Notes under the pieces: generated by a model
What the model saw: only the letters and a program-made list of their open reading frames with translations
Told to the model about the DNA's origin: nothing
The model's database searches: none
Made by a program: the position numbers and the translations under genes
Shown here: positions 1-64,000 of the stretch, piece by piece
Layout: the number at the start of each line of letters is the position of its first letter
Numbering within the stretch: position 1 is the first letter of the stretch
Assembly: GCA_023213395.1 (NCBI GenBank)
Contig: CM041465.1
Span: forward strand, 174,599,741 to 174,663,740
Source of the DNA: Cycas panzhihuaensis
Taxonomy: Eukaryota; Plantae; Cycadophyta
Direction: 5' to 3'
Length of the DNA stretch: 64,000 nt

Positions 1-1758
1 ATGGCCATTTAGAATGGATCTTTACTCCTCTTACCCATATTTTGGGCCTATCTTGTCTACTCTACTACACCCCATAAAAACTAATCTAGAACCCTTTCGA
101 GATTACCATCATCAAGATGGACTACTATTCAAGTTCAATTGACTTTGTGTTCTTATGAGAGTACCATGTCAACAACTGCTCAAAGAAGCCCATTCCTCAA
201 CATATGGAGGACGCTTCAGGACACACAAAACCCTCCAATGATACTTTCATTGGCCATCCATGCAGAAGACTGTGGAGTATTACATCAGGCATTGTTTCTT
301 ATGCAGTCAATCCAAACCTTCTAACAGGAAGCTAGGACTGTATCAACCATTACCTATATCAAGGCAACCATTGGAGTCCATTTCTATGGATTTTATTAGT
401 GGACTACCCACCACACAATGAGGACACGACTACATTTGTAATCGTTTGCAGATTTTCCAAAATGACTATATTCATTCCATGCAAAAAGGAGATCTTTGCA
501 TCCTAAGTGACAACAGTTTTTTTCTAGCATAGATGTCGTTTGGCCTACCTCTCTCCATTATCTTTGATAAAGATAGTCATTTTCTTAGCCATTTCTAGCA
601 GTTCCTTTGGAAGATGCTTGGTTGCCAGCTAAAATTTTCAACATCATTCCACCCTTAGATTGATAACCAAATTAAGGTTGTCAATAGAATGCCAGTCCAT
701 GTGCTCTGAATATATCAACACAACAACAAGCAGTGGGACACACATCTGCATCATGTTCAACATAGTTATAACTAAGCTACTCATGTCTCCACTCACCATT
801 CTCCATTTGAAGTCTGCTATAGGTACCAGCTGCTTACACCATGTGAGATACCACTTGTAGTTCCCACTCCTATGACAGGACATGAACACAAGTAGCAACA
901 AAAGGCAACCATTTTTGTTGATCATATGGCCCAAATGCATCATACAATGCAACACATACTACAAAAGACACAAGATAGATACAGAGTGCTTCAAGACCAA
1001 CATTGGGCCAAAGCTTAGTTCCAAGTTGGCAATAAAGCTTGGCTTCATTTGGACACGAGGTGATTTAAGCAACATCACAACCTTGAACCCATCCATTTTG
1101 ATCCCTACGCTATCCTCCAAGCCATTGGACTCAATGCTTTCTACCTGGACCTGCTTGCTCATTTGGGTATCCAAGACATGATCAACATAACAATCTCAAA
1201 TTATATAAAGCACTGCAATTGGAGAACGAGCCTTTGGCCACTCATCCACACAATAGCATCCCAGAGTTTCAACCAGCACTCTAGGAGGACACTTCACTAC
1301 ACACTAGCGAACAGATCACGAGGTAGCAGAAGACTACAACATACTTGGTTGGTAAGAAAAGAACCCTCGCAACCAAAGTGAAATGGATTTTTGAAGCAAT
1401 TTTTCAAACATAGTTTCCCCATCTCCAGTAGAAATTAGGGACAATTTCTTCCTAAGTGGGGAGGAAATGAAGAGCAAATCATAATGTAAGTTAGCATTCT
1501 TTGTATTCTTTTCTCATATTCTTTTACACTTTGTACTATAAGATGCTCACTTAATAGTGAGGTGGAACAATCATTGCATGGACGACAAGTGTCCTTCATG
1601 CACCCCCGCCAAATATGTATATATACTATTGCTCATTTCAAGAATGAATCAATGAAGAGAAGCTTCTTTCTCATGTCTCCATTGCTTCTAAGTGGTTCTT
1701 TTCCCCTTGGTCTCATCCGTCGCCCCTGTGGCATACCATGAGCATACACTAGATATCA
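1..1758 (+). mobile_element. R1: 3' end of a degenerate Ty3/Gypsy (CRM-like) element: integrase remnant, PPT and 3' LTR
   Basis: Integrase remnants are visible (SISMDFISGLP near 377-410; GDKAW / FDPYAIL / GLNAF near 1030-1140). PPT AAGTGGGGAGGAA lies at ~1454-1466 and the LTR starts TGAAG at 1468. The LTR end is uncertain (CA at 1748 or 1758). The LTR shares GAATCAATGAAGAGA with the LTR of G. Confidence 0.8.
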
Positions 1759-2160
1759 CTGGGAATGCTCTTACGAGAAGCTCACCTTAAATAATGATAC
1801 ATACTCTCTAGAGGAGTCTCTAAAAATTCCCAAGAATAGAACAATTAAGCGATAGACTTCAAGAATGGACTTGGCAGAAGACATCAATATACAAAGCATA
1901 ACCAATAGAGGGTTGTACGACTGCAAATGAGAAGCTACAACTTATAGGAGGACCATACAACTAAATGAAGAGGTACATCTTGTAGTAGGGCTATACAACT
2001 ACAAATGAGGAAGTATGACATGTAGGGGGGTGTATGGCTGAAATTGAGGAGGCATAGTTGTGTGCAGAACTGTACAATAAAAAATTGGGCCTTACGTTTT
2101 AAGAGTAGGTCCATATCATTAATGCAAGACAATGTTGCAAGTTCTAGGAGTGTACAATTA

Positions 2161-3085
2161 TTTCAATACCTCTGTTGTGATTTGTTGAAGGCTAGGTGTT
2201 TTCTCCCTGCCTTGAAATGATTCATCGTCTCTATGTTGGAGTTGGGAGATGTTGAAGCTTGAGAACAACCTACACAAAAGAACAAAGAAATCCAAGGAAA
2301 ATATAGGAATACATTTTAGAAAAAACATGGTTTAAGAGACGAGTGCTCCCTTGATTAGAAAACCCAAAAAAATCTTATAAAAAATGAATGAGACAAAGCA
2401 ATTTATAGGGTTCTCTTTCCAATGTGAAACCCTAACTCAATTAAAACCTAACCTATGGTCATTTGCTTAAGTTGAGTCATTGCATATGATGAGCTTTTAT
2501 TGCTAAGAATTACTAGTCGTAAAATCATAGTAAGGCACAACTATGATACACTAGATGCCATGAAGCTTGTCAATTCCTCCATGCTTGAGAGGAAATTATC
2601 CTAATTTAGACATCCCCTTGAAGGTGTGAGAAATCATAGCCCAATGTGGCTTGGGAGACACATTTTGGATGTGATAGAAAAGCACCCTTCTTGCCTACCA
2701 AGTATGTAGTAGTCTATTTCTTCCAAGTGACACAAACTCTGGTATTGAGAACTATAGGAAGAGGCTAGAAATCCAAAATGGTGTCCTTTGGATGTATAAC
2801 TTTTGCTTCCTCCTCTGACAAGAAAAATTCACACAACTTTAGATTATCGTCATTGATGATGTCATGTATCTTACTCACACATGCATGCATCTTTTATTTA
2901 TGTTTTACAAAGATAGTGGCCTTTGGTTGCCCTATCTAACCATGATGGTTAACTGCAAATAGAAGAACCACTATTATCTAATAGGGCACCACTAGCCAGA
3001 ACCCGTAGCAAATCTCAAAGGAGAAATGGCTTGTGGACACATGAACCACTCAGTTGTAGCCATGCTAAACCACCGAAAGCAATCT
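2161..3085 (-). mobile_element. Possible old minus-strand LTR hosting A and C (may continue at 13171-14113 and 15753-16103)
   Basis: A degenerate reverse PBS (TTTCAATACCT, 2161-2171) is followed by TG at 2173. A reverse TATA box (ATTTATAGGG) is at 2401 and the sequence is non-coding. The other end was not identified. Confidence 0.3.
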
Positions 3086-3090
3086 ATCCT

Positions 3091-3468
3091 TGATGCGTAT
3101 TACTCATCCTTATGTTTTGACATTATGTAATATTATGTGTATATTACTGTACTCATATGTAAAGTATATTTAAGTTAGTTAAACAATCAGTCAGGTAGTC
3201 AGAAAGTTAAGTAGCCAGTTAGTTAGGTAGTTAGAAGGTAGTTTTGAAGTGGTTACTGAGCCCTCAATATTAATGAGAGGCCCTTTCATTGTAAAAAAAG
3301 CATTCGCGAACATCAATGTTCATTAATGATCATCTGTAAGTATGTATTTCATGAATGTAAGCTAGATTCTCTGAGATAGTAGAAGAGAATTCATTCTATC
3401 ACCTCTTCAACAATCCCTGTCTGATGGGCAATGTTCTCTGAGAGAACATTCTCCACGATTACATATCA
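3091..3468 (+). repeat. 5' LTR of A
   Basis: Direct repeat of 12797-13165 with TG...CA ends, followed by the PBS. Confidence 0.92.
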
Positions 3469-4245
3469 ATTTGGTATCAAAGCGTTTTTTCCTGAAGGGA
3501 CATTAATTTTGGATTTTTGAGGCTTGTAGGAGGTACAACAACCATACGAGCCTGTATGGACAAGGGAAAAAAGAGTGCTCAGATTTCAACAAAATTTTAT
3601 GAACAAGTGCACCATCATACGAACATCATTCTATCCTAAAGGAGCATCCTCAAGTTTTCACTCCAAAAGCAGGAAAATGCAAAAAAGCAAAGGTGTGGGT
3701 TTGAAGCTTCAAATGCAGATTTCTCTCAAATTTCTCGGTCATTTTCTTGAAACTAGTCTTAATCTCTTCACTTCAACCAACACCATCTTTCAAGTACAAA
3801 TTTGTTGCATTTTATTTCTATTGTTTTAAATACGAGCAAAATTTGATTTGAAACCCTAACTGCCATTCACTGTCTCGAGTCAAATTTCTTTCAAACTAGA
3901 GATCCAATCGGAAAACAGACTGCAGATCTAGATAGGTGCTAAAAAGATCTTGAATCTAAGTCCAACTTTGATTTTTCACTTTTTGGTTATACTTTTCCAT
4001 ATAACTGTACGACTGTATGAATTTGCACAATCCAAGATAGATATTTGTCTTCTAGTGTCTATTCTGACTTTAGATATATTCTCTTGCTGTTTAAAAGCTG
4101 AAAAAAATCTACCTACCATTCTATCAGAAAAAAAAAGGCACTTTCATATCATATTACAAGTTTATAACTATAAGCCCTCACGGCAGGCATACCTCGTAAC
4201 AAAAAATAATTTTTTATATTTATTGAAGTCAATAGTTTGTCAAAC

Positions 4246-5086
4246 ATGGCTCGTAGAGGTAAATAGACTTCTTCCGAGGAAGAAATGGTTGAAGACACTG
4301 AGCAAAGTGTAGAAGAGCCTTCATTGGATTTCACACAAATGATGGAGACCCTACAATGACAAGCAAATGCTCAAGCCCAGATGATGCAGAATATGATGGT
4401 GATGTTCCAACAAATGATGACACAATAGACACAACAAGCATAACAATTCTTACATGATCAATAGACTCAGGTTCCTACAACAGTTTGACGGTTCCATCAA
4501 TGCCAAGACTTTAGATGGATGGTTTCAGAGCCTTGAGGCATATTTTAAGTGCCAAAATCTCATTGACGCACAGAAAATCTATGTAGCAGAGATATATATG
4601 ACTGATCAAGCACTAGTATGGTGGCAAATCCATACTAAAAATTTGCGCACACACTAGAGGCAATCCATGACTTAGAAGATTCAACCCTCAGAAATAGATT
4701 CTATCTAGTTGAATATAAGGATGATCAAATGAAGAAGTGGTTGCACATTCGCTAGCAACCCAAACAATTTGTACAACAGTACATTGACACTTGCCATAAA
4801 TTATCCATTATGCTCAAAGCAACTGATGAAAAAAACATACTCAAATTAAAGTTTCTCTGAGGACTATCTCCATATCTACAAAGGGAAATGGAGTTGCTCG
4901 ATATCCCTTTGTTGGATTATGCTTTTTGCTATGCTCTCAAGATGGAAAGCAAGACGCAAAGGAAGACACCTCCACAACAGTGACATCCACAAGTGCAACA
5001 CAAACAACCTTTCAATTAGAGAAAGGAAAATGATGCAGCAAAACTTTAAGTAGCAGAGAAGGGAAACTACTGCACACTACATAAGT
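4246..5086 (+). pseudogene. gag: gag of A (5' part; continues at 11624-~12300 with the protease)
   Basis: ATG at 4246 and capsid motif FDGSINAKTLDGWFQSLEAYF...QALVWWQ. The zinc knuckle YCTLHK|SYNHSNEEC is split by B. The protease site IIDNGNMNN is near 11872. Many CAA/CAG>TAA/TAG stops. Confidence 0.85.
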
Positions 5087-5649
5087 TGTAGCGAAAATTT
5101 TTATCTTATTTCAGAAATAATACAGAGATTCACAGATATTAATCTAATATAAGCTCAATAGATCTCATCAACTCAAATAATAATGAATATTGGAAATACA
5201 CCATAAACATCGAAGTAAAGTAATGGAAATAGTACAAATAAAAGGTAAATATATTGTCAAAAATAATACTGGAAAGTACAAAAATATGCAATAGAATGTC
5301 CTTACTAAATGCTTGTCCCTTCAAGGCAGGAATCCTCCAAATATCTCAGGCCAAAAGGCCAAGCCAATTGTAGTCCTAGAGCTGAAAATATGGAAGAGAA
5401 CCAACCGAAATGATCCAAAATGAGGGCTTTGATCCCTATTTATAATGGTCAATTATTATCCAGCTTGAAGTCAGCTAGAACTGGGACAATTCACTGAAAG
5501 TGAACCATGAATGAAGTCGGCCAAAAGACAGGCTTACAGGTCAGCTAATACTCCCATTTCTGCACTCATTTTTGGGGGTTTAAGTCGGCTGATAAGCCCC
5601 TAAAGAGAGGGGTTATCTAGAATGCAACAAGTCTCCCCCCTGAAAAAAT

Positions 5650-8600
5650 GCTTTGCCCTCAAAGCATTGGTAGTTTTGGAAACTGTTGTATCAACTCGTC
5701 TGACTCCCATGTTGCATCCTCTACATCCAACATCTTCCACTTTATGAGGCACTCTCTATGTTGTCTTGTTTGAAGTTGCTTGGTTTGAATTTAGAGTTAT
5801 CCCCTCTGGTTCTAGTATAATCTTTCCTTCTTCATTGAGTTCTGGCAAGGATGTCTGTGGTACTACTTTGTCGCCAATCTTTTTCTCTAGGCATGACACA
5901 TGAAAAGTGTCATGGATCTTGCTTGTTGTTGGTAGCTTAAGTTTGTAGGCTAGTCCCCCAATTCTATCAAGTACTTGATATAGTCCAAAATATCAAACAA
6001 CGAGCTTTTGTGTATTCGTATTGCTTAATGATGTTTGTTTGTGTGGTTGCAACTAGAGAAAAACCCAATCATCCTTCTGGAAGCTCCTTTCGAATCGTTG
6101 TGCATCTACTTGCTACTTCATTTTGTTCCTTGCCATCACCAAATTATCCTTAAGAATTCTAACCATGTCTTCCATCTACTTTTGGTGTTCTTGAACAGCC
6201 TGAACCCGGGACGATCTGTTCCATGTCAATAGAGATGGCAGTTGGTATCCGTAAAGAGCCCGAAAAGGTGTCATCTTGGTGGAAGAGTGGTATGTTGTAT
6301 TATACCACCACTCAGCTAAGTGCAACCACTTGTGCCACTGGTTCTATTTATTCGAGCAGAAATTCCTTAAATAACCTTCTAGACATTTGTTGACTATCTC
6401 CGTCTGTCCATTTGTTTGAGGATGATAAGCTATGCTCATGTGCAATTTCATACCTACAATTCTGAATAAGTCCTTCCAAAATTTACTAGTGAACTTTGGG
6501 TCCCTATCGCTAACAATAATTTTAGGAAACCCATGTAATCTATGGATTTCTTTCATATATAGTTTTGCAATGTCACTTGCATTTGTTATTAAGTGTAGCT
6601 CTAAAAAATGACTATATTTTGTTAATCTATTGACCGTGACAAAGGTCGCATCTTTACCTTCTGATTTTGGAAGACCTGTAATAAAATCCATTGAAATTTC
6701 TTCCCACTTTTGGTTGGGAATTGGTAAGGGTTGTAGACTCGACTTATTTACATATTCTACCTTGTTTCGTTGACAAATATCGCATTCGGTCATGAATTTT
6801 TGAACGTCTAATTTCAAGCCCTTCCAAAAGTATGATGTTTCTATCTTCAAATATGTCTTGTCTATACTAGTGTGGCCTGCTTTTGGGACTGAATATGCTT
6901 CTTGCAATATAATTCCTTTTAATTTGGAATTTTTGGGAATACATATTTTTCCATTCCTAAGAATCAAATCGCCCTTTTGCTGGTATCTATCTGAATTGCT
7001 TCCCTTGATGTTATCTAAGAGTTGTTGGTATCTTGGATCTGCCATATATTCAATTCTGGTGGATTATAGCCATGAGGGCGTAATTGTTCATATCAATTGT
7101 AATGAAGGACCTTCCTTTGTTTCATCTAGGATTCGTGATAATACGTCTTCTATAATATTCTCTTTGCCTTTCTTATATACTATCGTGAAGTCAAAATTCT
7201 GCAACTTACTGACCCATTTTTATTACTCATCAGACAATGTCTTCTGTCTGAGAAAGTATTTCAGACTATCATGATCCGTGCACACTTGAAATGAATTCCC
7301 TAGTAGATATTGTTGCCATTGTTGGATGGCATGCATGATTGCGAGCATCTCCTTATCATAAGTTGGTTTGAGTTTTTCTCTGTCATTCAACTTTCGACTC
7401 TCATAAGCTAATGGTTGTTCATCTTGGAGTAAGACTGCCCCTATTCCAAATCCTGATGCATCACATTCCAGTATGAACGGTTTTGAAAAATCGGGTGTTA
7501 CCAAGATTGTGTTAAATATGTTGAACACTTTGCAAGTGTTACATGGGTATAGGTATCACACTCGAACCCCTTTGTGGGGGTCTGGGGGCCCGTTGTAGGG
7601 CCCTCGGCTGGGGGTCTAGGGGGACCAGCGGCCCCCCAAGCGGGGGTTCAGGGGCGGGATCCCTCGAGAAACATTTTTAGGTGTCTTATGGGGGTCTTTG
7701 TCGGCCCATGATTTATGCCCATTGTATTGTAAAACCACAAGGCGGTACCTTGTAATGTTGTGTCTATATATTCTTATGTAACGGCACATGTAACATCAGA
7801 TGGATGTAGATGAGTCGAGGAGAAGAGTTGGGGTTTATTCATCTCTGTAATTCTTTAGCGATTGCTCAGATTAATAAAAGGTCTATGCTTAGACCTGAAT
7901 CTCCCGGTGTTCTTTATTGAGTGCTTGACTTGTTTATGTTATTAGTTCTTTGCATGGTTTAAAAGTTCTGTTATCACATTGTTTCTGCGATTATATTTTT
8001 CTCTTCGAGCTATTACCATGGATTTCTTTAGATAACCAAAAGCTTCTTCTTCTTTTGGGTTCCAAGCAAACACACCTTTCTTGGTTAAGTCTGTGAGTGG
8101 AGTTGCTAAGTGTGCATAACCCTTTATGAACTTCCTAACAAACCCTGTTGTCCCCAAGAACCCTCGAACTGCTGTAACACTTGTTGGGGTTGGCCAATTG
8201 ACAATTGCTTATATCTTCCTTGGGTCAATCCTTGTACCTTCTCTAGTTATGATATGGCCTAAGTATTCTAGTTCTTCCTTTGCAAATGAACATTTCTTCT
8301 TGTTGGCAAGGATTTGATTATCACGTAGAATTTCGAAAATGATTTTCAAGTGTTCTAGATGCTCCTCCTAAGTTTTACTGTAGATTAAGATATCATTGAA
8401 GAAAATTAACACGAATTTGCGTAACACTTGCCTGAAGGTATTGTTCATGGTGCTCTGAGAAGTCGCTGGTGCATTCATTAATCCAAACAACATTACCTTG
8501 AATTCAAATAGGCCTTCATGCATTTTGAACATTGTTTTGTACATGTCTTCTTACCTTATCTGAATTTGATGATACCCTGGGCATAGGTCAATTTTTGAAA

Positions 8601-10593
8601 AGTACTTTTCTCCATAGATTTCGTCCAATAAGTCGTAAATGTGCGAGATCGGATACCTGTTCTTGACTATTAGTTGATTGAGACCTCAGTAGTCCACACA
8701 CATTCTATATGAGCCATCCTTCTTTGGGCTAATAACAATTGGAGATGCAAATGGGCTTGTGCTGGTAGTAATACTTCCTTGGTATAGTAGTTCCCTTGTG
8801 ATTTTCTTGATTTCTTTCCGTAAATGATATGGATGCCTATAGAGTTGAATGTTGACAGACGCTGCACCTGGTATAAGTTCAATTGCATGTTGATTTTGTC
8901 GAAGAGGCAGTAGTCCTTTCGATTCATTGAACATTGTCTTGTACTCTTCTTAATTTGTTGAACCTCTGGTGAAATATCCTCAATTTTGACCTTATAGCAT
9001 GTCATAATGTATGTTGATGGGCTTTTTCTAAGGAGCTTCTCCATTCAGTGTAACAAATCCAATTGTACTGGTAGCGTTGTCGGTGCCTACAATCTGTATT
9101 TATGTCCTCCCTGGCGAAAACACATAAATCTGGTCATACAATTAGTGACTACATTTCCTAGTGTTTGAAGCCATTGAATTCCCAATACCATGTCCATGTC
9201 GTTGATTTGCATTGTGAACATGCATGTGCTTGTGGAATATTCGCCCATTTGTAAGTTGAGTTTTCTGTAGAAAACTCCACACAGTGTTGTTTTCCCATTG
9301 GTGATTGATACTTGGAATGTGTTTATTGGTTCTATTTTAATTCCAAGCTTCTTTGCAGTTGCCCTATTTATAAAGTTGTGTGTACTGCCACTATCGACTA
9401 GTATTGCGACAGGCGCCCCTTTAATCATCCCTTAGAACTGGAGTGTTTGAGGGGTGACACTTTGTCCTGTAATTGCTTGTAATGAAATGTGTACGTTTTC
9501 TGTATCTATTCCAATAGTTCGATGACTTCATCTTCTTCTGGCTATTCTTTGACTTCTTCATGAATTTCTTCGAGTGCTTCTTCTTACTCTGATATTGTCG
9601 TGTCTTCGGTATTGATCATGTATACCTTTTTCCCAGTGCATTGATGTTCGCAGTTCCACTTCAAACCACATTTGAAATAAGTTCCTTTCTTTATATGTTC
9701 TTCCTTTGTTGTTGTCTCTTGATTATTTCAAACCGCTAATGGAGCCTCAACTTTAGTTCCTGACCTGTCCCAATTTGGGTTAAATCCCTGTGAGCTTTCT
9801 GTTTTGCGTGTGAATGTAGGTCTAGTCTCCTGCAATTCTGCATCCACGCATCTTTCTGTCTTGATTGCTGAATCCAATGTTGGTACCTCCATTGATTTTA
9901 GACGATATCTTATTGGAGGTTTCAATCCGCTAATATATGTTTCCAGAAGGAGTTCTGGTGGCACTGTTAACAGAATCAGACATTGTAACACCTGAAACTG
10001 TTCAATAAACTCCTAGACCGAGCTTGTTTGTTGTAATCTTGTCAACTAAGTGAAATAATCCGTACTCTATGAATCTTCATATTGGGTTATGAGACCCCGC
10101 TTCATGTTGTGCCAACTTTCTGCTTGTTTTCCACTTGTTCGAAGCTAGCACGAATACCATTTCAAAGCTTGACCGTACAAATATAGTGATGCCAAGGATA
10201 CTTGCTCATTTTCTGGTATAGCATAGACTGAGAAGTAGGTCTCCATTTGTAAAATCCATCCCCTTATATATCTTGATTTGTCGAGGTCAAACTTTTCCAA
10301 GGTGACCTTTGCCATTGTTGTCCCATCGTTACTTTTTCTCCTTTGATATTCTCCTCCTCTTTTAAATCTTCCTTTGAAATTACTTGTATTTTCCTGTTCT
10401 ATTTTGCCTAGAGGATTCAGGTTTATCCATTCCTTTTCTTGTTTGGCCCATATTGTTTTGCTTGTGGTCCATCTAGCTTGAGGTTAATTTTGTTGATGAA
10501 GGTCGTGAGGTTTGCTAAAGAAGTTAGGATTTCCTTTCCTACTTCGTCTGTGGTGGTTTGTTCCTAACTAGATTGGCCTTGGGCAGTCGACAT
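5650..10593 (-). pseudogene. gag-pol of B (frameshifted, with stops)
   Basis: ORF fragments: 9728-9991 gag, 9087-9428 PR, 8686-8934 RT, 7223-7528 RH, 6344-7045 INT. Confidence 0.93.
7510..8006 (+). mobile_element. S: ~497-bp LTR-like fragment (truncated solo LTR) inside the RT-RNase H junction of B
   Basis: It is absent from homolog D (AAGACTG|GAGTTGTTACC near 36480). It starts TGTTAA, has a G/C-rich block at 7561-7666 and a TATA-like CTATATAT at ~7764. There is no terminal CA and no TSD. Confidence 0.65.
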
Positions 10594-10834
10594 CTTCTTT
10601 TGCTGTGTAATCTTCTTAGAGTGTAACTCAGTTTGGGCACCTCTCAAGATCCACGAGTGGGAGGGTGAGAAAAAATTTCACTTCCTTCTTGCCAAATTAT
10701 CGCCTTCCTTCCTTGTAGGGCTAACGGTTGAGAACGTGAATGGACGGTCTTGATGCCCCTCCGGAAAAAATTTCGACTATATTCTCAGAAAGCACACTTC
10801 CACAGGATAGCTTCAATGAAACTCTGATACCACT

Positions 10835-11074
10835 TGTAACGAACCATTACACCAAAACCTCGAGGTGTTAGTGAAGACCACCCAAGTGTGTAACATTTCC
10901 TCCCCCACAAGGCGTTGACATCCTGACGACCCACTTTTGGTGACCCACTCTCGGTAATTTCGCATCTCATCGAGCCCTGGGAAAACATTGCTATGCCGAC
11001 ATTCTACCGAGGTCGTCCTCTCCAAGGTCGTCCCCTCTGAGAATCGAACCCATGACCTTGGCTCTGATGCCACT
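10835..11074 (-). mobile_element. T: TRIM-like unit (PBS, short internal region, PPT, 61-bp LTR) embedded at the PBS of B
   Basis: On the minus strand: TGGCATCAGAGC (11072-11061), internal region, PPT GGGGGAGGAAA (10906-10896), mini-LTR TGTTAC...GTTACA (10895-10835), then a second PBS (10832-10821). It is absent from D. Confidence 0.8.
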
Positions 11075-12796
11075 TGTAACAGAAACTTTTATCTTATTTC
11101 AGAAATAACACAGAGATTCATAGATACTGATCTAATATATGTTCAACAGATCTCATCGATCTCAAATAATAATGAATATTGGAAATACACCATAAACACC
11201 AAAGTAAAGTAATGGAAATAGTACAAATAAAAGGTAAATATATTGTCAAAAATAATAGTAGAAAGTACAAAAATATACAATAGAATGTCCTTATTGAATG
11301 CTTGTCCCTTTGAGGCGAGAATCCTCCAAATATCTGAGGCCAAAAGGTCGAGCCAATTACAACCCTAGAGCCAAAAATATGGAAGAGATCCAACCAAAAT
11401 AATCCAAAATGAGGGCTTTGGTCCCTATTTATAATGGTCAATTATTATCTAGCTTAAAGTTGGCCAGAACTGGGAGAGTTCACTGGAAGTGAATCATGAA
11501 TGAAGTTGGCCAGAAGACAGGCTTACAGGTCGACTAATACTCCCATTCCTGCGCTCATTTCTGGGGGTTTAAGTCCGCTAACAGGCCCCTAAAGAGAGGG
11601 GTTATATGGAATGCAACATAAGTCCTATAACCATTCCAATGAAGAATGTTGGAAGTAGAAGGAGCAATGCAAAGCCAAAGCAAAGACCTTGGTATTTGAA
11701 GAAATAAACAACACAACGAATGAAGAAAATAACATGTCAAACGAAATACTTGTTACAAATCCGATGGTAGTAAATCCCAATTTAGTCTTGATGGCAAAGG
11801 ACTATGATGTTTCAGCCAAAGAAGCATTATTTACCCATAATTGCTAAATTAAAAACCGTATGATACTGTGCATTATTGATAATGGCAATATGAATAATCT
11901 GGTATTGGAAAAACTTGTTAGGGAACTCAATCTCTCTACATAGCTTCATCCCAATCGCTATACACTTGGATGGGTTCAAAAACAAAGGGGAACACCACAA
12001 ACAAAGATCAATAGAGTTTGTCATGTAATATTTGCAATAAACCCTTATATAGACACAGTCCCTTTTGATGTAGTTCCCATGGATTGTTGTGAAATACTTC
12101 TAGCGAGACCCTATTGATATGATAGAAAGGCAATATACTATGGGCACACTAATGTATATCATTTATAGAAAGACAACAACACTTATGCACTTCAATCTTC
12201 ATCCTCTCCAATTACTTCAAGAATGAGTACACAACCTACTAGACTCACCAATGTTGTTTGAGAAGGTACCAATCTATTTGTGAGGCCAATCTCTACACTA
12301 GCCACCGCACAAATACAAAAGTTTCTTCATACAATTTCGCCAACCAAGAAAGGCAATTCCTCATCAATCAAGAGATCTATCTAAGCGTAGATAGATCATT
12401 CTCATAGCTTGCCAATGAGTGCACTTCCAGTAGGTTTACACCCAACATAGGTCACACAACACCACAGTGTGCTAAATATATGCCACATTGAGGAAGGGTA
12501 CAATTAAATAAACCCTACTCCTTGTGATGATTCTTTAGGGTCCATTGGACATACACCTATAGAGGCATTTCACTTAACGACTACCGGTGACAAGCCTAGA
12601 CATGTAGCTAAAGATTGTTGAGCAAGATTCCTCGACCCCATCAACAACACTTCTTGATACTAGACAATCTCATCCAGCATCGTCTCATGCCCTAGTAAAC
12701 AAGAAGAAGACATGGTCCAACCCATCATTTGCAGATTTCTGCTTATCAGTAGAGGATTAAGAAATTGAGGACAATTTCCTCTAAAGCAGGGAGGAA

Positions 12797-13165
12797 TGAT
12801 GAGTATTACTCATCCTTATGTTTTGGCATTATGTAATATTATGTGTATATTATTATACTCATATGTAAAGTACATTTAAGTTAGTTAAATAATTAATCAG
12901 TTAGAAAGTTAAGTAGCCAATTAGTTGGGTAGTTAGAAAGTAGTTTTGAAGTGGTTATCGGGCCCTCAATATTAATGAGAGACCCCTTCATTGTAAAAAA
13001 AGCATCCACGAACATTAATGTTCATTAGTGATCGTTTGTGTGTATTTCATGAATGTAAGCCAAATTCTCTAAGATAATAGAAGAGAATTCATACTATTAC
13101 CTCTTCGACAATCCCTATCTAATGGTAACATTCTTTGATACTGCATTCTCCACGATTGCACATCA
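12797..13165 (+). repeat. 3' LTR of A
   Basis: Repeat of 3091-3468, preceded by the PPT. Confidence 0.92.
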
Positions 13166-13978
13166 ATCCCAATGCTTAATGTTACACTGACAAAAGTAAA
13201 GGGAGTGAATAGGGTCTTGTTCACCACCTTTGTTTGTCTACCTTTCTATGGGTGGAAAGCTGTAGAAAATTTAAGCTTGTAGCTCAACTATACCAAGATG
13301 CACTCTCACTTTGGCCAACATCCACATGAATTACCATAAATGAACAAATATTTATCCTTACAATTAAATAACCCTCCATATACAATCAAGATGAAAGAGT
13401 GCACTATATGCATCCAACTCACCCCATCATAAGTATTAATCAATTACTTACAAGCAATTCATTTATCTCACGCGGGTTTCAATTTATTCATACAACAAAC
13501 AAGAGGAGAATGTTCCATGTTGAAGTTGCAAGAATGAGGAGTTACAAGTGTGGTTTCTAGAATCCACCATCTAATGCACATTGTCCTCAATTGTTTATTT
13601 GCTAGAATTAGTGGCCACGTTCTCGTGTTACCACTACCTCACTCTATAATGCCCCAGTTCATTAGGTAGTGCATCCCTTATACTAACATGCAAATGGTGT
13701 CCATGTCACATGTTTAGACAATAGGCCACCATGTTGGTCCTCCCTAGATTAGTCTCACAAAGGAGGCAACCTAGAGTTCTCTAGCTCATCTTAGAAGAAC
13801 TGACCATATCAATATCCAAGTGGTGGTGATTGACAATAAGAGACCGCAACTCACCACTCGTGGATAACTGGGAATCACTAACATGGATCTAATCTATATT
13901 CCCATCCTTGGGTTGCCTTCTCCATAGAATCTTGTCCATTGGATTTCTATGGTGGATCTAGTCCATAGAATCCAACAT

Positions 13979-14118
13979 CAAGGCCTTATAGTCCACACAG
14001 GACATGCCCAGTAAATAATCAAGGGCTTATAGACCACACACAACATGCCTAATCAGTATCAATGTATTACAATACACACAAGATATGCCTAAGCCATCAA
14101 TTAAAGTCCTATAGTCCA
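13979..14118. repeat. Degenerate ~41-bp tandem repeat (~4 units; the last is split by C and resumes at 15753)
   Basis: Units resembling CAAGGCCTTATAGTCCACACA.GACATGCC start at 13979, 14020, 14060 and 14102. Confidence 0.6.
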
Positions 14119-15747
14119 TGTTATGATCCTCCACCATATAAGGTGACTCTTATTGTAATTATCCCACATGCATAAGTCCAAGAGATGGGCAGCCCTAATA
14201 GCCCTATATATATGTATGTAATGTATGAGTGGAATCATCATGGAATATTTTTTGTAATCTTTTGTTAATGAATGTTCTTTGGAACTTCGTCTCCTTGTTT
14301 GTCTTTTATCTATCACTTTTTCTTTCTATTTCTCTATGATTATTGGTTATAGGATTTGGCTCGTAATAATTGGTATTAGAGCAGTGATCTAGGAGGTGTC
14401 ATCAAGGGTTTGAAAGCATATTCGAGAGAATAAACGTTGAAATTTTTGAAAAGTAATGGCGAATTTAAGATGAAATGGCTTGTTCTATAAATTTTGAGTG
14501 GTTGCATTATAGATTTTGAGGTAAAAGTGTGAAAATTGCAGCAGAATTAATTTTGGCCTGCTTTTTCTGTCACCGTATTTTTAGAACAGATCTGCTACCT
14601 CAACTTCAAAGAGCTATAACTTTGGCTACAGGCTATAGAACCCTCCTCCCCCCCCCAAATCTCTCCTACATCTATATTATCATGGATACAAAAAAGCCCA
14701 TACCTTGCATATTTAATGCAGATGGGACTCTTTTTGCAGATCACTGGCTTAAAGACATGCCTCTATATTTAGAATCAATTGATGTTGGCTACAGGATCAA
14801 TAAACAGATGTCTAAAGTTGCCTCATTGTATCTACAAGGAGAGGCTTATCTTTGGTTTAAGGAGTGGTATAACACAACTAGTCCATTTAATACATTTTCC
14901 TAGCTACAACTTGATATCTGTAAAAAATATAATGCTTCTTGGTGGAAAGAAATGCAAAACCTTGAGCAAGACAAACAAGAAGCTCGTTAAATACTTAGTA
15001 TAATTGTAGGATGGGGCAAGAAATTCTCCCCCCTCCAAAAGTCAAGAACAAAAGAAAAATGACGAGGGAGAAAATGAATGTCATGAGCAAATAGTAGAAG
15101 CTGTATGCCCCCACACACCACCAATTGTACCCAAGGACAAGGAAGAAAAGGCATCACCAATGGTTAAAAGACAAACTAAAGTGGAACTATATCGACATCC
15201 ACATTATTAAGAGGCCCAATGCAACAAAACTTATCAGACAAGGCCCTCATCAACTACAAACACCAGGCAAGCACAACATTCGAGCTTAAGGTTTCAATAT
15301 TACAGATATCCAGAGCATATCAGAGGACATTTCAGGTGTATCAAAATCAACTTGGGATGGATAGATCCTCATTCCATACGCAACTTTTCTAATGACCTTC
15401 GCAAGAGATATCGATTGGATAATAGTAACAGGAGGTGGTCACATGTATCATTGTATCGGGATGCTTCGAGGGCGAAGCATTTTAGGGGGGAGGGTATGTT
15501 ATGATCCTCCACCATATGAGATGACTCTTATTGTAATTATCCCACATGCATAAGTCCAAGAGATAGGCAACTTTAATAGCCCTATATATATGTATGTAAT
15601 GTATGAGTGGGATCATCGTGGAATATTTTTTGTAATCTTTTGTTAATGAATGTTCTTTGGAACTTCATCTCCTTCTTTGTCTTTTATCTATCATTTTTTT
15701 CTTTCTATTTCTCTATGATTATTGGTTACAAGATTTGGCTCGTAATA
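14119..15747 (+). mobile_element. C: 1.6-kb miniature non-autonomous Gypsy-type element with a gag fragment (TR-GAG/TRIM-like)
   Basis: LTRs at 14119-14368 and 15497-15747, both TG...TA. PBS TGGTATTAGAGC at 14371-14382 and PPT at 15484-15494. TSD GTCCA/GGCCA. Capsid motif WLKDM..YL...VASLYLQGEAYLWF at 14682-14903. Confidence 0.9.
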
Positions 15748-16103
15748 GGCCACATAAGACATGCCTACATTCTTGTGGGCCCACCATAAACACCTTGGAG
15801 AGACTCAAGGTGCATAATCACTCAGGTAGCAAGGCAACCCCCATCTTAGTTCATCCACAGTTTTTCTCATGCTTCGCCTTCTTAGATTTTTATTAAAATT
15901 TTAAGTGTGAAAATACAATTAACCAATCATCCATTCATTTCATGAACATTGCAATTTACACTCATGTAATTTTCAAAATTTTAATCCATAAAATTTCACA
16001 AGGATAATTTAATTTAAACGATAAATAATTCTAACCGACTCCATGAAAAGGGACAAATAGTCTATCAAATTTTGTCCATAATTACTCCCAACCACAAATT
16101 TAT

Positions 16104-18467
16104 TACAGTAATCCCAGAGGGTTGACCCCTTGGCCGACCTAGGGCCATCCCTCCTGGTCGACCATCACACTTGGTCGTCCGAGGACAAATCCTTTTGGCC
16201 CACCAAGAAGTAAACCACTTGGCCAACCAAGAAGAGACACTAATTATAGGTACCTAGGGCCCCGTCTTGGGCATCTTGTTATTGTTGTTGAAATTGTAGG
16301 TCTTGTGGGGAAGCCTAAGAATCTCGTGGAGGACACCTCGCCTTGAAGAGGATAGCACCAAGAATTGTGGTGAAGATACTACTTGACATTACCTCGTTGG
16401 ACTTAGACTGTGCATTAGATAAGTAACTGCTCTCTCTCTTAGTTCCTATCAATCATTAGCATTTGCTTAGTTTTGGTTGTAGTGTTTTTATGTAGGAATC
16501 CTCTGACAATACATCTACATCTGCGAACAACCTATCACCATCTCCCAACCCATCATGCCTAACAACAGCCATAGGGATTGCTACATTTTGGTCTCAGAGT
16601 GAGGTTCTGAGAAGAGGGAACCTACTCCAACTTGCTCACAAACCTGAGTACCCATTTCCATGCCCTAGATTTCCAGACAAGCTGCCCAATAACCCTAACA
16701 ACACTCCAAAGTTGCCTACATCCTTTATATCAAATCTGCCGCCATTAACCTACCATCATCTCCAACCTACCTAGCTGTGACCCTATTTGTAGATCTAAGA
16801 TCTGCCACACCTTGCCAAAACCCTAAAAAACTACTACATACGACACCTGAAATCTACCATCCCAATTTTGCTTGCCACTAACCTAACCATCATTTTTAAA
16901 CTTGCCAAGCCGCCAATCTATCTGCAGATCTCAGATTTTCCACACAATCCTCATACCTCCTCATAGCCCACTCCAACCAGAACTCACACCCCTGTCACAC
17001 CCACAAATCTTCCCACCAATCTAAACCTATGTTAACAAAACTAACACATCATAAACCCACAAGGAATTTAATTAGAACCCCCCCAACCTTAGAAATTAGG
17101 TTAGGGTCCCCTATCGGTAGACTCCCACTAGGGACAAGAATATCTGAACACTAGACAAGCGTAAGTGTTAAAAAGACAAAATGGTGAACACCCCCTTAGT
17201 AACCATAGAAGATGTCAACAAAAGGTTCGTTAGACTCCATGATAAAATGGTTAGGATGAATGATCAAACGACTAAGAAATACAAGAAGTTATGGCAAGAT
17301 GTAACCAATTCCATGGAATCAGTAAGCGATGCCATCAGAGATATAAACCAAACCTTATGAATCAAGGAAGTTAAAACCAAAGAGGATGATGAAGAAGGAG
17401 AATACCAAGATAGGAAAAACCTCTATCAAGAAAAGAACAGAACTAGTAGAATCGACGAGAAAGATGGAAAAGAGTTTGGCCTCAAAAACACAAAGTTCCT
17501 CTTAGAAAAATTTGACCCAAAAAGATCTAGAGACATTAGAAGTTAGATAATCCAAATGGACATGTACTATCAGTTAAACCCTGGATCCTAAAATGATAGA
17601 ATAATAGCAGCCTCCCTACGCCTATACGGGAAGGCCCTAAAGTGTTTTCATTGGTGGAACAACATGCACCAAAATTTTAAACACTACAACTAGAAAATCT
17701 TAAAAGCATCCCTAATAGAGCAATATGAAGACCCCTGGAATACAAACTATTTCTCACAACTCATGAGGGTACAACAGACGGGTTCTGTCCAAGCTTATTC
17801 TAAATAGTTTCAAAATCTACAGAGTTTGAACACTACTAACATCAAACATGAACTATTAGTGGAAACATATATTGCCAAACTTAGGCCACCAATTAAATTT
17901 TGCCTAAAAACAATGGTAGCTCAATCTTTCAATGAAGCAACCTACCAAGCTAGGAATGTAGACGCTGAATTCTGCGAATCTAGATAGAGCCACATTTGGC
18001 GTAGTAATCACCCTAGGTACCCAATTTAGAGTTCCTCAAGCCGTATCGACCAACCAAATTGGAATAGGTTAGGGACCAAAACAGAATCCCCACTCACAAA
18101 CAAAGGTGAGGATGAGCCAAATAGACTATCTAAAGCAAAACACCTAAGGAGAGGAACTTGCTTTTACTGTGAAGGGAAATGGAGTCATGACCATAAATGC
18201 TTATCAAAGAAGGTATTCACGATCAATAATAAAGAGACAGAAGTTCCAAGTGAAGACATTCCAAAAGAAGAACCCCTCCAACAGATGAGGAGGCAAAAAT
18301 TAAGGACTTGCTAAAAGAAATTGAAAGGAAAAATGTGCAAATCTCACTTCAAGCTATTATAGGGGAAGTCAACACACCACAAACACAACGTTTCGAGGGC
18401 CTAATCAAGAATGCTAAGATATTAGTCTTAGTTGACAGTGGTAGAACCCATAACTTTATCAATAGAT
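16104..18467 (+). mobile_element. E: 5' part of a chromovirus related to B/D (LTR, leader, gag, start of protease)
   Basis: The LTR ends GGGATTGCTACA at 16585; its start at ~16104 is inferred from a degenerate terminal inverted repeat. PBS TGGTCTCAGAGT at 16589. The gag from 17181 resembles B/D (EKFD..RSRDIR, EDPWNTNYFSQL). The protease VDSGRTHNFINR is cut at 18467. Confidence 0.8.
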
Positions 18468-19621
18468 TGTTAAGTGACCTCTCAAGGTTAGCGGCACTTA
18501 GGCATCCAACCGCATGGTTAAGGTAGAGAAGTTTAATGTAAAATCTTGATTTGTGTGTGTGGGTTACATATCTCCACCAATGAGATTAAAGGCCACATGG
18601 TTCACCAATAGAATGCTAGGAAAAGCACAAGGCCAAGCATTTGTAAAGAAATCTATCATGTCATAATCCTTTCTTGTGAGATTGTATTTGTGTACATCTT
18701 AACTTTTGGTGTTCTCTAAGCTTCCTAGCACTCATTTCTTATGCTTTTGATGTGATCTGAGCTATTGAAGTGATAATAAAGATCTATTGTGCTCTCTTTC
18801 TCCTCATAAGCTTCCATTTGTGTGCAAATTGGCAATTGGATTCGTATCAAGTGGTATCAAAGTGAGGTGCAAAGATCCAACGAGAGCATTTGGAAGTTAC
18901 AGAAAAAGGGATTTTTTTTCACTTGGTGATTTTCACAACCCTTCCTTACAAGCAATTTCATTTTAAAGTTTTGTTTAGTTCTATTACTCTATGTCAGTTA
19001 GCTGCAAGCAGGCAACATAGTCAAAATCCCGAGTCCCACCCTCCCTTCCCTTAGAATATATGTACAGATTCTATGTTGGAGGTCTATAAATATCATGGGG
19101 ATCTATCATTTTTGGCTAAGCATAGTTGTGTATACGTCATTGTATAAAATGAGGTGTGAATTGTGCCAATACCTAGGCCTTAGATAGAACCCAACTGTAG
19201 ATTTGAGCCTCCACGTACCTTTGGATATATAGGAGGACCCTTATAGGTTCTCTCACTAGCCTAGCATAGGAAGACTGTCAGTGTTTGTCCCTCTATGGTG
19301 TACGGGTTAGCGATTAGCGCTTGGAAGTTACCTTGCTCAAACACCTTTGCACAGTTGTAGACCTTACACGGATGCACATTCCTCCGTAGATAGCGCCCTG
19401 AGATATTGGGTTGAGCTACAATAACAATAGGGAAGTTTATTGCATGGCCTACAAAGCCAAACACTCCTACTTCAAATGGAGTATTTGCATCCTCATCCAA
19501 ATTCTTTCTGGTTGTCTTTGCGCCACCCCCGTAAATGAAACAATAGTCTAACTAAATTAGGCAAACCCACCTCCACCACCAGACATTTTCAATTTCTCAA
19601 CAAAAATAAAAAGACTTCAAA
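18468..19621 (+). mobile_element. F: 5' LTR and leader of an LTR element (superfamily undetermined) inserted into the protease of E
   Basis: LTR at 18468-18849 (TGTTAA...TATCA) and PBS TGGTATCAAAGT at 18852-18863. The leader is homologous to the leader of Copia I. It is interrupted by G. Confidence 0.8.
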
Positions 19622-20582
19622 TGATAAATATTTATGTGTAGTCCTAATATTCATAATGTATAGTATTCTTTAGGTCCTTTTATGTATACTTAAAAGACTT
19701 ACATACATGGCACATGTCCTGCATGTAGCACCCATGTGTTTTGCATACAACAATTTGAAGTATGCATAAATATGCATGATATTCTTCAAAGAGAATCAAT
19801 GAAGAGAGAGGTTTCTCATTCCTCTTGTTTAGCTCAAACCTTGAATTCTTATCCATGTATAGACCTGGAGGCACTTTCCTACCCAAATCTTAACAATTCT
19901 TCTGTTCACAGGCCTAATGGCACATCATTTTGGTATCAAAGCCACTTATTTTCTTGAAAAGACATTAATTTTGAAGATTTCGATGCTTACAGAGGTGTAT
20001 AGAGTCATACAACCATCACACGGGCCTATACAAACGAGAAAAAAAATGGTGCTTAATTTTCAATGAAATTTCGCTAGTAGGTGCATAGCAATACAGACAT
20101 CATTTTGTCCCAAAGAAGCATCACCAAAATCTTACTCAGAAAGCAAGAAAATGAGGAAAAGCAAGGGCACATGTTTAAGGCTCAAATTGCAAATTTCTCT
20201 TAGATTTCTTAGGCAATCTCTTCGAAATTGGTCTTAATCTCTTCCTTTTGACCAGATCTATCTTTCAAGTATAAATTTGTTGCATTAAATTTTGTAATTT
20301 TTTTAATACGAACAAAAAATGATTTCAAACCCTAGCTGCCATTTTTTGTTCCAAAGCAAATTTCTCACAAACTAGACATTCAATCACAAAACAGCAACAG
20401 ATCTAGAGAGGTGCTAAAAAAAAACTTCAATTTGAGTCCAACTTTATTTCTTAGTCGTACAATTTTGTATGACTATACAGATCCATACTTTTGGGATAAA
20501 TTTTTGTCTTCTAGAATTTTTTTCCTTCTCTCTCTAGTTTCTTGTTGAAAAGTTTATTAATAAAAAAAGAAATCTTCTTGGA

Positions 20583-20604
20583 ACACACACACACACACAC
20601 ACAC
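20583..20604. repeat. (AC)11 microsatellite in the leader of G
   Basis: Read directly from the sequence. Confidence 0.95.
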
Positions 20605-20798
20605 ATATACATATAAGGGGGGAACATACAACCATAAGCCCTTCATTGGTAGGCATACCTCGTCTAAACTCTAATTATAGTATAGTCATATTGCCATAAG
20701 CCCTTTTTATAGGTAGGCATACCCTGAGTACATCATATCTCATTATCAAGAGGATCAGTCTCAACTAGACGTCACTGAACTCTTGACACAGGAGCTTC

Positions 20799-23700
20799 AT
20801 GGGCAATGTCAAGATGCTTAAGCCTTTCAACAAAATTTGGTCATCGACATGATGACTATGTTTCAACAAATTCTGTGGCAATAGATAATCCCTACAACAG
20901 TTCCAATATAGATACCTTCTTTCAAATTAGATGCAAAATCAACATACCACTTTTTGAAGGCACATTAAATGCAAACAAGTTGGACGCATGGCTTTGAAGT
21001 CTTGAAGCTTATTTCAAGATAGAACAATTAACTGTAGCATAGAGAATTGTGGTTGTTGAAGTTCACATGGCAGAACAAACCTTGACATGATGGCAAGCAC
21101 TTTCTCGCAATCAACCTCCCATCACATGGGTTGATTTCAAAAATATTGTATGTAGTCGATTCTACCCTTTAGGGTACTTGGACGAGCTCACCACATGCTG
21201 GCTACATCTACGACAGTTCTTAGGACAGTCCATTTAACAATATATTGACAAGTTTGTTAAACTTTCAATCCAGTTAGAACTCTCAAAGCCTAATCACATT
21301 CTTAAGTTGAAATTCATTGGAGGACTCTTTTCATTTTTACAACAAGAGATGGAACTCCTCAAGATTCCTACACTTGAAGCTACCTTTCACCTTGCCCTTA
21401 AGATTGAAAACAAGTTACAATGGAAGCAACGACCACCTCAAGAACCTGCTTCGTCTTCCAAAGCAGACAATGTGTCCAAGACACAACGGCCACCCAACAC
21501 AAATTCCAAAAAATACTATTCTTCCCATAAATGCTTGGGACACACGTACGCTAAATGTAGAGCACAACAAGATACACGCACTTTGGTCACCGAACCACAA
21601 GTGATACCAGATTCTGATGGCATCATTGAAGTTCCTAATCTATAGGCTCTAGATCCACATATTGTGTTGATGACTACTGAATTTTCCACGTACGACGAAG
21701 AATGGCTCTTCACACAAAACTGCCAAATCAAGGGTTGTCTAGCCCTTTGTATCATTGGCAATGATAGCATGAAGAATCTCATCTCTCAAACCCTTGTTGA
21801 TTCGTTGCAGTTGCCCACTAAGCTGCATCCCAAACCATATACTCTTAGGTCGATAACGACTATGGTCCTACAACAATAGTCGACAAGATTTGTGGTGTCA
21901 CTTTTGTTATTCCACCATTCCTTGATGTGGTCAATTGTGATGTCACTCTTATGGATTGCAGTGACATTCTTTTGGGGTGCCATATCAACATGATCAATGA
22001 GCATTATATGATGGCTTCCATAATACTTACACATTTCACAAAAATGAGAAAGCATACAAGCTTACTTTTGTAGTCAATGCTTCTCCATCATTAGCTCTCA
22101 TCACAAGGAATCCTACAATCAAACTTGCTAGCACATCCAAACAAATGGCACTCTGTGTAGTTCGTCAAGCTAAAAAGGAAAATTATAATAAAATTCCACC
22201 AAAAGCAATAAGAGCTCTTTTAGATGTGTACTTTAATGTCTTCGCAGAACCTAAACGTCTTCCTCCAATACGAGTTGTCCAACATTCCATTGATATTATT
22301 CCAGGGTCTCCCCTTCCTAATCAAGCTTCCTATTGCACCATTCCTCTCACCCATGCCGAACTGGAATGACAACTTACCCAATTGATTGATGAAGGTAAAA
22401 TCCGACCAAGTTGTTCCCCTTGTCACTCCCCTACAATCCTGATTCCAAAAAAAGATAAAGAGTGGCACCTATGTATCAATTACCAAGCTCTTAACAAAAT
22501 CAACATAAAAAGTCATTATCCACTTCCTCATATTGATGATTTGCTCGATCATCTCAAAGGTCAAATACTTTACTAAGATCAACTTGGCTTCTAGTTATTA
22601 TCAAGTTCATGTCAAAGCTCATCATACTTGCAAGACAACATTCAAGACTCAATGTGGTCTCCATGAATGGTTGGTTATGCCCTTTGGCTTAACCAATGCC
22701 CCTACCACCTTAATGTGGCTTATCAATGATATTTTTCACCCCCACTTGGGCAAATTTGTCATTGCATATCTCGACAACATTCCGATCTTCAACAACACCT
22801 TAAAAGAGCATCTTCAACATGTTGACACAATAATGGATTTATTACAACAACATCAACACAAAGCCAAGTTCAAAAAATGTTTCTTTGCACAAAAATCTAT
22901 ATCCTACTTTGGATTCATCATCAAGAAGGCTGGCATTCATGTCAATCCGGAAAAGGCCTGTATCATTCAAAATTGGCCCATACCTTCTACTCTCACTAAG
23001 CTCAAAAGTTTTATTGGCAGCATCAACTTTTACAGAAATTTTATTTCCCACTTTTCCAAGATCGCACATCCCCTCAACATCCTTACTACAAGTACCAAGG
23101 ATTTTGTATGGACTCCCTTCACTAAAGCAACTTTTCAAAAACTCAAAGTTGCATCATGTACCGCACCAATTCTCCATCTCCTCAATCTTAATCAGCTTTT
23201 TGAACTCAAAAATGATGCTTTCCAATTTGCCCTCGATGCCATTCATAAGTAGGGAGGACACCTAATAGCCTATCACTCTAAAACATTTTCTCAAGCCAAA
23301 CTCAATTATAGTACTTATGGTAAAGAATTTTATGCCCTAGTACAAGATCTCCACCATTGGTGACATTTTCTCCTTGGGAAAGAAACTATTGTTCATACTG
23401 ATCACCAACCTCTCCAATTTCTTAACTCCCAATCTAAAATCGAGGAGCATCAACACCTCAAATGGGCCTTCTACATACAACAATTTCAACTTGTGATCAA
23501 ATACAAAAATGAGTGTCCAACAAAGTAGCCGACTTTCTTAGCCAACCTCTAATCCACACCTTGACCACCTTCTTGGATGCCACCTACAACAGATATTCTG
23601 AATGGTAGCATTTGTTCCCTTTCGATCCACAATTTGGACCTATCTTGTCCACCTTGTCTCATCCCACACAAACAAATCTTGAATCTTTTCTAGGTTATCA

Positions 23701-24175
23701 CATTCAAAAAGGCCTCCTATATAAATTTAATCAACTTTGTGTACCTGTGGGAGCACAACAACAACAACTACTCAAGGAGGCCCATTCATCAATGTACGTT
23801 GGACATTTTTGGATGCATAAAACACTTCAACATCTACAACCTTACTTCTACCGACCATCCATGCAAAAGACGATGGAGGATTATATTGGATGCTACCCTT
23901 TGTGCAACCAATCCAAGCCCTCTGATTAGAAGCTTGGACTTTATCAACCTCACCTAGTCCCTAGTTGGCCATGGGAATCAATTACGATGGACTTCGTTAA
24001 CGGGTTACCCATAACTTAGCGTGGCGATGACTACATTTTTGTCATTGCTTGTCATTTTTCAAAAATGGTTGTTTTCATCCCCTGCAACAAAGACATCTCT
24101 GCACCTTAGGCTACAGAATTTTTTTTTCAACACATATAGACCCACTATAGCCTTCTGCTCTCTATAATCTCCGAC
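20799..24175 (+). pseudogene. gag-pol of G (resumes at 27877-28458)
   Basis: ORF fragments at 20806-20997, 21307-21645, 21664-21879, 22145-22576, 22533-23252 and 23612-23929. The start coordinate is approximate. Confidence 0.9.
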
Positions 24176-27100
24176 TATAATGGGCCCTTTCCATAAAAAA
24201 TAGACAAAAGCAGATTTTTCTAGCAGATAATGACAATACAATAGATTTTCAAGCATTTCATAGCCTTACTTTCCCATAGAGGTAATAATTCTAGTAGGAT
24301 CACATATATTCACAGCACATAACCCTTCATAAAATACAATTCAATAGAAATTTATAGCAGATTGTATTCATAACATTCAACTCAACAGACATATAAAGAA
24401 TTCATATATACATTGACAATAACAGTAAAAGAGCAATATGGTGAATAATGATAACAAAATAATAGCACCTAATACAGTTGTCCAGTAGTAATGAACCCTC
24501 TTCCAAGCGAGAGCAACTCTCCAACCAGCACGAGGCCATAATGGCATGAAGCCATTATACCAAGCATAACAAAATTCTCCAAGAATGTTTTACAAATAGG
24601 GAAGGATTCTCTATTTATAGCCTTCAAAACCCAACTCTTATTTTTCCCTCCAAAAAACCAACTTCAAAATGAAATAAAATAAATGATTCTTCTTTTAATT
24701 CTCCTAAAAACTGACTTCCTAATAATATTTCCTTCTATAAAACTGAATTCATCCTTATTTTAGGAATGTCACAATTCCCCTCCCCTTAAAATAATACTTT
24801 GCCCTCAAAGTATTGGGGATTTCTGGTACAATCTTGATGACTTCTTCCAGCTGCCTCCTACTAAGTCCTATATGTCATAACAATCAGGTTCAACCTTGCG
24901 GCTCTTGTTGGATCTTGCAACTAAGCGTCTTAAATTTGTTGATTCTTGTTCTTGGGAGCAGGTACTTATTGTTTGTGGACCTGTATTGGAGTGATCCTGG
25001 AACCTGTGGGATGCCTCAGATGCCTTATGCTGATCTTGCTCCCTATTTGCACATTTTGTCCTTGAGTGGAATGGATTGTGGTGGGAAAGGTGAGTCAAAT
25101 AATGAGAACTTTAGTGGAGATTTTGGGAAAACAAGTTATCATAAGGATCTTGAAATGATGATTACTTATTGTAAGAAGAAAGGGAAGAAATGGGATTTTG
25201 GGTGGTGATCAACCATAGCTTTGAAGGCATAGGAAGAAAGAATGAGGTATAGGATTTGCCTTGAATGGGAAATAAGAATTTGTGCAGGTTTTGTTGGACC
25301 ATAAGGATCCCTTGGGAGAAAAGATGAAAGAGGGATTAGCAATAGATGTTCTTTATGAAAAAAAGATTTTAATAAAGATTTAGAGATGGTATTCAGACAA
25401 AACGAGGGATTTAACAAAAAAATCAATATTGGTAGTGTGGAAGTGGATAGGATTAGGAAGGATGAGTTGGGGTTTTGTAGGGGGTGATACTAAGTGATGG
25501 AACCTAATGAATGGATTGAAGTTGTAGAATATCATGTTGAGAATGGTCTGTAGTGGGTGGAGCATGTAAGTAAACAGTTGAGCTAGTATTGTAAAGGTGA
25601 ATTGGAATTTGTCCTATGAGAAAACTAGAGTTAAGGAGATTAGGATTATGATTAAATGTGGGATGGGGAAAAGAGGGTTTTTCTATTACTATTGAGCTTG
25701 GAAAAGAGAGAGGATGGATAAAACTACTGAATGAAATGTGTATGTGCAACACAAGATCAATAAGTGCCTCATTGGATTCGCATGTGACCTGTAGAGGTTC
25801 TTCTTCAAACTCATCCACTAGTTGCTCTTTCGCTCGCTCTTTCACATCTTCGTGCTACTCCTACGTAACTTCTTCTTGGATCTCTTCCTTGATCTCGATT
25901 TTCCACTTGTGAGATTCTTCTGTCATATGTGCCTGCTTCGAGTCTTCTATGCAGTCATGTTGTTTCCTATGAATTGGTTCTTGCTCATGTTGTCACAAAG
26001 TCTCCTCTTCTTCTTCTTCTCCTTCTTCTTCAATTTTTGTCATTTTGACTGGCTACTTTGATACCTTGGTATACTCATCTTTCTCAGGGGTTTGTGCATG
26101 TTGAAGTGTTCTCTCTACTTGAACTTTATCTTATTTCTACTGCTTGAAAGTTGTTGTGCATGTATATTGAAACCAATACCAATCAAAGAGCATGAATACT
26201 TCTTTTGTCCAATTAATGAATCGATCATGATCTCTTCTGTCCAGTAACATTTCTAAAATTAGCCCATACTCTTCAATTTTTGTATTGTCTATGATTTTGA
26301 ACATGTCTAGCCATTTTATTAGGTCATCTTATTCCTCTAGATTAAAAAAAAATGTCTCTATTTTGTTTTCCTTTGTCAATAAAGGCTGCACTTCAAAGAT
26401 TAAAATCTATATTCTTCGTTGGTCAAAACTATCACATATGACCACTTGTAACAATTGTTTCTGAGCCAGGATTCCAACGGTTCAAATGGTACTGCAATCT
26501 GACACTTGTAGTAGGAGTTATAGACGAAAACGTCTAGGTACCTCCCTTTTAAAAACAAAACAAAAATAATATAACTTTTTCTTCACTAACCCAAGTTAAG
26601 TGATTCCTTTTCTTGAGTGGAAAGGACTTCAAAATGTCTCCAATGGGCCTAGTTTGAGGTGATTTGGAGCTTTGTAGCTTTTGTAATGGCCCTCGTAAGT
26701 TGGATAGAAAAATATAAATATTAAGGCAACAACAGTACCCTCCACTAAAATAGCAATAACTTTTGAACTAGATTTCCAAATTGAAAAAATATTTTTCTTG
26801 AATAATCTATGTTTTAAGCCACATCAATTCAAAAAAAATTTCAAGTCATTTGAATACCTGTAGCAATAGTTATGGCCCTTTTAATGTGGGTCACAATTAG
26901 GGTTTTTAGGGATTACAACAATACTTGTTACTAAAATGTTGATAACGTTTTACTCGAATATATGATGGATCTGAAACCACTTTCAATAGAGAGTAGACAC
27001 TGAGATGTACAGATTTAAAAAAATTGAGGTCAATTGGACAATTGTAGTGAAAGTTATGGTCGTTTGAAGTTACGATGGCGAATTTTGGGCACTGAAAACA

Positions 27101-27871
27101 ATGAAGAACAATAGGCCCAAATTAAATTCCTTGTGATTTTCGCAATTTTGATCTAAAACGTACATTATAACCACTCAAAATTTGTAGAATAGGCCTGGTC
27201 AACTCAAATTTGTGGCTATTTTTTGAAATTCTTCCATTTATACTCTTGAAATTGAAGTTTTGATACCATTTGTAGCGGGCCCTTTCCATAAACAAGAGAC
27301 AAAAGCAGATTTTTCTAGTAGATAACGGTAATACAATAGATTTTCAAGATTTTCATAGACTTACTTTACCACAAAGGTAATAATTCCAACAGGATCACAT
27401 ATACGCACAACATATAACCCTTCATAAAAATAATTCAACACAAATTTATAGCAGATTGTATTCACAACATTCAACTCTATAGACATATAAAGTAATCATA
27501 TATACATTGACAACAACAGTAATAGAATAATATGGTGAATAACGATAATAGAATAATAACACCTAATACAATTGTTTAACAGTAATGAACCCTCTTCGAG
27601 GCAAAAGTGACCCTCCAACAGGCATGAGGCCCTAATGGCATGAAGCCATTATACAAAGCATAACATAATTCTCCAAGAATGTTTTACAAATAGGGAAGGC
27701 TTCTCTATTTGTAGCCTTCAAAGCCCAACTCCTATTTTTTCCTCCAAAAACCGACTTCAAAATGAAATAAAATAAAATAAATGATTCTTCTTTTAATTCT
27801 CCTAAAAATTGACTTCCTAATAATATTTACTTCGATAAAACCAACTTTATCCTTATTTTAGAAATGCTACA
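24176..27871 (-). mobile_element. H: 3.7-kb non-autonomous gag-only (TR-GAG-like) element, same family as J
   Basis: LTRs at 24176-24773 and 27271-27871. PBS complement at 27257-27268 and PPT complement at 24774-24787. TSD CCGAC/CTAAC (CpG decay). No pol domains. Confidence 0.9.
25504..26400 (-). pseudogene. Gag-like frame of H: capsid-like start, Glu-rich middle, Pro/Ser/Phe-rich tail
   Basis: One frame reads LLDRRDHDRFINWTKEVFMLFDWYWF...KERAKEQLVDEFEEE, broken mainly by C>T-type stops. It is colinear with J at ~42030-43000. Confidence 0.6.
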
Positions 27872-29129
27872 CTAACAAAGACAACCATTTTCTTAGTTAT
27901 TTCTAGCAATCTTTGTGCAAAATGCTTAGCTACCACCTAAAGTTTTTGACGACCTTCCATTCCCCATACTAGTGGCCAAATAGAGGTGGTTAACAAGACA
28001 TTGGTACATGCACTCCATATCTACCAGCACAACACTAAACAATGGGACTCACATCTCCACCATATCCAGCACAATTATAATTAAGCTACTCACATTTCCA
28101 CTGGTCACTCTCCATTCGAAGTGTGTTATGGATATCGGCCACTTGCCCCTTATGAACTTACACTTGTAGTTCCTTCTCTTCTCACGGTCCACAAACATAA
28201 AGAACAACAAAAAGTAGCCTCACCTCCTTTATTGACCACATGGCTAAACTACACCCTATAATGTAACAAATACTCCACCAAACACAAGCCAAATATAAAG
28301 CAGTTCAGGATCAACATTGCACCAAAGCTTTTTTCCAAGTTGGCGACAAAGTCTGGCTTCATTTGAATTGTAGGAGATTTAAGCACCACAATAAGCTTAA
28401 ACCTATCCGTTTTGATCCTTATACTATACTCCAAGTTATTGGACCAAATGCTTTTTGATTCAGAAATAACACAGAGATTCACAGATATTGATCTAATATA
28501 TGCTCAAACAAATCTCATCAATCTCAAATAATAATGAATATTGGAAATTCACCATAAACACCGAAGTAAAGTAATGGAAATAGTACAAGTAAAAGGTAGA
28601 TATATTGTCCAAAAATAATACTGGAAAATACAAAAATATACAACAGAATTCCCTTACTAAATGCTTGTCCCTTCGAGACGAGATTCCTCCAAATATCTTA
28701 GGCCAAAAGGCCGAGCCAACTACAGCCCTAAAGCCGAAAATATGGAAGAGATCAACCGATAATGATGAGCCAAAATGAGGGCTTCGATCCCTATTTATAG
28801 TGGTCAATTATTATCCAACTTGAAGTCACCCAGAACTGGGACAGTTCACTAGGAGTGAACCATGAATGAAGTTGGCCAGAAGACAAGCTTACATGTTGGC
28901 CAATACTCCCATTCCTGCGCTCATTTCTGGGGGTTTAAGCTGGCTGACAGGCCCCTAAAGAGAGGGTTTTCCTGGAACGCAACAAGTCCCCCCGTGAAAA
29001 AATGCTTTGCCCTCAAAGTATTGGTAGCTTTGGAAACTGTTGTATCCACTCGTCTGGCTCCCATACCGTGTCTTTTGCATCCAACGTCTGCCACTTTATG
29101 AGATACTCTCTAACTTGTCTTGTTCGAAG

Positions 29130-32100
29130 TGGTAGATCAAAGAACAAAGACACATAGAGAAAGCATGAAGGAGGAAATAAGAACTCTCTTGTCATTATGT
29201 GAGACTGAGGACATATTTATACATGAGGTCTCAATAACCCTTTAGGGTTTTAGTGTTACACTTTATGTTACAATGACTAACATTAGTTCTCACAAATAGA
29301 ATATTGATATATTACATTAAAGTACATGGATGAGACATTATATTCTAACATCCCCTCTTAATGTCTAATCCATTCTTTCATGCCAATCTTGTTTTTGAAG
29401 TATAGGAATTTGTCCTTGGGAAGCGGTTTTGTGAAGATGTCTGCTAGTTGTTCAGAGCTTGGATAGTAAATCTGCCTAATCTCTCCATTGTCAACTTTCT
29501 CTCGGATGAAGTGATGATGGACTTCAATATGTTTGGTTCTGGCGTGGAATACCGGGTTCTTGGTCATTTGGATAGTGCTTTGGTTGTCACAATTGATCGA
29601 GGTTGCTGAAGTTTGAACAAATTGCAATTCCTCTAAAAGACGCCTGAGCCAGATAGTTTCATAGGAAGATTGAACTGCTACATTGTATTCTGCTTCAGAG
29701 GTTGACAGTGAGACAGTGGGTTTCTTCTTTGTTCTCTAGGATATTATACCATTTCCTAGGCCAAAACAGTACCCCGAAGTAGATTTTCGACTATCAATAC
29801 CTCCTCCCCAGGTGGAGTCAGTGTACCCTATTAGAAGATTATTTTCTTGAAGGCTGTAGGACTTTGTACCTTGTAGCTATCAAAGAATGTGTTTGGTTGC
29901 CTTCCAATGAGATTCCTTTGGAGCAGACATGAATCTTGAGATTAATCCCACTACAAATACTATGTCGGGTCTGGTAGAGGTGAGGTAGATGAGGTTGCCA
30001 ACCAATTTCCTGTAGAGGGTTTCATTTACTAGCTTTCTGTCTGGATCAATTGTTAATTTAGTTCCAATGCACATTGGGGTTGGAGCCGATTTGCATTCTG
30101 TTATATTGTTTCCTCTAGTATCTGAGTAGTGTATTTGCTTTGATGCATGAAGATCCCATCTTGTTGTTTGTGTATCTCTATGCCAAGGTAATAATGGATT
30201 TCTCCCAAGTCTGTCATCTTGGATGCCTTTGATAATTGGACTCGTAGAGAGGTGATCCAATTAGCATTGTCTCCTGTGAGTATCAGGTCATCTACATAGA
30301 GGACAAGAATTGTGATATGATTATTCTTGTCAACATGGATGTAAAGCCCTGAGTCGACATCGGATCGCTTCATTCCAAGACTTCGCAAGAAGAAGTCCAT
30401 ATTGGCATACCAAGATCTGGGAGCTTGGTTTAGTCTGTAAAGTGCCTTGTTGAGTTTACAGATGAGATGTTCTTGTCCCTTTGATATAAACCCTGGGGGA
30501 TGCTCCATGTAGACTTCTTCTTGAATGTCTCCATTGAGGAAGGCTCCTTTAACATCCATCTGGTACACAGCCCAATTGTTTTGAGTAGCTAGAGCAATCA
30601 CCATCCTTAGAGTCATTATTTTGTTGACCAGAGCAAATGTTTCTTCATATTCCACTCCTTGGGTTTGAGAGTAGCCCTTTTCCACAGGCCGAGCCTTAAT
30701 ATTTTTCAATTGATCCATCTACTTTTTCTTTAATTTTGTATAGCCATCATCATCCGATAATGGGTTTGTCTTGTGGCAGATCTGTTAGATCCTAGGTTTT
30801 GTTGTTGAGAATAGACACCATTTCTTCATTCATTGCCTTATTCCATTGGGGATCCTTCTGAGCCTCTTGAAAGGACATATTGTAATTAGTAGTAAGTCCT
30901 TGGTGTGTTTGGCTTCTGGTTCTTCTCCCTTCTTGTACCAGGTTTGGAGTTATTCGAGATTCCTGCATTGTCTTAAGATACCATTTTGATACTTCCCTTT
31001 GGGATGGAGCAGGAGATTGCCTTGAGTTGTCGACGGTGATATTTTTCTCAGATGAACCTGCTTCTTGATCTAGAATCTTGCCTAAATCACTTGATGTGAT
31101 GTCTTGAGGAGTGGCGTTTTCGTTTGCTTGATGTTCATTTTGAGGATCCCCAGGGAGAGGAGGAGTCCAACTTGGGACAATGAAGTCTTCTAGTAGAGTA
31201 GGGGAATGAGTCCCGTCTTCTGGAGTCACTATAGCATCTTCATCAAAAAACATATCCCTACTGGGATAAATCTTGTTGGTGAGTAGATCCATGCATTTGT
31301 AGGCCTTGGAGATCTCACTATATCCTACAAGGATACATTTTCTGCTTTTATCATCTAATTTCTTTCTTTTCTCATCTGGAATGTGCATGTAGACGGTGGA
31401 TCCAAATACTTGAAGATGTGAGACATTAGGTTTATTTCCTGACCAAGCCTCTTCGAGTGTAATATCTTTTAGGGCCTTAGTGGGACTTCTGTTGAGTAGA
31501 TAAACAACAGTATTAGCCGCTTCGACTCAGTATTTGTTGCTCACTTCTTTTTATTTCAAAAGTGATCGACTCATCTCTGTAATAGTCCTATTTTTCCTTT
31601 CAGCTACTCCATTTGATTGTGGAGTGTAGGGGGTTGTGAGTTGTCTTTGTATGCCGTGTTTCCTGCAGTAGTGCCCGAATTCATTGGAAGCGAATTCTCC
31701 ACTGTTGTCAGTCCTCAAGCATTTGATGTGGCATCTGCTTTCCTTTTCATCTTTGACTTTGAATTTGAGAAAGGTATCAAATACATCTGCTATCAATTTG
31801 AGGAAGTAAATCCAAGTTTTTCTGGTACAATCATCTATGAAGGTCAGGTAATATCAAGCTCCTTGCACTGAGAGAGGTGTGATTGGCCCACAAAGATCAC
31901 TATGTATTAGTTGAAGTTTGGATGTAGCCCTAGTTGTGCTTGGAGAGAATTGTAATTTATGTTGTTTACTCATCATACATGTGTCACAAATAGAATTAGA
32001 TTTTTTTATCCAAGGCAATCCAATCACCATATCATGTTTACTCAACAAAGATAAACTATCATAAGATAGATGACCATAGGGCAAATGCCAGAGTTTTTCA

Positions 32101-34746
32101 TTATCAACATGCTCCATTACATGAAGGGTAGAGTGAGTTGGTGTGACAAGGAATTTGTACAATCCATGAGTTTTGATGCCTTCACCAATCACTTTGTTCC
32201 CTTTGTGTTTGTCAAAAATAACACAACTGTCACCATCAAATAGGACTTGAAGTTTGTTGTTGATCAGTTGACAGACTGAGAGCAGGTTCTTTGTCATTCC
32301 TGGAACATAGAGTACACGTCCAACTTTTTTTGTGTTTCCATCAAGAATGGTAATAGGAATAGTTTTGTATCCTTGAATAGGATGCGTGGTGTTGTCCCCA
32401 AGCTTGACCGATCTAGAGTTTTGAGAGTTGTTCATGTTGTTTAACCAGGATCTCTTGTGAATCATGTGTCTGGAGGCTCCCGAGTCTATGAACCGGTCAT
32501 CCTAACCTTTGTTGTGCATGGTCGTGGTGACGGCTATAACAAATGCAGTTTCTTCTTCTTCCACTTCGGATGAATCATTTTTCTCTGGCTGTCCTGAGTA
32601 GCTCCCTGATGTTATAACCCCTCTTTCTATATCAACTTTGCAGTGTCAACAATCAATGGTGTAGTGACCTGCCTTGCCATAGTAGAAATAGATGATCTGA
32701 TGACTAAAGCGACCCCCTGAGTGTTGTTGTGTGGTAGAGAAAGGAATGGGTTGTGGCATGGTAGGGGGTGGAATAGATCGTGCTCTTCCCGAACTGAAAT
32801 TGGTGGGTCTTCTTCTTCCTCGATCAGATCCTCGATTGCTTCCTCTGGTGGTGGCATTCTTGCCTCGAATGGTTACTCTGGAGGAAAAAGCATTCTCTAG
32901 TTCATTCTCCAAGCTTGCTTCAATTTGCTCATGGTGCAAGAGTTGACCACATACAGTAGTGAATGATGGCTACATAATTTTCGCTGTCAGCTTGTATGAG
33001 GTGATGAAGTTTCTAAAGCGAGCTGGGAGTTTGTGTATTATGAGGTCAATAAGATCCCCATCAGTGTAGGTGACTCCCACAGATTCTAACATCCTAAGAA
33101 CCGCCATTTGGTTTTTTAGGGCCATAATACGGGCTATGTTCTTTTGAGCATATAAAGTCCTGAGAATGGTCCATGCCTCATGGGGAGTGTCGGCACTGGC
33201 TACATGAGGTAGAATGGTGTCAACAATTGATAGAGTTATGGATGCAAGTGCTAGTCCTCTCTATTTCAGGCATGTCTTTCCTTCAACAGCATCTACAGGT
33301 TCTGGTTTGATATTTTCTGTCTGGTCCCATACACCTTGAGCCACAAGGATGGATCTCATCTTGGTTTTCCATGATTCATAGTTGTCTCCTGTTAATTTCT
33401 CAGACTCGGAAAGACAGAGAGATGAGACCATGATCAGGAGGATAAATTCTACCATGTCTAGGCACGGGATTGCCTGGACTCGTAGGCCTGTTGATAAACC
33501 TCCAAGGAGATTCAAGACAGGTAGCTTCATGGCGCTAACTGCTAACCACTGGACTACGAGGTTTCGGCGGCCAGTTGGGTTCTCTAATCCAGGATGCGTT
33601 CAAGGTCTTATAGGGTCCTCCTATATACCTTTTAGTACGTGGAGGCTCAAATCCGTGAGTGAGTTTTGTCTGAGACCTGGGTATTGGGTCCTTTCGGTTC
33701 CCGACACTTCACACGTTGGTTATAAACTGCCAACGTGCTTAGCCAAGAACAATAGATCCAACGTGATTATTATAGACCCCCGGAATAGGGTCTCTAAAGT
33801 TGGGAATGGGTAGCTGCCAAGCAATGTTATCTACCTGTGGAGACGTAGCAGGAATGATAGCTAAGATTTTTTTTTTTTTCAAGGACAAACTTATGCAAGT
33901 AATAGATGAGAAGAAAAAATAGTAGAGAAAATTCAGAGAACTTTCTTGTAATAAAAAACGTTGTAGAGGACCGTACAGATTGCTGTGCTGAGATAAAATG
34001 GCTCAAAAATCAACCTTCTTAGAATTGGGCGAATCCAAGCTCGAATAAAAGCTCTTTGCACATAGATTCCAGATTTGCAGTCACATTTTTTATTAGACTT
34101 TCCTGTGAGGAGAAAATTGAGGTCAAATTTCTAGGCGACAACTAGGGTTTTTTTGATTTTTTTTTGATAATTTTCAAATTTGGATGAAGATACCCTTGGA
34201 TGATATCTCAATGAAAAGCTCTTGTCACTAGCTTTCTAATGATACCAAATTTTCCTGGTAAAAAGAGCCATACGATGAGAAATGAGTGAAAAACATAAGT
34301 GGCGGCCGTATGACTTCGAGGGGAGATTAGAGCAGGAAGGAGGCCAAATTTGCAATCGGTCCTTTAGAGAAAAATAATGAGCATGGAGAGGCGCCCCTGC
34401 TTGTAAATTTTCGTCACGATCTGACTCTGAAAAATTTTGGCCATACAGTCGTACGGATTTGTTCGTACAATCGTATGGATCTGTGCTGAGATGCTTGGTT
34501 GATTAGCCTGAATGCTCTAATGCCATGTTAGATCAGAGAACAAGGACACGTAGAGAAAGCATGAAGGAGAAAATAAGAACTCTCTTGTCATTATGTGAGA
34601 CTGAGGACATATTTATACATGAGGTCTCAATAACCCTTTAGGGTTTTAGTGTTACACTTTATGTTACAATGACTAACATTAGTTCTCACAAATAGAATAT
34701 TGATATACTACATTAAAGTACATGGATGAGACATTATATTCTAACA
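29130..34746 (-). mobile_element. I: full-length Ty1/Copia element (5.6 kb) inserted just upstream of the chromodomain of D
   Basis: 221-bp LTRs at 29130-29350 and 34526-34746 (6 mismatches counted by eye) with a perfect TSD CGAAG. PBS complement at 34514-34525 and PPT complement at 29351-29359. Confidence 0.97.
29358..33431 (-). pseudogene. Copia gag-PR-INT-RT-RNase H polyprotein of I (disrupted)
   Basis: Motifs in Copia order: KLTGDNYESW (gag), DSGASRHM (PR), LRTDNSGEF and QSNGVAERKNRT (INT), QMDVKGAFLNG and LYVDD (RT), ARTKHIEV and LADIFTKPL (RH). Confidence 0.95.
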
Positions 34747-34751
34747 CGAAG

Positions 34752-37700
34752 TTGCCTGGTGCGAATTTGTAGTATCCCTTCTGGTTCTAGTATAATCTTT
34801 CCTTCTTCATTGAGTTCTGGCAAGGATGTTTCTGGTACAATTTTGTCATCGATCTTTTTCTTCAGGAATGAAACATGAAAAGTGTCATGGATCTTGCTTG
34901 TTGTCGGTAACTTAAGTTTGTAGGCTACTTCCCCAATTTTGTCAAGTACTTGATATGGTCCAAAATATCGAGGAGTAAGCTTTTGTATATTTGTCTTGCT
35001 CAATGACGTATGTTTGTATGGTTGCAACCAGAGAAAAACCCTATCGTCCTCTGGAAGCTCCTTTCGAATCGATGCACATTTGCTTGCTCCTTCATTCTGT
35101 TCCTTGCCATCACCAAATTATCCTTAAGAATTCTAATCGTGTCTTCCATCCACTTTTGGTGTTCTTAGACAGCCTGAACCTTAGATGATCCGTTCCATGT
35201 CAATAGAGACAGCAGTTGGTATTCGTAAAGATCCTGGAATGGTGTCATCTTGGTGGAAGAGTGGTATGTTGTATTATACCACCACTTGGATAAGTGCAAC
35301 CACTTGTGCCACTAATTTTGTTTATCTGAGCAGAAATTCGTCAAATAGCCTTCCAGACATTTGTTGACTATCTCTATTTGTCCATCTATTTGGGGATGAT
35401 ATGCTATGCTCATGTGTAATTTCGTACTTGCAATTCCGAATAAGTCCTTCCAAAATTTACTAGTGAACTTTGTGTCCCTATCGTTGACAATAGTTTTAGG
35501 AAACCTGTGTAATCTATGGATTTCTTTCATATATAGTTATGCAACGTCACTTGCCTTTGCTATTGACTGTAGCCCTAAAAAATGACTATATTTTGTTTAT
35601 CTATCGACTGTGACAAAGATCGCATCTTTACCTTCTGATTTTGGGAGACCTATAATAAAATCCATTGAAATTTCTTCCCACTTTTGGTTGGAAATTGGTG
35701 GGGGTTGTAGCAGACCCGAGGTCTTTACACATCCTACCTTGTTTCCTTGACAAGTATTGCATTCTGTCATGAATTTTTAGACGTCTAATTTCAAGCCCTT
35801 CCAAAATTATGATGCTTTTATCTTCTGATATGTTTTGTCTATACCAGTGTGACCTGTTTCTGGGACCGAATGTGCTTCTTGCAATATAATTCCCTCTAAT
35901 TTGGAATTTTTGGGAATACAAATTTTGTCGTTCCTAAGAATCAGATCACCCTTTTGCTGGTATCTATCTAAATTACTTCCCTTGATGTTATCTAGGAGTT
36001 TTTGGTATCTTGGATCTGCCATATATTAAGTTCTCATGGATTTTAGCCATGAGGGCATAATTGTTGATATCAACTGTAATGAAGGACCCTCCTTTGTTTC
36101 ATCTGGGATTCGTGATAATGCGTCTGCTATAATATTATCTTTGCCTTTCTTATATACTATCGTGAAGCCAAAATTCTGCAATTTACTAACCCAATTTTGT
36201 TGCTCATCAGACAATATCTTCTGTCTGAGGAAGTATTTCAGACTATCATGATCTGTGCGCACTTGAAATGAATTCCCCAGTAGATATTGTCTCCATTGTT
36301 GGATGGCGTGCATCACTGTGAGCATCTCCTTATCATAAATTGGTTTGAGTTTATCTCTGTTATTCAACTTCCGACTCTCATAAGCTATTGATCATTTATC
36401 TTGGAGTAAGATTGCCCCTGTTCCAAATCCTGATACATCACACTCCAGTACAAACGGTTTCGAAAAATTGGGTGTTGCTAAGACTGGAGTTGTTACCATG
36501 GCTTTCTTGAGATCACTAAAAGCTTTTTCTACTTTCGGGTTCCAAGCAAATGCGTCTTTCTTGGTTGAGTCTATGACTAGAGCTGTGATGTGTGCATAAC
36601 CCTTTATGAACTTCCTAACAAACCTTGTTGTCCCCAAGAACCCTCAAACTACTGTAATACTTGTTGGGGTTGGCCAAGTGACAATTGCTTGTATCTTCTT
36701 AGGGTCAATCCTTATGCCTTCTCTAGTTATGATGTGGTCTAAGTATTCTAGTTCTTCCTTTGCAAATGAACATTTCTTCTTGTTGGCAAAGAATTGATTA
36801 TTGCGCAGAATTTCGAAAACGATTCTCAGATGTTCTAGATGCTTTTTCCATGTCTTATTGTAGATTAAGATATCATCGAAGAAAATTAACACAAATTTGC
36901 ATAACACTTGCCTAAAGGTATCGTTCATGGTGCTCTGAAATGTTGCCGGTGCGTTCCTTAATCCAAATGACATTACCTTGAATTTGAACAGGCCTTCATG
37001 TGCTCTAAATGTCTTATAGACGTCTTCTTCTGTTATTTGGATTTGATGATATCCTAAGCGTAAGTCAATTTTTGAGAAGTACTTTGCACCATGGATTCAT
37101 CCAACAAATCATCAATGCATGGGATCAGGTACCTGTTCTTGACTATTAATTGATTGAGACCTCAGTAGTCCACACACATTCTATATAAGTCGTCCTTTTT
37201 TGGACTGATAACAACTGGGGCTGCAAATGGGCTTGTGCTGGTGGTAATACTCCCTTGGGATAGTAGTTCGCTTGTGATTTTCTCGATCTCTTTGCATAAA
37301 TGATATGGGTGCCTATATGGTCAAATGTTGACTGGCGCCAGACCTGGTACAAGCTCAATTGCATGTTGATTTTGCCAAAGAGGCGGTAGTCCTTTCAATT
37401 CGTTGAACACTATCTTGTATTCTTCTATAATTTGTTGAACCTCTGGTGGAATATCCACGATTTCAACCTTATAGCATGTCATAATGTATGGTGATGGGTT
37501 TTTTGTGAGGAGTTCCTCCATTCGATGTGACAAAACCAACTGTACTGGTGGCATTAGTGGTCCCTGCAATCTGTGTTTATGCCCTCCTTGGCGAAAGCAC
37601 ATAACTCTAGTCATATAATTAGTGACTACATTGCAAAATGTTTGAAGCCACTAAATTCCCAATACTGCGTCTACGTCGCCGATTTGCATTACGAACATGC

Positions 37701-39068
37701 ATGTGTTTGTGGAATATTCGTTTATTTGTAAGTTGATTTTTTTGCAGAAACCTCCACACGACATCGTTTTTCCATTGGAGATTGATACTTGGAATGTGTT
37801 TATTGCTTCTATTTTAATTCCAAGCTTCTTTGCAGTTGCCCTGTTTATAAATTTGTGTGTACTACCACTATCGACTAGTATTGCAACAGGCACCCCTTTT
37901 ATCATCCCTTGGAACCAGAGTGTCTGGTACTTTGCCTTATAATTGCTTGTAGTGATATGTGTGCACTTTCTATGTCTAGCTCCAATAGTTCATCTACTTC
38001 ATCTTCTTCTCGCTTTTCTTGGGCTTCCTCGTGAATTTCTTTGGGTGGTTTTTTTTCTTGCTCTGATATTGTTGTGTCTTCGGTATTAATCATGTATATC
38101 CTTTTCTCGGTGCATTGATGTTCGCAGTTCCACTTCGAACCACATTTGAAACAAGTTCCTTTCTTTATATGTTCTTCTTTCATTATTGTCTCTTGATTAT
38201 TTCTAATTGCTAATGGAGCCCTAGATTTGGTTCCTGACTTGTTCCAAGTTGAGTTAAATCCCTACAAGCTTTCCATTTTACATGTGAAGGTAGGTCTAGT
38301 CTCCTGTAGTTCTTCTTCCACACATCTTGTTGTCTTGATTGCTGAATCCAATGTTGGTACCTCCATTGCTTTTAGACGATATCTTATTGGAAGTTTCAAT
38401 CTGCTAATGTATGTTTCCAGAAGGAGTTTTGGTGGCACTGTTAACGAAATCAGACATTGTAACACTTGAAACTGTTCAATAAACTCCTAGACTGAGCTTG
38501 TTTGTTGTAATCTTGTTAACTGGGCGAAATAGTCCGTACTCCATGAATCTTCATATTGGGTTATGAGCCCATGCTTCATGTTGTGCCAACGTTTTGCTTG
38601 TTTTCCACTTGTCTGAAGCCACCACGAATACAATTTCAAAGCTCGACCATACAAATGCAGTGATGCCAAGGATACTTGCTCGTTTTTCGGTGTTGCATAG
38701 ACTGAGAAGTATGTCTCCATTTGTAAAATACATCCCCTTATATCTCTTGATTTGTCATGCTCAAACTTTTCCAGGGTGGCCTTTGCCATTGTTACCCCAT
38801 CATTACTTTTTCGCCTTTGATATTCTCCTCCTCTTTTAAATCTTCCTTCAAAATTACTTGTATTTTCTTGTTCTATTTTGCCTAGAGGATCCAGGTTTAT
38901 CCATTCCTTTTCTTGTTTGGCCCATATTGGTTCTGCTTGAGGTTTGTCTAGCTTGAGGCTAATTCTATCCATGAGGACCGTGAGGTTAGCTAGAGAAGCT
39001 AGGATTTCCCTTTCTGCTTCGTCTGTGGTGGTTTGTTCCTGACTTGATTGACCTTGGGCGGTCGACAT
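34752..39068 (-). pseudogene. gag-pol of D
   Basis: ORF fragments at 38487-39068, 37651-37905, 36644-36973, 36026-36367, 35312-35530 and 34734-35027 (GPY motif). Confidence 0.93.
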
Positions 39069-40378
39069 CTTCTTTTGTTGTATAATCTTCTTAGAGCGTA
39101 ACTCCCTTTGGGCTCCTTTTAAGTTCCACGGGCGGGAGGGTGGGCAAAAATTTCACTTCCTTCTCACCAAAAATGTCACTTCTTTCCTTGCAAGACTGAC
39201 TGTTGTGAACGTGAGTAGATTGACTTGATCCCCTCCAAAAAAATTTCGACTGTATTCTCAGAAGGTACTCTTCCACAGGATAGCTTCAATGAAGCTCTGA
39301 TACCACTTGTAGCAGAAGCTTTCAACTTATTTCAGAAATAACACAGAAGTTCATAGATATTGATCTAATATATGCTCAAACATATGTCATCAATCTCAAA
39401 TAATAATGAATATTGGAAATTCACCATAAACACCAAAGTAAAGTAATGGAAATAGTACAAATAAAAGGTAAATTATTGTCCAAATATAATACTGGAAAGT
39501 ACAAAAATATACAACAGAATGCCCTTACTGAATGCTTGTCCCTTCGAGCTGTGATTCCTCCAAATATCTCAGGCCAAAAGGCTAAGCCAACTGCAGCCCT
39601 GAAGCCCAAAATATGAAAGAGATCAACCAAAAATGATGATCCAAAATGAGGGCTTTGATCCCTATTTATAACGGTCAATTATTATCCAGCTTAAAGTCAG
39701 CCAAGATTGGGACAGTTCACCGGGAGTGAACCATGAATGAAGTTAGCCAGAAGACAGGCTTACAGGTCGGCTAATACTCCCATGCCTGCACTCATTTCTG
39801 GGGGTTTATGTCGACTGACATGCCCCTAAAGAGAGGGTTTTCCTGGAATGCCATATGAGAGTTGTTCAAATAGATACATGATGATTCTTTGAAATGTTGT
39901 TGGACCGTTGCATAGTCCAAATGGCAGTCAATTATATGCAAAAATTCTAGATTGTTTGATAAAAGTGGTTTTTAACTTATTATTTTCTACAATAATAATT
40001 TGGTTATAACCAGAAAATCCATCTAAAAATGAATATATTTCATGCCCAGTGACTTTTTCCAATATGGTATCAATAAATGGCATTAGAGATGGGTCCCTGA
40101 GGGTTACTGTTTTCAACTTTCGAAAATCCACACAAATTCTAAGTTTGTCGTTTCTCTTAGGAACTACTACAATCAGTGACACCCACTCACTCGTTTCTAC
40201 CTTGAATATGATCCTTGCATCTAACATTTTCTTTATCTCTTCTTCCACTTGCTGTACATATTTTAGATTCATTTGATATGGTTGATTTTTTACAGGTTTG
40301 GTGCCAAGTATTAATTCTATCTTATATTTGCATAATTCTTTCAATAGACCTTGCAAATCTTTATAGGCCCATGCAAAT

Positions 40379-43300
40379 TGTAGAATTTCCAAAATGAAGA
40401 GGAAGTTTGTTTTTTCTATAGAGAAAATTATTATTATGAAGCCCTTTTGTTAGGAGGATTAAAGAGAGAGTCATTTAATATATTTTATTATGAAGTTGGT
40501 TTTTTGTAGAGGGAGAACTTAGGAGTTGGTTTTGAAAGAGGAAATAAAGACTAGAAATAGAAAAGACTTGATCATTTGTAAATCATCCTTGGAGAATTTA
40601 TTTTTTTACTTGGGATAATGGTCTCATGCCATTAGGGCACATCCGTTCCAATTTGGACGACTACTCTCACCTCGAAGAGGGATACATCTGTTGGCTATTG
40701 TATCAGGTTTAGCAATTATTGTTTATTATTTCAATTTCTGCTATTATTTATCAATTGTATGGACGTTATACTGCATGGATGGATGATCTATGTCTGCTAA
40801 ATGATAATTTATGAGGATATATTGCTGTAAACATATGATATTTGCTAAGAATATCCATGAATATTACCATTATCTGCTAGAAAATATTGTCATCTGTGGA
40901 GAATTATTGTTATTAAAGGCATAAAATCTATTATGTATTATGTGAATGTATGTGATTATTGCCATTGTCTTCTATTTGAGAGTTGGGCCCGCTACACTGG
41001 TATTAGAGCAAGAATCTACCATTGCATATTCCTTGGCATGTGGCGTCACCCTAATGTCGTACTACCTGTGAAGAACTCGTAACTGCGAAAGGAACCAAAT
41101 TTTTTGAAGCGTGGTTCGGGAGGGTAACATGCTACAAAGGAATTCTATCCATGTTGAAGCGCCTCTGTTATAAATATTGTAGTCGTTAAAAGAGAAGAGG
41201 GCCTAGATGTATTGGCATGTTGAAGCTACCCCAGTTCATCGCTGTGTTGCTTGCCCTCCTGTGTTGATATTGATCCTTGTACCTCTTGCTGGAAGCCTTG
41301 CGATTGTTGCCCATGGGCACCTTCTATAAAGGTGACAAAGAATTGCCTAAATCTTTTCGACTGCCTAAAGATGCAATAACAACTCATCACAAGAAAAGGA
41401 ACTGCACAGACAATTAAGGGCTTCGTAGGCTGAGACTTGTATAAAGCAATACTTTGTTTATGCGACCAGTTAAGCTCATTGTCGATGACTAGGTCTCTAG
41501 TGCTCATGCTTCGTTGTTGACTTTGTACCTTCACTTCAGTGAGATTGTGGCTATCAAGGAGAATATTCACGCCCTACGTGTGATTTCTATCGACTATGAA
41601 TTGAATCGTTTACAGTTGCCTAGAACATAGAGGGAGAAATATTCAATTGCGAAATCGATTTAGTAAACAAAATCCAGCTACGTGTTTTTGATCGAGATAG
41701 GGAAATTTTATTTTCCCTATAGTTTTCATATATTTAATTAATTTGGGGTTTAATCTCAAGTCTGCCCTCCCTTTGGTCATGTAGTTATGTTTATATGACC
41801 AAGGGCTTAATCCAAAAGGGGGCTTAAAACTGCTATTTTATTTTATCTTATTTAATTTTCTTTTTAAATTATTTCTTCAAAAGGGGTACCTAGATGTTTT
41901 TGTCCATAACTCGAGTTAGAAGTACCTGATTGAATTGCCATTTAAACCGTTGGGATCTTGGTTCAAAGACGATCATTTCAAGTGGTCATATGTTATAGTT
42001 TCGACCAGTGGATGATATAAATTTTAATCATTAATGTACAACCTTCAAAAAACAAAAAAAATAGAGACAATTTTTTTTAATCTAGAGGAATACGATAACA
42101 TGAAAAAATGGTTGAAAACATTGAATCATTCATGAATTCATGTTCAATATAGAAATTGAAGAGTATAGACCAGTCTTAGAAATATTACTAGACAGAAGAG
42201 CTCATGATTGGTTTATTAATTGGGCTAAAGAAGTTTTTATACTCAACTAGTGGTACCATTTTTCATATGCTTCTATTGTAGCTTTCGAGAGGCGAAAACA
42301 AGATAAAGTTCAAGTAGAGGGAGATTTTGACACCCACAAACTCACGAAAAGAGTGAGGATACGAAGGTATCAAAGAAGCCAATCAAAGTGACAAAAACAA
42401 AAGAAGAAGAAGAAGAACGAAAGATTAAAGAGGGGATCACCAAGACCTTATAGGAACATGAACAAGAACCAGTTCAAGGGAAACAACCTAATTGCACTAA
42501 AGATCCGAAGCAAGTGCATATGACGTTTGATCACTTGATGGAAGAATCTTGCAAGAGGCAAATTGAGATTAGGAAAGAGACCAAAGGAGAAGTTACATAA
42601 GAGTAGCACGAATACATGGAAGAGCAAGCGAAAGAACAACTAGTGGATGAATTTGAAGAAGAACCATAGCAGGCCACATGTGAATCCAACGAGGTACTCA
42701 GGGTAGTTCTCGATCCTGTGTTGCACATGCACATTTCATTTAGTAGTTTTATTTGTCCTCTCATTTCCAAGTTCATTAGCAGTAGAGAAACCTTCTTTTC
42801 CCTATCCCATAGTTAGCCAAAATACTAATCCCCTTAGCTCTCATTTCATCATAGGATAAATTTCAATCCCCTTTTACAACCCTAGTCCAATACCATCTTT
42901 ACACAAAATTTTCCCCCATAGGATTTTTCCTCATTAGGCTATTTTAAACCATCCCTCCTTACTTCATCAGGTTTTATCACATAGTCTGATGATTATTCCC
43001 TACACAAACTCATTTGGTCCATCCCACCCATTTCCATACTACCAATATTGTTTTTTTCCATTAAATCCTTTGTTTTCTCTGAATACCATTCCTAAAACCC
43101 TATTAAACTCTTTTTTTCATAAAGAACATCTATCACTAAACCCTTATCCATCCTTCTTCCCAAAGGATTTTTGTGGTCAAAGAAACACTTCACAAATTCT
43201 CGTTCAAGCCAAAATCCAAGCTTCATCCTTTCCTTCTACACCTTCAAAGTTGTGGTTGATCCCCATTCAAAATTCCACTTCTTCCATTTCTTTTTTCGCT

Positions 43301-44328
43301 AAGCAATCATTAATTCACGACCCTTATAATCGATTCTTTTACTAATCTCCCAAAATCCATCATAAATTCCCCCACAAAATTCCTCAGTATTCCAATCACC
43401 TCACTCCATAAGCTATTCCATCAAAGGACAAAATGTGCAAACACAAAGCAAGATTAGGACAAGGCATCCAAGGCACCTCATAGGTCCTAGGATCCTTTCA
43501 ATACAGGACAGGATAAAACATGTTCCTAGCCCCAGGAACAAGCATCTGTGAATTCAGGATGCTTGTCAGCAAAATCCCATAGAAGATGCAAGATCAGACC
43601 AAATCTTTGACATACAAGATTTAGCAGGGGGTGGTTGGAAGAACTGGTCAGCTAGGCGACAAGCAATTTCCAATACTTCTAGGGCAAAGTATTATTTTAA
43701 GGGGAGGGGAATTGTAGCATTCCCAAAATGATGAGGAAGTTGGTTTTTCTATAAAGAAAAGTATTATTATGAAGTTAGTTTTTTGGAAGGATTAAGGAGA
43801 GAGTCATTTAATATATTTTATTATGAAGTCAATTTTTTATAGAGAGAGAATTTAGGAGTTGGTTTTAAGAGAAAAAATAAAGACTATAAATAGAAAAGCC
43901 TTGATCATTTGTAAATCATTCTTAGAAAATTTATTTTATACTTGGGATAATGGCCTCGCGCCATTAGGGCACATTCGTGCCAATTTGGAGGACTAGACTC
44001 GTCTTGAAGAGGGTTACATTTGATAGATATTATATCAAGTTTTGTTATTATTGTTTATTATTTCAATTTCTACTATTATTTATCAATTGTATGGACATTA
44101 TATTGCATGGATGGATGATCTATGTCTATTGAATGATAATTTATGAGGATTTATCGCTGTAAACATATGATACCTGCTAAGAATATCTATGAATATTACT
44201 ATTATTTGTTGGAAAATATTGTCATCTGTGGAGAATTACTATTGTTAAAGGCATAAAATTTGTTGTGTATTCTATGAATGTATGTAATTATTATCATTGT
44301 TTTCTATTTGATAGTTGGGCCTGCTACA
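40379..44328 (+). mobile_element. J: 3.95-kb non-autonomous gag-only element (H family) inserted at the RT start of K
   Basis: LTRs at 40379-40996 and 43713-44328. PBS at 40998-41009 and PPT at 43699-43711. TSD CAAAT/CAGAT. Capsid-like LLDRRAHDWFINW near 42185. Confidence 0.92.
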
Positions 44329-45448
44329 CAGATACATGTTATTTTGTAAGAATATGATCGTGGTTGTTTGTATCAACATGGGGTCCTATCCCTTACCTAT
44401 TTTAATAATTTGTGTGTCCTAACCACATCCTAAGTTAATTAGTTGTTGAGGTGGTTCATCATATGAAATTTGTTCATTAGACCCAAAGTTGTATGAGATT
44501 CTTTAAGCATTGGTTGGTCCCCTACTTGGATTTCAGAGAATTGGGTTGGATATTCTCATTTATGATTAGTCATTTCGTATACGGTTATGAACCATTCTGT
44601 TGGCTTAATATGCCGACGAATACGTCAAAAGGGAAAAAGTATAAATAGGAGGATATCATTGTAGAAAGGGACAGAAAGGATAATTGATCTTGTATAATTT
44701 TACTTTTGGTAATTTTCAGCGACTTGTGAATTATTTACATTTTGCATGCAACTTTGGTATCAGAGTAGTAAGGTCCCTGTGCTCACGGAGGAAGGAAATC
44801 GAGAAATGAAATTTGATAGCCGAATTTCTAATGAAACCCTTCGAAGGAGGTATTCATTTTAATTGCTATGTCTTATCTATCTACTTGCAAAGTTTGGAAG
44901 GAATCGGATTTTTCTACAGTGAAAAAAAACCTTTCAAAACTGTGAAAAATCATTTCGCATGAAGTTGCACACCGATTAACATTAAGATATTCTAAGGAAT
45001 ATTCCTTTTCTAATTTTTCTGGCAACCTTAGAGAAAGGTACATTATCTTATTTTAACCATAACTTGAGCATACAGTGTCCGTTTTTTGAAAAATTTATAT
45101 CACCGAAAAGCTAATTTTGAGAATTATCTATTAATGTTATTATCTTTTAGAATTGAAGTCTTTTTGATCAAGTTTTAAACTATTGAAGTTAACCCTATAT
45201 TTGGCTTCCTACGTGATATCTAAGGGTTAAATTTTCAATTGGTATAAAAGTTAAGACTCTTAAGTGATTGTGGGGTCCATCAAAGGACCAAAATCCTAGT
45301 GAAAGAGGGATTTTTTTTGGTGATAAAACGCCACTATCCAAAATTGATCTGGTATTGAAACTAGACTCAGATGATATGGTAATTAACTTGGAGTTGCAGA
45401 ACCAAGTCTTCAAGATGGATGAAAAGATTGTGAAATTAACATCAGATG

Positions 45449-48400
45449 TGTTGGAATATATGTCCATATCGACTAATATAAACTGGGCCTCCCTATTTAT
45501 GTGCCTAATTATGTGGAGAATATTCTCGAGTGTAGTGAGCCGATGGATGCAAATTGTAATGATATTATAGCACTTTAGATCTATAAATATAGATCAAAAT
45601 CCAACTTTGCATCATCATCAGTTTTTCATAATGTGAATTATTATTATTTGTGGGTTTTCACCTGTAAGGGTTTCCCACGATAATCTGGTGTCCCATGTGA
45701 TCTATTTCTGCTTGATATCTGCCTGATGTGAAAGATCCTATCGACCTTGTTTGCTTCATTTGTGTTTTCCCAACATGGTATCGGAGCTTATAGGTCATGC
45801 ACAAGCAAATGATCATTGTCGGAGGTCCAATCGATGGTGCCAAACCATGCTGGCTTGCCCTTAGTGGATTGGCGTGCCCAATGACCCTGCAGAACAACCA
45901 CGATGGTGTAGATGATCGCTGGAGGATCCTAGGAGCCTTCTATCCATTGTTTGCAGGTATTCAGAGCTATATGGAGATGTGTAGACAAGTTTTGACTCCG
46001 TTGCCATCCATGTGGGTGTTGTTTGAGCCTGCTGAAGGTGTCGGATCCCCGTTTGATGATGCCACTGAGTTTGTATACCTTGGAGACGTTTACCAACCCT
46101 CTGTTGCTAGTGGGAGAGTGCAGAAACCCCGTGAGGTCAGTTGCAGAGCCGTAAGTGATCAATACGGTCAATATTTTTGAGGTATGCTTAGTATATTTAT
46201 CACCCATTTGATATTTAGGGTTTGATTAAATAATGTTCGCTCATTATTAATGTATCTATGACTTGAGTGTTGAACATATGCTTATCAAAGTCGTGTTTGA
46301 TACATTAAATCATACAACTATACAACTGCATGATAATGCATGACTGTCTATATTTTGTCAATTGTTGATCCTGTATCTATAGTTGAGTCGCCTATTACTA
46401 TATTATGGCTTACGTATTGTTATATCCGCCTGTTGAATCACTGTGTGATGTTAGAGTCGCCTCTGCACTGTGATATATTTCAGTCGTCGGTCATTATATC
46501 AATTACGCGCGTGATATTATAGTCGTTGGCTATTAATATGACATCTCCAGTTTGTTGTTGTGTTATATATACACTTAGCAGTATGAGTTATTAAGCCTAC
46601 ATTACTCACTCCGCATTGAATTATGTGCAGTCGCCTAATTGATATTGCCTGGTTAATATGTCTAATGCTATGTATGATAGTTGTGAATCCTGCATGTATT
46701 TTTGCCATGAATCCTGCATGTATTTTCGCCGGCTGCTATGTATTTTTGTCGCCCAACCAATGTCGCCCATGTTTTTTAATTCATTCAATTTGTGCGTTAA
46801 TATATATTTTGATATAACGCCGCAATCCGTGAATATTTATTTACAGCTGTGCATATTTCAAATCGCCCTTCTTTATATAAAATTTTCATATGTACTAAGT
46901 AGCCTCTTATATATATTTTATATATTGAATCTCCCTACGTTATAAATTAGTTTGCCTGTTGATTATTATTCACCCGCCAATTTTGTAATAAGGTTTCATT
47001 AATCATTGGTTTTTATAAAGTTGTCGTATATAATATGTTATATATGTAGTTAAGTCTTTGGCATTGAATGATTTCCACATTGCTTTGAGTTATCAATTAT
47101 TAATGAAGTCTTTGACCTTGTTATTGCACCATGCCATTTTATTAAAGTCATTCACTTTTTTATTAAGTATGGTGTTATTTTTAATGGCATAAATATGGTG
47201 ATGTTTGAAGGCGAAGTAAGTGCTCCTTTTGGCATTATGGCGGTGATTGTATAAGTGACTTTGAGGCATTGGATTGTTTCTCTTGCATCGAGCTAGTGAA
47301 GTGGTGAATAGTCTTTGTTGCATGCGATTGCATGACAAAGTTTAATGGGCGATAGTAAGCGACATGAGACTTGTTTATTGGGTGATGTTGACTACTGGTT
47401 ACCTCTTTGCATGTGATTTGCATAAGAGAGGGTTGATGGGTGGAGTAGTCAAAGCAGTGAATTATCACTAGTTGGCAAGTGGGAAAAAGATGGGTGAGTT
47501 TGAGGGAAAGTATGAGGGCAAAAGATGGGCAAGCATGAGGGCGAAAGATGGGCGTGAGATACCTTAGCTACATAATAAATGCAAACTCTGTTATTGTTTT
47601 AGTATGGCATAGATCATTGCACAAGTTCATGTTTATGCGATTATTCAGTGAAAATAAGTGTTCTTATTCCGTTATATTTGAGTTCTGTTGCATCAAATGT
47701 GTATGAGGTGACATGAGATTCAGAATTTGCCTGTATGAGTGGTTGTCAGTTGATGATGGACCTTTATACTTTGTTAGTTGGGTTGATGATAACATGAAGG
47801 TTTGTGTCCTGTTTAATGCTGGTTTAACATGTGTATATATCTGAACAAGTCTGATGTGGAACCGAGACATAGTGTTTGATGAAATTTAAAGTGTGAATGG
47901 AAAGGTCTAAGACGAGATGCCTTAAAATCAGTGATGCCTTTGTCATGATATAGATAGTTGGCCTATAAGGTTGCATTGCAGGTGAGTATCATAATGCAGA
48001 TGGAGAGGTTGGTGCATGTTAGTGGTTTGCCTCCCATGTTTTGTTGGTAGAAGCTGTAGCGCATAGGTATTGGGTACCCTTGTTGTGACTGATCATAGCA
48101 TTTTTCCCTCTTGTCGTGTGTTTGGACCAAGTCAGAAGCCTTCCATTTATTTCCTTTGGTGCATTGGAGTGCACACATCTTAGACGAAGATTGCAGCAGC
48201 AGGATTGCAAGAGTTTGAAGCCTATGGGTTGTTTAGCTTACAAACAGTGTGATCTACAGGGGAATGCATTGTGATCAGTCTAGATGTTCAGTTGAAGAGT
48301 TGTTGTCGTATCATGCTGAGTGTCATTTGGTTACGTGTTTTATCCTTCATTACTTTAGTTTTCCAAGTCGTTGTTCAGCAGATGTGGAGGTTTGTTTGCC

Positions 48401-49503
48401 TAACATTGTGCTTGAGATGGAAGCAGGACCAAGTGGGAGATTGATGATGAGGAGCTATTAGATGATGATACATGGATTGCAACCCCATGTTCCGTTGACA
48501 GTTGAAGACCTGCAAGATGATGGAAGATCATGGATCAGCATGCCAGTCAAAGCTTGTGATAGATACCAACATTCCAGTGAGTACAAATTCACAATGGAGA
48601 GTTGTATTAAAACAAAGAACCTAGTCGGTTTGCAAGTTAGAAGACTTGTTGTGCAGGTGATCTGTAGCAGGAAGAAGGATTAAGGTATGAGGAGACATTT
48701 TTGCACCGGTCTCTATGTTACTTTTGGTCTGTTTGATCCTTACTTTAGCAGCTTCGGATAGTTGGGTACTGTATTGTATCGTATCATATCAGCGTTCCTT
48801 AACGAAGACTTGATGAGATGATTCACATAGCTCAAGTGGCTCAACCTCTTGGTTTAGTTAAAGGAATATGGCTGAGTTTCATGGACAAAATGTCAGGTGC
48901 AAAGAGAGTTGTATAGTTGCAGGTTTGTTGGAGCATTTCCAAAGAATCGAGCACATACGAGGCATAGCACCATTACATCCAAGTGAAGATTAGATCAGGG
49001 AAGATGCAGGTTGAAGGTTGTCCAAGTTGAGATCAACTTGTGGACGTCTTCACCAAGCTCAAATTGAAGATCACTACATCTATGTTCATGCATATTGGGT
49101 TGAGCAAGGTTATCCTTGAGAGGGGATCTATTTCCAATGATAAACCTTGTTACCCCACATTTACATTAAGAGGGGATGTTGGAATATGTGTCCATATCGA
49201 CTAATGTAAAGTGGGCCTCCCTATTTATGTGCCTAATTATGTGGAGAATATTCTTGAGTGTAGTGAGCTAATGGATATAAATTGTAATGATATTATGACA
49301 CTTTAGATCTATAAATATAGATCAAAGTGCAACTTTGTATCATCATCATTTTGTCATAATGTGAATTATTATTATTTGTGGGTTTTCACCCGTAAGGGTT
49401 TCCCACGACAATCTGGTGTCCCGTGTGATCTGTTTCTACTTGATATCTGCCTGATGTGAAAGATCCTATTGACATTGTTTGCTTCATTTATGTTTTCCCA
49501 ACA
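45449..49503 (+). mobile_element. P: 4.05-kb non-autonomous Copia-derived (LARD-like) element inserted into the gag start of N
   Basis: 327-bp LTRs at 45449-45775 and 49177-49503 with a perfect TSD AGATG. PBS TGGTATCGGAGC at 45776 and PPT AAGAGGGGA at 49168-49176. Only vestiges of Copia RT (GLRYEETF, ~48680) and RNase H (HHYIQVKI...DQLVDVFTK, ~48970-49060) remain. Confidence 0.92.
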
Positions 49504-49508
49504 AGATG

Positions 49509-52500
49509 TCGCAAATATATTACAAAGATTCGATGAGATGACAGCAAAAAGATCCAATGATCACACTCATCAACTAAAAGACCAAGGAGCCGACTTGTGA
49601 TTTTATAACAACAATGGAAATCACTATCATGACAGAATACAAATTCCAACATTCTAAGAAGGAAGAGATGTATTACCGCATGCCTCGATTCGTAAACTAA
49701 ATGATCTCTTTAGCATTCAACTGGGGTGAACTACTACAGAAAATGTCCAATTTGCAAGCTTGCATATAGATGGAACAACCTATGATTGGTACCGATATTG
49801 GAAGGATAATCAAGAGAGGAAGGGAAATATTGTTTGTTGGGATGAGTTCTGTGAAGCCTTCTACCTGAGATTTGATAACATGTGGGATCGAGATTATTTT
49901 CTCAACTAACATCTCTCCAACAATCAAAATAGATATTAGAATACAACACCAAATTCCAAGCATGGGCACCATTAGTCCCAGCGATTCCTAATGACAGAAA
50001 GTTCGAGTTAAATATCGGCAAGCTACAACCAACAATACAAATGGAACTCAAGATGTCCTCACATTCAAGTTTGGATCATGCCATTTAGAAAGCTCGACTT
50101 ATAGAAGCCCAAAATGAGCCCCTCACTCGGTCAAATCGATATGTACCTCCTCCAATGTGGGCCCAGACTAATCCTTTTGTAGTTAAGCAACTTGAAGCTA
50201 ATCAAAGGTATAATTTGAGACCTAATCTCCCCTTTGACAACATTGCATCTGATCGAAAAGGAATTAAGAAGCTATCCAACGAGAAAATGGAGGAATGTCA
50301 GAAAAAGAATATTTGCCTTTGGTCTAAAAACCTTTTTCAAAGAGGACATAGATGTCCTGAAAGGCGATTATACTCCATTATTTTAAAGGGAGAAAAGGAA
50401 GAGGGTTAGAACGAAGAAGAGGATTATTTTACAATTGACTCAGTAAGAGAGGAACTGCCCTTGGAAGAACAACCGAAGATCTCTTTATAGGTAATTTCAA
50501 GAATTCAAGAACCATGTACGTTACGAGTTGCAACACACAATATTTATATTTATATCTTGATTGACAGTGGTAGCACACACAACTTTGTGGATACTGGTTC
50601 CACCAAGAAGTTTAATTTATTCCTACGGCCTATAAATAATTTTACAGTTGTCATAGCTAATGGTGATAAACTAAGTTGCACCAGGATTTATAGACAGGCT
50701 AAATTTATTATTGAGTCATAGGAATTAATATTAGATCTCTATGGTGTAAAGCTGGGAGGAGCACGTGGTCCTAGGAGTTCAACGGTTGAGGACATTGGGT
50801 ACTTTCCAAATGAATTTGGAGGAATTATTCATGGAATTTTCACATGAAGGGAAAACACATCACTTGAATGGGATACAATCCCCATCGACCCTTGTGATTT
50901 TGGCTCACCGGAGGGAAAGTGTGTTATGCCAAGAGGGCGGAGGATTTATACTGCAACTAAATAATATTGAAGGGAACATTGGTAACCCTACCTTGGTTGC
51001 AATTCAACTAGGACTGCAACATATTCTAGATCAACACCCAGTGATTGTTGGAGATGTAAAATTAGGGTTGCCATCACGAAGGTCATTTGATCATGCAATT
51101 GAGTTATTACTAGGAACTGCTCCAATCAATGTAAGAGCTCGTCATCATCCATTTATGCACAAAGCCATTACTGAGCAACAGGTTCAGGAGTTACTCAAAA
51201 CTGGAGTCATCTAGCCAAGCAAAAGTCCCTTTGCATCTCTAGTTGTATTAGCTAAGAAGAAGGGTGGATCACATCGAATGTGCATAAACTATAAAGAATT
51301 GAATAAGAAGATAGTCAAGAATTGGTTTCCAATACCAATTATTGATGATTTGTTAGGCGAATTACATGGAGCCAAATTCTTCTCCAAGATCGATCTTAAA
51401 TCGAGTTATTATTAAATAAGAATCAAAGAGGCAAACATTGAAAAAACTGCATTCTGTATGCATCAGGGATTATATGAGTTCAAGGTGATGCCCTTCGGTC
51501 TATGCAATGCACCAGCCACTTTTTAGGCCCTTATGAACGGCGTGTTCAAAGAATGGTTGCGAAAAGGGGTATTAGTCTTTTTCGATGACATACTTATTTA
51601 TAGTGCATGCTAGACTACTCATCTACAACTATTGGACAAAGTATTAACTAGATTAGATCAGAATCAATTATATGTCAATAGGAAGAAGTGTTTCTTTGGC
51701 CAAAAAGAAATCAAGTATTTAGGGCACATAATCTCAGAGAAAGGAGTTAGCATGTATCCTAACAAAGTTCACACAATTCTGGAGTGGCCAAACCTGGATA
51801 CTATCACCAAGCTTTGAGCCTTCCTAGGGCTTTGCAAGTATTACAAAAGATTTATTAAGAATTATACTTAGATTTCTGCCCCCTTAACAGGCTTACTCAA
51901 GAGTAGTTCATTCCGATCGTCAATGAATGCACAACAAAGCTTCAATTGTTTAAAAGAGAAGATAACATCAACACCTGTGCTATAGGCACAGATTTTTCCA
52001 AATCATTTATATTAGAATGTGATGCTCCAGGAAGGGGGCTGGGAGTTGTACTCATGCAAGATGGTCATCCAATCACATTTGAGAGTAGGAAGTTCAAAGA
52101 TGTTGAATTATTAAAATCAACTTATGATAGGGAAATGCTAGCAATTGTCCATGCACTGGTAAAATGGAGGCATTACTTAATTGGGAGTCGTTTTGTAGTA
52201 CAGACAGACTTTAACAACCTCAAATACATGCTGGACCAACCAAATTTATCAACACAGCAACAAAGATGGATCGCAAAGATTCAAGCCTTTGATTTCCAAA
52301 TTGTCTATAAAAAGGGCAAGGAGAATGTGGTAGTTTATGCCTTGTCATGAAAAGAGGAGTTAAATACCATATCCATGGTTACATCTCCATGGATAACTCA
52401 ATTGCAAGATGAATATGAGCTATTTCTAGCAACTAAAGGACACCTACAAGGAACAAGTAACCCAGAATCTGACCCTAAATTGACTGTCTGCAAAGGCCTC

Positions 52501-53810
52501 CTCTGGTATAAGGGTCGGATATTTGTGAACCCATGTTCACCAATTCGCTCACAATTACTACAAGAAGCACATGACTCGGCCGAAGGTGGGCATGTGGGGA
52601 ACACACAGACATATAACAATTTAAAGGAATCATTTTATTGGAAAGGAATAAAAAGGGACATTCAAGAATATGTTGCAGCCTGTGACACCTTCTAGCGAAT
52701 CAAAAGTGAAAATGTAGCCTTACCAGGACTTCTTCAACCCCTCCCAGTATCGGAAAGAAAATGGGAAAGTATTTCCATGGATTTTATTACAGGACTACCG
52801 AAGGTTGAAGGAAAAGACTCATTATTTGTAGTGGTCGATCGTCTGACAAAATATGCACATTTTATAGCAATCCCAAATAAATTCACGACAAGTCAAATCG
52901 CAACGATCTTTTTACAAGAGATTTACAAGCTTCATGGGTTACCTCTGGTCATCATCAGCGATAGAGATCCTCAATTCACGAGCACATTTTGGAAAGAACT
53001 TTTTCAGTGGGTTGGGACCACCCTGGCAATGAGCACTGCTTATCACCCCCAGACTGATGGGCAAACAAAGATCGTAAAAAAAACTCTCAAAGGATACTTG
53101 CGGAGCTTTGTTATGGATCAACAACGCCAATGGCTTTGATGGCTCCATCTTGTAGAATGGTGGTATAATTCCACTTATCACGCAGTCATCAAGATGTCCC
53201 CCTTCAAAGCCCTATATGGGTACAAACCTCCAAGACTAATTGATTGGTACATAAAAGAAGGGATAGTCCACTGTTTTAATGAATCTCTACAAAAATCTAA
53301 AGAAATATTATAGATTCTAAAAAATAGATTGGACGAAGCTCGAAATCGAATGAAACAACAAGAAGATAGACACCACACAGAAAGGGTGTTCCAACGTGGG
53401 GATTGGGTTTATTTGCATCTCCAGCCATATTGATAATCGTCCTTAAAGAAATGCTCAAGTCAGAAACTAGGTCCATGATATTATGGACCATTTCAAATAC
53501 TTCAGCGAATTGGAGAGGTCATTTATGCTTTGGACCTACCTCCCGAGACCAAAATTCATAATGTCTTCCACGTATCTAGACTAAAACAACGACTTGGAGA
53601 CGTGATTCAACAAGTATCAAGCCTACCCCATATCGATGATAATGGCTAGATTCATCTCACTCCAGAAGCTATCCTCCAGATTCAGACTATCACCATCGCA
53701 CCATCACATAATATCTCATCAAATGGAATGGACTACTAGCAGAAGAAGCCACACGGGAGACATCCTCTTCTCTTCAAACATGGCCTAACTTTCGCTACGA
53801 GGATGCAACA
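49509..53810 (+). pseudogene. gag-pol of N (ATG at 45415, split by P)
   Basis: MDEKIVKLTSD|VANILQRF reads across P. ORF fragments at 50765-51214, 51632-51817, 51946-52350, 52375-52695 and 52777-53139. Confidence 0.92.
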
Positions 53811-55603
53811 CATTCTTTAGGAGGGGGAGTAATGTTATGAACCATTTCGTTGGCTTAATATACCGATGAACACGTCAAAAGGGAAAAAGTATAAATAGGA
53901 GGATATCATTGAGAAAGGGACAAAAAGGATAATTGATCTTGTATAATTTTACTTTTTGGTAATTTTCGACGACTCGTGAATTATTTACATTCTGCATGCA
54001 ACATATACACTTTTGACCAGACATACATTCCTCAAATTTAATGGTTCAACATCGATTAGATAACATGATGGTGAAAATATTTCGTAGTCTTCTTGTTGCC
54101 AGTGGAATAATCCATTATCAGAGTCTACTTCATCTTCGAAACATGTATTCAAATACAAAACACCCTCTATGGGATCACATATATTATCATGATAAAAAAG
54201 TACATTCAATGGATGAAGATCATCCTTTATTTTTACATCATCTTCATCATCACTATATCATCCTCCTCATCACCTGAGGAGCTAGAATCCATGAGCTCTT
54301 CACTTATTGTATGATGGTTTAAATCTATTAACAATTTCTTTCCATTCTGTTTGATCACCAGTGTGTTGCGACCCAAATTTTGGACGACTTGTACGCCAAG
54401 CAACCGTGGACATCCTAACAATGCCTTATATACTAGTGGCATCCCATCAATCATTGGAATGACTACAAAATCTATGGAGAATTACATGGCTTCCAATGTG
54501 AATTTTTTACACCATCAACATCCTTAAGGTTGTATGCCATGTTGATCTGCGAGTTTTAGTCAAAATCGAGGTGGCCATAAAGTGGGTTTCCCCATTCTTC
54601 CCCAAGTTGTTATAGGTATAATATTTACTCTTGTGCCTCCATCAACCACTGTGTGTTGCAACACACGCCCTAATAATTACATAGTGACTTCTATGTCCTG
54701 GTCAACTCTTAAGGATCTGACATGTCGTTCTCCTTGGCAGTTGTCCACACTGGGGTCATTTTCTATCATTTTTCCAATGTAAGGGTCTTCTATGATGATC
54801 ATTGATTTGCTTCCTTTCAATAGGCCTGGTTGGCATGTGTCATGCACACTATTTTCACACAATTCTTGAGCATGCACCATCACAATTTGCATGAGGGATG
54901 GATCGCATTGTACGAGTGTTGCGATTTTTACTGAGATCTCTATTAGCAGGGATTGGTCAATTTGTGTATCTGTCCCTTAACTCATTCTCTGCACTGGCAT
55001 CCTCAACATTCGTTGCATTAGCGTCTTGTGTGCTAGCATCTTTCATGTAGGTTGCCCTTGTTGTGTTGTGGATTGCATTGTAGGTGTAACTTTTGTTTGT
55101 TCTTATTCTTGGAAAGTTCAAATTGTGTTTTGTGCTTGTTGTACTTAGGCCTTCTCTTCTCTGGGATCTAGATAATCTTGCTTTTTGCTCCTTCTTGTAT
55201 ATATTGTGTATATTAGCATAGTTGTGCTAGTACCATTTATCGATGGTTCAAATTTGATGAAATTTATTGCTTTATTTTGTTGTTGAGGACAATGGTCATC
55301 GTCATGGTCACCTGGCCCACACCATTGACATAGCATTGTAGCTGTATTGCTTTCTCTATTTGGGTAATCCCTATTAAAATGTCCCCATAACTTACATTCA
55401 AAGCACTTGACCATAGGACGTCCTTGAGGATCCCTTGGTACTGGTCGACCATATCTGCATCCATGTCCAAAGGGTCTGTTAGTTTCTTATCATGCTAAGA
55501 ATACGTCTCGATCTTGTTGCCTTTATGCGTAGATGTTGAACCCACATTCATTTGTATTATGATTGTTCATTTTGCATATGTGGCAATATTTGAGTACTTG
55601 GGT

Positions 55604-58600
55604 TGTTATGGTCAAAATCAACACGTGTGCCCAAAGGTAGGAACGTTTGGTTAATTGTGATTTAATACGACTAATAAATGCAGGAGAATCGTTCAACAAA
55701 CGTTCAGGATGAAGAATGGACGTGAAACTAGTAAATAGAGCAGGTTGAGCACTGTGTGTTCTGTCATAGGAACACACTGCAGAGACAGAACGCATGCAAC
55801 ACAATCAAGGAATGCACAGGGAATGATTGCAGAACAGACAAGGCTGAAAGAAGCCACGTGGATCAAATCGTACAGACACACGCATGGATTAACTAAACAA
55901 CAGAATGATTTAACCCAGGTTTTGTTATGAAGAGATATGCATTAAGAAAAAGGGACGATTGTGACTCCTGGTCACAACCGTTCCTCAACAGAGACACACA
56001 ATCTATTTAAACTTCTCCAATCAACTAGATTGATGTCAGAATCGAGTAAAGTGATCCATTGGGCTTGGTCTGGTATGGATAACCAGCCTAGCATTATACA
56101 AAAAGCATAAAATGATGTAAACATTGATTATTGCTTAATGGAATTACAGAGTTACGTGGAACTTATGTGTGTATGGATTTAATGATGAATCCATGAAATC
56201 CTATTATGTTTTATGATTATATTGTGGACTTATGAGGCATAATATAGTACATCCATGTGTATATTGATCGTGAGCACACCCTAGACTATAGTGGAAACCT
56301 TGACAAGTGAATATCTTAGTAGAACAAATATAAAGTCAACATTAGTTCCGTTGCCTAAGTCCACTAGAGGGGGGAAGAAGAAGTCGTAGTCTTCTATGTA
56401 TACAGATCAAGCCACCTTGGCTGTTGTAGTGATGGAAAGCTCTAGCTAAGCTTCAGCAGCCAAGGGGACCTTCCAATGCCACCTAAACGGCCTTCGAAGG
56501 TGGAGGAGTCACAAACAAAACCTAAGGGGATAGCAAAGTCAAGCACACCAAGAGCTTTAAGATGGCCTAGGAGAAGAAATTAAGGAGAGAAAGGAGATTG
56601 AGTATAGGAAAAAGGGAAGACCAAATAGAATCAGTGGAAGGATCTGAGGCAAGTGGCACCCAGACACCATGGAATACAAAAAATGAAGGCCAAGGGGAGC
56701 CAATGACAATCACACCTGCTCTAGACAAGTGTTACAATCTCAATAGAGAGGAAGATACTGAAGAGAAAAAAGAAAAGGATAAAAGAAAAGATATAAATAC
56801 CCTTGAAAAGGAATTAAGTCTGGACTCTACTTCGAAGGATCTAAGTGACAATGACGAGAAGGCGGAGGAAGGTCCCCAGGCATATTAAGAGAATCATCTC
56901 ATCAGACAATTATTTAAGGATCTACCAGAGGGAAGTGCGGATCAATCATTTCTAATAACAACCCAGTAGCAGTAGACCAAGAGCCATACAATTGAAAAAA
57001 CCTATTCAAACTCCCCTATTCGAGAAAGGGAATAGTGGAAAAGAGACACCACTAAGGGGACCTTACAAAAAGTTTTAAGAAGGAAAAGAAACAACCCCGC
57101 CACAAAAGGGGAAAACAATAAATAATCTCACAATGGCACATCACAAAGAATTTGGGAAAGTAATCTTTGATGATTCTACAGATGCAACGGAGCATATATA
57201 TACTTATTCTAAAGATTGATAAATCTTGAAAAGATTACAGATGAAATAGAAATTAAGGAAAGATTCGCCTATTCACTAAGGGGTGTACCACTAGCTTGGT
57301 ATAAATAGTTGGATCCAGTCAAGTCATGGAATGATATAAAAAAGGAATTTGAGGAAAGATTTTTGAAATATCGTAATAATGACATTATAGAGTTAACTTT
57401 AAGGGAGATCCAACAGAAGCCAGGAAAGTTAATGCTGACGTATATAAGCAGAATTGATATGATAGCATCCACAATGACAAAAGGAGAGAAAATTATGGAT
57501 CTAAGCATGAGAACCTTCTTTGTGAATGGCTTAAACACCAAATTGAGAAATGCAATGGCTTCACATCTATTGAAATCATACCAATATGCTCAAGAGTTAG
57601 CACTAGACTTTGGAAAGGAGATTGATACAAATAGGATAGCATATGGTCCCCTTGTCATGAGGCTCTAGGAGGAAATAAATGAGTTAGAAACCCAAAATCT
57701 GAATAGATCTTTGTTTCAAATGACAAAAACGGGAGAAAACACAGAAATGGAAGCCTTAAGAAAAGAAGTTGAAAGGTTAAAATTGCAAGAGCTCAAATTT
57801 CGGGAAATATAGAGGAAAAATCAAGCAAACATCAGATTAAGGAGGCCCCAATCAAAAAATGGTGCCATATTTGTGAGGAAAGCATGCACACCACTAAAGA
57901 ATGTGAATGTAATGCTAAGGCAAAAAAACAAAATAGTTGGTGCCATATTTGCGATCAGAGCACTCATAACACCCAAGAATGCTATTTTAACACAAGAAGC
58001 ATAAACTTTAGAGGAAGAGGACAGGGAAGAAACAACCCCAATACCAGAACAATCTATACTAGTCGCACACAATTGGAAAATTTGAAAAAGAAACCTCCAT
58101 TGGGAAGATGCATGGTATGTCTTGAGTATGGACATTGAAAATCAGATTGTCTAATAGCAAACATTCAGAAGGAATGCTCATATCTTTATAAAAATTGTGG
58201 GCCAAGTACACATACAATAAATGAATGTAAGGGCAAAGGAAAAGCTCTTAACGGGGTGACAATCATACCTAACTCCTCTAAAAATGTGAATCTACAAAAT
58301 AAAAAGCAAACGATAAAAAATGACCACCCTTATCTAAAAATAGAGATTGATCGTTTTGTTGCAGCCAAAAAAGCTTTAGAGGAAGCTACCAGGGAAGAAG
58401 TAGCCAGAGCTTTACCATTGGGGAACCCGAAATTAAACAAGTGTACTGCAGGAAAAATAAAGCAATAGAAATGAAAACTTTGGAAAATAGCCCATGTGAT
58501 GTAACTCCAAAATCAAAGGAACTTCTACAAAAAATTGTGATGCTGGAAGATTTGGTAAAATAGCTATAATTGACTATTCCATTGGAAAAAATGATAGAAT

Positions 58601-61600
58601 GGATTAAAGGAGAAATAATTTGTCCAATGGAAACCACACAAAACTTGAATGAGGTCAAACCTTCATGTGACCTTGATCCCTCAGTTAACATGAGTATTCT
58701 GGGAGTAACACTATAAAATGTCATTATTGATGGCAGAGCTACAGTGAATGTACTACCAACACAACTTGGGAAAAACTAGGGAGTCCCCCGTTAACACCCA
58801 CAAGTTATTCATTGAAGCTAGTAAATGAGTTGCTAGTAAAACTTGTGGGACGATTAGAGAACATTAAAGTAAATGTGGCAGGAATTGTAGTTCTAATGGA
58901 CTTTACCAGGATATGATAACCTACTCAACCCTACTCAGTAGGCCATGGTTGTATAAGACGGATTGCTTACAGAGTTGGAGAGATGTGACTTTTACATTGA
59001 TAGACATAGGCAATGAAGTTGTTATTCCCATGTTGGCAAAGGGAAAATACATGGTGGAGGTGGTTCTAGATGATGCATCCAACACAATGATAGCCACCAC
59101 AGAGACGTCCTCAACTTTTGATGAAGCCAATCTATATCACACAATGGAGGAAAATGCGAAAATGAACAATCCTCAAGAATTCGATCCAAACTTCTATGAA
59201 AAATTACCATTAGAGACATCATCAGATGAAGGAGGTACAATGAATATGAGCAACTATTGGATGAATAATTCATGCGAGGTGCAACCCCTCTCATATCATT
59301 GTAATTTGTTATCCATATGTTCTCCAATTGACAATAAATCAAACAACAAATTAGATTATATAGGTCCCATTTGTAATGATGAATCTTCAAGTAATGAATG
59401 TTTAGTAAAGGTAGAATTTGAAATAGAAAGAAAAATACATGTAAAATTCCTAACTTCTAATTTCGCCCCCTATGACAACCCTCATCCCTATCCCCTTCCC
59501 AACCCTATATACCCCAAGGGCAATCTGGGAGATCTGGCTAATCTTCCTTCTGACCTTGAGGAAAATCCCACTGCTACCCCTGCCTTGGGTCAAACAACCA
59601 AGGTAGAAATTCCTTCCCTTACCTCAACCCCCTTGAAATCAACTCCTCAAATTCCCTCTCAGTCAACCCACCAAGCGAAAGTGAGATAAAGGGAAATCTC
59701 AAAGAGCTAAATACAATACCACCCCAAATGCACCCAAAAGAATCTCATCCTACAAACTTTATACTAGAAGATAAAATAGACTTGCAAAAGAACATGCCCA
59801 GATTCCTAGGGGATAAGATGAAAGGCACTAACCATTTGATTCATTGCATGGAACATTGGTTGCAATTTAAGGTTTCGAATAAAACTCAGTGGGTTTCTGA
59901 CTTTGTGTTTACCTTACGGGACCAAGCATGGTGGTGATACCTAGCCCACCACCATATCCGTAGAACATGGAGTGAATTACAGTTTGCATTTCGATTGTGA
60001 TTTGACCCACCCCAAGGCATACTCATTTTAGGATTTTTGATAGGAGAGTGTCCCGGCCGACACCTTATTAAATGTAAACACCTATGGAAACATTGGAGTC
60101 ATTTGTTTATTCACACACTAGGCACATTAGCAAAGACCTAAAACAGGAACAAATTAGGGTTTTATCATGGGATTAGTTAGAGCATTCGTTTATGAAAGCA
60201 TTTTCTTACTCTTTAGATAATAAGGTGATACATAAAGTATTAAGAAGCATAAGGGACATTAGTATGGAACTAGAAAAGAGTCTCATGTCAATTGGAAACA
60301 TTATGGATACAAAAAACAATGAGAATGAGGAGGACGAAAAGGAGAAGGAACTTCCTAACTTTCCTCCAGAAAACACTGAGTTGAATTATGAATAACCGGA
60401 TATAGAAGAAACTCCTACCTATGAGCTAAGAGAAAAGAATCATAATCAACAAAAGAAACCTAGAACAACCCAAATTAACCTCAATACTGCAATCGAACTG
60501 AAAAACATCACAATTGGAGATTACTGAGATGAAAAAACTGTGGAAAAACCATAAGCCTTCTTTTAGGAATACAAAGATATGTTTGCATGGTCATATAAAG
60601 ACCTTAAGGGAATTCCACCAGAGATTGGAGTACACCACATTGATCTAATCGAAGTGACAAAACTAGTAAAGCAAAGACCTTACAGAATGAATATTTGTTA
60701 CAAAGAAAAAGTCAAGGCAGAATTGGACAAAATGCTCGAAACAAGCTACATTTATGAGATAGAGTACAATGATTGGGTAAGCCCAATAGTAGTGCTCTCG
60801 AAGAAAATGGAAAAATCAGAGTCTGTGTAGATTATTGGCAACTCAACAAAGTCACTAAAAAGAATCCATTTCCCATCCCTTTCATAGAAGACGTACTAGA
60901 AACAGTGGGTAGAAAAGAAGTTTACTCCTTTACAAATGGATTCAGTAGGTATAACCAAGTGAGTATCACACCAGAAAATCAGTCCAAAACAACTTTTGTA
61001 ACAGAATGGGGTACATATGCTTATCAAGTAATGCCTTTTGGACTAACGAATGCATCATCAACATTTCAGAGAATAGTACTCAATATTTTCAAAAAATTAG
61101 TGGAAGAAATTGTGGTGGTATTCCTTGATCACTAGACATTATATGGAATAATAAAAAACCATATGGAAAATCTTAGAATAATGTTGCAAACATGTCGAGC
61201 AAATAAATTATGTTTAAATCTGAAAAAATGCACTTTCCTAGTACCCTTCGGGAACCTCTTGGGACGTGTGATTAGCAAAGAAGGGTTAATAACAGACCCA
61301 ACAAAAGTAGCCACTATCCTACATTATCCCCAACCCCAAAGCCGGAAGCAAATCAAAGGATTCCTGGGATTAATAGGCTACTATCGCAAGTTCATAAAAG
61401 GATATGCATAGATATCTGGACCCTTGGAGTAGTTATTGAAGAAGGAAGTAGACTGGGAATGGGGACCAAAACAACAAAAAAACATTTGAAACCTTAAAAC
61501 GAGCAATAGCTTCAGTACCTATACTATGATTTCCAGATTGGACCAAAATATTCCATGTGCATGTTGATGCCTCCCAATTTGCCATCGGATGTGTTCTAGC

Positions 61601-64000
61601 ATAGCCAAGAGAGAATAATGTAGACTGACCCATTTACTTTGCAAGTCGAAAGTTAACCAGAGCAAAACAAAATTATACGACTATGGAAAGAGAAGGGTTA
61701 GGAATGGTTTATGCCTTACAAAAATTTCAGTACTATCTCTTGTCCAATCCCTTCATATTTTATGTGGATCATTAGGCATTGATGTACTTGGTCAATAAAC
61801 CACTATTAAAAGGTCGTATTAGTCGATGGCTAATGTTATTCCAAAAGTTTACATTTCGAATTATGGTAAAACCTAGGAAAGCCCACATTATCCCAGATCA
61901 ACTTTCTCGAATTCATAATGGAGAAAACGTTGTAGGGGTACCTGATGACTTTCTTGACACAACACTCTTCAATATTGAGGCAGTCCCTGTCAAATGGTCC
62001 TAAGACATCATGGAGTTCCTAATCACAGGACAATGTCCTCAAAACTTGGACAAAATACAGAAAAGGAACTTGATAAGAAAAGCAGAACCTTGCCAATTGA
62101 TCGGAGGAGAATTATATAGACTTGGACTTGACGACGTTTTACGACATTGTATTCAACCGCATGAGGTAGAACAAATAATATCCCAAGCTCATGAAGGCAT
62201 ATTAGGAGGACATATAGGAATAAAAAACACTCAAAGGAAAATACTGACAACCGGATTTTGGTGGCCAACCCTATTTGAGGATGTGAAGGACTAGGTAAAG
62301 AAGTGTGATTATTGTCAAAGGGTCGAGAAGCCAAAACCTAAAGACTTCAACCCTTTAAACCCGATCCTTCCCCTAGCACCATTTGAAAAGTGGGGTTTAG
62401 ATTTTATCGCACCAATAAAATTGATAGCACAGAAAATGCAAGCCGGATATATTCTAGTTGCCATAGATTATGCAACCAAGTGGGTAGAAGCTAGACCATT
62501 ACGCAAAGTTGATGCAACAAGTACTGCTTGATTCCTATATGAAGTTATTATAACAAAGTTTGGATGTCCTACTAAATTAATTAGTGACCAAGGGGCCTAC
62601 TTCCTAAACGAAGTAGTTAGGGAACTAACATAAACTTTTCTTATTTCCCATCATAAATCTACACCTTACTATCCTCGGGCAAATGGACAAGTAGAAAGTT
62701 CCAATAAAATTCTAGAAAACAATTTTCGAAAAAAATATGACGTCAAAAAATCTGACTCGGTAGAAAAGCTACCCTCAGTACTATTGGGCATTCTGCATAA
62801 CTTACAAACAGGCAACAAGGCAGACAACATTCAAACTAGTCTATGGGATCAAAGCCATATTACCTATTGAATTTCAAATTCCAACCTTGAGAATAGCATT
62901 TGCATGCTGATTAGATGATACAGAGTCCTTAAGAGAATGTTTATGGTAATTAATCTAGCTCGACGAAAACCAACACAAAGTAGAATGGTTATACGAGGTA
63001 GAAAAAACAAGACAAAAGGCATGGCACGACTGCCATCTGAGAGCACCACAATTCAGAGAAGGAGATCATGTTTTATTATACAACATTAAATTCTGCACTC
63101 ATCCAGGGAAGTTAAAACTCCGATGGTTAGGACCATATTGAGTTGAACATATCTATGCTAATGGATCTGTGCAATTACAAGAGATAAATGTATATACACT
63201 ACCCACTCTAGTCAATGGCAGCAGATTGAAGCTCTACCGCCATTAGAGCATTATTCCAGTAGGAATTAACTAGATGTATATTATGAGTTGATTGTAGTTG
63301 TAGACAACAAAAGTTGTCTTAGTACTAGATCCAAGATTCTACATTGGTGCATAACAGTAAAAAATTATTGCAAAAAAAAGAAAAAAAATGGAAAACATTA
63401 ATCTTAGCTTGCAAAATCATACACTTAAGTAGAATAATGAACAAAAACAAAATACAAATCAGGCATTCGTTCTATTAAAATTACACTATATGTTTCAAAT
63501 CTGGAATGGGAATAGAACAGATCAGTTAAAAAGAACTCAACAGACCAAGATACATTCTCAAATTGGAACAGGAATAGAACCGTCAGCTCAAAAGGGCCCA
63601 ACAAATCAAGGATACATTCCAAATATGAAATAAAATGGAACATGTTAGTTAAAAGGAAACAAACAGACTAAAGTACAAGATACGTTCCAAAAAGGGGATG
63701 CAAACGGAGCGTACCTAAAAGAAAAGGGTAAAACAGCCAAAATTCTGCGACCATTCCACTAGAAGAACACATGCGAATGGACAGTGATCACGATCCTGAC
63801 TTAGTACAGTATCAGCAAGTGACAAAGTGCCACAGAAAGGAAGGTAGCAAGCAAGCATTCCATCCTCCATCTAAGACAACAAATGCACGGTTGTGCTATA
63901 CATCCAAAACAAATAGCGAATGTACTAGGGTTGTAAGTCTTCTTGTATTTATTTTCAGTATTAAACTTTCAATTACCTATGTTCCCTCCCTTTTCAGCCA
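55604..64000 (+). mobile_element. M: non-chromovirus Ty3/Gypsy element (Athila/Tat/Phygy-like branch) inserted into the gag of K; runs off the window
   Basis: LTR at ~55604-56341 (TGTTA...TCAACA) and PBS TAGTTCCGTTGCC at 56343-56355. It carries gag from 56476, four knuckles, PR (IIDGRATVN), RT (FAWSYKDLKG), RH (HVDASQFAIG) and INT ending NGSRLKLY at 63246. A non-coding 3' region follows. Confidence 0.88.
56476..63246 (+). pseudogene. gag-pol of M with extra capsid-like repeats between PR and RT
   Basis: ORF fragments at 57309-57668, 57884-58138, 58913-59689, 59728-59937, 60579-61411 and 61779-62294. Confidence 0.9.

Follow-up and report, generated by a model that had tools for sequence, protein, structure and literature searches.

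A TRIM unit joined into a chromovirus at the primer-binding site in Cycas panzhihuaensis, and a predicted split Pol III promoter in plant TRIMs

In the window, by which we denote the whole 64-kb stretch of Cycas panzhihuaensis DNA analyzed here, a decayed chromovirus (element B) carries a 240-nt unit at its primer-binding site (PBS). This unit is composed of the body and one long terminal repeat (LTR) of a miniature retrotransposon (TRIM). Judging from the sequence and from contigs of public runs, we regard it as on balance probable that the unit was joined to B at second-strand transfer and that RNA polymerase III (Pol III) would transcribe the free TRIM from a split promoter.

Anatomy of Element B and Its Sister D

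Element B extends from 5087 to 11618 and reads, on the minus strand, in the order 5' LTR, PBS1, TRIM body, polypurine tract (PPT), mini-LTR, PBS2 and B leader. Its 5' LTR (11618-11075, minus strand) ends with CA and is 89% identical to the homologous outer 3' LTR (5087-5630, minus strand), the divergence between both amounting to a K2P distance of 0.12. A single 5-nt target-site duplication (TSD), identical on both sides (5082-5086 and 11619-11623), encloses the whole of B including the TRIM unit. In the contigs of public runs, B-family sequences show loose ends at 11074-11075 with unrelated flanks.

The B leader and the decayed gag-pol region (5631-10821, minus strand) end with integrase, SH3-like domain and chromodomain. 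The domain matches to PF17921, PF24626 and PF00385 are above cut-off, that to PF00665 (rve) is below. B is a decayed chromovirus with a Ty3/gypsy pol and a chromodomain after the integrase. A first-pass annotation of this DNA had described it as an autonomous chromovirus; the type holds, whereas stops and frameshifts in pol show that B is no longer autonomous, even though its integrase, SH3-like and chromodomain matches are kept. The best named matches of the integrase are Ginkgo and pine gene models with only about 50% identity, and B may resemble Reina/IFG7.

Both joints of the unit lie within a 19-nt repeat, located at 11062-11080 and 10822-10840 (both minus strand), with 18/19 identical positions and a period of 240 nt. 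Each copy consists of the last 6 nt of an LTR, a 2-nt spacer and 11 nt of a tRNA-Met-type PBS. The first copy connects the end of the B 5' LTR to PBS1 (from 11072, minus strand); the second connects the end of the mini-LTR to PBS2 (from 10832, minus strand), and the B leader follows. PBS1 and PBS2 each carry a substitution of their own. The PBS motif of the window is the Met PBS given in the supplement of PMC13570524. The order of parts, the 61-bp LTR and the 19-bp repeat bounding a 240-bp unit, all proposed in the first-pass annotation, are borne out by the sequence.

The sister element D provides the empty-site comparison. It can be aligned continuously with B across the site of the unit, with one PBS only (39295-39305), and has a single LTR-end/PBS junction (39295-39313, minus strand), as had been noted before. 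D occupies 28459-39855, is interrupted by a younger copia element (29130-34746, LTRs 97% identical), and its outer LTR ends appear eroded. An insertion of about 500 nt in B (7509-8007) with G/C runs, possibly a solo LTR, is missing from D. B itself is nested in an older plus-strand element (3091-13167; LTRs 3091-3470 and 12797-13167, 86% identical), the PPT of which is similar to that of the TRIM. The 64-kb window, made up of nested repeats and free of N, contains no further copies of the 240-nt unit.

The Captured Unit and Its Free Relatives

The captured unit (10835-11074, minus strand) comprises a PBS, a body, a PPT and a 61-nt LTR. Its internal region (10896-11074, minus strand) is 179 nt long, non-coding and of about 54% GC; the PPT, read from the sequence, lies at 10906-10896 (minus strand). 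The adjoining mini-LTR (10895-10835, minus strand; 61 nt) has TG...CA ends and shares only its last 6 nt with the B LTRs, while its 3' part can be aligned to the LTRs of four loci from the metagenome scan described below (L051, L036, L074 and L043). With a length below 1 kb, non-coding sequence, PBS, PPT and TG...CA LTR, the unit shows the features by which TRIMs are recognized.

Of the public runs listed, 20 out of 24, from 11 studies, share part of the window, at most 0.32 of its words. Contigs of seven of the 24 runs were compared, the first set consisting of four runs with four organism codes. The junction search covered 46-52% of the large runs, and its counts refer to the rows listed, such that rare copies could escape.

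In all four runs of the first set, contigs end at the outer end of the mini-LTR (10835) and continue into unrelated flanks (86, 57, 71 and 28 contigs), the agreement at these loose ends being 0.38-0.41. Likewise in all four runs, many contigs cover the internal region, and the mini-LTR plus PBS continues into the TRIM's own body in 92, 55, 58 and 29 contigs. Loose ends with unrelated flanks at 10895 were found in at least 35 contigs of one run (24 of 870 rows listed). Jumps back by 240 occur in one contig in each of three runs, and the junction from TRIM body to mini-LTR was seen in a second contig search, too. The presence of both LTR-body junctions together with unrelated flanks indicates free two-LTR TRIM copies at many sites. 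Such a copy was pieced together from separate contigs, the junctions of which give by arithmetic a size of about 301 nt, matching the earlier estimate of about 300 bp; no complete two-LTR copy with TSD of the window's TRIM family was seen within one contig, and the relatives L051 and L036 possess exact TSDs.

The B family presents the complementary picture. Contigs running from the B LTR through a single PBS into the B leader number at least 17, 5 and 24 in three of four runs of the junction search, and joints that skip the 240 nt were found in two runs of the first set. The unit is thus part of a genuine, high-copy, free TRIM family, as the first-pass annotation had supposed, and the B family normally has a single PBS.

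The last 43 nt at the 3' side of the mini-LTR (10835-10877, with palindrome, T4 and box A; see below) recur in a sister repeat family that has another 5' part. Loose ends of this family at 10877 occur in 40-58 contigs per run, and the summed depth over these 43 nt far exceeds that of the TRIM body.

Candidate Promoter Motifs in the Window

Two motifs of the unit resemble the internal promoter of tRNA genes, both scored here by the type 2 Pol III consensus that PMC10137851 gives in its available text. Box B (11050-11040, minus strand), just past PBS1, matches GGTTCRAnYCY at 10/10 positions, is preceded by AGGTC as in a tRNA variable loop, and is the only perfect match on both strands of the 64 kb. 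Box A (10854-10844, minus strand), located in the mini-LTR, matches TRGYnnARBGG at 9/9 positions (shuffle p 0.005), a perfect box A alone being not rare (the 11-nt form is matched perfectly 10 times in 128 kb). The box B-like motif had been recognized in the first-pass annotation and stands as a full match, whereas box A and the T-run had been missed. The latter, a T4 run and predicted Pol III terminator (10854-10857, minus strand), adjoins a 10-nt palindrome (10857-10866, minus strand), the putative R region and RNA start, and the mini-LTR accordingly ends in palindrome-TTTT-box A.

In a free copy, box A and box B are 33 nt apart with the PBS between them. In the captured unit they stand in the wrong order, and the unit would therefore be silent for Pol III. 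The window copy also has a T4 in its body, which is absent from most other copies.

We consider it likely that the free TRIM is transcribed by Pol III from this split tRNA-type promoter. TFIIIC would bind box A within the 5' LTR, in its U5, as well as box B immediately beyond the PBS, and the whole promoter would be formed only by a 5' LTR followed by the body. The 10-nt palindrome, about 11-12 nt ahead of box A, would be the place where the RNA starts; the T4 in the 3' LTR would terminate it, and R would consequently coincide with the palindrome. The start of the palindrome lies 12 nt before box A, where PMC10137851, in its available text, places the RNA start. The predicted R is only about 10 nt long, and the T4 follows about 10 nt past the predicted start; Pol III would have to pass the T4 of the 5' LTR and stop at that of the 3' LTR.

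The unit is neither a tRNA gene nor a tRNA cloverleaf. ARAGORN reports 0 tRNAs for the window; Rfam, applied to the unit up to E 10, returns only chance-level SNORD25 and ST7-AS2 hits far below gathering score, and 0 hits for 20 of the 98 metagenome loci introduced in the next section. Among 10 other PBS-like sites of the window, no box B scores above 7/10. At two of the window's PBS sites, 44755 and 45776 (plus strand), AGGTC follows as in the TRIM, with box B reaching only 6/10.

Split Motifs in Other Plant TRIMs

A scan of plant metagenomes for a PBS plus box B yielded 98 loci, 71 of them distinct; the same scan of viral contigs yielded 0. Enough flanking sequence was available for 61 distinct loci, and 37 of these reveal an LTR pair, with 11 exact TSDs and eight with one mismatch when boundary slip is allowed. 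The 91 loci with 60 nt upstream were grouped into 24 clusters, 12 of which have two-LTR evidence, six loci having been added to this evidence by hand. The 12 clusters were selected on PBS and box B only; the LTR was outside the scan pattern.

Across the 12 two-LTR clusters, the mean box A score peaks at 7.1/9 for a box ending 20 nt before the PBS. This peak was reached by 0 of 500 shuffles, and the other 12 clusters score 4.6 at the same place. A run of four or more T is found 30-37 nt from the LTR end in 23/23 two-LTR copies (the subset of the 37 paired loci with largely complete LTR alignments), and in the body of 4/23. The unselected columns of box B are tRNA-like in that position 59 is free and position 61 mostly C; position 52 is mostly A, not G. 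A 10-mer anchored at the T-run shows full self-complementarity in the window and, with G-U allowed, in five of the 12 clusters, the 10-mers differing in sequence, against a background of 0.8-0.9%; we chose this test with the data already in view, and an unanchored palindrome profile is not significant (45/300 shuffles). Since the 12 clusters are related by descent, the shuffle and binomial values overstate independence. Taken singly, only 3/12 clusters reach p <0.05 for box A; the A14 position fails in the rows of L002 and L057, and L039 is without box A. In the large clusters the gap between the boxes is 42-44 nt, which is beyond the 30-40 nt stated in PMC10137851 and inside the 25-50 nt of PMC8825457, as far as the text of both is available.

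The largest grass-type cluster corresponds to SMART by size (82-85-nt LTR) and by two small RNAs, listed in the supplement of PMC3281118, which match it across box B. A further element, beet TRIM-01 (72-nt LTR, 291 nt, Met PBS, Retrofit partner), resembles the SMART-type loci in its PPT, as given in the supplement of PMC13570524, and this likeness makes it a candidate for the same split promoter. These motif patterns offer a lead towards a split Pol III promoter common to several families of plant TRIMs.

The motifs might have a different meaning. Box B is similar to the reverse complement of a tRNA T loop, and extended pairing with the primer is employed by Ty1/Ty3. The box B-like stretch could reflect pairing with the T-arm of the primer tRNA, or it could be a packaging or dimerization signal, with the TRIM being made by Pol II or by read-through. 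The missing tRNA covariance-model matches on the unit and on the 20 loci would suit this explanation, as would the T4 that is awkwardly close behind the predicted start. The SMART paper (PMC3281118) proposes a promoter with a TATA motif in the LTR, and its main text never mentions tRNA or polymerase. However, box A, T-run and palindrome occupy fixed places although none of them was selected for; box B position 59 varies freely, contrary to what would be expected of a fixed pairing with the primer; and the other PBS-like sites of the window lack a comparable box B. We therefore hold transcription without Pol III to be rather unlikely, and retain the split promoter as the likely one.

Route of Capture

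The 19-nt repeat at both junctions supports a joining of the unit into B at homology of LTR end and PBS, as had been proposed at first. By reasoning, two PBS copies together with an intact B LTR and leader cannot result if a two-LTR TRIM had inserted near the PBS and one deletion had then taken place. Two one-step routes fit by the same reasoning, namely a crossover with a one-LTR circle at the PBS or a reciprocal second-strand transfer. We consider it likely that the joining took place during second-strand transfer of the two cDNAs. Each plus-strand strong-stop DNA would anneal via its PBS overhang to the minus strand of the other element; a two-element circle would result, be opened at the B LTR only, and be integrated once.

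Three of the 71 distinct metagenome loci (L027, L096 and L029) are likewise hybrids at the PBS junction. In L027 (oriented 646-998), a foreign 155-nt TG...CA repeat is followed by PBS, SMART body and SMART LTR within one 5-bp TSD. That one TSD encloses a foreign repeat at the 5' end and a TRIM LTR at the 3' end implies that a hybrid cDNA preceded integration. The 155-nt repeat is a near-perfect hairpin. L096 (oriented 171-510) consists of a foreign 130-nt TG...CA repeat, PBS, SMART body and LTR, and a second PBS-like site; its layout is as in the window, and the 130-nt LTR is copia-like. In L029/L035 (oriented 611-1025), a foreign 188-nt palindromic repeat precedes a TRIM unit, a second spacer/PBS follows with 8 nt, and the downstream sequence is presumably similar to an inverted SIRE 3' region. 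L058 and L089 likewise show foreign sequence ahead of the PBS, yet neither a clear LTR nor a clear TSD, and were left out of the count of hybrids. TRIM arrays in which the PBS is repeated, either in tandem or rearranged, were observed in L039/L045, L052/L065 and L032. The occurrence of hybrids in three loci, one of them in a single TSD, favors joining at second-strand transfer.

The age of the unit points in a similar direction. At least 15 of its 240 positions differ from the majority in at least three of the four runs (40 of 125 difference rows), which is about 6%; 12 of these are A/T here and G/C elsewhere. This is close to half of the B LTR divergence of 0.12. The comparison, which rests on depth-weighted majorities from other organisms, weakly favors a capture at about the time when B integrated.

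By the other one-step route, a one-LTR TRIM circle would have recombined at the 19-nt microhomology into an already integrated B. Exactly the same structure would result from one crossover, L039 and L052 are examples of tandem TRIMs, and PBS-guided one-LTR circles are reported in the accessible part of PMC12786077. Against this, the unit has aged about as much as the B LTRs, and L027 requires a hybrid cDNA before integration. A stretch of 19 nt is, moreover, short for chromosomal homologous recombination. We judge this route unlikely and prefer joining at second-strand transfer. According to the same part of PMC12786077, host alternative end-joining anneals PBS regions at this very step. End-joining at PBS microhomology would not require co-packaging, and the B family is accordingly a candidate helper of the TRIM: the shared 2-nt spacer and 19-mer fit this role without proving it.

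The first-pass annotation had further seen in the chimera a hitch-hiking route for the TRIM. An amplified chimeric subfamily by which the TRIM spreads within B appears quite improbable to us. The structure would, we infer, permit copying from PBS1, and the search was confined to the listed pieces and to about half of the large runs, as specified above. Nevertheless, 0 of the 32 longest pieces listed, out of 1923, bridge B LTR and TRIM body, and neither chimeric junction is bridged by the 32 pieces listed for the first four runs; instead, TRIM bodies go to the mini-LTR and B LTRs to the B leader. Given that no piece among those listed bridges the junction, the chimera is without sign of amplification, and the PBS-junction capture in B is probably a one-off.

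An assembly artefact, in which two repeats were joined across the 19-nt repeat, is very improbable. The junction was indeed not seen among the pieces listed for seven runs, in contigs, which drop rare variants; since no run contains more than 0.32 of the window's words, the locus of the window is probably not among them. The artefact is opposed by the absence of N, the intact TSD, the separate substitutions in the two PBS copies and the similar structures in unrelated data. That the B family ancestrally carried the unit as its leader, and D lost it, is hardly credible: recombination between the PBS repeats would yield the structure of D, but the single-PBS B contigs, the 240-nt skip joints and the unit's own free ends speak against this case, which had been named at the outset as one that would overturn the capture.

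Comparison with Known Systems

In the TRIM landscape of Gao 2016 (PMC4717578), the accessible text names no helper for 278 of 289 subfamilies. These TRIMs are, like the one in the window, short and non-coding, with TG...CA LTRs, Met PBS, PPT and high copy number. Tandem forms are common among them. In the window, one unit lies inside a heterologous chromovirus at the PBS. The terms "tRNA", "polymerase III" and "promoter" are absent from the main text of that study. SMART/FRetro129 (Gao 2012, PMC3281118, available part) is about 290 nt long, and the grass cluster matching SMART carries the same split motifs. The window TRIM differs by its 61-nt LTR (about 85 nt in SMART) and its 2-nt spacer between LTR and PBS; to the SMART-type loci, the comparison covering these and not FRetro129 itself, it shows no similarity beyond PBS and box B.

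Helenus/TRIMp3 (Kojima 2024, PMC10886601) is a TRIM with tRNA-type boxes A and B, for which Pol III was deduced from motifs. As far as the accessible text describes it, both boxes are inside each Helenus LTR, and this also applies to its only plant family (Helenus-1_SMo of Selaginella), with box B in the LTR and not after the PBS. In the window TRIM, by contrast, box B is outside the LTR, past the PBS. By the spacing of its boxes, which is that of tRNAs, the window TRIM would work like TRIMp3, but it is not Helenus. Cassandra, a TRIM transcribed by Pol III whose terminal redundancy is as short as 18 nt (PMC10886601), has a 5S-type promoter wholly in the LTR (PMC7215508, PMC4079214, bioRxiv 2023.07.14.548913, in their available parts). 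A search of the unit with Rfam to E 10 gave no match to 5S rRNA, and the unit is not a member of Cassandra. The consulted part of bioRxiv 2023.07.14.548913 describes Cassandra as the one exception among the TRIMs known and as absent from gymnosperms.

The closest structural counterparts are the three-LTR complexes explained by template switching (Sabot and Schulman 2007, PMC1950507, accessible text), which have three LTRs, two bodies, one TSD and matching outer LTRs, as here. However, those complexes involve one family and pairing at R, while the window combines an unrelated inner LTR with joining at the PBS. For beet TRIMs, the accessible part of PMC13570524 reports chimeras; further literature for comparison is given by the available parts of PMC6317226 and PMC6489336. 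In our full-text searches of openly accessible texts, no paper was listed that describes a promoter divided around the PBS or a TRIM unit joined at a heterologous PBS.

Implications for TRIM Biology

The motifs and hybrids bear on how LTRs of 60-85 nt drive the transcription of TRIMs and on which elements mobilize them. We are evenly divided over a broader reading of both, in which a widespread seed-plant class of TRIMs including SMART would possess a Pol III promoter only where LTR and body are joined, and a 10-nt palindromic R, with PBS hybrids being fossils of second-strand transfer that point to helpers. If true, box A would be placed in U5, the primer site at the place of the anticodon arm, and box B after it. 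A split Pol III promoter predicts RNA start, RNA end and polymerase for families such as grass SMART. Any plant assembly allows hybrids at the PBS junction to be counted; the result would identify helper families, or else show that host end-joining combines cDNAs from unrelated families.
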